In this document: one piece after another, positions 1 through 46,763 of the stretch | How the letters are laid out: the number at the start of each line of letters is the position of its first letter | How positions within the stretch are numbered: the first letter of the stretch is position 1 | Source of the DNA: a virus | Lineage: Duplodnaviria; Heunggongvirae; Uroviricota; Caudoviricetes | Virus record (IMG/VR): IMGVR_UViG_2511231131_000008 | Direction: 5' to 3' (one strand) | Length of the DNA: 46,763 nt | Position numbers and translations under genes: made by a program | The notes under the pieces: model-generated | Databases searched by the model: none | What the model saw: only the letters and a program-made list of their open reading frames with translations | What the model was told of the DNA's origin: nothing

Positions 1-11867: not shown

Positions 11868-14443
11868 CGTCCACCTCCGGAGAACAGGCCACCATCACGC
11901 ATCTGTGTCTGAATTTCATCACGGGCACCCTTGCGGGCCATGTCATACACCGCCTTCATCAGCTGCGGCCCCGCCTGTCCGTTGGTGCCGTCGTTCTGAA
12001 TCACCACGTGATTGTTCTGATTAAAATTAATGCCTTCCGTCCGCCGCATCTGCGCCGGACTTCCGGCACCGCCCACATAACCACCTTCCGCATAGCCCCG
12101 CATCAGGCGGTACAGGTTGCCGACGCCAATCCGGCTGGTTGCTTCCTTCGTGAAGACAAACTCCCCGCGGTGGACAATACCGGCAGGTTCGTATTTGCCC
12201 CCCGTTCCCGTAAATCCCCCGGTCGCGAAATGGAAGTTCGCCGCCGCAGCCTGAATGGCCGTCCCCGTGGAGGCAGACGCCCCACCACCGAAAGCACCAC
12301 CCATGGCGCTGCCAATACTCCCGACAATCCCCACCATGGCCTGCTTCAGAAAAATCTCTGTCAGCATGGAGAGCACGGAACGGGTGAAACCACGCCAGTT
12401 CTGTTCGCTGCCGGTCAGCATCCCCGCCATATTCTGTGCAATACCGTCAAAGGTCTGCGTGGCCGCGCTTTTAACCTGCGAAAAACTGTCCGTCGCACTT
12501 TCCGCCCACTCGCCCCAGCCGGACTTCAGCCCGGCCATCCAGCTTCCACGAAGCTGCTCCTCCGCAGACCAGGTGTTCTTCAGTGCCGATGTGGCCTTCG
12601 CCAGCGCAGCCGGATTATCACCGTACACGTCACGAAGGCGCTGCTCTTCCGACTCCCGCTGCGCCTGACGGTCGGTGAGGCCGCGGGCTTTTGCGCTGAT
12701 GGCTGCCTGCTTCGCGCTCTGCTGCTGTTCAAACCGCGCCGCCTGCTGTGCCAGCTCATTCAGCCGTTTCTGGTGTTCAACCTTGTCGCCAAGCTCAGCC
12801 AGCTGGCGTTTGTACTCCAGCGTCTCTTTCTCATGGGTCAGCAGGGATTTTTCCTGCTCAGATAACTGCCGTTTCGTGGCTGCCTCTTTCAGGACCGCAT
12901 ACTGATTTTCCGCTTTCCATAAATCGCGACGCTGCTGGCTGATTTTCTCATTCGCACCGCTGTGTTTTTCCAGCGTCCGGAGCTCGGTTTCAAGCGCCAG
13001 CAGGGCAGCATGCGCCTGGTCTTCCTGACGCTCACCGGCTGACACTTTGACTCCTGACGACTTCGGCTTTTTCAGCGTCGATTCATAATCCTTTTTCGCC
13101 GCCGCCATCAGCGTGTTGTAATCCGCCTGCAGGATTTTCCCGTCTTTCAGGGCCTTATTCAGTTCTTCCTGACGGGCGGTATATTTCTCCAGCGGCGTCA
13201 GCAGACGCTCATACGCCTTCTGCGCCTCTCCGGTATACTTCAGCTGTGATGCGTCCCGTTCGGCCCGGTCCCTGGCGGCCAGTTCACCGGCTTTTTCCAT
13301 ATCCGACTGCAGCGTGGCCGCTGCCAGCCCCAGACGGGCATTTTCCCGGTCATTCCATGCGCCCTGCAGGTTGGCCCGGAAAGAGGCGGTTTTTCCCCGG
13401 CGCTGGCTCCGGCTCTGGTACCACTGCCATTTTTTATCCGCCTCATCAAATGCCTTCTGTGCACTGGCGAGCATATCCGCTGAGGACTCAGGACGACCGA
13501 TATCCAGAATGGCATCCCACATCGATTTGAATGCCTTCCCTGTTTTATCCGCCCAGGTCTCCAGTGTTCCCATGTTTTCTTTCAGGCGACGGGTCTGCTC
13601 ATCAAAGCCTTTCGTGGCGATATCGTTCGCCGCCTGCAATGCCCCGGCCTCGTCTCCGGAACGCTGCAGCTGTGCAACATACGCAATCTGCTCTGCCGTC
13701 ACGTTACGGAACTGGCGCGCCATCGCCATCAGTCCCGACGTCGGGTCAGTGGTCAGCTTCCCGAAGGCTTCAGCGACTTTATCCACCTCCACACCGGATG
13801 CAGACGCAAAACGCGCGACACTCTGGTTGATGGCATCAAACTGTTCACCACCACGCACACCGGCATTCACCAGGGCTGCCAGTGACTCTCTCGCCTGGTT
13901 AAACGTCAGCCCTGCTGCCTGCCCGGCTCTTGAGAGAGTCAGCATACGATCGGCAGTCAGTCCGGACTGATTACCGGAAAGAACCAGGGTTTTATTAAAC
14001 GCTGAAAGCGTGGAATCCCCCTGGTACCAGGCGTACACCAGCGCACCTGTCGCCACCGCCAGCGAGGTGACCCCGACCATCGGCAGGGTGATCGCACCGG
14101 CAAGCCCCCTGAACATGGGGATCATCCCGCCGAAGGAGTCCTTCACCTGACCGCCCTGTTGCAGCAGGATCAGCCAGGGATTCTGACCACCGGCAAGCTG
14201 CGTGGCGATATCCGTAAACTGTGCGGGCAGGGTTCGCATGGCCGCTTTATACTGCCCGACGGAAATCCCGGCTTTTTGTGCAGCCAGCGCCTGGCGGCTC
14301 AGGCCCTGTTCAACAGCACTGGCGGTTTTTCTGACGTCGGTATCCAGACCTGAAAAATGACGCCTTACCCGGCTCATCTGCTCATCGAAACGGACCGCAT
14401 CCAGACTCAGGTCAATAACAAGATCACCAACCGGCTGGGACAT
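11864..14443 (-). CDS. H: Tail tape measure protein H
   Basis: 859 aa; N-terminus MSQPVGDLVIDLSLDAVRFDEQMSRVRRHFSG is lambda H-like. Confidence 0.95.
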   Translation of the reverse strand: MSQPVGDLVIDLSLDAVRFDEQMSRVRRHFSGLDTDVRKTASAVEQGLSRQALAAQKAGISVGQYKAAMRTLPAQFTDIATQLAGGQNPWLILLQQGGQVKDSFGGMIPMFRGLAGAITLPMVGVTSLAVATGALVYAWYQGDSTLSAFNKTLVLSGNQSGLTADRMLTLSRAGQAAGLTFNQARESLAALVNAGVRGGEQFDAINQSVARFASASGVEVDKVAEAFGKLTTDPTSGLMAMARQFRNVTAEQIAYVAQLQRSGDEAGALQAANDIATKGFDEQTRRLKENMGTLETWADKTGKAFKSMWDAILDIGRPESSADMLASAQKAFDEADKKWQWYQSRSQRRGKTASFRANLQGAWNDRENARLGLAAATLQSDMEKAGELAARDRAERDASQLKYTGEAQKAYERLLTPLEKYTARQEELNKALKDGKILQADYNTLMAAAKKDYESTLKKPKSSGVKVSAGERQEDQAHAALLALETELRTLEKHSGANEKISQQRRDLWKAENQYAVLKEAATKRQLSEQEKSLLTHEKETLEYKRQLAELGDKVEHQKRLNELAQQAARFEQQQSAKQAAISAKARGLTDRQAQRESEEQRLRDVYGDNPAALAKATSALKNTWSAEEQLRGSWMAGLKSGWGEWAESATDSFSQVKSAATQTFDGIAQNMAGMLTGSEQNWRGFTRSVLSMLTEIFLKQAMVGIVGSIGSAMGGAFGGGASASTGTAIQAAAANFHFATGGFTGTGGKYEPAGIVHRGEFVFTKEATSRIGVGNLYRLMRGYAEGGYVGGAGSPAQMRRTEGINFNQNNHVVIQNDGTNGQAGPQLMKAVYDMARKGARDEIQTQMRDGGLFSGGGR

Positions 14444-14837
14444 ATCTCACACCTCCCGGAATCCCCGCTGAAGCCATCATTAATGCGGCATCATCCACCA
14501 TGACATCCGCCACATCCGCAGACGATAAAATATCGCGCCCTCCGTCCCCACCGAACCGGACGCCTCCGGCAAGTCCTGCCGCTTTCTGCATCAGCATTTT
14601 GTCCTCATCCGGCCTCTCCACCTGCTCTTCCTCATGCCGGGGGACAAGCAGACTGAAATCAGAGGGATGCATATCCGGATCGCAAAAAAACAGGCTGAGT
14701 ACGGCGTACGTCAGCCCGGAAAAATGCATATCCAGTTGGGTATCGAGAAAATAATGCGTACGGTAAAAATGTCGCCAGTCGGCATATTCGGTGGATGTCA
14801 TCCCGGCAAGCATGGCGCGCCAGTCAGGCCTCCCCAT
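14424..14837 (-). CDS. T: Tail assembly chaperone T segment, expressed as a G-T fusion by -1 frameshift
   Basis: ORF in the -1 frame relative to G, overlapping the start of H; position and size as in lambda. Confidence 0.8.
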   Translation of the reverse strand: MGRPDWRAMLAGMTSTEYADWRHFYRTHYFLDTQLDMHFSGLTYAVLSLFFCDPDMHPSDFSLLVPRHEEEQVERPDEDKMLMQKAAGLAGGVRFGGDGGRDILSSADVADVMVDDAALMMASAGIPGGVRYVPAGW

Positions 14838-14863
14838 CTCACGCGCCAGTCTGAGGGCAAAAT

Positions 14864-15295
14864 TCAGCTCGCCGTCGAAGACTTTCCCGCAGAAAAATCA
14901 TCATCAGTCAGCGCGTTATTTTTCGCCACTTCGGTGCTGTCAGTATCCGCATGAACAGCCCCGCTCATCCCGGACAGACGCAACACCACATCTTCCGCCC
15001 GGGCAATGGCATCCGCAGGCCAGGTGGTGAGCACCTCCTGTTCGATCTGCATCACGGCCTCATTCATTGACGGTGATGCCGTTTTCTGCGGATGGTTATG
15101 CCACAGGGACATCGCCACCAGAAACGCGCCGGTTCTGACGAGATCTTCCACGCTTACCTGCAGGTTGCCGCTGGATTCTGCCTGTTCTGCACGCCGTTTC
15201 AGGAGGGCAAGATGCTCAATACGCTGCAGCGCAGACAATTCGGAAAGCGTGACAGACACACCGTTATATTCAAATTGTTCTGTTTTCAGAAACAT
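14864..15295 (-). CDS. G: Tail assembly chaperone G
   Basis: MFLKTEQFEYNGVSVTLSELSALQRIEHLALLKRRAEQAE... is lambda G-like; start placed at ATG 15295. Confidence 0.9.
   Translation of the reverse strand: MFLKTEQFEYNGVSVTLSELSALQRIEHLALLKRRAEQAESSGNLQVSVEDLVRTGAFLVAMSLWHNHPQKTASPSMNEAVMQIEQEVLTTWPADAIARAEDVVLRLSGMSGAVHADTDSTEVAKNNALTDDDFSAGKSSTAS
14883..14889 (-). other. Programmed -1 ribosomal frameshift slippery heptamer GGGAAAG (G to G-T)
   Basis: GGGAAAG lies on the minus strand about 20 nt before the G stop codon, the same heptamer and position as in lambda. Confidence 0.8.
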
Positions 15296-15308
15296 GTATG
15301 ACCTCCGT

Positions 15309-16061
15309 TTACCCTGCAGCGCCCGCTTCAGTAACGGTGACTTCAGCCACTGCGGCGAACTGACCATTTCCGCTCACCACAGGGATCTGCACCTTACCTG
15401 TCGCCACGCCGTTTACCGTAATTGTCATATCTTTCACACTAATGGTGGCTTTCGACGGATCGGTGGAAACCGCTCTGAACGTCTTGTCTGTTGCACTTTC
15501 CGGCTCAAAAGAAACCGTCAGGGTGGTTGTTTTCCCTTTTGCCACCGTACCGGATGTCGGCGTCACCTTAATCGCAGTGACCGGCGTAATTTTGCTGCGT
15601 TCTTCCGCTACAGAAGGTTTGCCCACGTTGGTCACTTTCACCGTGCGGGTGATCACTTCTTTCGCCGTCACGGCCTTACCGATACTGCTGACCCAGCCAC
15701 GAAACACATCCACCGTGCCATTCGGAAAACGGATTTTATAGGCCCGGACATCGCCGCTTTCAAACCAGCCTATAAGCCCTTTCTGGCCTTCCTCTCCCGG
15801 TTTCCAGGCCAGCGTAAAACTGGTATCACCTGCAGATTTCTGCCCCTGCCCGGTCGCGGTCCAGTCCGCGTCTTCATCATCCAGGTAGTTATCATCGTAG
15901 GATTCTGCCGTCATCTCGCCCGGCGTCAGATCCTTCACCTTAGCCAGTCGCTGCCAGTCATCGTCTGACAACGGGTTTGCATAAGCATCACCCTTGCCGT
16001 TGTAAACCCACAGAGTGGTACCGGCACCTTTTACCGGCTCAAGGGGATTTGGTGTTGCCAT
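15309..16061 (-). CDS. V: Major tail tube protein V with C-terminal Ig-like domain
   Basis: 250 aa; lambda V-like along most of its length as recalled. Confidence 0.95.
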
Positions 16062-16068
16062 ATCGTCC

Positions 16069-16464
16069 TCACATCTCGTATGTAATGGAATAAGTCAGAT
16101 CTGCAGAACTCCATAACGCCATATCGTCATCACGACGATACTCATAGCCCTGCGTAACCATCGTGGTAATCAGTCCTGCCAGTGCCGGGATCGCGGTCAT
16201 CGCCGGGTAAATCCGGCTTTCCATCCACTGATCAAGCTCTGAATCCGGTACCTGTGCCGGTAAAAACACCTCAATATGCAGCGTGGCCCGCCAGGTATCT
16301 GCATCCAGCTCTTCACCGGTATACTCTGCATCCGTCAGATAAACCGCGATCGCAGGGAAATCCTCTTCGTCAAAAACAACGGGGCGACCATCAAACAGCG
16401 TCGCCCCGTGTTCATGCTGCTCGAGTGCATCCAGCACTGCGGCACGAATGTCAGTGTGTTTCAT
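16069..16464 (-). CDS. U: Tail terminator protein U
   Basis: 131 aa, lambda U-like. Confidence 0.9.
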
Positions 16465-16994
16465 CGTTTTATTGCAATCCTCAGTTGTTGTTTCAGCGCG
16501 GATGCCAGTTCTTTAGGCAGGCGTTCACGCCGGATACGGTCAACATTCTCATCAAATGCCTGTTTCAGTAGGGCCGCCATCGGGATTTTCACCACATCAA
16601 TGGGGTAACGGTTTTTCCCGGCCACACGCTGCATGACATGCCAGCGACCATTTTTTAATCGCTGAATAAATGCCCGCTGATACCGATGCTGACCGGCTTT
16701 GAGTATGCTGTTCGGGCGACGCCCCGGCATCCTGATCCCCAGCTTAATCACAGGGAGATCACCGCGGTTAACGATAATTCTGGCATTCGGATTTCTGACC
16801 GTCGCCCGTTTCAGTCTGGACCGTTCCTTAACCAGTTTCCGGCGAACCTTTGTCTCCCGGGCAACCTGTGATGAAGACTGATTAATCGCCGTTGTGGCCA
16901 CGCGGTTAATGGCCATTGCTGAAGCCGCCGGAATGGCGTTTTTACGAACCCGGCTCAGATTGTCAATCGCCTGATCAAGCCCTTTTATCGCCAT
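16461..16994 (-). CDS. Z: Head-tail joining (tail completion) protein Z
   Basis: MAIKGLDQAIDNLSR... and C-terminal ...RIRRERLPKEL... are lambda Z-like. Confidence 0.9.
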   Translation of the reverse strand: MAIKGLDQAIDNLSRVRKNAIPAASAMAINRVATTAINQSSSQVARETKVRRKLVKERSRLKRATVRNPNARIIVNRGDLPVIKLGIRMPGRRPNSILKAGQHRYQRAFIQRLKNGRWHVMQRVAGKNRYPIDVVKIPMAALLKQAFDENVDRIRRERLPKELASALKQQLRIAIKR

Positions 16995-17009
16995 AATTTC
17001 ACCCTGCGT

Positions 17010-17363
17010 TTATCGTCGCCGGTTAACTGCGGGTGGTTGACCACGGTTGAGCCAGAGATAACAGCTGCCCCCGTCATCCGGAGAAACACGATCCACCCAG
17101 AATATCTCACCATTAATGGTCAGCGTGTCACCACGCCGCACGGCACGAACCGTATCCGTCCGCACAAATAATGACGGGCTGCTTCCTTCAATACGGACCC
17201 CGCCACCGGCAAACCCCAGCGACTCCGGATCGTCAAAAACCCCCTGAACTTCGCTGCCACACTGTGCCCCCGAGGTGAACTGCGCACAGAGCCCCATCAC
17301 TTCAACAATCGTGCTGTCCACCCCGGCGAGGGCAGCATCAAAGGCATTCTGAAAATCACGCAT
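17010..17363 (-). CDS. FII: Head-tail connector protein FII
   Basis: 117 aa; ...GVFDDPESLGFAGGGVRIEGSSPSLFVRTD...VDRVSPDDGGSCYLWL is lambda FII-like. Confidence 0.9.
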   Translation of the reverse strand: MRDFQNAFDAALAGVDSTIVEVMGLCAQFTSGAQCGSEVQGVFDDPESLGFAGGGVRIEGSSPSLFVRTDTVRAVRRGDTLTINGEIFWVDRVSPDDGGSCYLWLNRGQPPAVNRRR

Positions 17364-17739
17364 GCTCAGCCGTTCCGTGCTGTATCATGGCTGTCGCCAG
17401 TGGTGATGGCACCAGAACACGCATGCCCCGGTACGTCAGTTCAACGGGACGGCCTGTCTCCGGGCAATACCCCATCACATGCAGGCATTTCCGCACACGG
17501 ACCGCTTTAACATCATCCGTAGCATCAGTGTTGTGCAACTGCTCACCATCGTCTGTGTGATTTTGCTCAGGCCCGCTCTCATCACCAGGCATAATGCCCT
17601 CCCGGGAAGCAGCAAGCTCCTCTTCCCACTCAGACACACGTTGCGCAATATCCGCAGCACTCCCCGACATATCCGCCTCGCGCCCCAGCAGGCCAGCCAG
17701 TTGACGAAGACGTTTCTGATTTTCTTCTTTTGTTGCCAT
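17356..17739 (-). CDS. FI: DNA packaging protein FI-like
   Basis: Position between E and FII; start placed at ATG 17739 with a GGGGG Shine-Dalgarno. Weaker similarity to lambda FI than the neighbours. Confidence 0.7.
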   Translation of the reverse strand: MATKEENQKRLRQLAGLLGREADMSGSAADIAQRVSEWEEELAASREGIMPGDESGPEQNHTDDGEQLHNTDATDDVKAVRVRKCLHVMGYCPETGRPVELTYRGMRVLVPSPLATAMIQHGTAEHA

Positions 17740-17790
17740 ATCAGCCCCCTGTGAAAAAAGACACGGGGGCATTTCGCCCCCGCTCACGGA

Positions 17791-18819
17791 TTATTTCACC
17801 TGCACCACCACAAACTCATCCGGATCCGGCAGCACCATCAGCGGTGCGGACTGCGTCATGGTAAATTCACGGGCCGGATCGCCCACGGTCAGCCAGTGTT
17901 TCGGGTAACGGGAAGAAGCCACCACACCTTCGGACAACGCCTGCGCATCCTGAATGGCACCGTAACAACGGATCCCATCTGCAGCCGTATTTCCCAGGAC
18001 CAGCGTGCCCTCCGGCAGATAACGTTTTTCGGTACCGTCCTCTGCCACATAAGACGTTTTCGCCACCACAATGGCCAGATCGCCGTAATACCCTTTGAAA
18101 GACACCACCGCCCCCAGGTCTTTCACTGCCGTTTCGAGTTGTGAATTTGAGCCGCGACGGGTATCCAGTTTTTCGCGGAACAGCTTAAAACCATTCAGCA
18201 GACGCCAGACAGTACCGTCCATAATGGCAATATTCACAAGACCGCTGGCCTGATCGCAGTAGAGGTCAATATCATGCGTCGGATCAAACGTATCACGGTC
18301 CTGCTCAGACCATTTTTTACCGTCGGCCTGCTCAATGTTATTTCCTTCAGAGCGTCCAAAATCCACCTCGACAGTATCAAACTGATCCCCTTCCATGGTG
18401 TATTTGCCATACAGCACGGCATTCACCGCCTGCATTTCTTCCACCTGGACAATGGCATGCTCTTCCTGTTTGAGGTTATCGGTGATGATACGCAGACGAC
18501 GGTAGGCCGGGTCGTTCAGTTGAGCCGGATCTTCACCGGGAAGACGCTCAACCGCCTGCTGGTAATTAAATTCGTGTTTCGGCTTGACGTAGCCCGGACG
18601 TAACACGCGGGTTTCACTACCGCGATGACGCAGCACTTTTCCTTCAACAACCGGGGAGACATAGGCCGCCACCGGCGTTTTTCCGGTAATTTTGTCCAGC
18701 ATCACCTCTTCGGTATGGAAATTCACCGTACGGCGGAAAAACAGCTCCAGAAACAGCGCACGAAATTTCACTTTTTGTTCGGTATAACCGAGTAACTGGC
18801 GGGTCGTAAACAATCCCAT
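17791..18819 (-). CDS. E: Major capsid protein E
   Basis: 342 aa, lambda E-like throughout (…VSPVVEGKVLRHRGSETRVLRPGYVKPKHEFNYQQ…). Confidence 0.95.
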   Translation of the reverse strand: MGLFTTRQLLGYTEQKVKFRALFLELFFRRTVNFHTEEVMLDKITGKTPVAAYVSPVVEGKVLRHRGSETRVLRPGYVKPKHEFNYQQAVERLPGEDPAQLNDPAYRRLRIITDNLKQEEHAIVQVEEMQAVNAVLYGKYTMEGDQFDTVEVDFGRSEGNNIEQADGKKWSEQDRDTFDPTHDIDLYCDQASGLVNIAIMDGTVWRLLNGFKLFREKLDTRRGSNSQLETAVKDLGAVVSFKGYYGDLAIVVAKTSYVAEDGTEKRYLPEGTLVLGNTAADGIRCYGAIQDAQALSEGVVASSRYPKHWLTVGDPAREFTMTQSAPLMVLPDPDEFVVVQVK

Positions 18820-18876
18820 AAATCAGTTCCTTTCATTCAGAAATCAGTCAGGCCACCGCGGTGGCCTGATAACGTG

Positions 18877-19224
18877 TTACGGCAGCGCCGCGTGACTCAG
18901 GGCACTGCCGGCAAAGGCATTTGCCTTTTTGTGTTCATCCACACTGTCAGGCCAGCGGATTGCCTCCGTCGCAAAGGTCCCCGACTTGTAATACGTCAGT
19001 ACCGTCTCTGTGCCTTCAAGCGGCAGTACCAGTATGCCAACCGCACTACCGGCTTTCTGTCCGTCCCAGACCACCAGTTTCCCGGTAGCTTCATCCAGCA
19101 TCAGGGGCGTCAGTGCCGGTGTTGCCGAGGAAATCCCGCTGCTGCCTGTGGCGGTATGAGCCGGATCATTACCGGCAAAAATACGTACTTCCGCACGCTG
19201 TTCAGTGATGGTTTTCGTTACCAT
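18877..19224 (-). CDS. D: Head decoration protein D
   Basis: 115 aa; ...NDPAHTATGSSGISSATPALTPLMLD... is lambda D-like. Confidence 0.9.
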   Translation of the reverse strand: MVTKTITEQRAEVRIFAGNDPAHTATGSSGISSATPALTPLMLDEATGKLVVWDGQKAGSAVGILVLPLEGTETVLTYYKSGTFATEAIRWPDSVDEHKKANAFAGSALSHAALP

Positions 19225-19260
19225 ATTGTAAAAACCTCCTGTTGATGATCAGCACTGACT

Positions 19261-20766
19261 TCATGGCATGGCCATGAGCATTTTCACGTCCGCATCACCG
19301 TCTGCTGACGTCTGTGGCACGCCACCCTGTACCGCTGCCGGTGAATGGTTCGCCATGATGCGTTCAAACAGGGCGGTTGTGGATGCAGAGACCGGTTCTG
19401 CCTTACCTGATCCCGCAGCCAGCACAGCCCGGGCGCTCTCCACAGTCATTCCCGGGCAGGCAGCCAGCTGTTCAGCCTGCGCCTCAGCCCCTTTTGCCTC
19501 ATCCAGTGCCATGATCTGATCACGGAGTGAGGGTCCGGCATCCGCCTGCGGTGAAGCAGCCAGGATCGGGCGGGCTTTTTCCACCGTCATCTCCGGCATC
19601 GCCGCCAGCGTTGCCGCCAGTTGTTCACGACCGTTCGCTTCTTCACACGCCATAATGCGATCGGCTTCACTCTGCGTGGATGCCACCGGCTGCTGCGGTG
19701 CCGCCGCGGCCAGAATCGCCCGGGCCTGTTCAACGCTCATGCCCTGTTGTCCTGCCAGCATCGTGGCAAGCTGTTCACGTCCTTTCGCTTCCTGGCATGT
19801 CAGGATCCCCATCACTCGCTGGTTCTCCTGCGCGGCGGCTTCCGTTGCAGTTAATTGCGGCATAGTGCCTCCTCTGACATTACTGTTCAGCGCCGTGGCC
19901 ATCACACTGATGGCATCCGACGCATTGATTAATTCATCCGCCAGCCCGGCCTCAATGCCGGACTGACCTTCAAAAACGGCGGCCTCTGTTCCCGTGACGG
20001 CATCAACAGACAACCCGGTATACATCGCCACTTTTTCGGCAAACATCCGGCGCGCCGCATCAATGCGCTGCTGCATGTCCTGGCGAACCTCTGCCGGCAA
20101 CGCTTCAAACTGATTGCCATCCACCTTGTGCGCCCCTGAGTAAATCAGCGTGATATCCACACCGGCCTGCGCCAGATGACCGGCATAGCTGACATGGCTC
20201 ATCATCACGCCAATGGAGCCGATACGGGATGTCTGGGTAACCAGCCGTCGGGAGCAGGCCGACGCCAGCAGCATGGCTGCAGAACAGGCCGTGTCATTGC
20301 ACAGTGCCCAGACCGGCTTCTGCTGACGGAGGCGGTAAATCATGTCAGCGCAGTCAAACGCGCCGGCGGCCTGCCCGCCCGGACTGTCAATGTCCAGCAG
20401 TACGCCCCGCACCTGGCTATCTGCCATTGCCTGCTGAAGACAGGCGACAATGCCGTCATAGCCAGTCATTCCGGAAAATGGCCGCATCCCCCCCAGCCGG
20501 TGCACCAGCGTGCCGGTCACCGGCAGTACAGCAATACCGTTCACCACCCGGTAAACACGGGCCGGTCGTTTACCTCCGGCCATGTACTCGTCCGTTTCAG
20601 CCAGCATTCCGGGAGCATCAAGCTGTACCTGCTGCTGTGGTACCGAAAGACTTGCTGCCCCCATCTCGCGCCCGAGCGCGCAAAAGAAAACCCGCGCATA
20701 GGCGGGCTCCAGAAGCAGCGGTTCATTGAATGCTGCGGCAATAATGTGTGAAAGATTACGTCTCAC
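19261..20766 (-). CDS. C: Prohead protease/scaffold protein C (S49 peptidase with Nu3-like C-terminus)
   Basis: 501 aa, lambda C-like N-terminal S49 domain; C-terminal region carries three tandem ~45-aa repeats. Confidence 0.9.
   Translation of the reverse strand: MRRNLSHIIAAAFNEPLLLEPAYARVFFCALGREMGAASLSVPQQQVQLDAPGMLAETDEYMAGGKRPARVYRVVNGIAVLPVTGTLVHRLGGMRPFSGMTGYDGIVACLQQAMADSQVRGVLLDIDSPGGQAAGAFDCADMIYRLRQQKPVWALCNDTACSAAMLLASACSRRLVTQTSRIGSIGVMMSHVSYAGHLAQAGVDITLIYSGAHKVDGNQFEALPAEVRQDMQQRIDAARRMFAEKVAMYTGLSVDAVTGTEAAVFEGQSGIEAGLADELINASDAISVMATALNSNVRGGTMPQLTATEAAAQENQRVMGILTCQEAKGREQLATMLAGQQGMSVEQARAILAAAAPQQPVASTQSEADRIMACEEANGREQLAATLAAMPEMTVEKARPILAASPQADAGPSLRDQIMALDEAKGAEAQAEQLAACPGMTVESARAVLAAGSGKAEPVSASTTALFERIMANHSPAAVQGGVPQTSADGDADVKMLMAMP
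19419..19830. repeat. Three diverged tandem repeats (~135 bp each) inside the C gene
   Basis: Encode repeated ...RIMGILTCQEAKGREQLATMLAG..MSVEQARAILAA..P units; lambda C carries one such unit as recalled. Confidence 0.7.
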
Positions 20767-22348
20767 GGGGTGTTGTCTCCTCTTCCGGCCTGCGACTCTC
20801 CGCTATCTGCTGCTGATACGCCTGCGCTATCCACACCGGACGTGAGAGTCCGGCTTTTTCCCGCTCTGCAGATTCCCTGACCTGCTGGCGGAAAATGTCC
20901 TGATAATCCTCGCCCATCAGCGCCAGCTCTTTCTCATACGTGCTCAGTCCGGCCTCAATGCGCATCACCGATTCCTGAACCTCCTTGAGCCCGTCAATGG
21001 CCATTCTTCCGGCTCCAATCCACTCAGCCCGTGACCAGGCTGATCGCGCCTGATAAAAATCAAAACGTGCCCGTGGCGGACGAATAATCCCCCGAAGAAG
21101 TGCCTCTTCCAGCCAGCAGGAAAACATCTGCGTGGCCAGCCGGGACGCAATAAATTTTCGCCGCCCCATAAAATAGCGCCACGACTCATTGGCGGATGCG
21201 CGGGCACTTGAATAACTGACCTTCGAGTAATCACGGGACAACTGTTCGTAGGAAACGCCAAGACCGGCGGCGATATACCGCAGCAGCGCCTGTTCAAGCG
21301 CCGAAAATCCATTGTCTGAATCCTGCGCGGTCTGAAGTTTCAGATCATCACCGGGGAAAAGGTGCGGAATTTTGACACCGCCCAGCGTCACGCTATTCGT
21401 GTCATACCAGGTGGAGAACTTATCCAGAATATTAATAAGCGGATTATCCTTCTGCCCCTGCGGCGCACCGGCGATATATTCAAAGGCCTTTTCGGTATCA
21501 AGGTCACTTTCAATCGTCGCTGCATACATCGCCTTCACTATGGCCGACTGAAGCTGTGTTGCCTGCAGGGAATCGAGCATCTTCAGCCGTTCCATTACGC
21601 TGTAAAACTGATTGGCCCCACGGGTCTGCCCGTCCTCCACCGGCTCGAAAATATGCAGCATGGCCGGACGCCCGGTGGGAAGTTCACGCGGGATCCGTTC
21701 CCATCGTCCACTCCCGGAGCGAGGAAAATCATCCTCACAGATATGGTACGCAACGGCACGACCATATCGATCGACCTCCACACCGGCCCGCAGAAAACGG
21801 TTCCCCATACCGTGTCCTGGCGTGTCCACCCGTTTCGGACTCACGGCTTTAAAACGCGTACGAAACAGTTGCGTGCTCTCCGTATCCCAGACCGGCTGCA
21901 CAAAGATTTCGCCGTTAAACGCATGAACGCCCACACCTTCACGAATAAATTCCGTAAACGTGCGTTTTCCTTCCACGTCGATCTCGCCAGACATCCCTTC
22001 TGCGTATTCTGACCAGGCCGCCTCCACCTCATCGACAAAACTTTTTGCCGCGGTCTCCCGCATCCCCAGCCAGCGCCAGTTCGGACGGTAGCTGATCAGA
22101 AACATATGCCCGACAATATGATCCTTATGCAGGGCCACCGCATTGGCCGCTATCCCGTTATTGCGCACCAGATCATCTGCCCGGGCATTCCCCAGACGCA
22201 ACGCAGGCAGCAGGGCTGCATCGGCACTCTGCGCCGGTGGCAACCACTCCGCCATTTGCCCGCCAAATCCTGCACCGCCCCCGTTGTAGCTGAGACTCTC
22301 ACGAAGCGGAACGCCGTTCACATCAATCAGGACAGGCGTTCGTTTCAT
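20756..22348 (-). CDS. B: Portal protein B
   Basis: 530 aa, lambda B-like sequence and position. Confidence 0.95.
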   Translation of the reverse strand: MKRTPVLIDVNGVPLRESLSYNGGGAGFGGQMAEWLPPAQSADAALLPALRLGNARADDLVRNNGIAANAVALHKDHIVGHMFLISYRPNWRWLGMRETAAKSFVDEVEAAWSEYAEGMSGEIDVEGKRTFTEFIREGVGVHAFNGEIFVQPVWDTESTQLFRTRFKAVSPKRVDTPGHGMGNRFLRAGVEVDRYGRAVAYHICEDDFPRSGSGRWERIPRELPTGRPAMLHIFEPVEDGQTRGANQFYSVMERLKMLDSLQATQLQSAIVKAMYAATIESDLDTEKAFEYIAGAPQGQKDNPLINILDKFSTWYDTNSVTLGGVKIPHLFPGDDLKLQTAQDSDNGFSALEQALLRYIAAGLGVSYEQLSRDYSKVSYSSARASANESWRYFMGRRKFIASRLATQMFSCWLEEALLRGIIRPPRARFDFYQARSAWSRAEWIGAGRMAIDGLKEVQESVMRIEAGLSTYEKELALMGEDYQDIFRQQVRESAEREKAGLSRPVWIAQAYQQQIAESRRPEEETTPRET

Positions 22349-22551
22349 AACCTCACTCCCAGCGGACGACGGCGACGCCGGGTTGTCCCCAGTACCGACT
22401 CCGCATCATTGATCGCCCGGTTAAGCTCATCCAGAGAAGCCGCCGTATATTCAATTCTGCGACCATCTTTCTGGACAGACACCACCCGTTTACCGGTTAA
22501 TAAATCAAGGCGCGCCTGACGCAGCGCCTGCAGTTCAGCGACTGTAACCAT
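22345..22551 (-). CDS. W: Head-tail joining protein W
   Basis: 68 aa; ...LLTGKRVVSVQKDGRRIEYTAASL... is lambda W-like. Confidence 0.9.
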   Translation of the reverse strand: MVTVAELQALRQARLDLLTGKRVVSVQKDGRRIEYTAASLDELNRAINDAESVLGTTRRRRRPLGVRL

Positions 22552-24463
22552 TCACTCCTCCGGACAGCTTCGCTGCCAGTTCTTTCAGGGTTGGCCGGGT
22601 CGTCTCTTCTTCCCGGGATTTTGCCAGTACAGCCAGATCAAGCTGCCAGCGTTGCACGGACACACGTAATGCCGCGTAGGCATACACCAGGCAGTCCAGC
22701 GCTTCGTTACGCCGCTTTTTGTTATCCCACAGCAGACGCATCTTTCCTTTTTCCCACTTCTCCACAAGCTCTTCCGCTACCAGTTGCTGCGCCTCTGTCT
22801 GCGAAAAAATCTCCGGATCATCAGGAAAACGGATGGCATACGACGTGGCTTCATCCGCAGGCGTGGGATCGGCTTTCATACGGGCATAGAGAATTTCTTT
22901 TGCGGTGTCCGTCCCCACTTCACACAGATACACGCCCCGCTGATTGCGGGTTTTCGGCATGGTGATCACCGGCTTGCCATAGACAGACGCGCCCTTTACC
23001 GGCAGCACCCGGAAAACACCGTGTTTTTTTGATCTCTGATAAACAATTTCACCATCGATCCCCCCGGTGTCCCAGCAGACACGGGAAATAGTCATTTCGG
23101 TGCCATCCGCATGGCGGTATTTTTTGTTGATCGCCGCATCCACACGTAACAGCGTCTCTTCCTCATCAGGACGCCCCATAATGATGATTTTATCCACCAG
23201 AAAGGCTTCCTCTCCCGGAGCCCATCCCCAGACATACATCTCAAAACGGTTTCGCTGCGAGTCAATGCCCGCCGTCAGATAAACCACCCGGGCAGGCACC
23301 GCCGCCGTGTAACGCACCACCTTATCCATCAGTACCTGGTGATCGAGTTTTTCGCCCACGGCCTCTTCCCAGGTCTCGCCCAGCGTGGTGTTCACAAAGG
23401 TTTTCAGGCCGTTGGGATCTTTCAGTGCATCCAGCCAGTCATAGACAATCTGTACCCAGGTGGTGAACGGACTGTACGCCGTCCAGATATGGAACGTGAT
23501 GGAGCGCGGCGGCGGAATTTCATCACCCCGGGCGCTGAAAAACGTCAGACCGTCACGGGTCCACATGCCCGTGTTTTCACAGATCCACCGCCCGTTACTC
23601 TGGTCAAGCTCAGACTGATGGATCACACAGCCATGATGCTCACAAAGGTAGAAAACACTTTCTGGCTTATTCTTCTCCCACTTAAGACCGAAAGGCGAGG
23701 CATCATCGCCAAATTTCAGATACTGCTCCTCCCCACAGTGCGGACAGGGCACATAAAAACGCATGAAGTGTGCCGACTCGTTAGCGGCTTTTTCGATCTG
23801 GCAGGTGCCTTTGATTTTAGGCGTCGAGCCGCGAATGGATTTTGGCCACACCGACCCCTCAATACGCTTATCCCCCAGCAGGGTTGGCGAGCCCTCTTTT
23901 TCGACATCCGGCTCGAACGAGGAAAGTTCGTCATAGCAGACCACGTCCACGGATTTTTCACGGTAGTTTTTGGCGGCAGCGCCGCCCAGGCACCAGAAAC
24001 CGACGCCCGATGAAAAGCGTTTCAGCGTGAGAGTATTGTCACGATGTTTACGACCCAGCCATGGGGAAAGGTCTTTCAGGCATGGCACGTTCCGAATCGT
24101 CGCCTCCACGTGAGACTTCATAAAATCTTCAGCGGCAGAATCCGTGGGCTGAAAAAGCAGACTGTTTCGGGATTTATGCTCAATAAAATACCCGACCACC
24201 CCCAGCAACATCTTTGTATAGCCAACACGGGCAGATTTAATCAGGTTAACCGTGCGAACCTGGTCGTTACCCATACAGTTCATAATGGCGATCTGGAATG
24301 GCAGCGTTTTCCATTCTCCCTCACCATATGAAGATTCTTTAGGCAGATAATAATTTTGATCAGCCCATTCAACTGCCGTCATTGGTACAACCCTGACCAG
24401 AGGCTGCAGCGCAACCGAAACGGCAGCCATCATATTATTCAGTTGTTGCTCTGATATATTCAT
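22535..24463 (-). CDS. A: Terminase large subunit A
   Basis: Start at MNISEQQ (ATG 24463); lambda gpA-like over its whole length; overlaps Nu1 by ~28 nt as in lambda. Confidence 0.95.
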   Translation of the reverse strand: MNISEQQLNNMMAAVSVALQPLVRVVPMTAVEWADQNYYLPKESSYGEGEWKTLPFQIAIMNCMGNDQVRTVNLIKSARVGYTKMLLGVVGYFIEHKSRNSLLFQPTDSAAEDFMKSHVEATIRNVPCLKDLSPWLGRKHRDNTLTLKRFSSGVGFWCLGGAAAKNYREKSVDVVCYDELSSFEPDVEKEGSPTLLGDKRIEGSVWPKSIRGSTPKIKGTCQIEKAANESAHFMRFYVPCPHCGEEQYLKFGDDASPFGLKWEKNKPESVFYLCEHHGCVIHQSELDQSNGRWICENTGMWTRDGLTFFSARGDEIPPPRSITFHIWTAYSPFTTWVQIVYDWLDALKDPNGLKTFVNTTLGETWEEAVGEKLDHQVLMDKVVRYTAAVPARVVYLTAGIDSQRNRFEMYVWGWAPGEEAFLVDKIIIMGRPDEEETLLRVDAAINKKYRHADGTEMTISRVCWDTGGIDGEIVYQRSKKHGVFRVLPVKGASVYGKPVITMPKTRNQRGVYLCEVGTDTAKEILYARMKADPTPADEATSYAIRFPDDPEIFSQTEAQQLVAEELVEKWEKGKMRLLWDNKKRRNEALDCLVYAYAALRVSVQRWQLDLAVLAKSREEETTRPTLKELAAKLSGGVNGYSR

Positions 24464-24944
24464 CGAGTAAATCCGGTAATTTATCCCCTGCCCGCGCACA
24501 CTGATTTGCCCCCTTAGCAATAAGGGTTTTCAGATGGTCAAGATGGCGCGGTGTTAAATCAGGAAACTGTCGCTGCATGGATAAAGGGATGGAATCAAGC
24601 GTACTGGATAACGCCATTGCCAGCTTACTGAGGGCAAAAATACAGAACCCGGTGTCAATAAGTTTTCCTTTTGACACCTCATTTTTTAACTGCTGTGTAA
24701 CAGCCTGTTCTGCTGTCAGTTCCCATCTGGCAATAAGCAATTTCTCCTCATAGTCGTCTTCGCTATCGCCATCAGGCACATCGTTTTTACTTCTCCTCAG
24801 ATACGATATGTAAAAATCGCGCCAGGCATCCAGATCCAGTTGCCCTCGCTTATTCGATATCGGGGCACCCGGCAATTTCTGCAATCTGCGAAGCTGGCGA
24901 TCGGTCAGACTTAAATGCCTGGCAACTTCAGTCTGCGTAGCCAC
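24435..24944 (-). CDS. Nu1: Terminase small subunit Nu1-like
   Basis: C-terminal part lambda Nu1-like (...FCIFALSKLAMALSSTLDSIPLSMQRQFPDLTPRHLDHLK...); N-terminal DNA-binding part diverged. Confidence 0.85.
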   Translation of the reverse strand: MATQTEVARHLSLTDRQLRRLQKLPGAPISNKRGQLDLDAWRDFYISYLRRSKNDVPDGDSEDDYEEKLLIARWELTAEQAVTQQLKNEVSKGKLIDTGFCIFALSKLAMALSSTLDSIPLSMQRQFPDLTPRHLDHLKTLIAKGANQCARAGDKLPDLLDEYIRATTE

Positions 24945-24989
24945 TCCTCACCTCGCAAAAACTCTCACCTCACAATCACAACAAAACCG

Positions 24990-25092
24990 GTCATGTCCGG
25001 TTTACATGTCTGTTTTTTGTTCATGTCCGGTTCACAGAAGACCTGTTTTTATATTTTTCATATAGTTAACTTGCAGAGAAACCGGACATGGA
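24990..25092. promoter_or_regulatory. cosB-like terminase-binding region with three R-site-like repeats
   Basis: CATGTCCGGTT at 24992-25002 and 25022-25032, inverted copy AACCGGACATG at 25080-25090, between Nu1 and cosN. Confidence 0.65.
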
Positions 25093-25127
25093 TCCCGGAA
25101 AATTTTCATAAATAGCGAAAACCCGCG

Positions 25128-25139
25128 AGGTCGCCGCCC
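25128..25139. other. cosN cohesive-end site (12-nt overhang GGGCGGCGACCT on the minus strand)
   Basis: Minus-strand sequence GTTACGGGGCGGCGACCTCGCGGGTTTTCGCTATTTATGAAAATTTTCCGG matches the lambda cos sequence as recalled. Confidence 0.85.
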
Positions 25140-25338
25140 CGTAACCTGTCGGATCGCCGGAAAGGACCCGCAAAATGATAATAATTATCATCTACATGTC
25201 ACAACGTGCATCTACGCCATCAAACCACGTCAAATAATCAATTATGACGCAGGTATCGTATTAATTGATCTGCATCAACTTAACGTAAAAACAACTTCAG
25301 ACAATACAAATCAGCGACACTGAATACGGGGCAACCTC

Positions 25339-25566
25339 ATGTCAACGAAGAACAGAACCCGCAGAACAACAACCCGCAACATCCGATTTCCAAACCAGAT
25401 GATTGAACAAATTAACATCGCTCTTGACCAGAAAGGTTCAGAAAATTTTTCTGCGTGGGTCATTGAATCTTGCCGCCGGGAGCTGGCAGCAGACATAAAA
25501 TATGCCCGTCAGTTGACTATAAAAAAGAATGATACACAGTATGCTCTGCGATGGCTGTTCATATAA
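25339..25566 (+). CDS. YlcI/YnfO-like small protein (DUF3950-type), opposite strand to late genes
   Basis: 75 aa beginning MSTKNRTRRTTTRNIRFPNQMIEQINIALDQKGSENFSAWVIE; position between cos and Rz matches that of ylcI-like genes in E. coli cryptic prophages (recall-based). Confidence 0.55.
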   Translation: MSTKNRTRRTTTRNIRFPNQMIEQINIALDQKGSENFSAWVIESCRRELAADIKYARQLTIKKNDTQYALRWLFI

Positions 25567-25698
25567 CTATTTCTTTATATTGCTGAATTTATAAAAACTC
25601 ACAGACATTAGCTGTATTAATTCCGAATTGAAATAATCAGCCATATAGAATAAAAATAAAGCATAACAATAATAATCTTCTACCCAATCAGTACATTA

Positions 25699-25728
25699 CT
25701 GCTGTGACTCCAACACGGCAGTTTTTTT
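25699..25728 (+). terminator. Rho-independent terminator after the ylcI-like gene
   Basis: ctgctg-loop-cggcag hairpin followed by TTTTTTT. Confidence 0.5.
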
Positions 25729-25928
25729 ATTGAACAGATTCCAGTTTCTTCCACCATCGCACCGGACGGGCGACCATGAGGGGAGAACGCCGCGCTCCGT
25801 TTACGCGGTAAACCCCGGTGTGTATCGTTTTTGATTATCCCCGCACACTCTCGCAGAGGAGTCTCCCTGTCGGGCTGCGGTCTCTGTTAATGCAGGAATA
25901 CGGCGACGATACGGCGCATCAGCAAAAC

Positions 25929-26396
25929 TTAGTTCAGGCACTGAGTGCGGATATAGTCCTGTGCCCCTTCCAGCTGCTTCTGCATGGTCATCAACCGTTC
26001 TCTGAGGATGAAATAATCCCGTTCAGCGGTGTCTGCCAGTCGGGGGCCGGTTGCATTATCCACGCCGGAGGTGCCGGTGGCTTCACGCACGGTACCGGAG
26101 CAGGTGGCGTTGATCCGCAGGCGCTTACGACCAGCGGCAACATCAGCACGCAGAGTTTCATTTTCAGCTCTCGCATCGGCTAACTCCCTCGAGTATTTTG
26201 CATCGAGCGCAGCAACATCACGCTGGCGCACCTGCATGTCAGTAATGGTGGCATTCGCCTGTTCCAGCTCTCTGGCTTTTTTATCGCGCTGCGCTTTGTA
26301 GGTGAGCGCGTTGTCACGGTAATGGTTTGTTGCCAGCCACAGCGCACCACAGCCAACCGCCAGGACAATAATCACCACACACAGAACACGGTTCAT
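25929..26396 (-). CDS. Rz: Spanin inner-membrane subunit Rz
   Basis: 155 aa; ...[45 protein letters not shown]... is lambda Rz-like. Confidence 0.9.
25991..26176 (-). CDS. Rz1: Spanin outer-membrane lipoprotein Rz1, embedded in Rz in a different frame
   Basis: Proline-rich 61-aa ORF with lipobox LVVSAC and ...[27 protein letters not shown]..., lambda Rz1-like. Confidence 0.85.
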
Positions 26397-26403
26397 CTCT
26401 CTT

Positions 26404-26538
26404 TCACCCCACCAGTCCCGATAACGTCAGGACTCGCCAGGCGGTGGAAAAGAAAATGGCAACCAGCATGACTAAAAATGAAATGCCGACAAGTACACAG
26501 AGGCTCTTCACCAGCGTTATGAGTTTATCTGATATCAT
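26404..26538 (-). CDS. Hypothetical 44-aa membrane peptide
   Basis: [44 protein letters not shown]; ATG start, one predicted TM helix, fills the gap between the ant-like gene and Rz. Below the 60-aa cutoff of the ORF track. Confidence 0.3.
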
Positions 26539-26549
26539 TAGCCACCCCA

Positions 26550-27119
26550 TCAATCCGCCTTTGTTATTTTCCCTTTGCCTGTATCAGCCAGGACAAAATC
26601 AATCAGCATATTCGCTTCATTTACCAGCGTACGGATTTTTGATACATGCGCGGCTTTAACCTGTTTCCACTCATTCAGCCCGGTAGCAAACACACTGGCA
26701 ATGTTTTTATCCCGTTTCATGTCAGCACAAGCCTGGTTGAGTTCTTCCATCACGCTCATTTTACGGGGATTAACGACAAAACCCTTCGTCCAGTACTCGT
26801 AAAGAACATCGTCGCACTCTTCCTGATACCGGATGACCTTATCGCGGATTTCGGGTTTTACTTTGTTGGGATTAATGGTTTGTAGCCAGCCGGCAAGTTT
26901 TCGAAGTGGCATGGACACCATATTGCGTTGTTTCCCATCCTCAGCAACCATAACGATTTCCGTTATAGTTGACGCAAAACGCTGTCTTAACTTAGCCAAC
27001 TGTGATTGCCAGGCCAGCCCCATCCCCGCAACGACAGGTTTCATGGGAACGTATGGTTCGCCATTATGGTTAACTACATAAAGAGAGTTGCCGTGAAACG
27101 GCACGGCCATCATATTCAT
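26550..27119 (-). CDS. Phage antirepressor-like protein (AntA/P22 AR N-terminal-type), inside the lysis cassette
   Basis: 189 aa; domain assignment is from recall only. An ant-like gene between endolysin and Rz is a recurring arrangement in EHEC lambdoid prophages. Confidence 0.5.
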   Translation of the reverse strand: MNMMAVPFHGNSLYVVNHNGEPYVPMKPVVAGMGLAWQSQLAKLRQRFASTITEIVMVAEDGKQRNMVSMPLRKLAGWLQTINPNKVKPEIRDKVIRYQEECDDVLYEYWTKGFVVNPRKMSVMEELNQACADMKRDKNIASVFATGLNEWKQVKAAHVSKIRTLVNEANMLIDFVLADTGKGKITKAD

Positions 27120-27389
27120 CGGTTATTTCCTTTTAGTGATGAACCTTGTCTCACAGGAATCCAGCCCACAGAAAGGCACCGACAGCCAAACCGGTATCCT
27201 CAAGGGTCATCCTGAAAGGTTCTGTGTTGTGAGATGCGCGTGAGATGCGCAGAAATGACAAAGGCATCATTACGGTGCCTGAGTGTTAAACAACTGTTTT
27301 GACTTTATTCACTTACATTTTGCCAATTTGCAGGATTTCGTGTTATCCGTCCATGTAAGCAAACCTCATTTTTCAGCAAAATATTCTTC

Positions 27390-27923
27390 TTATCTGTCGA
27401 TTCCCCAGCACGCCAGCGCGCTCTCCTGGTCACGACGGGATACCTGACCGTAACAGTTGTTTGAACGAATACGGCAGTCTCTGCCACCGTCCTTAATCCA
27501 CCAGCGAATCGCTTCGCAGGCACCTTTTCGATCACCTGCATTAATTCGTCTGTAAAACGTCGACGGGAAACACTTACCGGGACCAATGTTGTACGGACAG
27601 AATGACGCGATCCCCGCTTTCTGGGGTTCGGTCAGCGGCACTTTGATGTTTTTCTCCACCCATGCCAGCGCCTTATCACGCTCAATGGCGTTAACCTGGT
27701 CGCATTTTTCCTTCGACAACTTCATGCCCGGGACGACAGGTTTACCATCCACCAGGATGGCACCGCGGCAGATGGTCCAGATACCCGTACCATCACGGTA
27801 TGCTGTGGTGTGGTTACCTTCCTTTTCATCCAGAAACTGGTCGAGGATTTCAGGCGCAGACGCCCCTGCACCAATCAGCGCCAGAACGGCAGCCGACAGG
27901 CCGTATCTGATTTTTGCGTTCAT
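27390..27923 (-). CDS. R: SAR endolysin (phage 21 R-type lysozyme)
   Basis: 177 aa; Gly/Ala-rich N-terminal signal-arrest-release segment MNAKIRYGLSAAVLALIGAGASAPEIL followed by a lysozyme-like domain. Confidence 0.85.
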   Translation of the reverse strand: MNAKIRYGLSAAVLALIGAGASAPEILDQFLDEKEGNHTTAYRDGTGIWTICRGAILVDGKPVVPGMKLSKEKCDQVNAIERDKALAWVEKNIKVPLTEPQKAGIASFCPYNIGPGKCFPSTFYRRINAGDRKGACEAIRWWIKDGGRDCRIRSNNCYGQVSRRDQESALACWGIDR

Positions 27924-27973
27924 GGATATTTATCAGGATTTATCGATTTCAAATCCCTGGATATGTTAAGTCT

Positions 27974-28318
27974 TCAGGCCAGCGGTGGAGTCTTCAGAGA
28001 ACCAGTAATTCTTCCCGGTAGCTTTCCTCTGTAGGTTATCAACACGTCCTGCGCCTCTAAAATGATGGGCCGCTTTTCCGGCAACGGACCATCCCCTTCA
28101 CATAACCCGGCAGCAACATCCATGAAAAACTGCTTCGCCTGCTTTTTCGCCTCAGCTTCGTAAAACTCCAGCGTGGCTCCTTCAGTACGGTCAAGACTAA
28201 TCGCCACATCTGGCAACAACAGTGACGGATACCCACCAATTTCCGGTGCCACAGTAACAGTAATCTTATCCGGGTAATTATTTATCCCTTTAACAACCAG
28301 TTCGTATTTTTTCTTCAT
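27974..28318 (-). CDS. YdfR-like (DUF1327-type) protein between holin and endolysin
   Basis: 114 aa; position mirrors essQ-ydfR-rrrQ of the Qin prophage. Family assignment is by position and recall. Confidence 0.45.
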   Translation of the reverse strand: MKKKYELVVKGINNYPDKITVTVAPEIGGYPSLLLPDVAISLDRTEGATLEFYEAEAKKQAKQFFMDVAAGLCEGDGPLPEKRPIILEAQDVLITYRGKLPGRITGSLKTPPLA

Positions 28319-28322
28319 CGCT

Positions 28323-28538
28323 TTACTCTCCCCGCGCCGCCTTACGACGGTCCTCTCTGATTTTGAAATACAGGTTAGTCAGATACGTCAGCAGGCCAAA
28401 CAGCAGACTCCCCAGCACACCTATCGCCACCCACTGGGACGGAGAGACTTTGTCCAGCAGCTGCAGTAACCAGTATCCCGTCCCCACCGCTGACGTGGTG
28501 TATGACACACCCGTTGTGATTTTTTCCATCTGGTACAT
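28323..28538 (-). CDS. S: Pinholin (phage 21 S21-type class II holin)
   Basis: 71 aa; ...[50 protein letters not shown] closely matches S21 as recalled; dual Met start MYQM. Confidence 0.9.
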
Positions 28539-28613
28539 ACCCCGTCTCCCGCAATCCGGAAGCTCACAACAACAGGAGGGGCATCAGCTCACACCGACAG
28601 CCCCTGCGTATGG

Positions 28614-28883
28614 TTACATCATCATTTCGCCGCCAGGCTGAGGCTCACTGCTACCGTCAGGCTGAGACACAACGCCATCTGAAACAGCACTGTCACCCGC
28701 GCCGTCTTCAGGCTCAGGAGCAGCCGGTCCCCCCAGCAGCTCATCCAGAATGGCATCCACTTCAGCATCAAGACGCGCCTCAAGATTCTGGCGGAGTTGC
28801 TGTTTCAGTGCGCTTCTGACTTCTTCAGAGCGCAGGACGTCCTTCACTGCTTCAGCAGTGACCAGAGATTTTATTTCTGACAT
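28614..28883 (-). CDS. Hypothetical acidic protein
   Basis: 89 aa from ATG 28883 (MSEIKSLVTAEAVKDVLRSEEVRSALKQQLRQNLEARLDAEVDAILDELL...); helical N-terminus and acidic Pro/Gly/Ser-rich tail; directly upstream of the holin. Confidence 0.5.
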   Translation of the reverse strand: MSEIKSLVTAEAVKDVLRSEEVRSALKQQLRQNLEARLDAEVDAILDELLGGPAAPEPEDGAGDSAVSDGVVSQPDGSSEPQPGGEMMM

Positions 28884-28920
28884 GGGATTTTCTCGTTGAA
28901 AGGTGTTGTTAAGAAAGTTG

Positions 28921-29103
28921 CTACGAAATGAGAGGCTCTTCGGGTTTTGTTCCGGCTGACTGGCTGGCGCTGATTTTTTCCGCCGCCGCGGCATCAATCT
29001 TTTTGCGTATATAGTTCCGGATAACCTTATACCCGCCACTTACCAGATATAACGTGCACACCACCGTGCAGAAATACAATAAAATAAGCTGTACAAATCT
29101 CAT
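28921..29103 (-). CDS. Hypothetical small membrane protein
   Basis: 60 aa with an N-terminal TM helix (MRFVQLILLYFCTVVCTLYLVSGGYKV...). Confidence 0.45.
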   Translation of the reverse strand: MRFVQLILLYFCTVVCTLYLVSGGYKVIRNYIRKKIDAAAAEKISASQSAGTKPEEPLIS

Positions 29104-29250
29104 TATCCCTCCCGGTTATTGATATGGTGTTGACATCGTTAATACCTGTTGGTTAAAAAAGTGTCCTGCATGTTTTGCTTTGGATATAACGACATTTGCC
29201 GCCGGTTCTGGCTCCTTGTTTTCCCTGCCCCGGCGGCCTTTTTTTCCTGC

Positions 29251-31188
29251 TTACGGGTTATTCACTTCCACTGTTATACTTTCAATCAGCACCGGATATG
29301 TCGCACCGCTAGTGATATCGGTCACGCGCAATTTGTCTGCCGTAAACGTGCCGACCGGTGACTGTGACAGCATGAACGGCGTCCCGTCCTTACCATCAAT
29401 GACCGGCGTCACCTCAATACTGTTGTTACCGGCAAAACGGAAGCCCAGCGTATGCCATTCGTTATCAAATGCGCCGAATGACCCCAGCTTCGTGTTCTGA
29501 CCAGCATTTCCCTTGTGGTACATCACATTAAGGTCTGTGGCATCGCTCTGTACGTAAAACGACGCCAGCAGGTTATGACCGGCATTACCTTCCAGTGTGA
29601 CGCCCTGAGGCAGTGAAGAAACCGGCCAGTACAGCGCCAGTGCGTACTGATTAGCTGTCAGTGTGCCATCAACTTTAAAACGACAACTGATAAGCCCGCC
29701 CTTCTCCAGCAGGTCTGCGCCATTACCGGCATCATGCTGCATAAACCACGAGGAACTTCCTGTCTGTTTGGTCCACCTCAGCGCCTTACCTCCTGCAGCA
29801 CCTGCATCATCAACTACCAATGCACGCCCTCCTTCAGCTCCCCATCCCTGCGGATTCAGTAAACCACCTGACTCTGTTGCACGGTAATAAAGCAGCGTTG
29901 TCACTGATTTCCCGTCCGTTGACGGTGTTGATGGTGTGTCCGGTGACGGCTTCTCATCCGGCGGCATCACAACCTGTTCCCCACCCACCAGTTCAGCCGT
30001 CCGTCCTGCATGGAGAAGAATCGCTGAGGCAAGACGGTCAGAAATAATCCCCCTGCGTGCCCATGAGCTGAAATGGCTCGCACGGTCTGCTGACGTCCAG
30101 TTTGCCGACGTCCGGGAGGCCGCACCGTAATATCCTGATGCCGGAATATCCGGGTCTTCTTCCGGTTTGTTCGTCGGGACATTTGCTCCGTTCTCATCGG
30201 TCATGAACGGCACAAAGTGAATATTCTTTTCCGTTTTGTTTTTGTAACTGCCGTACACCGTCTGGTAAGTGGATTCGCTCTTCTGCTTCCAGAAATAAGT
30301 TGTGTCTCCACATATCCAGGGAACACCGTCAGCAGAACCACCAGCGCACTGTCCCACCATATCTGCAAGGTCCGTACGATATTGTTCCACTACTTCTGTA
30401 AAACGGGCTGTGTGATTTGCTGGCGTTCCGTCAAAGTCAAATTCCCCCTGCATCCACACCACGGCAAGCAGCACATTTTTCGGGTTCTTTGCCAGCGCGG
30501 CTTTTGTACGACCGATGAGATCCTTATACAGCGGCCTGCCCACACCCCAGCGGGTAGAACTCTCTGAGGCACCGGTCACGTCACTGTATGTTCCATCTGC
30601 CCCGGTGGTGAAAGCTGAACCACCACGGCAGCACGGAACCAGAAGAATACCCGCATTCGCCGGTATAAACGGCAGCAGCTTTTTGGCAATATGCAGCCCC
30701 TGCCCCACGGTTCCGTACTGACCTTTCGACAGGTCAGCTTTCGGATGGTTAAGACGGCTCATGTCCTGTACATCATGCAGACAGTGGTCTGCCGGAATAA
30801 TGTCGTTATATTTACAGGGAGCGCCATCCGGCGTCACTGTGCTGCGACGAGCCAGTTGCTTTATACGCGGGTCAGGACGGTCATATGTCTGCGGCAGAGG
30901 AAGCCCCTCACCGTAAGCCATGCCGTTCGACTGCCCGGCCAGTGGAATAACGTAGTAATAATCTGGCTCCGTGGTGACCACTCCCGGATAGCCACCATCC
31001 CCCGTGCCGGGCACAACCACTGGCGTGGTCACATCCCCCTCCGCGGCAATCGCCTGCATCAGGGTATAAGGGGTTATGGCCACAGGACTACCAAACGGCT
31101 GCCAGCCCTCTTTCAGTTTGTGTGTCAGCTTTTCCGCAAGATCTGACGGCGACGCCGCCCTGACAACATCATAATGTTTAATCGACAT
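29251..31188 (-). CDS. nanS: Prophage sialate O-acetylesterase (NanS-p-type; DUF1737 + SGNH/SASA esterase)
   Basis: 645 aa; N-terminal MSIKHYDVVRAASPSDLAEKLTHKLKEGWQPFGSP, esterase motif AGQSNGMAYG; occupies the Q-S slot where Stx phages carry nanS-p. Confidence 0.8.
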   Translation of the reverse strand: MSIKHYDVVRAASPSDLAEKLTHKLKEGWQPFGSPVAITPYTLMQAIAAEGDVTTPVVVPGTGDGGYPGVVTTEPDYYYVIPLAGQSNGMAYGEGLPLPQTYDRPDPRIKQLARRSTVTPDGAPCKYNDIIPADHCLHDVQDMSRLNHPKADLSKGQYGTVGQGLHIAKKLLPFIPANAGILLVPCCRGGSAFTTGADGTYSDVTGASESSTRWGVGRPLYKDLIGRTKAALAKNPKNVLLAVVWMQGEFDFDGTPANHTARFTEVVEQYRTDLADMVGQCAGGSADGVPWICGDTTYFWKQKSESTYQTVYGSYKNKTEKNIHFVPFMTDENGANVPTNKPEEDPDIPASGYYGAASRTSANWTSADRASHFSSWARRGIISDRLASAILLHAGRTAELVGGEQVVMPPDEKPSPDTPSTPSTDGKSVTTLLYYRATESGGLLNPQGWGAEGGRALVVDDAGAAGGKALRWTKQTGSSSWFMQHDAGNGADLLEKGGLISCRFKVDGTLTANQYALALYWPVSSLPQGVTLEGNAGHNLLASFYVQSDATDLNVMYHKGNAGQNTKLGSFGAFDNEWHTLGFRFAGNNSIEVTPVIDGKDGTPFMLSQSPVGTFTADKLRVTDITSGATYPVLIESITVEVNNP

Positions 31189-31502
31189 CGAATTTCTCCC
31201 GTGTACAGGAACAGAGTTAAAAAGCCGGAACCGGAATCAAATCACAGGATGACCATCTGCCAGTGGCTGGTCGTAAAAAAAAGGCCGCGCCATGCGCAGC
31301 CGGAAATAAAGGGATAACGATGATAGTTTGAGAAAAACAGAAATAACACTTTTGTGGCAAAGCATGGTGCCGGGTGCCTCCCGGTGAATTCAGTACCAGC
31401 ACCTGAATCCGCGATTATCCCATATACCTGGTTGCTGATTGCCCCACCGCACAGGGGGATTCACCATGCAGTAGTATTTTTAATAAACAGTAAACAAAAA
31501 AA

Positions 31503-31670
31503 TCAAGCATTATGCAGGCTGTTTCTTTTTATCACCGGCCACAGCAATACCACAATGCCGCAGACCAGCCCCCCATCCGCCAGCACCGACATGATTCTGC
31601 TGGTGAAATCCACCATCACCACCAGAAACAGCAGGAGTGCAGCCACAGCCAGGCGCAGTTTTACCGTCAC
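31503..31670 (-). CDS. Hypothetical 55-aa membrane peptide (GTG start overlapping the upstream stop)
   Basis: VTVKLRLAVAALLLFLVVMVDFTSRIMSVLADGGLVCGIVVLLWPVIKRNSLHNA; GTGA start/stop overlap with the TerB-like frame. Confidence 0.3.
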   Translation of the reverse strand: MTVKLRLAVAALLLFLVVMVDFTSRIMSVLADGGLVCGIVVLLWPVIKRNSLHNA

Positions 31671-32059
31671 AGGTGATTCTCCAGACGAAGCCCCAGAACA
31701 CCGGCAATCTCTTCCAGCACCTTGCGCTCTTCCGGCTCAATTTCGCCGTCTGCCTCCGCAATGGCCACCGCCACATCCAGCACATCTTCCGCTTCACGCG
31801 TATCGTGTTTCACATCCTCGATCTCACGTAACGCCGCACGACGACCAATTTTAAAGTTCGTATCCAGCTGACCGATAATGGTTGCGCTAATCGCATTAAT
31901 TTCTGACGTAAACGCGGACAGCGCTGGCTGATTACGCAGTACCTGTTCGATCTTCGCTTTCTAGGAAGCCTCACATTCACCATCTGCACAGGCCACCAGG
32001 TATGCGGCGTTAATCACCGCCTGTGCCAGATCGCGTTTCTCAAACTTTCCTTTTTCCGG
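31667..32059 (-). pseudogene. TerB-like domain gene remnant (no start codon, internal amber codon)
   Basis: Open frame reads ...KRDLAQAVINAAYLVACADGECEAS*KAKIEQVL...DVLDVAVAIAEADGEIEPEERKVLEEIAGVLGLRLENHL, showing the duplicated A..ADGE...E...L TerB-type motif; in-frame TAG at 31961-31963; no Met anywhere in the frame. Confidence 0.5.
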
Positions 32060-32162
32060 TTAACGTGACACACCAATAACTCTTGTCGAAAAAGCCAGCA
32101 AGCTGAAAGACCGGTATTCACAACCACCAGCGCGTTTACTGTACTGGCGTGATTTCAGTCAT

Positions 32163-32187
32163 AAAAAAACCCGCCTGGCGACGGGTG
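32163..32187 (-). terminator. tR'-like rho-independent terminator downstream of pR'
   Basis: Minus strand ACCCGTCGCCAGGCGGGTTTTTTT about 50 nt downstream of the putative pR'. Confidence 0.6.
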
Positions 32188-32233
32188 TAAAAAATCTTCT
32201 AACGTCAGGCATAAAACGCCCATCGTTAGGGCA

Positions 32234-32261
32234 AATTTACCACAGATTCGGGAAAAATCAA
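32234..32261 (-). promoter_or_regulatory. Putative late promoter pR' (TTGATT-16-TAAATT) immediately downstream of Q
   Basis: -35 TTGATT (plus 32256-32261), 16-nt spacer, -10 TAAATT (plus 32234-32239) on the minus strand. Confidence 0.5.
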
Positions 32262-32266
32262 CAAAG

Positions 32267-33088
32267 CTATCTGGTCACCTTTTTCAGTTGTTGTTCTGCC
32301 CATGCTTCTTCAATATCAAACTGCACCACCAGCGTATCGTAAAAACGTTTAACTGTTTTTTTCCATGTATCAAGAGATATGGCATCGGTTACATTACATA
32401 TGGCATTAAATGCCTCCGTTGAAGGTAATCTTTCATAGCCACGACCACCACAACGCTGGCAGTCTCTGATAACAGGCATACCACGTTTTACCGACTCTTC
32501 ACGATGAATGGCAACACCGCGCCCACGACAATCTTTACAGGCGGTGGAAACCTCCCCCTTCCCTCCACACTCCGGACAGGCAACTTTTACCACCTCCCTG
32601 ACTTTTTTCCATTCCTCCCAGTAAGACGGATACACGCCTTTTGTGCACTTTGCCCACACTGGCGGCTTACCATCCGGATACTGGATCTTGTTTGTAAAAA
32701 CCTCGCTTTCAATAAATTTTTTTCCGTGACAACAGGGGCACTGTTTTTTGCTCGCCGCGCTACGGGCATAATCTTCAAACGCATACGAAGCCATAATACG
32801 CATCACTGCCGGTTTTATTTCTGCCGGGAGTTTTCTTAACGCCGCCACGCGATCACACCGACTGAGTGCATATTCTGTCAGCAATTCTGTTGCCCGCTCT
32901 CTGTCATTCATACTAATGCCCATTTTCCCAAGGAACGCAGAAAACCCCATCTCAGCCCAATTCTGTGTCATGCCCTGCGCGGCCATCACATCAGTGATAC
33001 TCAGCGTATCTTTCGACGTTGAGGCCGATGCATCAGTCAGGCCGGGGGATTTTGGGGAGTAGTATTTCGGTAAATCTTCCAGTTTCAT
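32267..33088 (-). CDS. Q: Late antiterminator Q-like protein (multi-CxxC zinc-binding)
   Basis: 273 aa with four CxxC motifs (CPCCHGKK, CPECGGKG, CKDCRGRG, CQRCGGRG); lies between rusA and the pR'/tR' unit; ATGA overlap with rusA. Confidence 0.6.
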   Translation of the reverse strand: MKLEDLPKYYSPKSPGLTDASASTSKDTLSITDVMAAQGMTQNWAEMGFSAFLGKMGISMNDRERATELLTEYALSRCDRVAALRKLPAEIKPAVMRIMASYAFEDYARSAASKKQCPCCHGKKFIESEVFTNKIQYPDGKPPVWAKCTKGVYPSYWEEWKKVREVVKVACPECGGKGEVSTACKDCRGRGVAIHREESVKRGMPVIRDCQRCGGRGYERLPSTEAFNAICNVTDAISLDTWKKTVKRFYDTLVVQFDIEEAWAEQQLKKVTR

Positions 33089-33459
33089 TTTTTGACCTGC
33101 CCTTCAAGCATTATGGGGTAAATCTTCACCCCCAGACGTCCACCAGATACTGGCTGAGCACGAACGATATTGATTTCATCAAACTGCTCATCGTCCATTA
33201 GCAACCCCGCATGCGTCAGCGCATCCAGCGGCGCTTTCAGAATATTGTCCAGGTCACGGCGGCGCTTATCCGGTGGCTCGGCAATAATCTTTATCGCCAG
33301 CCTTCCGGACAGGCTTAATTTCAGCCGCTGCTGGCGAACAATAAGCGCCACAGCCCGGCGATAACGCTCACCGGCTTTTGATACAAAATATGTGCTGCCA
33401 CGACGTCGCCAGTAGGTGTTCACCGTCGGCGGGTAAAGCAAAACAAACTCTATACGCAT
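33085..33459 (-). CDS. rusA: Holliday junction resolvase RusA
   Basis: 124 aa; ...PPTVNTYWRRRG...PDKRRRDLDNILKAPLDALTHAGLLMDDEQ... is RusA-like. Confidence 0.85.
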   Translation of the reverse strand: MRIEFVLLYPPTVNTYWRRRGSTYFVSKAGERYRRAVALIVRQQRLKLSLSGRLAIKIIAEPPDKRRRDLDNILKAPLDALTHAGLLMDDEQFDEINIVRAQPVSGGRLGVKIYPIMLEGQVKK

Positions 33460-33471
33460 CAGTAACCTCTT

Positions 33472-34518
33472 TTACCCGAGCACGCCGGTTGCAAAGGCGT
33501 GATCAAGAAAACGAAAAATTAAATCAACCTGGGAACCATGCTTTTCTTCGAACGCCAGCGGATCCGCATGAAGCTCGTTGTGATGCTCCCGACACAGCGG
33601 TAGCGTGAAAATATCGTGGGATTTTGTTCCCATTCCGCCCTGACCATGACCAATCAGATGATGAGGATCGTCCGCTGGCTTACCACAACACGCACACGGC
33701 TGTGTCTTTACCCAGCGTGTGTATTTCTCATTTACCCAGCGGCGACGTTTAGGTCGTTTCATGAAGGATTCCGGAGACTCCGGATCAACGGCAATGCTTA
33801 CCACCGTCTTTTCCTGTGGCGGGTTTTGCTGGTGGGCGTGAGGCAGCGGCGCAAGATTTTTTGTGCGCTGTTTCAGGATGCTGGTGGCTGTCTGTTCTCC
33901 CGGTATGATGTCGCTTTCGCGGTACACCGAGCGGATTTTTTCCGCACGTAACCCCAGAGAACGACGTAATGCTGCCTCTGGTAGCGCATCCGCCACCTGA
34001 TTGCAGACCGCCCACCAGGATAATTCACCCAGAGATAATTCCCGCTCCTGCGTGCCATTCATTGCATGGCGTATGACGTCAATCATCCATGCTGACAAAT
34101 TTTGGTGAGCAAGTTGCCCGAGTGATTCGGAGGTCTGGTCACGCAACTGGTTGTCGCAGTGCCAGCACAACACCATTGCGCCGGTACCATAACGGTGAAT
34201 GACAGTTTCGCTGTGGTGATAATCGCCGTGTGGCCACTGGCAGGATTTAATATGGCGCAACAGCCAGTCAGACAATGCACCAGCACCACCAGCAGCACGA
34301 ATCACTCGTTCGTCGCTGAAAAATGGCAGCAATGTTTTGTCTTCCACCAGCGGCTGGCGAACGGCAGGAACGACCCCGGACGGCAGATTACGCATGCTTT
34401 TCGGTTCCGGCTCCACCAGTACCCGGGTATTGTGAAATACCTGCATGGATTCACGACCTGGCTTAAGGGCCACCAGCCCGAGTTCCGGTACCAGAACAGG
34501 TCGAAGTAATACCCGCAC
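33472..34518 (-). CDS. DUF968-type protein with C-terminal HNH-like motif (YdfU-like)
   Basis: 348 aa; C-terminal ...CACCGKPADDPHHLIGHGQGGMGTKSHD...LCREHHNELH; same position relative to Q and hok as ydfU in Qin. N-terminal start uncertain. Confidence 0.55.
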   Translation of the reverse strand: MRVLLRPVLVPELGLVALKPGRESMQVFHNTRVLVEPEPKSMRNLPSGVVPAVRQPLVEDKTLLPFFSDERVIRAAGGAGALSDWLLRHIKSCQWPHGDYHHSETVIHRYGTGAMVLCWHCDNQLRDQTSESLGQLAHQNLSAWMIDVIRHAMNGTQERELSLGELSWWAVCNQVADALPEAALRRSLGLRAEKIRSVYRESDIIPGEQTATSILKQRTKNLAPLPHAHQQNPPQEKTVVSIAVDPESPESFMKRPKRRRWVNEKYTRWVKTQPCACCGKPADDPHHLIGHGQGGMGTKSHDIFTLPLCREHHNELHADPLAFEEKHGSQVDLIFRFLDHAFATGVLG

Positions 34519-34519
34519 G

Positions 34520-34798
34520 TTACCTCCAGATCCGTTGCTGGAATGTGCGGGACGGACGCGGTGGGCGTTCGGAGTAAGGAAGCCTGACGGAGATTATCCA
34601 GTGACGGTAGTCGAGGCTGAGGGCTTTCTTAATCTCGTATCCGCGCCTGCGGTAACACTGAATCAGCCATTCAGCCTGTTCTTCGGTGCAGGGGTCGTGC
34701 TGATACCAGTCAGATTTGAATGCATGAGAACGCCGCCCGTGCCTGCTGGCAGGGGCGGCAGAGTTATCCGAATTGTAAAATTTGGTATCGTGCGCCAT
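34520..34798 (-). CDS. Hypothetical protein at the position of rem in the Qin prophage
   Basis: 92 aa from ATG 34798 (MAHDTKFYNSDNSAAPASRHG...); lies between the DUF968 gene and hok. Confidence 0.45.
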   Translation of the reverse strand: MAHDTKFYNSDNSAAPASRHGRRSHAFKSDWYQHDPCTEEQAEWLIQCYRRRGYEIKKALSLDYRHWIISVRLPYSERPPRPSRTFQQRIWR

Positions 34799-34869
34799 CT
34801 GTTTTCTCTGCTGGCGCAGCAGGTGCCAGTTGTTCAGGCTGACGGATGGATTGTAAACCAGAACGACCA

Positions 34870-34897
34870 GAAAAAACAAAACCCGCCGAAGCGGGTT
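34870..34897 (-). terminator. Rho-independent terminator at the 3' end of the hok transcript
   Basis: Minus strand AACCCGCTTCGGCGGGTTTTGTTTTTT about 70 nt downstream of the hok stop. Confidence 0.65.
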
Positions 34898-34965
34898 AAG
34901 TGCGGGTGCGTTGAGGATGCCTGACACATCAGCGGTGGCGAGGGATTTCTCCCCCGCCTGGTCTC

Positions 34966-35121
34966 TTACTCCTCAGGTTCGTAAGCTGTGAAGACAGCGA
35001 CCTCCGTCTGGCCGGTTCGGATTCGTACCTCGCAGAGGTCTTTCCTCGTTACCAGTGCCGTCACTATGACGGTTAAACAGATGACGATCAGGGCGATTAA
35101 CATCGCCTTTTGCTGCTTCAT
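34966..35121 (-). CDS. hokD: Hok/Gef-family type I toxin (HokD/RelF-like)
   Basis: 51 aa MKQQKAMLIALIVICLTVIVTALVTRKDLCEVRIRTGQTEVAVFTAYEPEE matches HokD/RelF as recalled; AGGAG Shine-Dalgarno 9 nt upstream; in-frame upstream ATG at 35178 gives a 70-aa extension. Confidence 0.85.
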   Translation of the reverse strand: MKQQKAMLIALIVICLTVIVTALVTRKDLCEVRIRTGQTEVAVFTAYEPEE

Positions 35122-35364
35122 AGCCTGCTTCTCCTTGCCTTTCGGCACGTAAGAGGCTAACCTACATTTGTGAGACATAGATTGGGCCTCAGATTAATGT
35201 TAAGCGTCTTGCAGGACGCGTAATGTTAACTGGGGCTTTTCTCTATCTGCCTTTTGGTGTTCATGCCTGAGGCAGATAGCCTCAAGCACCCGCAGCAATT
35301 CTACTTAACTCTCGCTTTACCGCAAACCGTTTTTACCCGATATGGGAATTCCCATATCGTAATG

Positions 35365-35578
35365 AATTCAGTTCCCTAGTCGATCCATCAAAAACACAAC
35401 CAGGCAGTAAACGCCCACAACAGCAACAACAGCCAGCGCACCTTCCATTGCCAGTGATATATCATCCGACAAATTCAGTTCCCTAGTCGATCCATCAAAA
35501 ACACAACCAGGCAGTAAACGCCCACAACAGCAACAACAGCCAGCGCACCTTCCATTGCCAGTGATATATCATCCGACA
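35365..35578. repeat. Perfect tandem duplication, 2 x 107 bp
   Basis: Unit aattcagttccctagtcgatccatcaaaaacacaaccaggcag...gtgatatatcatccgaca occurs twice back to back; each unit carries one 34-codon ORF on the minus strand. Confidence 0.85.
35368..35472 (-). CDS. Hypothetical 34-aa membrane peptide, downstream tandem copy (TTG start)
   Basis: Same coding sequence as 35475-35579; the duplication junction replaces ATG with TTG; weak AGGGA Shine-Dalgarno. Confidence 0.3.
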   Translation of the reverse strand: MSDDISLAMEGALAVVAVVGVYCLVVFLMDRLGN

Positions 35579-35579
35579 T
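35475..35579 (-). CDS. Hypothetical 34-aa membrane peptide, upstream tandem copy
   Basis: MSDDISLAMEGALAVVAVVGVYCLVVFLMDRLGN; ATG with strong AAGGAGGG Shine-Dalgarno; one TM helix. Confidence 0.45.
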   Translation of the reverse strand: MSDDISLAMEGALAVVAVVGVYCLVVFLMDRLGN

Positions 35580-35614
35580 ATTCCCTCCTTTGGTGTTAAT
35601 CCCGGCGAACGTTT

Positions 35615-35698
35615 TTACCCCCACCGACAAATAACATATACTAAAAAAGCGATAGCCATAGCAACGCCTGTAATTGCAAATGCTTCAGGCCAGTTCAT
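35615..35698 (-). CDS. Hypothetical 27-aa membrane peptide, translationally coupled to the DUF551 gene
   Basis: MNWPEAFAITGVAMAIAFLVYVICRWG; its ATG overlaps the upstream stop (ATGA). Confidence 0.4.
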   Translation of the reverse strand: MNWPEAFAITGVAMAIAFLVYVICRWG

Positions 35699-36564
35699 TG
35701 GCGCACCTCCTGCGGCGGTTCTGGTAGAGGCATCCAGTGTGATGGTATCCACGACGCACCAGGTATTATCCACCCATCATTAGCGTCAGGATGCCCCGGG
35801 ATGTAAGTCGCCCATTTCATTCGCCAGTCACCTTTCCTGCCAAAATCCCTGGCAACAAGAACGGCTGTTTTGGTATCCGGCATTCGCTCACTACAGCTTA
35901 TCCAACTATCCGGAGTTACCGGATAGTTGCCCGATAGTGCATTCTGCTCCAGTGATGCTTTTACAAACCACGCTGCCTGAACTATAACGCCATGAATCCA
36001 GCGCAAATCAGCATCGCGATCTTTCTTTTTCATCTTTTCGCCACTTAAGGCCTTGCTTATGTGGCTGCGTACCAGGTCTTCATGTAATTCCTTCGCCTCC
36101 TCAATGGTGAAACCACCAGGCAGAAGAGCCGGAGTTACCGGAGAGCTGGTTGACGCTTCCGGGATTTTCCGAAAATTATTGGTTGACGAATCTTTATTTT
36201 CCCGAAAGTTTCCGGACTGAAGCATGGCTTCGCGGCAATCGTTCCAGCCTGTAGCGTATGCAGTCGCTTTGCTGCTGCCTTCAACTGGCGCATCCTGCCA
36301 ATACATTTCTTCCGGCACTATCGGCGCTGGAGGGGCGGCAAATAGATATCCGCCAAAGTCAGGAAGCTCTCTAATGGCCTGTACGAATTTTTGTTTGCCT
36401 ACGTCAACCCCTAATGGGTAATGAGCTATAATCTTTGCCACCGGCTCTGCTTCCAGCGATGCCAGCGCAATCCGTGCCAGTTCCATTTGTTCACCACGGG
36501 TAAGCCCGTTTTCAAGCGGATTTTTAATGAACAATTCAATACGTTCTTTGGTAATAGTGGTCAT
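35695..36564 (-). CDS. DUF551-domain phage protein
   Basis: 289 aa; C-terminal ...WISCSERMPD...GWIIPGASWIPSHWMPLPEPP resembles the DUF551 signature as recalled. Confidence 0.6.
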   Translation of the reverse strand: MTTITKERIELFIKNPLENGLTRGEQMELARIALASLEAEPVAKIIAHYPLGVDVGKQKFVQAIRELPDFGGYLFAAPPAPIVPEEMYWQDAPVEGSSKATAYATGWNDCREAMLQSGNFRENKDSSTNNFRKIPEASTSSPVTPALLPGGFTIEEAKELHEDLVRSHISKALSGEKMKKKDRDADLRWIHGVIVQAAWFVKASLEQNALSGNYPVTPDSWISCSERMPDTKTAVLVARDFGRKGDWRMKWATYIPGHPDANDGWIIPGASWIPSHWMPLPEPPQEVRQ

Positions 36565-36574
36565 GTGTTACTCC

Positions 36575-36838
36575 TTAACCCGCAGTGCTTTCAACTGATG
36601 AGGGGAACAAAATCTTTTCATCAAACCCTGCATTCATATCATGAACAGCAACACACCAATCCATCGACGAACGATTATCAAGAGCCTCCATGATTTCATC
36701 CATGCGGCGTAGGTCATACAGGTAAATGCTTTTATCGCCAATGGTGTAAAAGCCAATTTTTTTCGGTGATGGACAGCGATCAAGAACTTCCTGTAATTCG
36801 TTCAACCATGCCCGTTCTTTTTTTGTCAAAGTTGCCAT
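36575..36838 (-). CDS. Hypothetical nin-region protein
   Basis: 87 aa from ATG 36838 with AAGGA Shine-Dalgarno. Confidence 0.5.
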   Translation of the reverse strand: MATLTKKERAWLNELQEVLDRCPSPKKIGFYTIGDKSIYLYDLRRMDEIMEALDNRSSMDWCVAVHDMNAGFDEKILFPSSVESTAG

Positions 36839-36839
36839 A

Positions 36840-37058
36840 TCAGTTTTCCTTATACGGATTAATTTTATTGTGCAGTGTGTTGAATGACGCCCATACCACG
36901 TCGTTATACAATTCAATAACTGGCTCAATTATTTTTCCGATTATCCAGGCTAGGATTAACGGGGATATCGGTATCATCAACACGATAAACAGAATGAGAA
37001 ACAGAAATTCTGTTGTTCTACTCTTTCGCGGATATTTTTTTCTAAATAATGTGACCAT
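36840..37058 (-). CDS. Hypothetical small membrane protein
   Basis: 72 aa with a central hydrophobic helix (FLFLILFIVLMIPISPLILAWIIG); stop abuts the next gene start. Confidence 0.45.
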   Translation of the reverse strand: MVTLFRKKYPRKSRTTEFLFLILFIVLMIPISPLILAWIIGKIIEPVIELYNDVVWASFNTLHNKINPYKEN

Positions 37059-37090
37059 TCATTACCGCCCTTTCGGGCGGCCTCCTGACA

Positions 37091-37303
37091 TTAATCGTTG
37101 TGATAACTCATAGCTTCATTTGCAGCATCAACTGGATCAACCTCCCTCCAGCAATAATTTGGGTCGGCTCCTTCAGGCGTCCACGGTTCTAATTCATTTT
37201 TTGCCGCATTCTCATCGCCAGTAATTTTAAAAATCTGCTCAGAGAATTTTCTTGCCCACTCGTTATATTTTTCCGCATTAATGGCTTTCTGTGTATTTAA
37301 CAT
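37091..37303 (-). CDS. Hypothetical small protein
   Basis: 70-aa ORF in the operon series. Confidence 0.45.
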   Translation of the reverse strand: MLNTQKAINAEKYNEWARKFSEQIFKITGDENAAKNELEPWTPEGADPNYCWREVDPVDAANEAMSYHND

Positions 37304-37353
37304 AAATATACCTCCAGTTAAGGATTAGATTTTATTTACAGCGCTAAATTTAT

Positions 37354-37733
37354 TTATTCAGTTCTGGATTTTGTCGCCCTGCGTATCCGCGCTTTCGCGT
37401 TACGCTCAATCTGAATTAACTTTTCTATATTTTTCCGCCTTTCCTGTTCCTCCTGGCGCAATAGCCTTACATCATCTGCCAGTCTGTTTTCTCTTTTCGC
37501 CACAGAGAGCATCCAGTCAAACGGCTCCACAACTGCACCGCAGATTTTACAGCGGACCTGACGCTCTTTTTCGTCAACCCGAACAGAGGCGTGATGGCAA
37601 TATGGTCTTTCCGATGGCTCATAAAGAAAATTAACCTGATTACGAGGGTTGGATTTGCCCCTATATTTCCATGCTCCTCTCCTTTGATGCGAATGCCAGC
37701 GGTAATTGAAGCCTGATAGCTAATTTCACTCAC
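37354..37733 (-). pseudogene. Probable frameshifted gene (frame A 37467-37733 plus frame -1 37354-37719 encoding a zinc-ribbon/coiled-coil segment)
   Basis: Frame A starts at GTG 37733 with an AGGAGG Shine-Dalgarno and GTGA overlap with the upstream stop; the overlapping -1 frame stays open for 121 codons (...PYCHHASVRVDEKERQVRCKICGAVVEPFDW...RLLRQEEQERRKNIEKLIQIERNAKARIRR...) with no usable start. Confidence 0.35.
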
Positions 37734-38155
37734 AGTACCGCCTCCTGAAAATTACCCTGATAGAAAGCCAGTACACGCTGCATAGCTTCACTCTTCCGGC
37801 ACTCGCGACAGATTATGTTTAGGCGACTGTCGTAGCGGCGTATTTCGCCGTCTGGTAACGACCAGATAAGGTCCGGATCAACCACAGATGTTTTTTTCTT
37901 CAGCTTTGCCCTTGAGAGTTTTTTGCGGGCGTTTTGCCAGTCCTTACGAGCCTGTTCAGACGGGAATAACCCGTAACCAGAGTTGTATACATCGCCACTG
38001 GCAACCAGCTCTCTGGCGAGAACGCTCATCAGATATCTTGTCGCACCTGTTTTCGCTTCCAGTTGTCGTAACGTCTCACGCCCACTCTGGCGCACGAGTT
38101 CAACAACTTGCCTCTTAATTTTTTCCCGCTCTTCTTGTGTAAATACTTTTGCCAC
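37730..38155 (-). CDS. Hypothetical protein downstream of the O-like gene
   Basis: 141 aa (MAKVFTQEEREKIKRQVVELVRQSGRETLRQLEAKTGATRYLMSVLAREL...); function not recognised. Confidence 0.5.
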   Translation of the reverse strand: MAKVFTQEEREKIKRQVVELVRQSGRETLRQLEAKTGATRYLMSVLARELVASGDVYNSGYGLFPSEQARKDWQNARKKLSRAKLKKKTSVVDPDLIWSLPDGEIRRYDSRLNIICRECRKSEAMQRVLAFYQGNFQEAVL

Positions 38156-38195
38156 AAGTCCTCCTGAAAATTACCTCATGACCAGAAATCAACAC

Positions 38196-39161
38196 TTACC
38201 CCCTGAAGCCCGGCGGAATTTCGGTATCCGGCTCAGAAATATGATTCACACAACGCTGTACAGACGAACGCCCCAGGCGGATAACCAGTTCATCCCATTT
38301 TTCGCGAAGCTTTGACGGACTCATGATATTTTTTACCCAGAATGGATCCCGCTGCACCCGACCAAACATTTCACAAATTTGTCTGTGAGTTCTGCCATCC
38401 AGCATCCGCATTGTGCGCACGTCGTTGGCCCATGCGGTCCAGTTGGGTTCTTTCGGTCGCGAAATCTCGCCATCATCGCTGGCGGCCTGCTCGTAAAGAC
38501 TCACGATTCGCCCCCAGATCCACTGCGCACACGCCAAATCGTCCTGGCTGCCCCACTGGCGTTTTTTTGCACTGAACACAACCGCGTCAGGATGTCGGGT
38601 TAAAAAATCCTGTTCAGCCGTCTGCATGTCCGGTTGCGAAGCTTCCGGACGAGAAGTGTTTTTATTCTCTGTAGTAATCTCTGTTGTATTCTCTGTAAGA
38701 TCATCGGGCCATTTTGACCCGATGACATTGGGTCGTTTTGAACCAATGGAGCGTGTCATTTTGGTCTCTTCCATCGTGTCATTTTGACCTGATGGAGCGG
38801 CGCATTTTGACCTGATGGATTCGCTCACTTTGCCACCATCTAAAAGCTCGCTCTCGTAATTAATCGTGTAAAAATTAGTCATATCACGCTTTGATTTGTT
38901 GAGCTTTTCGCAACGCAAAAGCCCCAGCGTTTTCAGACTTGCAAATGCGCGTTTTAACGTTGACTCTGACCAGAACGGGAACTGTTCCAGCCATTGTTCT
39001 GTTGTGTTATAAATCCAGCGAACACCATCACATTCCATGCCGGAACCGGTATCTCTCAACCAGTAATGCAGCTGCTGCAACACGATGGCTTCGTTCAGAC
39101 CAATTTTCATCGCCAGCTGCGTGTTTATAACCAGCGGGCGTTCAGCAAAAAGGAGCTTCAT
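38196..39161 (-). CDS. Replication initiation protein (O-like) with embedded origin iterons
   Basis: 321 aa; sits after the cro and CII-like genes; contains a run of 23-bp iterons and an adjacent AT-rich segment. Confidence 0.6.
   Translation of the reverse strand: MKLLFAERPLVINTQLAMKIGLNEAIVLQQLHYWLRDTGSGMECDGVRWIYNTTEQWLEQFPFWSESTLKRAFASLKTLGLLRCEKLNKSKRDMTNFYTINYESELLDGGKVSESIRSKCAAPSGQNDTMEETKMTRSIGSKRPNVIGSKWPDDLTENTTEITTENKNTSRPEASQPDMQTAEQDFLTRHPDAVVFSAKKRQWGSQDDLACAQWIWGRIVSLYEQAASDDGEISRPKEPNWTAWANDVRTMRMLDGRTHRQICEMFGRVQRDPFWVKNIMSPSKLREKWDELVIRLGRSSVQRCVNHISEPDTEIPPGFRG
38710..38826. repeat. Origin-like iterons (5-6 copies, ~23-bp period) inside the O-like gene
   Basis: cattttgacc(t)gatgga-type units beginning at 38710, 38734, 38757, 38780, 38803; AT-rich stretch at 38840-38900. 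Confidence 0.7.
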
Positions 39162-39185
39162 CCCCTCCCCCCCCAGAACACGTTA

Positions 39186-39611
39186 TCAATGCACCACCAC
39201 GGCATTTCCCGCCGGACCACCACGATTCATCTGATTGAAACCAGCGATCGCCACTGCGACAAAATCATCAGCGTCTCTCACCAGCCGTTCCCGCGTCTCC
39301 ACCAGCTCCCGAAAATAGGCTGAACTGTGGCTGCGCATTCGGGCCACCAGCAGAGGTGGCATTGCTTTTTCGATCGCTGGTAACAACGCCTGAATTTTTT
39401 TAACCGCATCAGGGGTGTCTTTCTCCACCCAGCGGAATATTTTCTGAGTATTGCGAGCCAGGGCTTCCGGATGGCTGTCGTCATACAGTTCCGGGAACGT
39501 CATTCCCAGTTCGAAATACGCTTTGGTAATCTTCGCAGTCGGTACTTTTTCGCCGTCCGGATGCGCCCAGGCATTCATCGCCATGCGGATGTGCTCATGC
39601 TTGATTTTCAT
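39186..39611 (-). CDS. CII-like / YdaT-family regulator
   Basis: 141 aa immediately downstream of the Cro-like gene (ATGA overlap), at the cII position; size matches Rac YdaT as recalled. Confidence 0.5.
   Translation of the reverse strand: MKIKHEHIRMAMNAWAHPDGEKVPTAKITKAYFELGMTFPELYDDSHPEALARNTQKIFRWVEKDTPDAVKKIQALLPAIEKAMPPLLVARMRSHSSAYFRELVETRERLVRDADDFVAVAIAGFNQMNRGGPAGNAVVVH

Positions 39612-46763: not shown

Follow-up and report, generated by a model that had tools for sequence, protein, structure and literature searches.

A probable remnant of a P1-like tciA-tciB module in the Q-to-lysis cargo slot of an Escherichia coli O55:H7 prophage

Among the late genes of a lambdoid Escherichia coli prophage lies a TerB-like reading frame that is interrupted by an in-frame TAG, and for which an initial annotation of the DNA sequence proposed decay of a cargo gene. 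Is this frame a dead gene, an intact gene that was misread, or a gene that is still expressed in some form, and how did it come to its present state? We are highly confident that what is left in the Q-to-lysis cargo slot is an accessory ("moron") module of two genes, a homologue of tciA-tciB of phage P1, and that its tciA is dead. In intact relatives, the gene for a TerB-domain protein of 142-143 aa is followed, through a GTGA overlap, by that for a two-helix membrane protein of 54-55 aa.

The cargo slot and the TerB-family frame

The DNA analysed here, a stretch of 46,763 nucleotides referred to as the window, corresponds to NC_013941.1 1963162-2009924, a prophage of E. coli O55:H7 CB9615. 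The order of genes is lambdoid, with integrase, exonuclease, dicB, CI/Cro, hokD, DUF968, RusA and Q preceding the tciA/tciB slot, and the SASA-family esterase, holin, lysozyme, terminase, and head and tail genes following it; the late genes are located on the minus strand (Table 1). Past the head and tail genes are nleG-type effector genes and an IS256-family transposase gene. Specifically, window 362-3656, past the tail fibre genes, contains nleG7, which encodes a type III effector, as well as genes for the IS256-family transposase and a DUF1076 (NleG-like) protein, and is a typical effector "exchangeable locus" located at the end of the prophage. Decay is seen also elsewhere in the prophage, where the gpJ tail-tip gene is frameshifted and two early-region genes are partial, and the prophage as a whole is probably defective.

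Table 1. Positions in the window of the features discussed in the text.
Feature	Position	Strand	Basis or remark
Late antiterminator Q gene, 273 aa	32267..33088	-	Upstream boundary of cargo slot; ORF list, RefSeq
Second, weaker terminator-like hairpin 3' of Q	32233-32217	-	Terminator scan
Intrinsic terminator-like hairpin and T-run, tR'-like, 3' of Q	32169..32186	-	Terminator scan
Deletion junction, AAA/AAAAAG microhomology	32046..32048	-	BLAST against L006 (WP3-W18)
tciA/TerB-family remnant, codons 18-143 of 143 and TGA	31667..32047	-	Translation, Pfam, PHROG
In-frame amber codon, GAG to TAG at Glu46 (intact numbering)	31961..31963	-	DNA alignment, five intact alleles
tciB-like gene (DUF3927), intact, 55 codons	31503..31670	-	ORF list; RefSeq WP_000216629.1
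STnc100/PasD-type prophage sRNA gene	31329-31495	-	Rfam RF02076, 99.6 bits against gathering score 47, full-length match
SASA/NanS-p-type sialate esterase gene	29251..31188	-	Downstream boundary of slot; ORF list, RefSeq
Other decayed genes	6084-9463, 36041-36457, 37247-37549	-	RefSeq annotation

The initial annotation placed the frame between pR'/tR' and a nanS-p-type esterase gene. The flanks agree with this placement: Q and two terminator-like hairpins are found on one side and the esterase gene on the other, and the Q-downstream terminator region is 90% identical to its counterpart in the intact WP3-W18 prophage. The hairpin with the T-run would correspond to tR', while the pR' part of the assignment is putative. 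A promoter scan of the minus strand returned no sigma-70 site at its threshold; read by hand, a candidate with the sequence TTGATT-16 nt-TAAATT is located upstream of the terminators and matches the consensus at 8 of 12 positions. Transcription from pR' is predicted, and the region would be transcribed only when pR' transcripts are antiterminated by Q.

As also stated in the initial annotation, the slot is devoid of stx and of tRNA genes, and ARAGORN finds no tRNA gene in the whole window. The cargo consists of tciA/tciB and an STnc100/PasD-type sRNA gene, the latter flanked by the tciB-like ORF and the esterase gene, with a strong terminator downstream of it (31301-31283), and unannotated in the RefSeq record. 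According to a 2026 preprint (bioRxiv 10.64898/2026.05.13.724894), STnc100 is related to the PasD prophage sRNAs, which are located upstream of sialate esterase genes. At a permissive threshold, the Rfam search gave beyond STnc100 only chance-level matches to asX2, suhB and anti-hemB, all below their gathering scores. RefSeq further lists a partial "hypothetical protein" pseudogene at 31165-31308 on the plus strand, overlapping the esterase start and the terminator; this fragment is seen beside nearly every copy of the module inspected and probably represents either an artefact of annotation or a remnant of long standing.

Translation of 32062..31667 on the minus strand yields TAA, followed by 130 sense or stop positions without a single Met, a TAG at 31963-31961, and the terminal TGA at 31669-31667. 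Upstream of the remnant, the frame remains open to 32059 through unrelated sequence that offers no ATG. The claim that the frame has no start codon thus holds for ATG and Met, but two in-frame GTG codons exist (32017-32015 and 31813-31811), neither of which would give a full-length product; GTG 32017-32015, the sole start-type codon upstream of the TAG, precedes it by 18 codons. Two acidic motifs are recognized in the frame, ACADGECEAS*KAKIEQVL (the asterisk denoting the stop) and AEADGEIEPEERKVLEEI. The second of these, AEADGEIEPEE, is intact, while in the first, ACADGECEAS, the final Glu is replaced by the TAG, which was read directly on the minus strand in agreement with the initial annotation.

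The family assignment is significant in profile searches, so that the TerB-like frame with its duplicated motif, first noted from the letters, stands. Pfam PF05099 (TerB) matches residues 13-125 with E 2.3e-11 and 44.4 bits (cut-off 24.4), and PHROG 632 ("tellurite resistance") matches with E 1.7e-59 over profile positions 17-143 of 143. Positions 1-16 of the PHROG profile are unmatched, and position 17 pairs with a residue from the unrelated sequence. In NCBIfam, the matches, to DjlA (25.5 bits, threshold 162) and YmfL, all remained below threshold and were uninformative, except that the N-terminal domain of DjlA is TerB-like. In PADLOC-DB, only a partial PDC-S48 match was obtained for the frame (14.5 bits, E 0.0035), and nothing for the DUF3927 ORF. 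RefSeq annotates 31667..32029 as a "tellurite resistance TerB family protein" pseudogene with an "internal stop". Measured against a functional tciA, i.e., a complete ORF of 142-143 aa with a start codon and no internal stop, the window copy is incomplete, and of the two A-D-G-x-x-E-x-x-E type acidic motifs of the TerB family its first is broken. A full-length TerB protein cannot be encoded here.

The second gene is the 55-codon hydrophobic ORF with a GTGA overlap described in the initial annotation, and is confirmed as DUF3927/TciB-like on the minus strand. Its GTG start (31670-31668) overlaps the tciA TGA (GTGA, 31670-31667), and a GGAG of its own is present 8 nt upstream of the GTG. The ORF scores 60.5 bits against Pfam DUF3927 (cut-off 25) and E 1.5e-29 against PHROG 1470 ("TciB-like"), and hydropathy indicates two hydrophobic segments, at residues ~5-22 and ~32-48; RefSeq lists it as a DUF3927 family protein. 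We predict that the intact tciB could still be translated, using its own GGAG, whenever late transcripts antiterminated by Q extend through the slot, although TciA, its partner, is gone.

A deletion junction and an amber codon

Intact homologues occupy the corresponding position in other prophages and phages, where a DUF3927 gene and a sialate esterase gene come directly after them. The copy in O157:H7 TW14359 has 142 codons and a TTG start in RefSeq, those in WP3-W18-CRE-03 and STEC1585 have 143 codons and start with ATG, and those in phages Evi and PPyecE_EH1910 are intact and ATG-initiated; the Sakai Sp12 copy is annotated "TciA/TerB-like protein", with a match that covers the first 201 nt only. 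Compared with the Evi protein, the window frame shows 2 differences in 126 residues, a C for Y at codon 37 and the stop.

Upstream of window 32048, no homology to the intact genes is left, and the shared part runs from tciA codon 18 onward. In the BLAST comparison with the WP3-W18 locus (L006), window 32374..32046, comprising the 3' end of Q and the Q-downstream leader, aligns to 247..575 with 90% identity, and window 32048..31522 aligns to 2501..3028. Approximately 1,925 bp of the intact prophages is absent from the window at this junction. In L006, the absent segment comprises a 65-aa ORF and the genes for a DNA methyltransferase and three tRNAs, and extends over the first 50 nt of tciA, so that tciA has lost its first 17 codons including the start codon. 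The parental sequences at the junction are GGGAAAAAG/ACATG on the left and ATTAAAAAG/TTTGAG on the right. A deletion between these short A-rich repeats fused the leader 3' of Q/tR' to tciA codon 18. Lost with it were the small ORF, the genes for the DNA methyltransferase and the tRNAs, and the region upstream of the module together with its start codon. As it stands, the junction places codon 18 behind the ribosome-binding site that belonged to the small ORF, with no start codon. A single ~1.9-kb deletion thus explains why the gene has no start codon and lies so close to tR', and why the slot has no tRNAs.

The second lesion is the amber codon. Codon 46 is GAG in all five intact alleles aligned and TAG in the window, and the TAG is identical in all nine other TAG alleles inspected. 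Glu46 is the conserved last Glu of the first A-D-G-E-x-E-x-x-E TerB motif. With the 5' deletion and the amber codon at Glu46, tciA is dead twice over, and, as judged from the sequence, its function is lost. The proposal that this is a cargo gene in decay is supported by the alignment to intact genes, which maps both the ~1.9-kb deletion and the GAG-to-TAG change, and with the pseudogene flag that RefSeq assigns independently.

Differences in constraint between the two kinds of allele point in the same direction. The intact alleles differ almost exclusively at synonymous positions, as for Evi and STEC1585, where 42 codon differences are synonymous and 1 is nonsynonymous. Substitutions private to the TAG alleles, the TAG itself excluded, comprise 5 nonsynonymous and 2 synonymous changes, a count based on only five intact and nine TAG alleles, with ancestry blurred by recombination; the 5:2 and 1:42 ratios of nonsynonymous to synonymous changes differ with a Fisher p of 6e-5. 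The nonsynonymous changes are D26N (in the ADGE motif), A76T, H85R, H129Y and L130Q, numbered in the window frame from 32059, where adding 13 gives the position in the intact protein. The FRIK2533 copy, with several indels in a record that holds many frameshifted genes, was treated as a problem of assembly quality and left out of the counts. Although the sample is small, the TAG alleles appear to be under relaxed constraint, in the direction expected for a pseudogene.

Could the gene nevertheless be expressed, either through amber suppression or readthrough, or as a 48-aa single-motif C-terminal fragment initiated at GTG 31813-31811, perhaps with retained coupling to tciB? The frame is otherwise open and the TAG allele is frequent, and the 48-aa ORF is present in the ORF list and matches the 48-aa family phrog_3920; ORFs of this kind are picked up by gene callers in phage genomes. 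However, no start codon exists upstream of the TAG for the full product, which leaves readthrough nothing to extend and means that it could not rescue the window copy. Amber suppression, considered a remote alternative also in the initial annotation, is rejected for the same reason and because the window has no tRNA gene, while the tRNAs beside related copies have the anticodons CAT, TTT and TCT, and none has CTA. As for the 48-aa fragment, GTG 31813 is preceded only by a GAGG 2 nt upstream, a poor Shine-Dalgarno spacing, and its 48 codons include three of the five amino-acid changes private to TAG alleles. A match to phrog_3920 would be expected also from the annotation, by ORF callers, of pieces of this one broken allele. 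Taken together, continued expression of the gene in either form is very unlikely.

The tRNA genes ahead of intact tciA are assigned by ARAGORN as Met(CAT), Lys(TTT) and Arg(TCT), at 2139-2379 of the TB182A locus (L014) and 2531-2772 of the Evi locus (L015). RefSeq describes the same cluster as Ile/Arg/Arg, with only two of the three annotated in TB182A, and the two sources disagree on the identity of the middle tRNA. The CAT tRNA is presumably of the lysidine-modified Ile2 type.

The amber allele in Escherichia coli prophages

The distribution of the two lesions was assessed in 5,426 complete E. coli genomes. A conserved 59-mer of the gene occurs in 2,676 places in 803 of these genomes, with a median of 4 per genome. 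A 44-mer with the TAG at its centre has 960 occurrences, spread over 576 genomes with up to 5 in each, so that the TAG accounts for ~36% of the ~2,676 copies, and 576 of the 803 carrier genomes have at least one. The 44-mer with GAG gives 164 places, which is an undercount since other GAG haplotypes lack the 28-nt exact word. The deletion-junction query, at a coverage of at least 80%, identifies 477 of the 5,426 genomes. RefSeq flags tciA copies as pseudogenes in CB9615, O103:H2, O26:H11, O157:H7, O145:H28 and others.

These numbers bear directly on the possibility that the TAG and/or the missing start codon result from sequencing or assembly error in a gene that is really intact. The initial annotation held that an intact, ATG-initiated homologue of the same length without the TAG would speak for such an error, and TAG-free homologues do exist, with ATG in four of five. 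Their length, however, differs by 17 additional codons at the N terminus, so that the outcome is split but still favours decay. Moreover, the region of 871 bp around tciA/tciB is 100% identical in six independent complete assemblies (O55:H7 CB9615 and five others), the TAG 44-mer and the junction recur in genomes that were assembled independently, and the missing start codon is a 1.9-kb structural difference rather than a base call. A TAG that is reproduced this often must be a real allele, and error in reading or assembly has practically no chance of being the explanation.

Ten junction alleles were retrieved, from the window, 377323_2f, O103:H2 12009, O26:H11 11368, E110019, O157:H7 3384, 2013C-3277, AUSMDU00014361, O26:H11 FWSEC0001 and O145:H28 12E115. 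The TAG was read directly in eight of the ten, and is indicated in FWSEC0001 and 12E115 by the 44-mer match and the RefSeq "internal stop"; none has GAG. Full-length copies that carry the TAG together with a start codon and the upstream tRNAs occur in a second prophage of O55:H7 TB182A and in the pork isolate FORC_042, which means that the nonsense mutation is not tied to the deletion. The simplest interpretation is that the TAG preceded the deletion.

In the tciB of the window lineage, a T-to-G change at 31570 (V34G) has created a run of six G (31574-31569). Two junction alleles are frameshifted in this run, 377323_2f by one additional G and O103:H2 12009 by the loss of one, and RefSeq retains the name "DUF3927 family protein" for the shortened products.

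The matrix of variable sites is mosaic, as in the case of a TTTC block at 32019-32006, which a subset of the junction alleles shares with intact copies from STEC1585 and PPyecE. In O26:H11 FWSEC0001, the junction allele is found behind a different Q gene, and homology to the window stops at 32146. The locus (L019, 460-2276) has the junction and TAG allele behind a short 113-aa Q-family gene and three hypothetical genes on the opposite strand, an arrangement that shows modular exchange of the segment upstream of window 32146. The nonsense allele is old and common, and moves among lambdoid prophages by recombination.

Exact matches of 37 nt to the tciA 5' region (window ~32048-32012) are present in E. 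coli 600468 (L018, 2448-2561) and many non-EHEC genomes, where they belong to a short, partial pseudogene with the annotation "DUF3927 domain-containing protein" beside IS100 and IS200/IS605 elements. This is a remnant of the module outside a prophage late operon, and such matches, being short and next to IS elements, were rejected as informative copies.

The ~36% share of the TAG could also mean that a null allele is favoured or tolerated. Loss of TciA might be advantageous in EHEC and EPEC, for example if the protein is costly or redundant when the late genes are expressed. The same TAG in more than a third of the copies and in most carrier genomes, at times repeatedly within one genome, would fit such an advantage, as would its presence in several contexts and serotypes and the loss of tciABC from about half of the P1-like elements of subgroup 1 (PMC9603915). 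On the other hand, collections of complete genomes are dominated by clonal EHEC lineages, and the same pathotypes also harbour intact alleles, on which purifying selection is strong. Because segments are freely exchanged among lambdoid prophages, as seen at the mosaic sites, hitch-hiking accounts for the numbers without selection. A favoured null allele is therefore unlikely. The fuller version, in which the E46-amber allele is kept for some effect or advantage of TciA loss in attaching-and-effacing or Shiga-toxigenic E. coli and is spread by selection, with the orphan tciB functional, is more doubtful still.

The preferred reading is ordinary gene decay, with a pseudogene status that is already in the public annotation. 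Public as well are the gene family, the pairing with a small membrane protein and the place in the cargo slot. The additions made here are one microhomology deletion as the exact account of the lost tRNAs, methyltransferase and tciA start codon, and the recognition that a single nonsense allele, which makes up ~36% of the copies in complete E. coli genomes, is passed from prophage to prophage through recombination. The locus provides a tidy case of a pseudogene hitch-hiking in mosaic lambdoid prophages, and a caution for surveys of EHEC prophages that score "TerB" cargo as functional; beyond such bookkeeping, the significance is small.

Comparison with related phage modules and ter operons

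The closest counterparts are the intact lambdoid pairs in Evi, TW14359 and PPyecE_EH1910, which occupy the same slot between Q/tRNAs and the esterase gene, feature the same GTGA, and are 89-98.5% identical in DNA to the window over the shared 546 bp. Unlike these copies, which start with ATG or TTG and encode Glu46, the window copy is devoid of codons 1-17 and carries TAG at position 46. It also lacks the upstream tRNAs of its intact relatives and the methyltransferase of prophages of the WP3-W18/STEC1585 type.

The architecture of Q, terminator, cargo, esterase, holin and endolysin is the same as in the slot of Stx phages (Q, tRNAs, stx, nanS-p, lysis), and related intact prophages have the same Ile/Arg/Arg tRNA cluster ahead of tciA. 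Unlike in Stx-converting phages, the slot in the window contains neither stx nor tRNAs.

TerB of the terZABCDEF operons belongs to the same domain family (PF05099), and the duplicated acidic motif is common to both. The intact Evi homologue matches the TerB NMR structure (2JXU_A) over residues 14-137 with E 4.4e-8. In contrast to the ter operons, the phage version stands alone and is paired with a small membrane protein, and no other ter gene (TerC, TerD, TerZ, etc.) is found among the 64 annotated features of the window. Phage inhibition, as well as resistance to tellurite and colicins, has been linked to the ter operons (PMC9603915). Based on this analogy, the intact pair might form a membrane-associated complex in which the two-helix membrane protein partners a TerB domain that is cytoplasmic and binds metal, and which would act on envelope or ion stress, or in exclusion.

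In phage genomes, tblastn matches to the family include P1 and P1-like phage-plasmids, Erwinia jumbo phages, and phages of Vibrio, Pseudomonas, Klebsiella and Salmonella. We found no functional experiment on tciA or tciB in the literature, and for DUF3927 no functional study, only a single incidental mention; the P1 tci functions are annotated "by homology". In P1, tciA (141 aa) is directly followed by tciB (54 aa) and then by tciC, which belong to a variable region, tciABC, that has been lost by nearly one-half of the P1-like elements in subgroup 1 (PMC9603915). P1 TciA is 42% identical to the intact Evi homologue, and P1 TciB is 53% identical to the window ORF. The module in the window differs from that of P1 in its location, a lambdoid late-operon cargo slot, and in its truncated tciA with a nonsense codon. 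The P1-type adjacency is nonetheless retained, with a TerB-like gene followed on the same strand by a DUF3927/TciB-like gene, and the two systems have in common a TerB protein of ~141-143 aa ahead of a hydrophobic protein of 54-55 aa, with tRNA genes nearby in both.

What the first reader, a model, noticed from the sequence alone, without database searches (positions are those of the whole stretch)
34870..35365. hok toxin gene in the nin region, apparently without relBE
An intact 51-aa Hok peptide with a good Shine-Dalgarno and a downstream terminator sits where Qin carries relB-relE-hokD, but the upstream neighbours here are tiny membrane-peptide ORFs, not relBE. An in-frame upstream ATG (35178) gives a 70-aa extension, which is not typical of mok. 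A sok-type antisense RNA would be expected on the plus strand of the leader (about 35145-35290; a possible TTGCCT-17-TAACCT promoter and a 9-bp stem at 35249-35285 are present), but I could not define it confidently.
Basis: partly seen in the sequence, partly recalled or inferred. Interest (0 to 1): 0.5.

Follow-up and report, generated by a model that had tools for sequence, protein, structure and literature searches.

The report
Intact prophage hok/mok/sok toxin-antitoxin locus
This is an ordinary, complete copy of the well-known hok/sok toxin–antisense-RNA module carried by a lambda-like prophage of E. coli, the intact form of the gene that E. coli K-12 keeps only as the truncated hokD next to relBE.

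Summary
On the minus strand, 35121..34966 encodes a 51-aa Hok peptide identical to K-12 HokD (Pfam HOK_GEF, E = 3e-23). The locus is a complete hok/mok/sok type I toxin-antitoxin module, not an orphan toxin.

- **Leader:** Rfam's sok/hok-leader model matches 35291..35116 at 121.7 bits (gathering score 59).
- **hok mRNA:** it has its own promoter. Its 5' tac element pairs with a 3' fbi element in the predicted fold (z = -7), and an intrinsic terminator follows.
- **mok:** the in-frame ATG at 35178 has its own Shine-Dalgarno sequence and is the mok start. In-frame mok is the norm in the hokC/hokD/hokW group, although R1 mok and K-12 mokB are out of frame.
- **Sok:** it is predicted on the plus strand at about 35170..35246. 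Its TTGCCT-17-TAACCT promoter is identical in sequence to the sokW promoter of Sakai prophage 5, where mutating the -10 region abolished antitoxin activity.

The 551-bp stretch is 100% identical in E. coli O55:H7 genomes, where the gene is annotated hokD. It is 93-94% identical to the characterised hokW-sokW locus.

K-12 Qin shares homology only from the hok Shine-Dalgarno sequence onward, because relBE replaced the leader there. That point is already published.

Verdict: already known, low interest. One side observation is worth keeping: the 5' tail of Sok is a sharp variability hot spot among otherwise near-identical copies.

The parts
35298..35326 (-). Predicted hok promoter: -35 TTTGCG (35326-35321), 17-nt spacer, -10 TAGAAT (35303-35298), with +1 six bases further at 35291
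   Evidence: Read from the sequence. The -10 has the same spacing to +1 as TATGAT in the R1-type locus. The consensus scanner did not flag it, which fits the known weak hok promoter. Inferred, not mapped.
34871..35291 (-). Full-length hok mRNA, about 421 nt
   Evidence: The 5' end is set by position 1 of the Rfam model, which equals R1 hok +1 (GGCGCUUGAGG). The 3' end is set by the intrinsic terminator. MFE -169.9 kcal/mol, z = -7.06, 0 of 100 shuffles fold as well.
35280..35291 (-). tac element (GGGUGCUUGAGG) at the mRNA 5' end
   Evidence: It pairs with fbi in the MFE of the full-length mRNA. The duplex is -21.5 kcal/mol; 6 of 500 shuffled 3' UTRs do as well. It is invariant in 67 related loci (entropy 0.02-0.05 bits).
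35232..35240 (-). ucb / anti-SD box (AAAAGCCCC). It pairs with the mok SD in the closed form and with tac in the open form.
   Evidence: GCCCCAG pairs with CUGAGGC in the MFE. The tac/ucb stem is the first helix of the Rfam consensus and appears as inverted repeat I1. Forcing tac/ucb costs +10.5 kcal/mol in the full-length mRNA but only +3.0 after removing the 3' end.
35187..35190 (-). mok Shine-Dalgarno sequence (GAGG), 8 nt upstream of the mok ATG
   Evidence: Read from the sequence. It occupies the position homologous to the R1 mok SD and is sequestered in the full-length fold.
34966..35178 (-). mok ORF: 70 codons, in frame with hok, sharing its stop codon
   Evidence: The layout matches K-12 mokC/hokC and Sp5 orf74. 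It is conserved in 59 of 70 distinct related sequences; a further 8 sequences (11 loci) have a 19-codon out-of-frame version.
35131..35136 (-). hok Shine-Dalgarno sequence (AAGGAG)
   Evidence: Read from the sequence. It is invariant in related loci. Homology with K-12 Qin hokD ends at window 35135, at this element.
34966..35121 (-). hok CDS: 51 aa plus stop, identical to K-12 HokD
34980..34983 (-). TACG motif at the Tyr47 codon (target A at 34982), a possible TadA A-to-I editing site giving Tyr to Cys
   Evidence: Read from the sequence. The identical K-12 hokD mRNA is reported to be edited at this Tyr (PMC5630033). Not tested here.
34937..34958 (-). GC-rich stem-loop just after the stop codon, the probable protective 3' hairpin of the processed (truncated) hok mRNA
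   Evidence: A 9-bp hairpin in both folds. Its role is inferred from the R1 model (PMC9841398).
34904..34916 (-). fbi element (CCUCAACGCACCC), complementary to tac
   Evidence: The same pairing is found in Sp5 (0 of 500 shuffles do as well). R1 has compensating sequences: GGCGCUU pairs with AAGCGCC.
34871..34897 (-). Intrinsic terminator of hok mRNA
   Evidence: AACCCGC-TTCG-GCGGGTT followed by TTGTTTTTT.
35135..35163 (+). sok promoter: -35 TTGCCT (35135-35140), 17-nt spacer, -10 TAACCT (35158-35163)
   Evidence: Sequence identical to the Sp5 sokW promoter region. The primers for the Sp5 'pro-less' construct change the -10 there, and that construct lost antitoxin activity (PMC8621323). It is homologous to R1 TTGCGC-17-TATCCT. 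It falls below the generic scanner threshold.
35170..35246 (+). Predicted Sok antisense RNA, about 77 nt: a 14-nt single-stranded 5' tail, a long hairpin at 35184-35238, and a U-rich tail
   Evidence: Both ends are set by homology to the annotated K-12 sokC. The start coincides with the end of the Sp5 sokW northern probe YO-592. Fold: -32.9 kcal/mol, z = -4.25. No transcript data exist for this locus.

Best explanation
The locus is a complete hok/mok/sok type I toxin-antitoxin module of the hokD/hokW type. It sits between the replication/nin genes and the DUF968-RusA-Q module of a lambdoid prophage of the E. coli O55:H7/O157:H7 kind.

Proposed mechanism (steps 1-3 are supported by sequence, homology and folding; steps 4-6 are inferred from R1 and Sp5):
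1. A weak promoter (-10 at 35303-35298) makes a stable hok mRNA of about 420 nt (35291..34871).
2. The 5' tac element pairs with the 3' fbi element. In that closed form the ucb box sequesters the mok Shine-Dalgarno sequence, so the full-length mRNA is neither translated nor bound by Sok.
3. Slow 3' trimming removes fbi. tac can then pair with ucb, which frees the mok start region.
4. Ribosomes starting at mok (35178) read through the structured hok start and allow production of the Hok peptide. Here they also make an N-terminally extended Hok, because mok is in frame.
5. While the prophage is present and transcribed normally, the short-lived Sok RNA (about 35170-35246, plus strand) pairs with the mok start region. 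This blocks translation and triggers RNase III cleavage.
6. When Sok synthesis stops, for example on prophage induction, Hok inserts into the inner membrane and depolarises the cell. In Sp5 this speeds lysis and doubles phage release.

K-12 Qin hokD is the derived state, in which relBE replaced everything upstream of the hok Shine-Dalgarno sequence.
For: - **Family matches:** Rfam RF01794 at 121.7 bits over the whole leader. The same model hits Sp5 hokW, K-12 hokC, K-12 hokB and an R1-type plasmid locus on the hok-sense strand, and does not hit Qin hokD. Pfam HOK_GEF and PHROG 251 also match. The Hok protein is identical to K-12 HokD.
- **Known relatives:** 93-94% DNA identity to Sp5 hokW-sokW, with an identical sok promoter. 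That locus has been shown to be a toxin plus RNA antitoxin (PMC8621323).
- **mRNA folding:** the full-length MFE contains the tac-fbi pairing and the ucb-mok SD pairing, z = -7.06. The open tac/ucb form is penalised by 10.5 kcal/mol in the full-length mRNA and by only 3.0 after 3' truncation.
- **mok:** its layout equals mokC/hokC.
- **Sok:** the predicted RNA folds as a tail plus terminator hairpin and aligns end to end with the annotated sokC.
- **Occurrence:** the sequence is 100% identical in O55:H7 genomes, and 3263 of 5426 complete E. coli genomes hold at least 80% of it.
- **Qin comparison:** homology with Qin stops at 35135. The truncation of hokD by relBE integration is already published (PMC6379469).
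Against: - There are no transcript, processing or toxicity data for this particular copy.
- Neither promoter reaches the generic sigma-70 scanner threshold.
- The unconstrained MFE of the truncated mRNA keeps the mok SD paired; the open form is 3 kcal/mol above it.
- Chromosomal hok loci of K-12 were reported to be inactive in post-segregational killing assays (cited in the bioRxiv survey). An intact sequence therefore does not prove activity.
- The role in prophage biology is extrapolated from one study of a locus that is about 93-94% identical.
Confidence: 0.93

Rival explanations
1. The locus is a decayed, non-functional hok remnant, like K-12 hokA, hokC, hokD and hokE. The toxin ORF survives but regulation or expression is broken.
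For: Chromosomal K-12 hok loci were reported to be inactive (cited; PMC5630033). In CB9615 the same prophage has a frameshifted gpJ and other pseudogenes, so it may be defective. The sok -10 TAACCT matches the consensus at only 3 of 6 positions.
Against: Every regulatory element is intact and in register: the hok promoter, tac, ucb, mok SD and ATG, the sok promoter, the Sok terminator, fbi and the hok terminator. No insertion sequence or rearrangement interrupts the locus. The same TAACCT promoter is functional in Sp5. The elements are nearly invariant across 67 related distinct sequences.
Confidence: 0.05
2. This is an orphan hok toxin without its own antitoxin. It would be expressed only by read-through from the prophage early-right operon and act as a lysis accessory gene.
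For: hok has the same orientation as the early-right genes (DUF551, DUF968, RusA, Q). Only weak terminator-like sites lie upstream. In Qin, hokD is indeed co-transcribed with the upstream relBE.
Against: A full Sok gene with promoter and terminator is present and is homologous to sokC and sokW. The leader scores 121.7 bits against the family model. A dedicated hok promoter sits at the position seen in the R1-type locus.
Confidence: 0.02

Closest known systems
hokW-sokW of Sakai prophage 5 / phage VT2-Sakai (Stx2 phage of E. coli O157:H7)
   Same: - 93-94% DNA identity over the whole locus.
- Identical sok promoter, tac, fbi, ucb, mok SD and hok SD.
- mok is 70 codons and in frame.
- Same setting in a lambdoid prophage, with a homologue of the 27-aa ORF and a DUF551 gene upstream.
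   Different: - The Hok C-terminus differs: FTAYEPEE here, FVDYESEK in HokW.
- The first 17 nt of Sok differ at 6 positions; in total 7 of about 77 Sok nucleotides differ.
- The sequence downstream of fbi differs: the terminator here is like that of Qin hokD.
- The downstream neighbours differ.
hokD (relF) of cryptic prophage Qin, E. coli K-12
   Same: - Identical 51-aa protein.
- 98.5% identity from the hok SD through the 3' UTR, including fbi and the terminator.
- Same downstream DUF968 (ydfU) and Q context.
   Different: - Qin lacks everything upstream of 35135: the mok start, the Sok coding region, the sok -10, ucb, tac and the hok promoter. relB-relE sits there instead, and the Rfam model finds nothing.
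- Qin also has rem inserted downstream.
hokC/mokC/sokC (gef) of E. coli K-12
   Same: - 75% DNA identity, and the Rfam model hits at 118 bits.
- mokC is in frame and starts 57 nt upstream of hokC.
- sokC aligns end to end with the predicted Sok.
   Different: - The Sok hairpin here is 16 nt longer.
- The K-12 hokC 3' region is interrupted by IS186, so its fbi is missing.
hok/mok/sok (parB) of plasmid R1
   Same: Same architecture and element order: the -10 of the hok promoter, tac, ucb, mok SD, the sok promoter at the hok SD, and fbi.
   Different: - The proteins are distantly related. The paper gives 44% identity between HokW and R1 Hok.
- R1 mok starts 58 nt upstream and is out of frame, ending 4 nt before the hok stop.
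- R1 is plasmid-borne and acts in post-segregational killing.
- No obvious intrinsic terminator follows fbi in R1.

Membership tests
[quoted passage not shown] | A Hok/Gef-type small membrane toxin of about 50 aa | tested here: met
   Pfam PF01848 at E = 3e-23, 81.6 bits against a cutoff of 22. PHROG 251 at E = 7.7e-33. Identical to K-12 HokD.
[quoted passage not shown] | A conserved, structured hok mRNA leader that matches the family covariance model | tested here: met
   RF01794 at 121.7 bits against a gathering score of 59, covering model positions 1-157 of 157. Positive controls (Sp5 hokW, hokC, hokB, R1-type) are hit on the same strand, and the negative control (Qin hokD) is not.
[quoted passage not shown] | A mok reading frame with its own SD, starting about 57-58 nt upstream of hok and running through the hok start | tested here: met
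   GAGG, 8 nt, then ATG at 35178. The ORF is open for 70 codons. The position matches mokC (57 nt), mokB and R1 mok (58 nt). It is conserved in 67 of 70 distinct related sequences.
[quoted passage not shown] | An antisense Sok gene on the opposite strand, overlapping the mok start, with a promoter at the hok SD and a terminator hairpin | tested here: met
   Met at the sequence level. The promoter is identical in sequence to that of Sp5 sokW, which was tested by mutation. The fold is a tail plus hairpin plus U-rich tail, and the RNA aligns with the annotated sokC. The transcript itself has not been observed.
[quoted passage not shown] | Long-range tac-fbi pairing between the 5' and 3' ends that closes the full-length mRNA | tested here: met
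   Present in the MFE, 12 bp with one bulge, overall z = -7.06. The duplex is -21.5 kcal/mol. R1 shows compensating sequences.
[quoted passage not shown] | A switch to the open tac/ucb form after 3' processing, which frees the mok SD | tested here: inconclusive
   The tac/ucb helix fits the Rfam consensus. Its energy penalty falls from 10.5 to 3.0 kcal/mol on truncation, but the unconstrained MFE of the truncated RNA stays closed.
[quoted passage not shown] | Hok is toxic, and Sok RNA neutralises it post-transcriptionally | not testable with these tools
   Shown only for the Sp5 locus, about 93-94% identical (PMC8621323), and for R1.
relBE-hokD (relBEF) operon of Qin | relB and relE lie immediately upstream and are co-transcribed with hokD | tested here: not met
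   Homology with Qin ends at 35135. Upstream are the hok leader, small ORFs and a DUF551 gene. Only 2 of the 79 viral-contig loci analysed that encode identical HokD have relE upstream.

The most novel reading that the evidence does not exclude
The roughly 17-20 nt that encode the single-stranded 5' tail of Sok (also mok codons 2-5 and the 8 nt before the mok ATG, 35167-35186) may act as a fast-evolving specificity cassette.

- **Variability:** among 67 distinct prophage sequences that encode the same HokD, with otherwise almost invariant mRNA, this tract exists in at least 13 versions. They differ at a median of 7 of 17 positions.
- **Co-resident copies:** the three copies in each of two genomes all carry different versions.
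- **Implication:** if selection drives this, each lambdoid prophage would carry a private toxin/antisense pair that co-resident relatives cannot cross-neutralise. That would resemble incompatibility groups of antisense-controlled plasmids.
- **Prior work:** I found no description of this micro-diversity in the papers read here. Lack of cross-reaction between distant hok family members is old knowledge; that statement rests on my own recollection.
Probability: 0.4. Interest if true: 0.4.

Novelty: already known. Interest (0 to 1): 0.12.

Why it matters
It matters little as a discovery. The family, this subtype (hokD/hokW), its location in prophages and its relationship to the relBE-truncated K-12 gene are all in the literature and in databases.

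It is useful for annotation. RefSeq labels only the 51-aa hokD CDS here. The mok frame, the Sok RNA (about 35170-35246, plus strand) and the hok mRNA boundaries could be added.

This copy also shows cleanly that K-12 hokD is a derived, leaderless form. By analogy with Sp5, the module may tune lysis timing and phage yield on induction.

Tried and rejected
- **Promoter scan:** the generic promoter/terminator scan found the hok terminator but neither the hok nor the sok promoter, because both fall below its thresholds. I relied on homology to the R1 and Sp5 promoters instead.
- **Fold of the truncated mRNA:** the unconstrained fold did not adopt the open form. A constrained comparison showed only that the penalty drops from 10.5 to 3.0 kcal/mol.
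- **Rem comparison:** the 92-aa ORF downstream of hok gave no protein alignment with Qin Rem. Its DNA does align with unannotated Qin sequence between ydfU and rem.
- **tac/3' UTR duplex shuffles:** these were significant for the window (6 of 500) and Sp5 (0 of 500) but not for R1 (45 of 500). The K-12 hokC result is spurious because IS186 removed its 3' end. The hokB CDS was not picked up by my pattern.
- **First classification of viral loci:** the ungapped comparison mislabelled 44 loci as 'other' because of 1-2-nt indels. Re-analysis with MAFFT and motif anchoring fixed this.
- **Co-residence test:** only two genomes with three copies each were available. All six tails were distinct within their genome, but a rough estimate from the variant frequencies gives about a 60% chance of three distinct tails at random, so this is not evidence.
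- **Chance ORFs:** I considered and dismissed the overlapping ORFs at 35200-35298 (-), 34988-35152 (+) and 35254-35379 (+). There is no family match or other support for them.
- **Stray pattern hits:** some exact 21-nt matches in non-enteric MAGs are unrelated ORFs or likely contaminant contigs and were ignored.

Full report
**What is there**

The minus strand of 34871-35326 carries a compact, complete hok locus.
- The 51-codon ORF at 35121..34966 is preceded by AAGGAG.
- It matches Pfam HOK_GEF (E = 3e-23) and PHROG 251 'MokW-like host killing' (E = 7.7e-33).
- It translates to exactly the K-12 HokD protein.
- A covariance-model scan of the whole window gave one hit to Rfam RF01794 ('sok'): 121.7 bits against a gathering score of 59, E = 2.3e-27, at 35291..35116 on the minus strand.

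That Rfam model ends in the hok Shine-Dalgarno sequence and AUG. It also hits Sp5 hokW, K-12 hokC, K-12 hokB and an R1-type plasmid locus on the hok-sense strand, each time ending at the hok start. The annotated sokC and sokB lie on the opposite strand inside those hits. So the model describes the hok leader in sense orientation, and the real Sok is its partial reverse complement. Qin hokD gives no hit.

**Anatomy of the hok mRNA**

- **5' end and promoter.** Position 1 of the model (35291, GGGUGCUUGAGG) corresponds to +1 of R1 hok mRNA (GGCGCUUGAGG). A TAGAAT hexamer lies six bases upstream, at the same spacing as TATGAT in the R1-type locus. TTTGCG lies 17 nt further up.
- **3' end.** The mRNA would end at the intrinsic terminator at 34897-34871, giving about 421 nt.
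- **Closed form.** This RNA folds to -169.9 kcal/mol (z = -7.06; 0 of 100 shuffles as stable). In the MFE its first 12 nt (tac) pair with CCUCAACGCACCC at 34916-34904 (fbi), and the mok Shine-Dalgarno sequence (GAGG, 35190-35187) is paired with GCCCC of the ucb box.
- **Support for tac-fbi.** The duplex is -21.5 kcal/mol here and in Sp5. R1 has different but mutually complementary sequences.
- **Open form.** Forcing the alternative tac/ucb helix (the first helix of the Rfam consensus, and inverted repeat I1) costs 10.5 kcal/mol in the full-length RNA. It costs only 3.0 kcal/mol once the 3' 60 nt (fbi and the terminator) are removed. The mok SD then sits in a small hairpin with the region just downstream.

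This is what the published closed/open model of R1 hok mRNA expects (PMC9841398). The unconstrained MFE of the truncated RNA stays closed, so I count the switch as compatible rather than shown.

**mok**

The ATG at 35178 lies 8 nt after GAGG and opens a 70-codon frame that is in phase with hok. The comparison data are:

| Locus | mok start upstream of hok ATG | Frame relative to hok |
|---|---|---|
| Window | 57 nt | in frame, 70 codons |
| K-12 mokC/hokC | 57 nt | in frame, shared stop |
| Sp5 orf74 | 57 nt | in frame, 70 codons |
| R1-type mok | 58 nt | out of frame |
| K-12 mokB | 58 nt | out of frame |

- Several phage records call the same ORF 'MokW'.
- I analysed 79 IMG/VR loci encoding identical HokD, which collapse to 70 distinct sequences including the window and Sp5.
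  - 59 sequences have the 57-nt, in-frame, 70-codon mok.
  - 8 sequences (11 loci) have a 56-nt, out-of-frame mok of 19 codons, whose TGA overlaps the hok ATG.
  - 3 sequences have no leader.
- The start position is conserved while the frame is not. This argues that ribosome transit across the hok start matters, not the Mok peptide.

**Sok**

- **Promoter.** On the plus strand, TTGCCT (35135-35140), 17 nt, TAACCT (35158-35163) is identical to the Sp5 sequence. It is homologous to TTGCGC-17-TATCCT in the R1-type locus. In Sp5, the mutagenic primers replace exactly this -10, and the resulting 'pro-less' construct became toxic. Toxicity was partly rescued by sokW supplied in trans (PMC8621323).
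- **Ends.** By alignment with the annotated 59-nt sokC, Sok here would run from 35170 to 35246, 77 nt. The Sp5 sokW northern probe ends at the homologous base.
- **Fold.** The RNA has a 14-nt free 5' tail, a long hairpin (35184-35238) and GGGCUUUUCUCU (z = -4.25). The hairpin is 16 nt longer than the Rfam consensus, and Sp5 shares this insertion.
It is real (CTATCTGCC at 35243-35251 pairing with GGCAGATAG at 35271-35279), but it belongs to the hok mRNA 5' domain.

**Context and relatives**

- The window is a whole lambdoid prophage, running from integrase and excisionase to tail fibres and nleG effectors. It is collinear with E. coli O55:H7 CB9615.
- hok lies between a DUF551 gene with small ORFs and a 92-aa ORF, followed by DUF968, RusA and Q. 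It has the same orientation as the early-right genes.
- The 551-bp query is 100% identical in several O55:H7 genomes, where only 'hokD' is annotated. 3263 of 5426 complete E. coli genomes hold at least 80% of it, with a median of 2 and up to 10 matching places per genome.
- Seventy-nine phage records match it.
- Qin shares 98.5% identity from 34872 to 35135 only. Upstream of the hok SD, Qin has relE and relB.
- The literature already states that the ancestral hokD ORF had about 70 codons and was cut to 51 by integration of relBE (PMC6379469). [quoted passage not shown]

**Mechanism and confidence**

I therefore file the locus as a canonical hok/mok/sok module with confidence of about 0.93. What is shown here is sequence, homology and folding. 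Transcription, processing, toxicity and the role in induction are inferred from R1 and from Sp5, where mitomycin C depletes sokW, HokW appears in the inner membrane, and phage release halves without the locus.

**Side observation**

- Across 67 distinct related sequences, column entropy along the hok mRNA is about 0-0.3 bits. The exception is a peak of 0.64-0.83 bits at 35186-35167, which is the Sok 5' tail and mok codons 2-5.
- There are 13 distinct 17-nt tails with a median of 7 mismatches between them. Nucleotide diversity is 0.33 in the tail and 0.0075 in the hok CDS. The set was chosen for identical Hok protein, which lowers the CDS value.
- The three copies in E. coli ECMA0423 and the three in S. 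flexneri SFBU1023 all carry different tails. That is expected fairly often by chance.
- This may reflect selection for private Sok/hok specificities among co-resident prophages. It remains untested.

**Verdict**

The feature is already known, and interest is low.

Noticed in passing
window 35167-35186 (compared with L009-L088, L090-L110): The Sok 5' tail / mok codons 2-5 is a sharp variability hot spot (0.64-0.83 bits per column, against about 0-0.3 elsewhere in the hok mRNA). At least 13 variants exist among loci encoding identical HokD. Co-resident copies in two genomes all differ. This could be a specificity determinant.
   Followed up: partly
L010, L020, L029, L032, L046, L061, L065, L086 and identical loci (viral contigs): In one group of otherwise near-identical hokD loci, a 1-nt difference puts mok out of frame. 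It becomes a 19-codon ORF whose TGA stop overlaps the hok ATG (ATGA). This suggests classic termination-reinitiation coupling and that the Mok peptide sequence is dispensable.
   Followed up: partly
window 35365-35578: An exact 107-bp tandem duplication (two 100%-identical copies) duplicates a 34-aa hydrophobic small ORF (MSDDISLAMEGALAVVAVVGVYCLVVFLMDRLGN). The upstream copy has AGGAGG plus ATG. The downstream copy starts with TTG, 2 nt after the first copy's stop. CB9615 has a single copy; O55:H7 strains DEC5D and TB182A appear to have two. No Pfam or PHROG family matches.
   Followed up: partly
window 35615-35698 (-): A 27-aa hydrophobic ORF (MNWPEAFAITGVAMAIAFLVYVICRWG) overlaps the end of the DUF551 gene. 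Homologous DNA lies upstream of hokW in Sp5 (70% identity), where the cloning primer begins at its ATG. No family match, function unknown.
   Followed up: no
window 34980-34983 (-): The Tyr47 codon of hok lies in a TACG motif within UUACGAA, which resembles the tRNA-Arg anticodon loop. The identical K-12 hokD mRNA is reported to be A-to-I edited by TadA at this Tyr, giving Cys (PMC5630033).
   Followed up: partly
window 31329-31495 (-): Rfam STnc100 sRNA hit (99.6 bits against a gathering score of 47), downstream of the Q antiterminator gene and upstream of the SASA-family esterase gene. This is where a PR'-type leader RNA would lie in a lambdoid phage.
   Followed up: no
window 34523-34798 (-): A 92-aa ORF just downstream of hok matches PHROG 1212 (unknown function, E = 2e-36). 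Its DNA is 85% identical to an unannotated stretch between ydfU and rem in K-12 Qin. Relative to this window, Qin has rem inserted between that stretch and hokD.
   Followed up: partly
window 35698-36564 (-): The window reads as one intact 289-aa DUF551 ORF. RefSeq annotates the 100%-identical CB9615 sequence as a pseudogene fragment plus a 112-aa DUF551 protein. This looks like an annotation inconsistency.
   Followed up: no
L002 409-496 (+) (phage VT2-Sakai): Rfam sRNA-Xcc1 hit (60.6 bits against a gathering score of 53) in the Sp5 region upstream of hokW. It was seen only because the locus was scanned as a control.
   Followed up: no

Follow-up and report, generated by a model that had tools for sequence, protein, structure and literature searches.

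INTRODUCTION

CydX (encoded after cydAB), KdpF (kdpFABC), AcrZ, and MgtS are nontoxic accessory proteins of the E. coli inner membrane that have fewer than 50 amino acids and one transmembrane helix and whose genes lie at the ends of operons or next to those of their partners. Type I toxins are also small and hydrophobic (<60 amino acids, membrane located) and are typically cationic; the Hok/Gef family (PF01848), represented in Stx phage 933W by hokW/sokW, consists of basic, single-helix membrane peptides. Accessory genes of the Ea22 type, located between exo and xis in lambda and Stx phages, encode mosaic proteins in which a common N-terminal/coiled-coil part is joined to exchangeable C-terminal domains, DUF551 among them (Goddard et al. 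2024, PMC10834534). Using RIBOseq in Escherichia coli O157:H7 Sakai, Hücker et al. (2017, PMC5597208) defined XECs145, which was modeled as a 54-amino-acid ORF from an upstream noncanonical start, was predicted to be an inner membrane protein, and had no counterpart outside Escherichia/Shigella.

The window, i.e., the whole 46,763-nucleotide stretch of viral DNA that was analyzed, represents a lambdoid prophage of E. coli O55:H7 and differs from strain DEC5D by 1 base in 6,651. A sequence-only reading had described three minus-strand micro-ORFs between a DUF551 gene and hok: a 27-codon ORF starting in an ATGA overlap, a 34-codon ORF with a strong Shine-Dalgarno (SD) sequence, and a second 34-codon copy with a TTG start, supplied by a 107-bp tandem duplication. 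Inspection of the sequence and Tandem Repeats Finder reproduced this anatomy in full. The micro-ORFs are compared here with the systems above.

RESULTS

Flanking genes and hydropathy

The micro-ORFs are flanked by an Ea22/DUF551-type gene and by hok, and lie wholly upstream of the hok transcript, as judged from the Rfam placement of the hok leader/Sok region.

35695 to 36564, minus strand: mosaic Ea22/EaA-type gene with C-terminal DUF551, 289 amino acids (ORF list, Pfam, phrog_60)
35116 to 35291, minus strand: hok mRNA leader/Sok antisense region, marking where the hok transcript begins (Rfam RF01794, 121.7 bits, E=6e-29)
34966 to 35178, minus strand: mok/hok frames, with the Hok toxin at 35121 to 34966 (Pfam PF01848, E=3e-23; RefSeq hokD)

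Each of the two peptides has one strong 19-residue hydrophobic stretch (best Kyte-Doolittle values, 2.70 and 2.45), in agreement with the earlier description of them as single helices, and no membrane segment is predicted in the upstream Ea22/DUF551-type proteins. Searches of Pfam, NCBIfam, and PHROGs returned nothing for the 34-residue peptide and only subthreshold, unrelated matches for the 27-residue peptide (those to PTR2/POT and phrog_38566 were rejected as reflecting hydrophobic composition); a PDB sequence search with both gave nothing meaningful. In the literature, no main text names ECs_5710 or WP_001278454 (see below) or gives either peptide sequence.

The 27-codon ORF

35615 to 35698, minus strand: 27-codon ORF, MNWPEAFAITGVAMAIAFLVYVICRWG, putative single-pass membrane microprotein (sequence, tblastn, hydropathy)
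35704 to 35710, minus strand: GGAGGTG, SD of the 27-codon ORF, inside the end of the upstream gene (…QEVRQ followed by the stop) (sequence)

The upstream gene belongs to the same mosaic family as the Ea22 exo-xis genes, with DUF551 (PF04448, E=6e-19) at residues 220 to 285 of its 289-residue product, but its location is the nin region and not the exo-xis interval. Its final codons hold the SD of the 27-codon ORF, and its TGA stop overlaps the ATG. This arrangement suggests that the 27-codon ORF belongs functionally with the upstream gene and not with hok.

The arrangement is widespread. Matches to the peptide by tblastn were found in 99 phage records at 52 to 88% identity, and six of seven phage loci inspected had a 27-codon ORF in an ATGA overlap on the upstream stop, the seventh being frameshifted. 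Each of the 209 copies examined is 27 codons long, and together they encode 38 distinct peptides; the end motifs were fixed by the search pattern, which required no stop, and the unbiased tblastn matches have the same motifs. These end motifs (MxWP[ED]A… and …Y.IC RWG) are retained at 52 to 70% identity, and the coupling (GGAGGTG or GGAGGAT before ATGA) is conserved with every class of upstream gene. The ORF is coupled in this way to at least four different upstream C termini, one of them a DUF551 cut to 16 residues, across many phage lineages that include a vequintavirus. Downstream, copies are followed by the 34-codon module and hok (87 copies), by hok directly (37 copies), or by unrelated sequence (63 copies); in 933W, the stop of the ORF passes straight into the hok promoter.

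A common allele has an Asp within the helix, 10 copies lack the last two residues, two are broken, and an allele with an in-frame 6-nucleotide deletion was seen; for the helix core, a dN/dS of only 0.40 was obtained, versus 0.56 in another sense frame. With the strict pattern, nothing was found beyond E. coli and Shigella flexneri in one-genome-per-species GTDB contigs, and no family member occurs in CPS-53, which encodes the DUF551 protein YfdS and was the one K-12 prophage checked.

The records inspected for 933W, VT2-Sakai, and Stx2-II lack an annotation of the ORF, which is also not mentioned in the text of Goddard et al. (2024, PMC10834534), and is below the 30-amino-acid cutoff of the RIBOseq survey of Hücker et al. 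It belongs to a conserved, mostly unannotated family that goes with the upstream gene and not with hok.

The 34-codon ORF

35475 to 35579, minus strand: 34-codon ORF copy 1, ATG start, MSDDISLAMEGALAVVAVVGVYCLVVFLMDRLGN, identical to WP_001278454.1, predicted acidic single-pass membrane microprotein (RefSeq, RIBOseq of Sakai allele, selection)
35583 to 35590, minus strand: AAGGAGGG, SD of 34-codon ORF copy 1 (sequence)

The sequence-only reading did not recognize the peptides, which is outdated for the 34-codon ORF: RefSeq annotates both copies in DEC5D as WP_001278454.1, which is 100% identical. The allele in Sakai prophage Sp6, ECs_5710, carries the substitution V16I and is flanked as in the window, with the 27-codon ORF upstream and the palindrome and hok downstream. 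Comparison of sequences identified the XECs145 locus with this allele, so that XECs145, ECs_5710, and WP_001278454.1 are the same gene. XECs145 as defined begins 60 nucleotides upstream of the real ATG, and the conserved unit is the SD-preceded 34-codon ORF rather than the 54-amino-acid model.

In LB, XECs145 had an RNA RPKM of 79.1, a RIBOseq RPKM of 346.1, an RCV of 4.35, and a coverage of 0.99, and in the BHI control the RCV was 1.14 (PMC5597208); Sakai has three copies of the unit, such that these reads may be multimapped, and the Sp6 prophage may not be under normal repression. Published RIBOseq thus supports translation of the Sakai allele. The σ70 site of Hücker et al. (PMC5597208), 173 bp upstream of their start, is a prediction; our promoter scan found no coding-strand promoter above chance for either micro-ORF, and no sequence strings in the EDL933 transcription start site tables match the locus.

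The ORF is present at 1,467 places in 673 of 5,426 complete E. coli genomes. Among 132 copies gathered through their noncoding flanks, the 34-codon frame is intact in every one, and the sole indel is in a noncoding spacer. The 22 variable sites comprise 10 third, 8 first, and 4 second codon positions, and the replacements are conservative. Pooled dN/dS is ∼0.24 in frame versus 0.73 and 3.9 for the two remaining sense frames, a comparison based on few substitutions and limited in power by low divergence; the wobble-sharing antisense frame also has a low value (0.30), but no frame is open on that strand at this position. The SD (AAAGGAGGG or AAGGGAGGG) is conserved in all alleles, while wobble sites in the ORF vary. 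Rare C termini produced by read-through or frameshift occur in the wider protein collection.

The family is narrow. Exhaustive phmmer searching of 1.84 billion representatives gave seven matches, all 76 to 100% identical, and the DNA, from Escherichia/Shigella prophages, diverges by at most about 10%. None of the 50,697 deposited phage genomes contains the ORF; tblastn of the peptide against phages and plasmids gave no match (the low-complexity filter may contribute), and by megablast no phage record spans the module. The 34-codon ORF is a genuine, previously annotated protein-coding gene without relatives beyond its own narrow family.

The tandem duplication

35365 to 35578, minus strand: exact tandem duplication, 2 × 107 bp, units 35578 to 35472 and 35471 to 35365 (Tandem Repeats Finder, unit comparison)
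35368 to 35472, minus strand: 34-codon ORF copy 2, TTG start, identical protein if translated (sequence; RefSeq annotation in DEC5D)

Tandem Repeats Finder reports positions 35365 to 35583 with a period of 107, 2.0 copies, 99% matches, and a score of 431. The proposal of a recent event is borne out by the identity of the two 107-nucleotide units (100%) and by the rarity of the junction, which occurs in 2 of 5,426 complete E. coli genomes (O55:H7 DEC5D and TB182A) and, as junction or duplicated spacing, in none of 2.9 million IMG/VR viral contigs. Sister O55:H7 strains are single copy. The second copy is a recent single duplication in an O55:H7 sublineage.

Blunt duplication of nucleotides 2 to 108 (numbered with the A of the start codon as 1) of single-copy O55:H7 CB9615 rebuilds the window exactly, without further change. 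Slippage at GAAT microhomology (nucleotides 1 to 107) was considered as another possible route and would need an extra A>T substitution.

The TTG of copy 2 is 2 nucleotides past the stop of copy 1, and a weak AGGGA is the sole upstream signal. With such a start and SD, copy 2 would add at most a modest dose, probably by termination-reinitiation after the copy 1 stop. The duplication is unlikely to be biologically important.

Module edges and palindrome

35610 to 35620, minus strand: 11-bp direct repeat GGGTAAAAACG, first copy, left edge of the inserted 34-codon module, overlapping the stop of the 27-codon ORF (sequence; 933W comparison)
35328 to 35338, minus strand: second copy of GGGTAAAAACG, right edge of the module, running into the hok promoter (…GTTTGCGG…TAGAAT) (sequence; 933W comparison)
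35338 to 35359, no strand: 22-bp perfect palindrome CGATATGGGAATTCCCATATCG, 9-bp stem, AATT loop, no U-tract (sequence, RNA fold)

The palindrome has a chance expectation of 0.01, and RNA folding predicts its 9-bp stem. Assignment as the terminator of the 34-codon gene was rejected (no U-tract, GGGUAAAAACGG following instead, and a silent terminator scan), as was assignment to the repeat: it lies outside the duplicated unit and also occurs independently of the 34-codon ORF. In one locus (L185), it follows a different gene and precedes hok, and in two others (L005 and L252), it lies within a KilA-N-type gene. It is a mosaic element in its own right, positioned between the hok promoter and the cargo upstream.

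DISCUSSION

The locus probably combines two separate, genuine micro-genes of the lambdoid nin region, encoding nontoxic accessory membrane peptides, with a recent copy-number accident. The 27-codon ORF would encode an N-out/C-in, single-helix inner membrane peptide made by translational coupling. The 34-codon ORF, with its own strong SD, forms a cargo module between the 11-bp repeats, upstream of the hok promoter, and its acidic, putative inner membrane product is, to judge from the Sakai allele, translated during ordinary growth of a prophage-carrying strain. Both peptides would bind a larger membrane protein, of host or phage, and would not be pore-forming toxins. A functional analogy may be drawn with CydX, KdpF, AcrZ, and MgtS, the tight coupling of the 27-codon ORF to the preceding gene resembling the appending of cydX to cydAB. 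The micro-ORF peptides nevertheless have no sequence similarity to these proteins and no known partner and, unlike them, are prophage borne and restricted to Escherichia/Shigella phages.

The position of the micro-ORFs beside hok had made a toxin-like function seem plausible. Under this explanation, the peptides would be type I toxin-like, held in check by an unrecognized antisense or structured RNA and killing or arresting cells, like Hok, if derepressed. Their small size (27 and 34 amino acids), hydrophobic single helices, and prophage neighborhood are as for Hok/Gef; a plus-strand site resembling a promoter (35555 to 35582, 9/12 match) would read antisense over the SD of the 34-codon ORF, and the minimum-free-energy fold of a 150-nucleotide context pairs this SD with a U-tract in the 27-codon ORF. 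The fold is weak and context dependent, however (z = −1.9, 2% of the ensemble, gone in a shorter context), the number of such promoter-like sites is about what chance would give (2 found versus 1.3 expected), no plus-strand terminator was found opposite the micro-ORFs, and Rfam has no family over them, only the hok leader/Sok region nearby. Neither peptide has sequence or profile similarity to Hok/Gef or matches another toxin family, and no equivalent of the mok-like overlapping frame, fold-back leader, and Sok-like antisense RNA of hok was detected here. The 34-residue peptide is acidic (four D/E versus one R, net charge −3), unlike basic Hok/Gef and typical cationic type I toxins, and instead of translation being kept off in growth, a strong SD is accompanied by ribosome cover in exponentially growing Sakai (RPKM 346, RCV 4.35, LB). 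Neither ORF is strictly tied to hok: the 27-codon ORF follows its upstream gene into hok-less contexts, and the 34-codon module occurs without hok in L048, L100, L130, and L134. We consider a toxin function very unlikely. It is even less probable that the unit serves hok as a regulatory element, RNA or DNA (leader peptide/upstream ORF, insulator, or terminator), in which the peptides are incidental. The module directly precedes the hok promoter and has the palindrome at its end, and this palindrome is also found before hok where a different gene lies upstream, but hok is served by a promoter of its own and its transcript has a defined 5' end, at 35291, substitutions follow the codon frame with conservative amino acid changes, the module can be found without hok, and the palindrome is separable, lacks a U-tract, and is outside the duplicated unit.

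The possibility that both ORFs are translated but functionless passengers (proto-genes) on mosaic modules, intact because the DNA is young and spread by recombination, is a more serious one, but we regard it as unlikely. The 34-codon family is an orphan of Escherichia/Shigella prophages with little divergence and is missing from the deposited phage genomes, the 27-codon ORF tolerates a helix Asp, loss of C-terminal residues, and the occasional nonsense or frameshift allele, and the duplication left a TTG-started copy at no obvious cost. Passengers would not readily account for 132 intact copies of the 34-codon ORF, the third-position excess and the dN/dS of 0.24, an SD conserved while wobble sites vary, or a 27-codon length, end motifs, and SD+ATGA coupling that are retained at 52 to 70% identity over at least four upstream genes. 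This constraint, together with ribosome cover of the Sakai allele, argues for real coding, as the sequence-only reading had assumed.

In favoring two nontoxic accessory micro-genes, our analysis removes as unsupported the tempting reading of a second toxin next to hok. It also connects, for the 34-codon gene, a RefSeq "hypothetical protein," the RIBOseq-defined XECs145, and a population distribution, the locus here differing from XECs145 of Sakai in being an exact tandem pair with a TTG-started second copy. The duplication provides a strain marker of the O55:H7 sublineage and a natural comparison of one copy with two.

The much-studied accessory region of Stx and other lambdoid phages thus has a conserved, coupled 27-codon gene that is missing from the 933W, VT2-Sakai, and Stx2-II annotations inspected. 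We speculate, as a distinctly doubtful proposal, that the 34-residue peptide might be membrane cargo, expressed from the resident prophage, modulating Hok or blocking superinfection and that, separately, the 27-residue peptide might be a dedicated, cotranslated, stoichiometric membrane partner that tethers or relays otherwise soluble prolysogenic proteins of the Ea22/EaA/DUF551 type to the inner membrane. Such a partner role, if true, would explain why the cassette of SD, ATGA, and 27 codons is kept whatever the upstream C-terminal domain. Ea22-type proteins influence the lysis-lysogeny balance of Shiga toxin phages and have no known partner, and the 27-residue peptide is a concrete candidate.

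Organization of the locus

The locus lies in the nin region of a lambdoid prophage (order DUF977, DUF4014, DUF551, micro-ORFs, hokD, DUF968, RusA, Q), with 1 mismatch in 6,651 bases to E. coli O55:H7 DEC5D. Reading of the minus strand and the ORF listing agreed with what the sequence-only reading had described, i.e., a 27-codon ORF overlapping the DUF551 stop as ATGA, a 34-codon ORF with a Shine-Dalgarno (SD) sequence, and an identical TTG-start copy of the latter.

Features between the DUF551 gene and hok
36564..35695, minus: ORF of 289 aa in the ORF listing, with a C-terminal DUF551 domain (Pfam, E=6e-19)
35698..35615, minus: 27-codon ORF, its ATG within the ATGA overlap on the stop of the 289-aa gene
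35620..35610 and 35338..35328, minus: 11-bp direct repeats GGGTAAAAACG, bracketing the 34-aa unit(s) and the palindrome
35579..35475, minus: 34-codon ORF, copy 1, start preceded by AAGGAGGG
35472..35368, minus: 34-codon ORF, copy 2, identical; TTG start two bases past the TGA of copy 1
35338-35359: 22-bp perfect palindrome CGATATGGGAATTCCCATATCG after the 34-aa ORF (chance expectation, 0.01)
35291..35116, minus: hok leader/Sok element (Rfam, 121.7 bits)

Given the position of the Rfam hok leader/Sok element, the micro-ORFs lie entirely upstream of the hok transcript, and they are covered by no Rfam family. Hydropathy gave each peptide one strongly hydrophobic 19-residue stretch, as anticipated for single-helix peptides.

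Several neighboring annotations deserve comment. The uninterrupted 289-codon DUF551/Ea22-type ORF (35695-36564; 2237-3106 in both L001 and L002, the DEC5D and CB9615 loci) is split by RefSeq (PGAP) in these strains into a “pseudogene, missing C-terminus” and a short DUF551 CDS, which looks like an annotation artifact caused by the protein's mosaic makeup and not like a true disruption. Downstream of hok lies an ORF (34520-34927, minus) with 135 open codons counted from a GTG; the RefSeq call (WP_001417850.1) covers just the final 92, and the ORF's C-terminal 66 residues hit phrog_1212, a family of unknown function. Subthreshold Rfam matches at 34876-34957 (minus; isrK, 27 bits; rsmX, 21 bits) fall on the 3′ end of the hok mRNA and its terminator hairpin (34897-34880) and are probably a structure-only resemblance. 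On the plus strand, a 41-aa ORF (35254-35379) runs antisense to the palindrome and to the leader and promoter of hok. It is similar to the N terminus of XECs166, which Hücker et al. (2017, PMC5597208) list as a RIBOseq “novel gene” in another Sakai prophage and whose signal may simply be abundant Sok RNA.

The 34-codon ORF

The 34-aa peptide had not been recognized from the sequence, but its gene is already on record as a hypothetical small protein with RIBOseq support. It is RefSeq WP_001278454.1, with two annotated copies in DEC5D and one in CB9615, and the exact sequence is called on ∼1,000 contigs; ECs_5710 is an allele in prophage Sp6 of O157:H7 Sakai. The Sakai allele (V16I) forms the end of the product of XECs145, one of the RIBOseq-supported novel genes of Hücker et al. 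(PMC5597208), and the Sp6 locus was confirmed to encode it; the gene model for XECs145 has its start 60 nt before the SD-preceded ATG. A ribosome profiling signal, the absence of which had been named beforehand as counting against these ORFs, is therefore present: in LB, XECs145 has an RNA RPKM of 79.1, a RIBOseq RPKM of 346.1, a ribosome coverage value (RCV) of 4.35, and coverage of 0.99 (PMC5597208), although reads may be multimapped because Sakai carries three copies. The RCV was 1.14 in the BHI control and 0.01 under cold/osmotic stress, an inner membrane location was predicted, and E. coli was reported to have 2,033 intact homologues, with none beyond Escherichia/Shigella (PMC5597208).

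Comparative evidence is consistent with coding. Of 5,426 E. coli genomes, 673 carry the unit, at 1,467 places and 90 to 100% identity. Flank-anchored copies, gathered through the noncoding SD and palindrome with free spacing to avoid bias, retained the 34-codon frame in 132/132 cases; the sole length variation was a 1-nt indel in the noncoding spacer. The 22 variable sites fall at third (10), first (8), and second (4) codon positions, and replacements are conservative (V/I, A/V/S, F/L, L/M, I/L, and D/E). Pooled dN/dS was 0.24 for the coding frame, against 0.73 and 3.9 for the two other sense frames. Only the antisense frame with shared wobble positions gave a comparable value (0.30), and no frame is open on that strand at this locus.

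Beyond its RefSeq entry, the peptide had no match in Pfam, PHROG, NCBIfam, or PDB, and neither tblastn nor megablast matched the ORF in any of 50,697 phage records. Exhaustive phmmer against 1.84 billion representatives returned 7 matches, all 76 to 100% identical, and by these searches the family is an orphan.

Tandem duplication

The perfect 107-bp duplication was recovered by Tandem Repeats Finder (35365-35583; period 107, 2.0 copies, 99% matches, score 431), and its units (35578..35472 and 35471..35365) share 100% identity. Blunt duplication of nt 2-108 (A of ATG = 1) of single-copy O55:H7 CB9615 rebuilds the window exactly; slippage on GAAT microhomology (nt 1-107) would do so with one extra A>T change, and either route may have produced the repeat. 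Copy number supports the proposed recency. Among 5,426 complete E. coli genomes, the 651-bp region was matched in one piece, and a 70-nt probe over the novel junction was unbroken, only in DEC5D and TB182A, both O55:H7, while ∼665 genomes, including sister O55:H7 strains CB9615 and DEC5A, have the 544-bp single-copy form. A flank-anchored scan of 2.9 million IMG/VR contigs found no duplicated spacing. The duplication is therefore a recent strain-level polymorphism. Copy 2 has just a weak AGGGA upstream of its TTG, and its translation, if any, is probably by reinitiation after copy 1.

The 27-codon ORF

The 27-aa ORF was matched by tblastn in 99 phage records (52 to 88% identity). The ATGA overlap and 27-codon length were found at six of seven loci inspected (Stx2a_WGPS2, two vB_Eco phages, vequintavirus Av-05, JLK-2012, PhiR12_4, and 933W); the POCJ13 copy is frameshifted. 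A looser pattern scan yielded 209 copies (38 distinct peptides; consensus M-x-W-P-[ED]-A-…-[YF]-x-[IVL]-[CF]-R-W-G), all of which stop after codon 27 even though the pattern did not demand a stop. The helix-core dN/dS is a modest 0.40. The SD (GGAGGTG or GGAGGAT) lies within the last codons of the upstream gene, where at least four kinds of C terminus occur: …PEPPQEV[RN]Q (DUF551), …GLISVEDVLR, …NIEQEVN[RQ], and …KKKGMNQ. The cassette is kept even behind a DUF551 cut to 16 residues: in L170, an IMG/VR locus, a 247-aa Ea22-type protein has the first 16 DUF551 residues joined directly to …RQEVNQ* and the 27-aa ORF, and the SD and micro-ORF therefore survive loss of the domain.

Downstream of the 209 copies lie the 34-aa module and then hok (87 copies), the hok promoter directly (37, as in 933W), or unrelated sequence (63). 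The 27-aa ORF therefore belongs with the Ea22/EaA/DUF551-type gene and not with hok. It is not annotated in 933W or the Stx2-II records inspected, is called only now and then in others, and is not mentioned in the Ea22 structural paper (Goddard et al. 2024, PMC10834534); it also falls below the 30-aa cutoff of Hücker et al. (PMC5597208). Comparative evidence presents it as a conserved, largely unannotated coupled micro-gene.

One common allele found beside the 34-aa module places Asp mid-helix (…AIAIDFLVY…). Truncation by W26-to-stop, with loss of the final WG, occurs in 10 of the first 38 IMG/VR loci (L010-L047), and the ORF is broken in two copies of the lineage adjoining the module. An in-frame 6-nt deletion (25 aa; L049/L050) and W26C (L053) were also seen there.

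Module boundaries

In 933W, the 27-aa ORF stop runs straight into the hok promoter (…GTAAAACGGTTTGCGG…TAGAAT), and 933W-type phages have a single GGGTAAAAACG copy at this junction. The pair here implies either insertion in the window or deletion in 933W, and suggests that the module is gained or lost by short-homology recombination between the repeats.

The palindrome folds as a 9-bp hairpin; it has no U-tract and was not called by a terminator scan, and it was rejected as a canonical terminator. In L185 (∼4760-4790), a version extended to 26 bp separates the hok promoter from an unrelated gene, and the same 22 nt, encoding RDMGIPIS, occur inside a KilA-N-type DNA-binding gene in L005 (1604-1625) and L252 (∼4584-4605). 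These settings indicate an independent element, perhaps a protein-binding site or a joint left by mosaic recombination. In a prophage lineage (L048, L100, L130, and L134; e.g., E. coli O170:H18), both ORFs and the palindrome occur without hok; in L048, the neighbor downstream is an opposite-strand IbrB-like/PAPS-reductase pair.

Function of the micro-genes

The earlier interpretation was supported in part: the coupled and duplicated hydrophobic ORFs stood, and the toxin-like role suggested by proximity to hok was not supported. Neither peptide matches the Hok/Gef profile, the 34-aa peptide is acidic, and its Sakai allele is not translationally silent during growth, all of which argue against a type I toxin. 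As to an antisense partner, promoter-like sites on the opposite strand were at chance level, no terminator was detected on the plus strand, and Rfam gave only the hok leader/Sok element. Ribosome-binding arrangements are conserved for both ORFs, and the Sakai 34-aa allele is ribosome covered in growing cells (PMC5597208). The U-tract of the 27-aa ORF could pair with the 34-aa SD and occlude it, but this fold is weak (z = −1.9; 2% of the ensemble).

Both micro-genes encode small phage-borne membrane proteins, each with a single hydrophobic helix. The acidic or neutral N terminus and single Arg past the helix suggest an N-out/C-in topology, and both peptides would be nontoxic and would work through binding to a larger membrane protein. 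No partner is known for Ea22 (PMC10834534), and the idea that the 27-aa peptide may be a membrane partner of Ea22-type proteins is the most interesting remaining candidate.

What the first reader, a model, noticed from the sequence alone, without database searches (positions are those of the whole stretch)
37354..37733. Probable frameshifted nin-region gene (or programmed -1 shift)
An ORF with an excellent start context (AGGAGG, GTG, GTGA overlap with the upstream stop) runs 88 codons in frame A, while the overlapping -1 frame is open for 121 codons and encodes a more protein-like zinc-ribbon plus basic coiled-coil segment without any usable start. The simplest reading is an ancestral gene of about 125 aa disrupted by a 1-nt indel. 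A G-AAA-AAG-like run lies in the overlap but is not a canonical slippery heptamer.
Basis: seen in the sequence. Interest (0 to 1): 0.45.

Follow-up and report, generated by a model that had tools for sequence, protein, structure and literature searches.

The report
Prophage gene killed by IS2 scar
This is an ordinary dead gene in an E. coli prophage: a small zinc-ribbon gene lost its beginning when an IS2 jumping gene landed in it and was later deleted imprecisely, leaving 14 bases of IS2 behind; it is neither a one-base frameshift nor programmed ribosomal frameshifting.

Summary
On the minus strand an 88-codon GTG ORF (37733-37467) overlaps a 121-codon open frame (to TAA at 37354) that encodes a zinc ribbon and a basic helix but has no usable start.

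Intact orthologues encode a 118-aa protein (phrog_1621, function unknown) that starts at its own SD+ATG (window 37672-37670) in a third frame. The frame A GTG is not its start.

In the window, 52 native bases after codon 3 are replaced by 14 bases (TAGGGGCAAATCCA). Together with the native TGGAAATA, these form the exact outer 22 bp of the published IS2 right inverted repeat. The IS2 transposase stop codon now closes the gene after Met-Glu-Ile.

E. coli strain B2.3 has a complete 1,331-bp IS2 in the intact gene, 1 bp away and in the opposite orientation. An in-silico test reproduces the window junction exactly: IS2 insertion at ACCCT, then a 1,374-bp deletion between the two 8-bp TGGAAATA repeats.

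Frame A is a by-product: a 27-codon leader reading frame fused by the scar to an alternative frame that happens to be open. There is no canonical slippery heptamer and no downstream structure, and no homologue keeps the two-frame layout.

RefSeq already annotates the identical stretch as a pseudogene. Interest is low.

The parts
37730..38155 (-). Upstream intact gene, DUF977 family ('LygF'). Its TGA stop overlaps the GTG of the leader/frame A ORF.
   Evidence: ORF list. RefSeq annotation of the identical O55:H7 DEC5D stretch, WP_001151255.1.
37467..37733 (-). 'Frame A' ORF of 88 codons. It is an artefact: 23 codons of the leader reading frame that follows LygF, then the IS2 scar, then an out-of-frame read of the zinc-ribbon gene.
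   Evidence: In intact alleles this frame ends after 27 codons (MSEISYQASITAGIRIKGEEHGNKTRG*). Only residues 2-23 hit anything (phrog_37408/19884).
37664..37684 (-). Native ribosome-binding site (AAGGAGAGGAG) and the first three codons (ATG GAA ATA = M-E-I, 37672-37664) of the ancestral 118-aa gene, in a third reading frame.
   Evidence: Alignment to intact alleles. The same start is used downstream of three different upstream genes. Distant homologues start at the equivalent position.
37650..37671 (-). 22 nt identical to the outer tip of the IS2 right inverted repeat (TGGAAATATAGGGGCAAATCCA). 37671-37664 (TGGAAATA) is shared with the native gene (8-nt microhomology). 37663-37650 (TAGGGGCAAATCCA) is IS2-only sequence. 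TAG at 37663-37661 is the IS2 transposase stop, now in frame with the gene's ATG.
   Evidence: Exact match to the IS2 copies in L011 and L012 and to the published 41-bp IRR (PMC3219604, PMC3299598). The 15-mer is unique in the window.
37354..37649 (-). Surviving 3' part of the gene: 2 nt of codon 21, then codons 22-118 and the TAA stop. It encodes the C-x-H...C-x-x-C zinc ribbon and the long basic helix and has no usable start. RefSeq's pseudogene feature corresponds to 37354-37656.
   Evidence: phrog_1621 E=1.4e-46. Sub-threshold Pfam Zn_Ribbon_TF. AlphaFold model of the intact protein.
37566..37572 (-). It encodes D-E-K-E of the conserved (V/N)EK(E/D)R motif in the true frame and is not a functional slippery site.
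   Evidence: The downstream fold is not different from shuffles.
37091..37303 (-). Next intact downstream gene (70-aa hypothetical protein), which bounds the locus.

Best explanation
The locus is a pseudogene of a 118-aa zinc-ribbon/coiled-coil early-region protein of lambdoid prophages (PHROG 1621, function unknown), inactivated by an IS2 'footprint'.

Step 1 (inferred; strongly supported). IS2 inserted into codons 21-22 of the gene, in the same orientation as the gene. Its right end (IRR) abutted ACCCTCGTAAT, and the presumed 5-bp target duplication was ACCCT.

Step 2 (inferred). A 1,374-bp deletion occurred between two 8-bp direct repeats, TGGAAATA. One repeat is the gene's own start region (A-TGG-AAA-TA). 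The other lies 14 bp inside the IS2 right end (C-TGG-AAA-TA-TAG, the last codons of the transposase). The likely mechanism is replication slippage or microhomology-mediated joining, possibly stimulated by transposase or IEE. The deletion removed 1,309 bp of IS2, one repeat copy, and 57 bp of gene plus duplicated target.

Result (shown). The gene now reads ATG GAA ATA TAG. It lacks residues 4-21, which include the family-invariant E8, F15 and P16. The remaining 97 codons are in a different frame and have no start codon upstream of the zinc site. The 88-codon 'frame A' ORF is a side product: the scar shifts the short leader reading frame that follows the LygF stop into an alternative frame of the gene that happens to lack stops.
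For: - Alignment to intact alleles shows 53 nt replaced by 15 nt immediately after codon 3. Resolved to the base, this is 52 native nt lost and 14 foreign nt gained.
- The 22 nt at 37671-37650 equal the last 22 nt of IS2 in two genomes and of the published IRR 5'-TTAAGTGATAACAGATGTCTGGAAATATAGGGGCAAATCCA-3'. The match ends exactly at the IS2 terminus.
- Strain B2.3 carries a complete 1,331-bp IS2 with target duplication CCCTC in an otherwise intact copy of the gene, 1 bp from the window's junction, so this site is a real IS2 target.
- The in-silico reconstruction (intact E41 allele, plus IS2, plus deletion between the only two TGGAAATA copies) gives the window sequence, with only 5 allelic SNPs away from the junction.
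- The true start is fixed by three upstream contexts and by homologue N-termini.
- The allele is real and inherited. The identical junction is in 10 of 5,426 complete E. coli genomes (11 places), 3 IMG/VR contigs and 1 metagenome contig.
- RefSeq annotates the identical stretch as a pseudogene 'missing N-terminus'.
- Microhomology-bounded IS losses that leave or intrude into IS ends are documented for copy-out-paste-in IS elements (bioRxiv 10.1101/2023.06.07.543989).
Against: - No genome or contig with the complete IS2 in the same orientation at this site (the postulated intermediate) was found in 5,426 E. coli genomes, IMG/VR or the metagenome collection.
- The target duplication cannot be verified, because one copy would have been deleted.
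- Which enzymatic route made the deletion (simple slippage, transposase- or IEE-assisted) cannot be read from the sequence.
- Whether the frame A ORF or any fragment is translated was not tested.
Confidence: 0.9

Rival explanations
1. Simple frameshift pseudogene: an ancestral ~125-aa gene starting at the frame A GTG was disrupted by a 1-nt indel.
For: Two overlapping open frames, with a good start context on frame A only.
Against: - Intact orthologues differ from the window by a 52-nt loss and a 14-nt gain, not by 1 nt.
- Their protein starts at the ATG at 37672 in a third frame.
- Frame A stops after 27 codons in intact alleles.
- Frame A residues beyond 23 have no homologues.
Confidence: 0.01
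2. Programmed -1 ribosomal frameshifting from frame A into the zinc-ribbon frame at G-AAA-AAG yields a functional fusion protein.
For: - A lysine-codon run in the correct phase.
- Frame A has a strong SD and is translationally coupled to the upstream gene.
Against: - There is no canonical X_XXY_YYZ heptamer.
- The downstream RNA folds no better than shuffles (z=-0.46).
- The same run is present in intact single-frame alleles, where it simply encodes the conserved DEKE.
- The shifted product would lack C38/H40 and the invariant N-terminal motif.
- The layout exists only in the rare scar allele (10 of 5,426 genomes).
Confidence: 0.01
3. Sequencing or assembly artefact at this position.
For: Many database entries of this family are frameshifted or fused variants from draft assemblies.
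Against: The junction is identical in 10 independently finished genomes of different serotypes and hosts, in two copies in one genome, and in 4 further contigs. The foreign 14 nt are a specific IS2 end, not noise.
Confidence: 0.01
4. Mosaic recombination junction: the 14-15 nt come from a divergent allele or N-terminal module of the gene rather than from IS2, and the resemblance to the IS2 tip is a coincidence.
For: Lambdoid phages are highly mosaic. A module boundary lies only ~30 nt upstream of the ATG.
Against: - None of the 117 homologous proteins contains the residues the filler would encode (GKSNP, YRGK).
- A low-stringency search of all E. coli genomes finds the filler only in the scar allele and at IS2 ends.
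- The identity stops exactly at the IS2 terminus and at a demonstrated IS2 target.
Confidence: 0.03

Closest known systems
IS loss by microhomology-bounded deletion ('nearly precise/imprecise excision'), as described for IS3-family IS629 with IEE and for ISApl1 loss from Tn6330 (Kusumoto 2011 and Snesrud 2018, as summarised in bioRxiv 10.1101/2023.06.07.543989)
   Same: - A copy-out-paste-in IS (IS2, IS3 family) has disappeared from its insertion site.
- The deletion end-points lie in a short direct repeat.
- One end-point intrudes into the IS end, so a short IS remnant is left.
- The deletion size (1,374 bp) is close to the IS length (1,331 bp).
   Different: - The microhomology here is 8 bp, against the 2-4 bp reported for ISApl1.
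- 57 bp of flanking gene were also lost.
- Involvement of IEE or transposase is not demonstrated.
- The event is inferred from a natural allele, not observed experimentally.
IS2 (IS3 family; 1,331 bp, 41-bp IRR, 42-bp IRL; PMC3219604, PMC3299598)
   Same: The window carries the exact outer 22 bp of the IRR, ending in ...TCCA-3', at a site where a complete IS2 is found in another strain.
   Different: Only a 14-22 bp remnant is present. There is no transposase, no IRL and no target duplication, so it is a scar and not an element.
PHROG 1621 / WP_024249813.1-type 118-aa hypothetical proteins of lambdoid and Rac-like prophages (e.g. ArgO145 gp17, YP_009907882.1)
   Same: 97 of the 118 codons are retained at about 96-98% amino-acid identity. 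The genomic position is the same, downstream of LygF/DUF977 or Ea22 in the early region.
   Different: The start region is severed and residues 4-21 are lost, including the invariant E8, F15 and P16. It is not a functional member.
dnaX / IS3-type programmed -1 frameshift sites (A_AAA_AAG plus a downstream stem-loop)
   Same: A lysine-codon run (G_AAA_AAG) lies in the right phase within a two-frame overlap.
   Different: The first position breaks the heptamer. There is no stimulatory structure and no conservation of the overlap, and the product would be non-functional.

Membership tests
Programmed -1 ribosomal frameshift site | Canonical slippery heptamer X_XXY_YYZ in the upstream (0) frame | tested here: not met
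   No such heptamer anywhere in frame A. The only candidate is G_AAA_AAG at 37572-37566.
Programmed -1 ribosomal frameshift site | Stimulatory RNA structure 5-9 nt downstream of the slip site | tested here: not met
   The 76 nt downstream fold at -22 kcal/mol against a shuffle mean of -20.7, z=-0.46.
Programmed -1 ribosomal frameshift site | Two-frame arrangement conserved among homologues | tested here: not met
   Intact homologues encode the protein in one frame. Frame A closes after 27 codons.
IS2 terminal remnant (scar) | Sequence identity to the IS2 inverted-repeat tip, ending at the element's terminal ...CA-3' | tested here: met
   22/22 identity to the last 22 bp of IS2 in L011 and L012 and to the published IRR.
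IS2 terminal remnant (scar) | Location at a bona fide IS2 insertion site | tested here: met
   Complete IS2 with 5-bp duplication CCCTC, 1 bp away, in the same gene in strain B2.3.
IS2 terminal remnant (scar) | 5-bp target-site duplication flanking the element | not testable with these tools
   The left copy would lie within the deleted segment. Only the right copy (ACCCT) remains.
IS2 terminal remnant (scar) | Existence of the un-deleted intermediate (complete IS2, same orientation, same site) | tested here: not met
   Not found in 5,426 E. coli genomes, IMG/VR or metagenome contigs. Absence does not refute the model but leaves this step inferred.
PHROG 1621 zinc-ribbon protein (functional member) | Intact ORF with its own start codon | tested here: not met
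   ATG GAA ATA TAG. The next in-frame start, GTG at 37530, lies past C38/H40.
PHROG 1621 zinc-ribbon protein (functional member) | N-terminal E-L-x-N-V/I-V-x-F-P motif (invariant E8, F15, P16) | tested here: not met
   Residues 4-21 are deleted. The motif is invariant in 29 diverse homologues.
PHROG 1621 zinc-ribbon protein (functional member) | C38/H40/C54/C57 zinc site and conserved basic C-terminal helix | tested here: met
   Present in the residual open frame. The model shows a beta-hairpin ribbon plus helix 63-117.
Pfam PF08271 Zn_Ribbon_TF (TFIIB-type zinc ribbon) | Score at or above the gathering threshold (29 bits) | tested here: not met
   21.5 bits, E=1.6e-4. Foldseek best hit is the TFIIB N-terminal ribbon, 27 columns, E=0.12. 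It resembles the fold but is not a curated member.

The most novel reading that the evidence does not exclude
Two unexcluded readings carry some novelty.

(a) The site CCTCGTAWTYAGGTKAATTT is a sequence-specific hot spot for IS2. Three independent insertions use it or a look-alike: the window scar, strain B2.3 in the opposite orientation, and an unrelated phage locus in FDAARGOS_1285 with a 17/21 identical flank. IS2 has been said to select targets by DNA curvature rather than by sequence.

(b) The scar created a new, well-initiated 88-codon ORF, translationally coupled to LygF, that is expressed as a de novo peptide in O55:H7 prophages.

Neither reading makes the locus a programmed frameshift.
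Probability: 0.2. Interest if true: 0.3.

Novelty: already known. Interest (0 to 1): 0.12.

Why it matters
It matters little for biology at large. The finding removes a candidate recoding site and shows that the apparent two-frame gene is prophage decay.

It has modest value in three ways:
- It is a clean natural example of an IS2 footprint left by an 8-bp microhomology deletion, with an independent complete IS2 at the same spot in another strain. This is useful for annotators: RefSeq flags the pseudogene but not its cause.
- It corrects the start codon of a widespread prophage gene family found in about 44% of complete E. coli genomes. Phage records often annotate a 137-aa GTG-initiated form, whereas the conserved start gives 118 aa.
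- It hints at an IS2 target preference.

Tried and rejected
1. Local origin of the filler by template switching: the 15-mer occurs only once in the window, even with 2 mismatches allowed.
2. A divergent N-terminal module as the source of the filler: none of the 117 homologues carries the encoded residues.
3. Search for the un-deleted intermediate (IS2 in the same orientation): not found in E. coli genomes, viral contigs or metagenome contigs. All extra hits are the same scar allele.
4. Functional assignment of the ancestral protein:
   - Pfam gave only a sub-threshold zinc ribbon.
   - NCBIfam gave nothing.
   - PADLOC gave nothing.
   - A PDB sequence-profile search gave nothing.
   - The AlphaFold model (mean pLDDT 74) plus Foldseek against the PDB recovered only the generic TFIIB ribbon.
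   - Gene neighbourhoods in Klebsiella, Serratia and Enterobacter phages place it among nin/Ea22-type early accessory genes and give no functional clue.
5. An overlapping gene in the alternative frame: the 63-codon open run is marginal (p=0.037), and comparable runs occur in distant homologues with unrelated sequence, so this was rejected as a composition effect.
6. Stimulatory RNA structure for frameshifting: none.
7. I did not test whether the scar-bearing genomes encode IEE. Because the prophage moves between hosts, presence or absence now would not date or explain the event.

Full report
**Context.** The window is a complete lambdoid (Rac-like early region) prophage. It is 99.0-99.8% identical to one in E. 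coli O55:H7 DEC5D. The genes of interest lie on the minus strand, in this order: YdaT-family toxin, replisome organizer, DUF977/LygF (37730-38155), the locus in question, a 70-aa ORF (37091-37303), DUF4014, and DUF551 fragments.

**Observation.**
- An 88-codon ORF (frame A) runs from GTG at 37733 to the stop at 37467. AGGAGG lies 7 nt upstream, and the GTG overlaps the LygF stop (GTGA).
- The -1 frame is open for 121 codons, down to TAA at 37356-37354. Its first canonical start is GTG at 37530.
- G-AAA-AAG lies at 37572-37566, in frame A phase.

The -1 frame is clearly the genuine coding frame: it matches phrog_1621 at E=1.4e-46 and 117 database proteins. Frame A has no homologues beyond its first 23 residues.

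**What intact relatives look like.**
- About 970 of 5,426 complete E. coli genomes match at least 80% of the 501-nt region. Apart from the ten top matches, the listed matches (the next 20) span 539 nt instead of 501.
- In E. coli E41 (WP_024249813.1), phage ArgO145 gp17 and phage vB_EcoS-689R5, the gene is a single 118-codon ORF, MEIKPEDELSNIVLFPVKEDDPRNQ....
- The conserved DNA module begins about 30 nt upstream of this ATG/GTG, whichever gene precedes it (LygF or either of two different Ea22 genes). Distant homologues from Klebsiella, Kluyvera, Erwinia, Yokenella, Salmonella and Morganella begin at the equivalent position.
- The true start is therefore the ATG at window 37672-37670, preceded by AAGGAGAGGAG.
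- In intact alleles frame A is only a 27-codon leader reading frame ending in TGA.

**The lesion.**
- Immediately after codon 3 the window has 15 nt where intact alleles have 53.
- A low-stringency search with the junction found the same 23 nt at the end of an IS3-family transposase gene.
- That element has inverted repeats and is 1,331 bp long. It is IS2, and the published 41-bp IRR is 5'-TTAAGTGATAACAGATGTCTGGAAATATAGGGGCAAATCCA-3' (PMC3219604 and PMC3299598).
- Window 37671-37650 equals its outer 22 bp, ending exactly at the IS2 terminus. The first 8 of these (TGGAAATA) are also native gene sequence (A-TGG-AAA-TA). The other 14 (TAGGGGCAAATCCA) are foreign.
- Resolved to the base, 52 native nt (codons 4-20 and the first base of codon 21) are lost and 14 IS2 nt are gained, a net change of -38.
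- The TAG is the IS2 transposase stop codon, and it now terminates the gene after Met-Glu-Ile.

**Independent support.**
- Strain B2.3 carries a complete IS2 (annotated 'IS3-like element IS2 family transposase') in an otherwise intact copy of the gene. It has a 5-bp target duplication (CCCTC), lies 1 bp from the window's junction, and is in the opposite orientation. It is therefore an independent event at the same site, and it is unique to that genome.
- I built the hypothetical intermediate in silico: the E41 allele plus IS2 in gene orientation with duplication ACCCT. Deleting between the only two TGGAAATA copies removes 1,374 bp, and the product equals the window sequence apart from five allelic SNPs far from the junction.
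- Microhomology-bounded loss of copy-out-paste-in IS elements, sometimes intruding into the IS end and with deletion sizes near the IS length, is documented. It is stimulated by transposase and by the IEE protein of EHEC-lineage E. coli (bioRxiv 10.1101/2023.06.07.543989).
- Which route acted here cannot be told from the sequence.
- The same-orientation intermediate was not found in any collection, so step 1 remains an inference, although a strong one.

**The allele is real.** The identical junction occurs in several places.
- It occurs in 10 complete genomes, in 11 places:
  - four O55:H7-labelled strains (CB9615, DEC5A, DEC5D, TB182A);
  - 2013C-4465 and FDAARGOS_946;
  - two dog isolates and one pig isolate;
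  - EPSSH018, which carries it twice.
- It also occurs in 3 IMG/VR contigs and 1 metagenome contig.
- RefSeq annotates the identical stretch as a pseudogene, 'incomplete; missing N-terminus'.

**Why frame A looks good.** Its start context belongs to the leader that follows LygF. The -38 nt scar shifts that leader into the +1 alternative frame of the gene, which is open for 63 codons even in intact alleles. That run is only marginally unusual (p=0.037 against codon shuffles). Runs of 47-56 codons occur in unrelated-sequence homologues, as expected for Lys/Glu/Arg-rich coding.

**Programmed frameshifting is rejected.**
- There is no canonical heptamer.
- There is no downstream structure (z=-0.46).
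- The A-run encodes the conserved DEKE in the true frame of single-frame homologues.
- A shift there would give 56 residues of nonsense joined to a protein that lacks C38/H40 and the N-terminal motif.
- The arrangement exists only in the scar allele.

**The ancestral protein.**
- An alignment of 29 homologues at 44-88% identity shows three features: invariant E8, F15 and P16 in an N-terminal E-L-x-N-V-V-x-F-P motif; a C38/H40/C54/C57 site; and an almost invariant basic C-terminal segment, LRxEExxRRxNIEKLIQIERNAKARIRRA.
- AlphaFold (mean pLDDT 74) gives a disordered N-terminus, a beta-hairpin zinc ribbon and one long, confident helix at residues 63-117.
- Foldseek recovers only the TFIIB-type ribbon.
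- Pfam is sub-threshold. NCBIfam, PADLOC and a PDB profile search give nothing.
- My inference, not a test: this is a small, probably oligomeric, adaptor-like early protein that uses a short N-terminal peptide motif to bind a partner and a basic helix and ribbon to bind nucleic acid. Its function remains unknown.
- The window allele has lost the motif outright, so it is non-functional whatever is translated.

**Verdict.** This is an ordinary prophage pseudogene, already flagged as such in RefSeq. Its cause, an IS2 footprint, is now explained. It is neither a 1-nt frameshift nor a recoding site.

Noticed in passing
window 37649-37628 (minus strand ACCCTCGTAATCAGGTTAATTT); L012 1523-1550; L011 1523-1546: Three independent IS2 insertions sit at very similar sequence: the window scar; strain B2.3 in the opposite orientation, 1 bp away; and an unrelated phage site in FDAARGOS_1285 whose flank AATGCCTCGTATTTAGGTGAATTT is 17/21 identical to the gene flank. 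This may reflect a sequence preference of IS2.
   Followed up: partly
window 37733-37665 (minus); L002 1568-1651: In intact alleles a 27-codon leader ORF (MSEISYQASITAGIRIKGEEHGNKTRG*) starts at a GTG that overlaps the LygF stop, has an AGGAGG SD, and ends 22 nt inside the zinc-ribbon gene. It matches two tiny PHROGs (37408, 19884). Database protein P0040 is a natural in-frame fusion of this leader to the gene. Whether it is translated, or couples translation, is unknown.
   Followed up: partly
phage records L003 1572-1985 (ON470612) and similar: Several phage and protein records annotate the gene as a 137-aa form starting at a GTG (VKLAIRLQLPLAFASKERSMEIK...), or as 132-aa forms. Comparative evidence favours the 118-aa ATG/GTG start.
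   Followed up: yes
protein hits P0001, P0017, P0040, P0052, P0058, P0092, P0094, P0097, P0103, P0105: A notable share of database entries for this family are frameshifted, truncated or fused (some to Ea22, DUF1133 or DUF977-type neighbours). The gene is often decayed in prophages or mis-assembled in drafts.
   Followed up: no
window 35365-35583: A tandem duplication of roughly 107-112 nt. In DEC5D each copy is annotated as an identical 34-aa hypothetical protein, WP_001278454.1.
   Followed up: no
window ~36150-36560 and ~31670-32030 (L007 10200-10616 and 14735-15097): There is further decay in the same prophage: a split or partial DUF551 gene and a TerB-family gene with an internal stop, as annotated in the near-identical DEC5D record.
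   Followed up: no
window 9791-9994: About 200 nt do not align between the window and the otherwise 99-99.8% identical DEC5D prophage. The stretch lies around the tail assembly / C40 peptidase genes (L007 ~36770-36996), so there is local divergence or an indel.
   Followed up: no
window ~340-1550 (L007 45214-46422): An IS256-family transposase sits next to nleG7 and a DinI-like gene at the far end of the prophage. It shows that other IS activity has affected this element.
   Followed up: no
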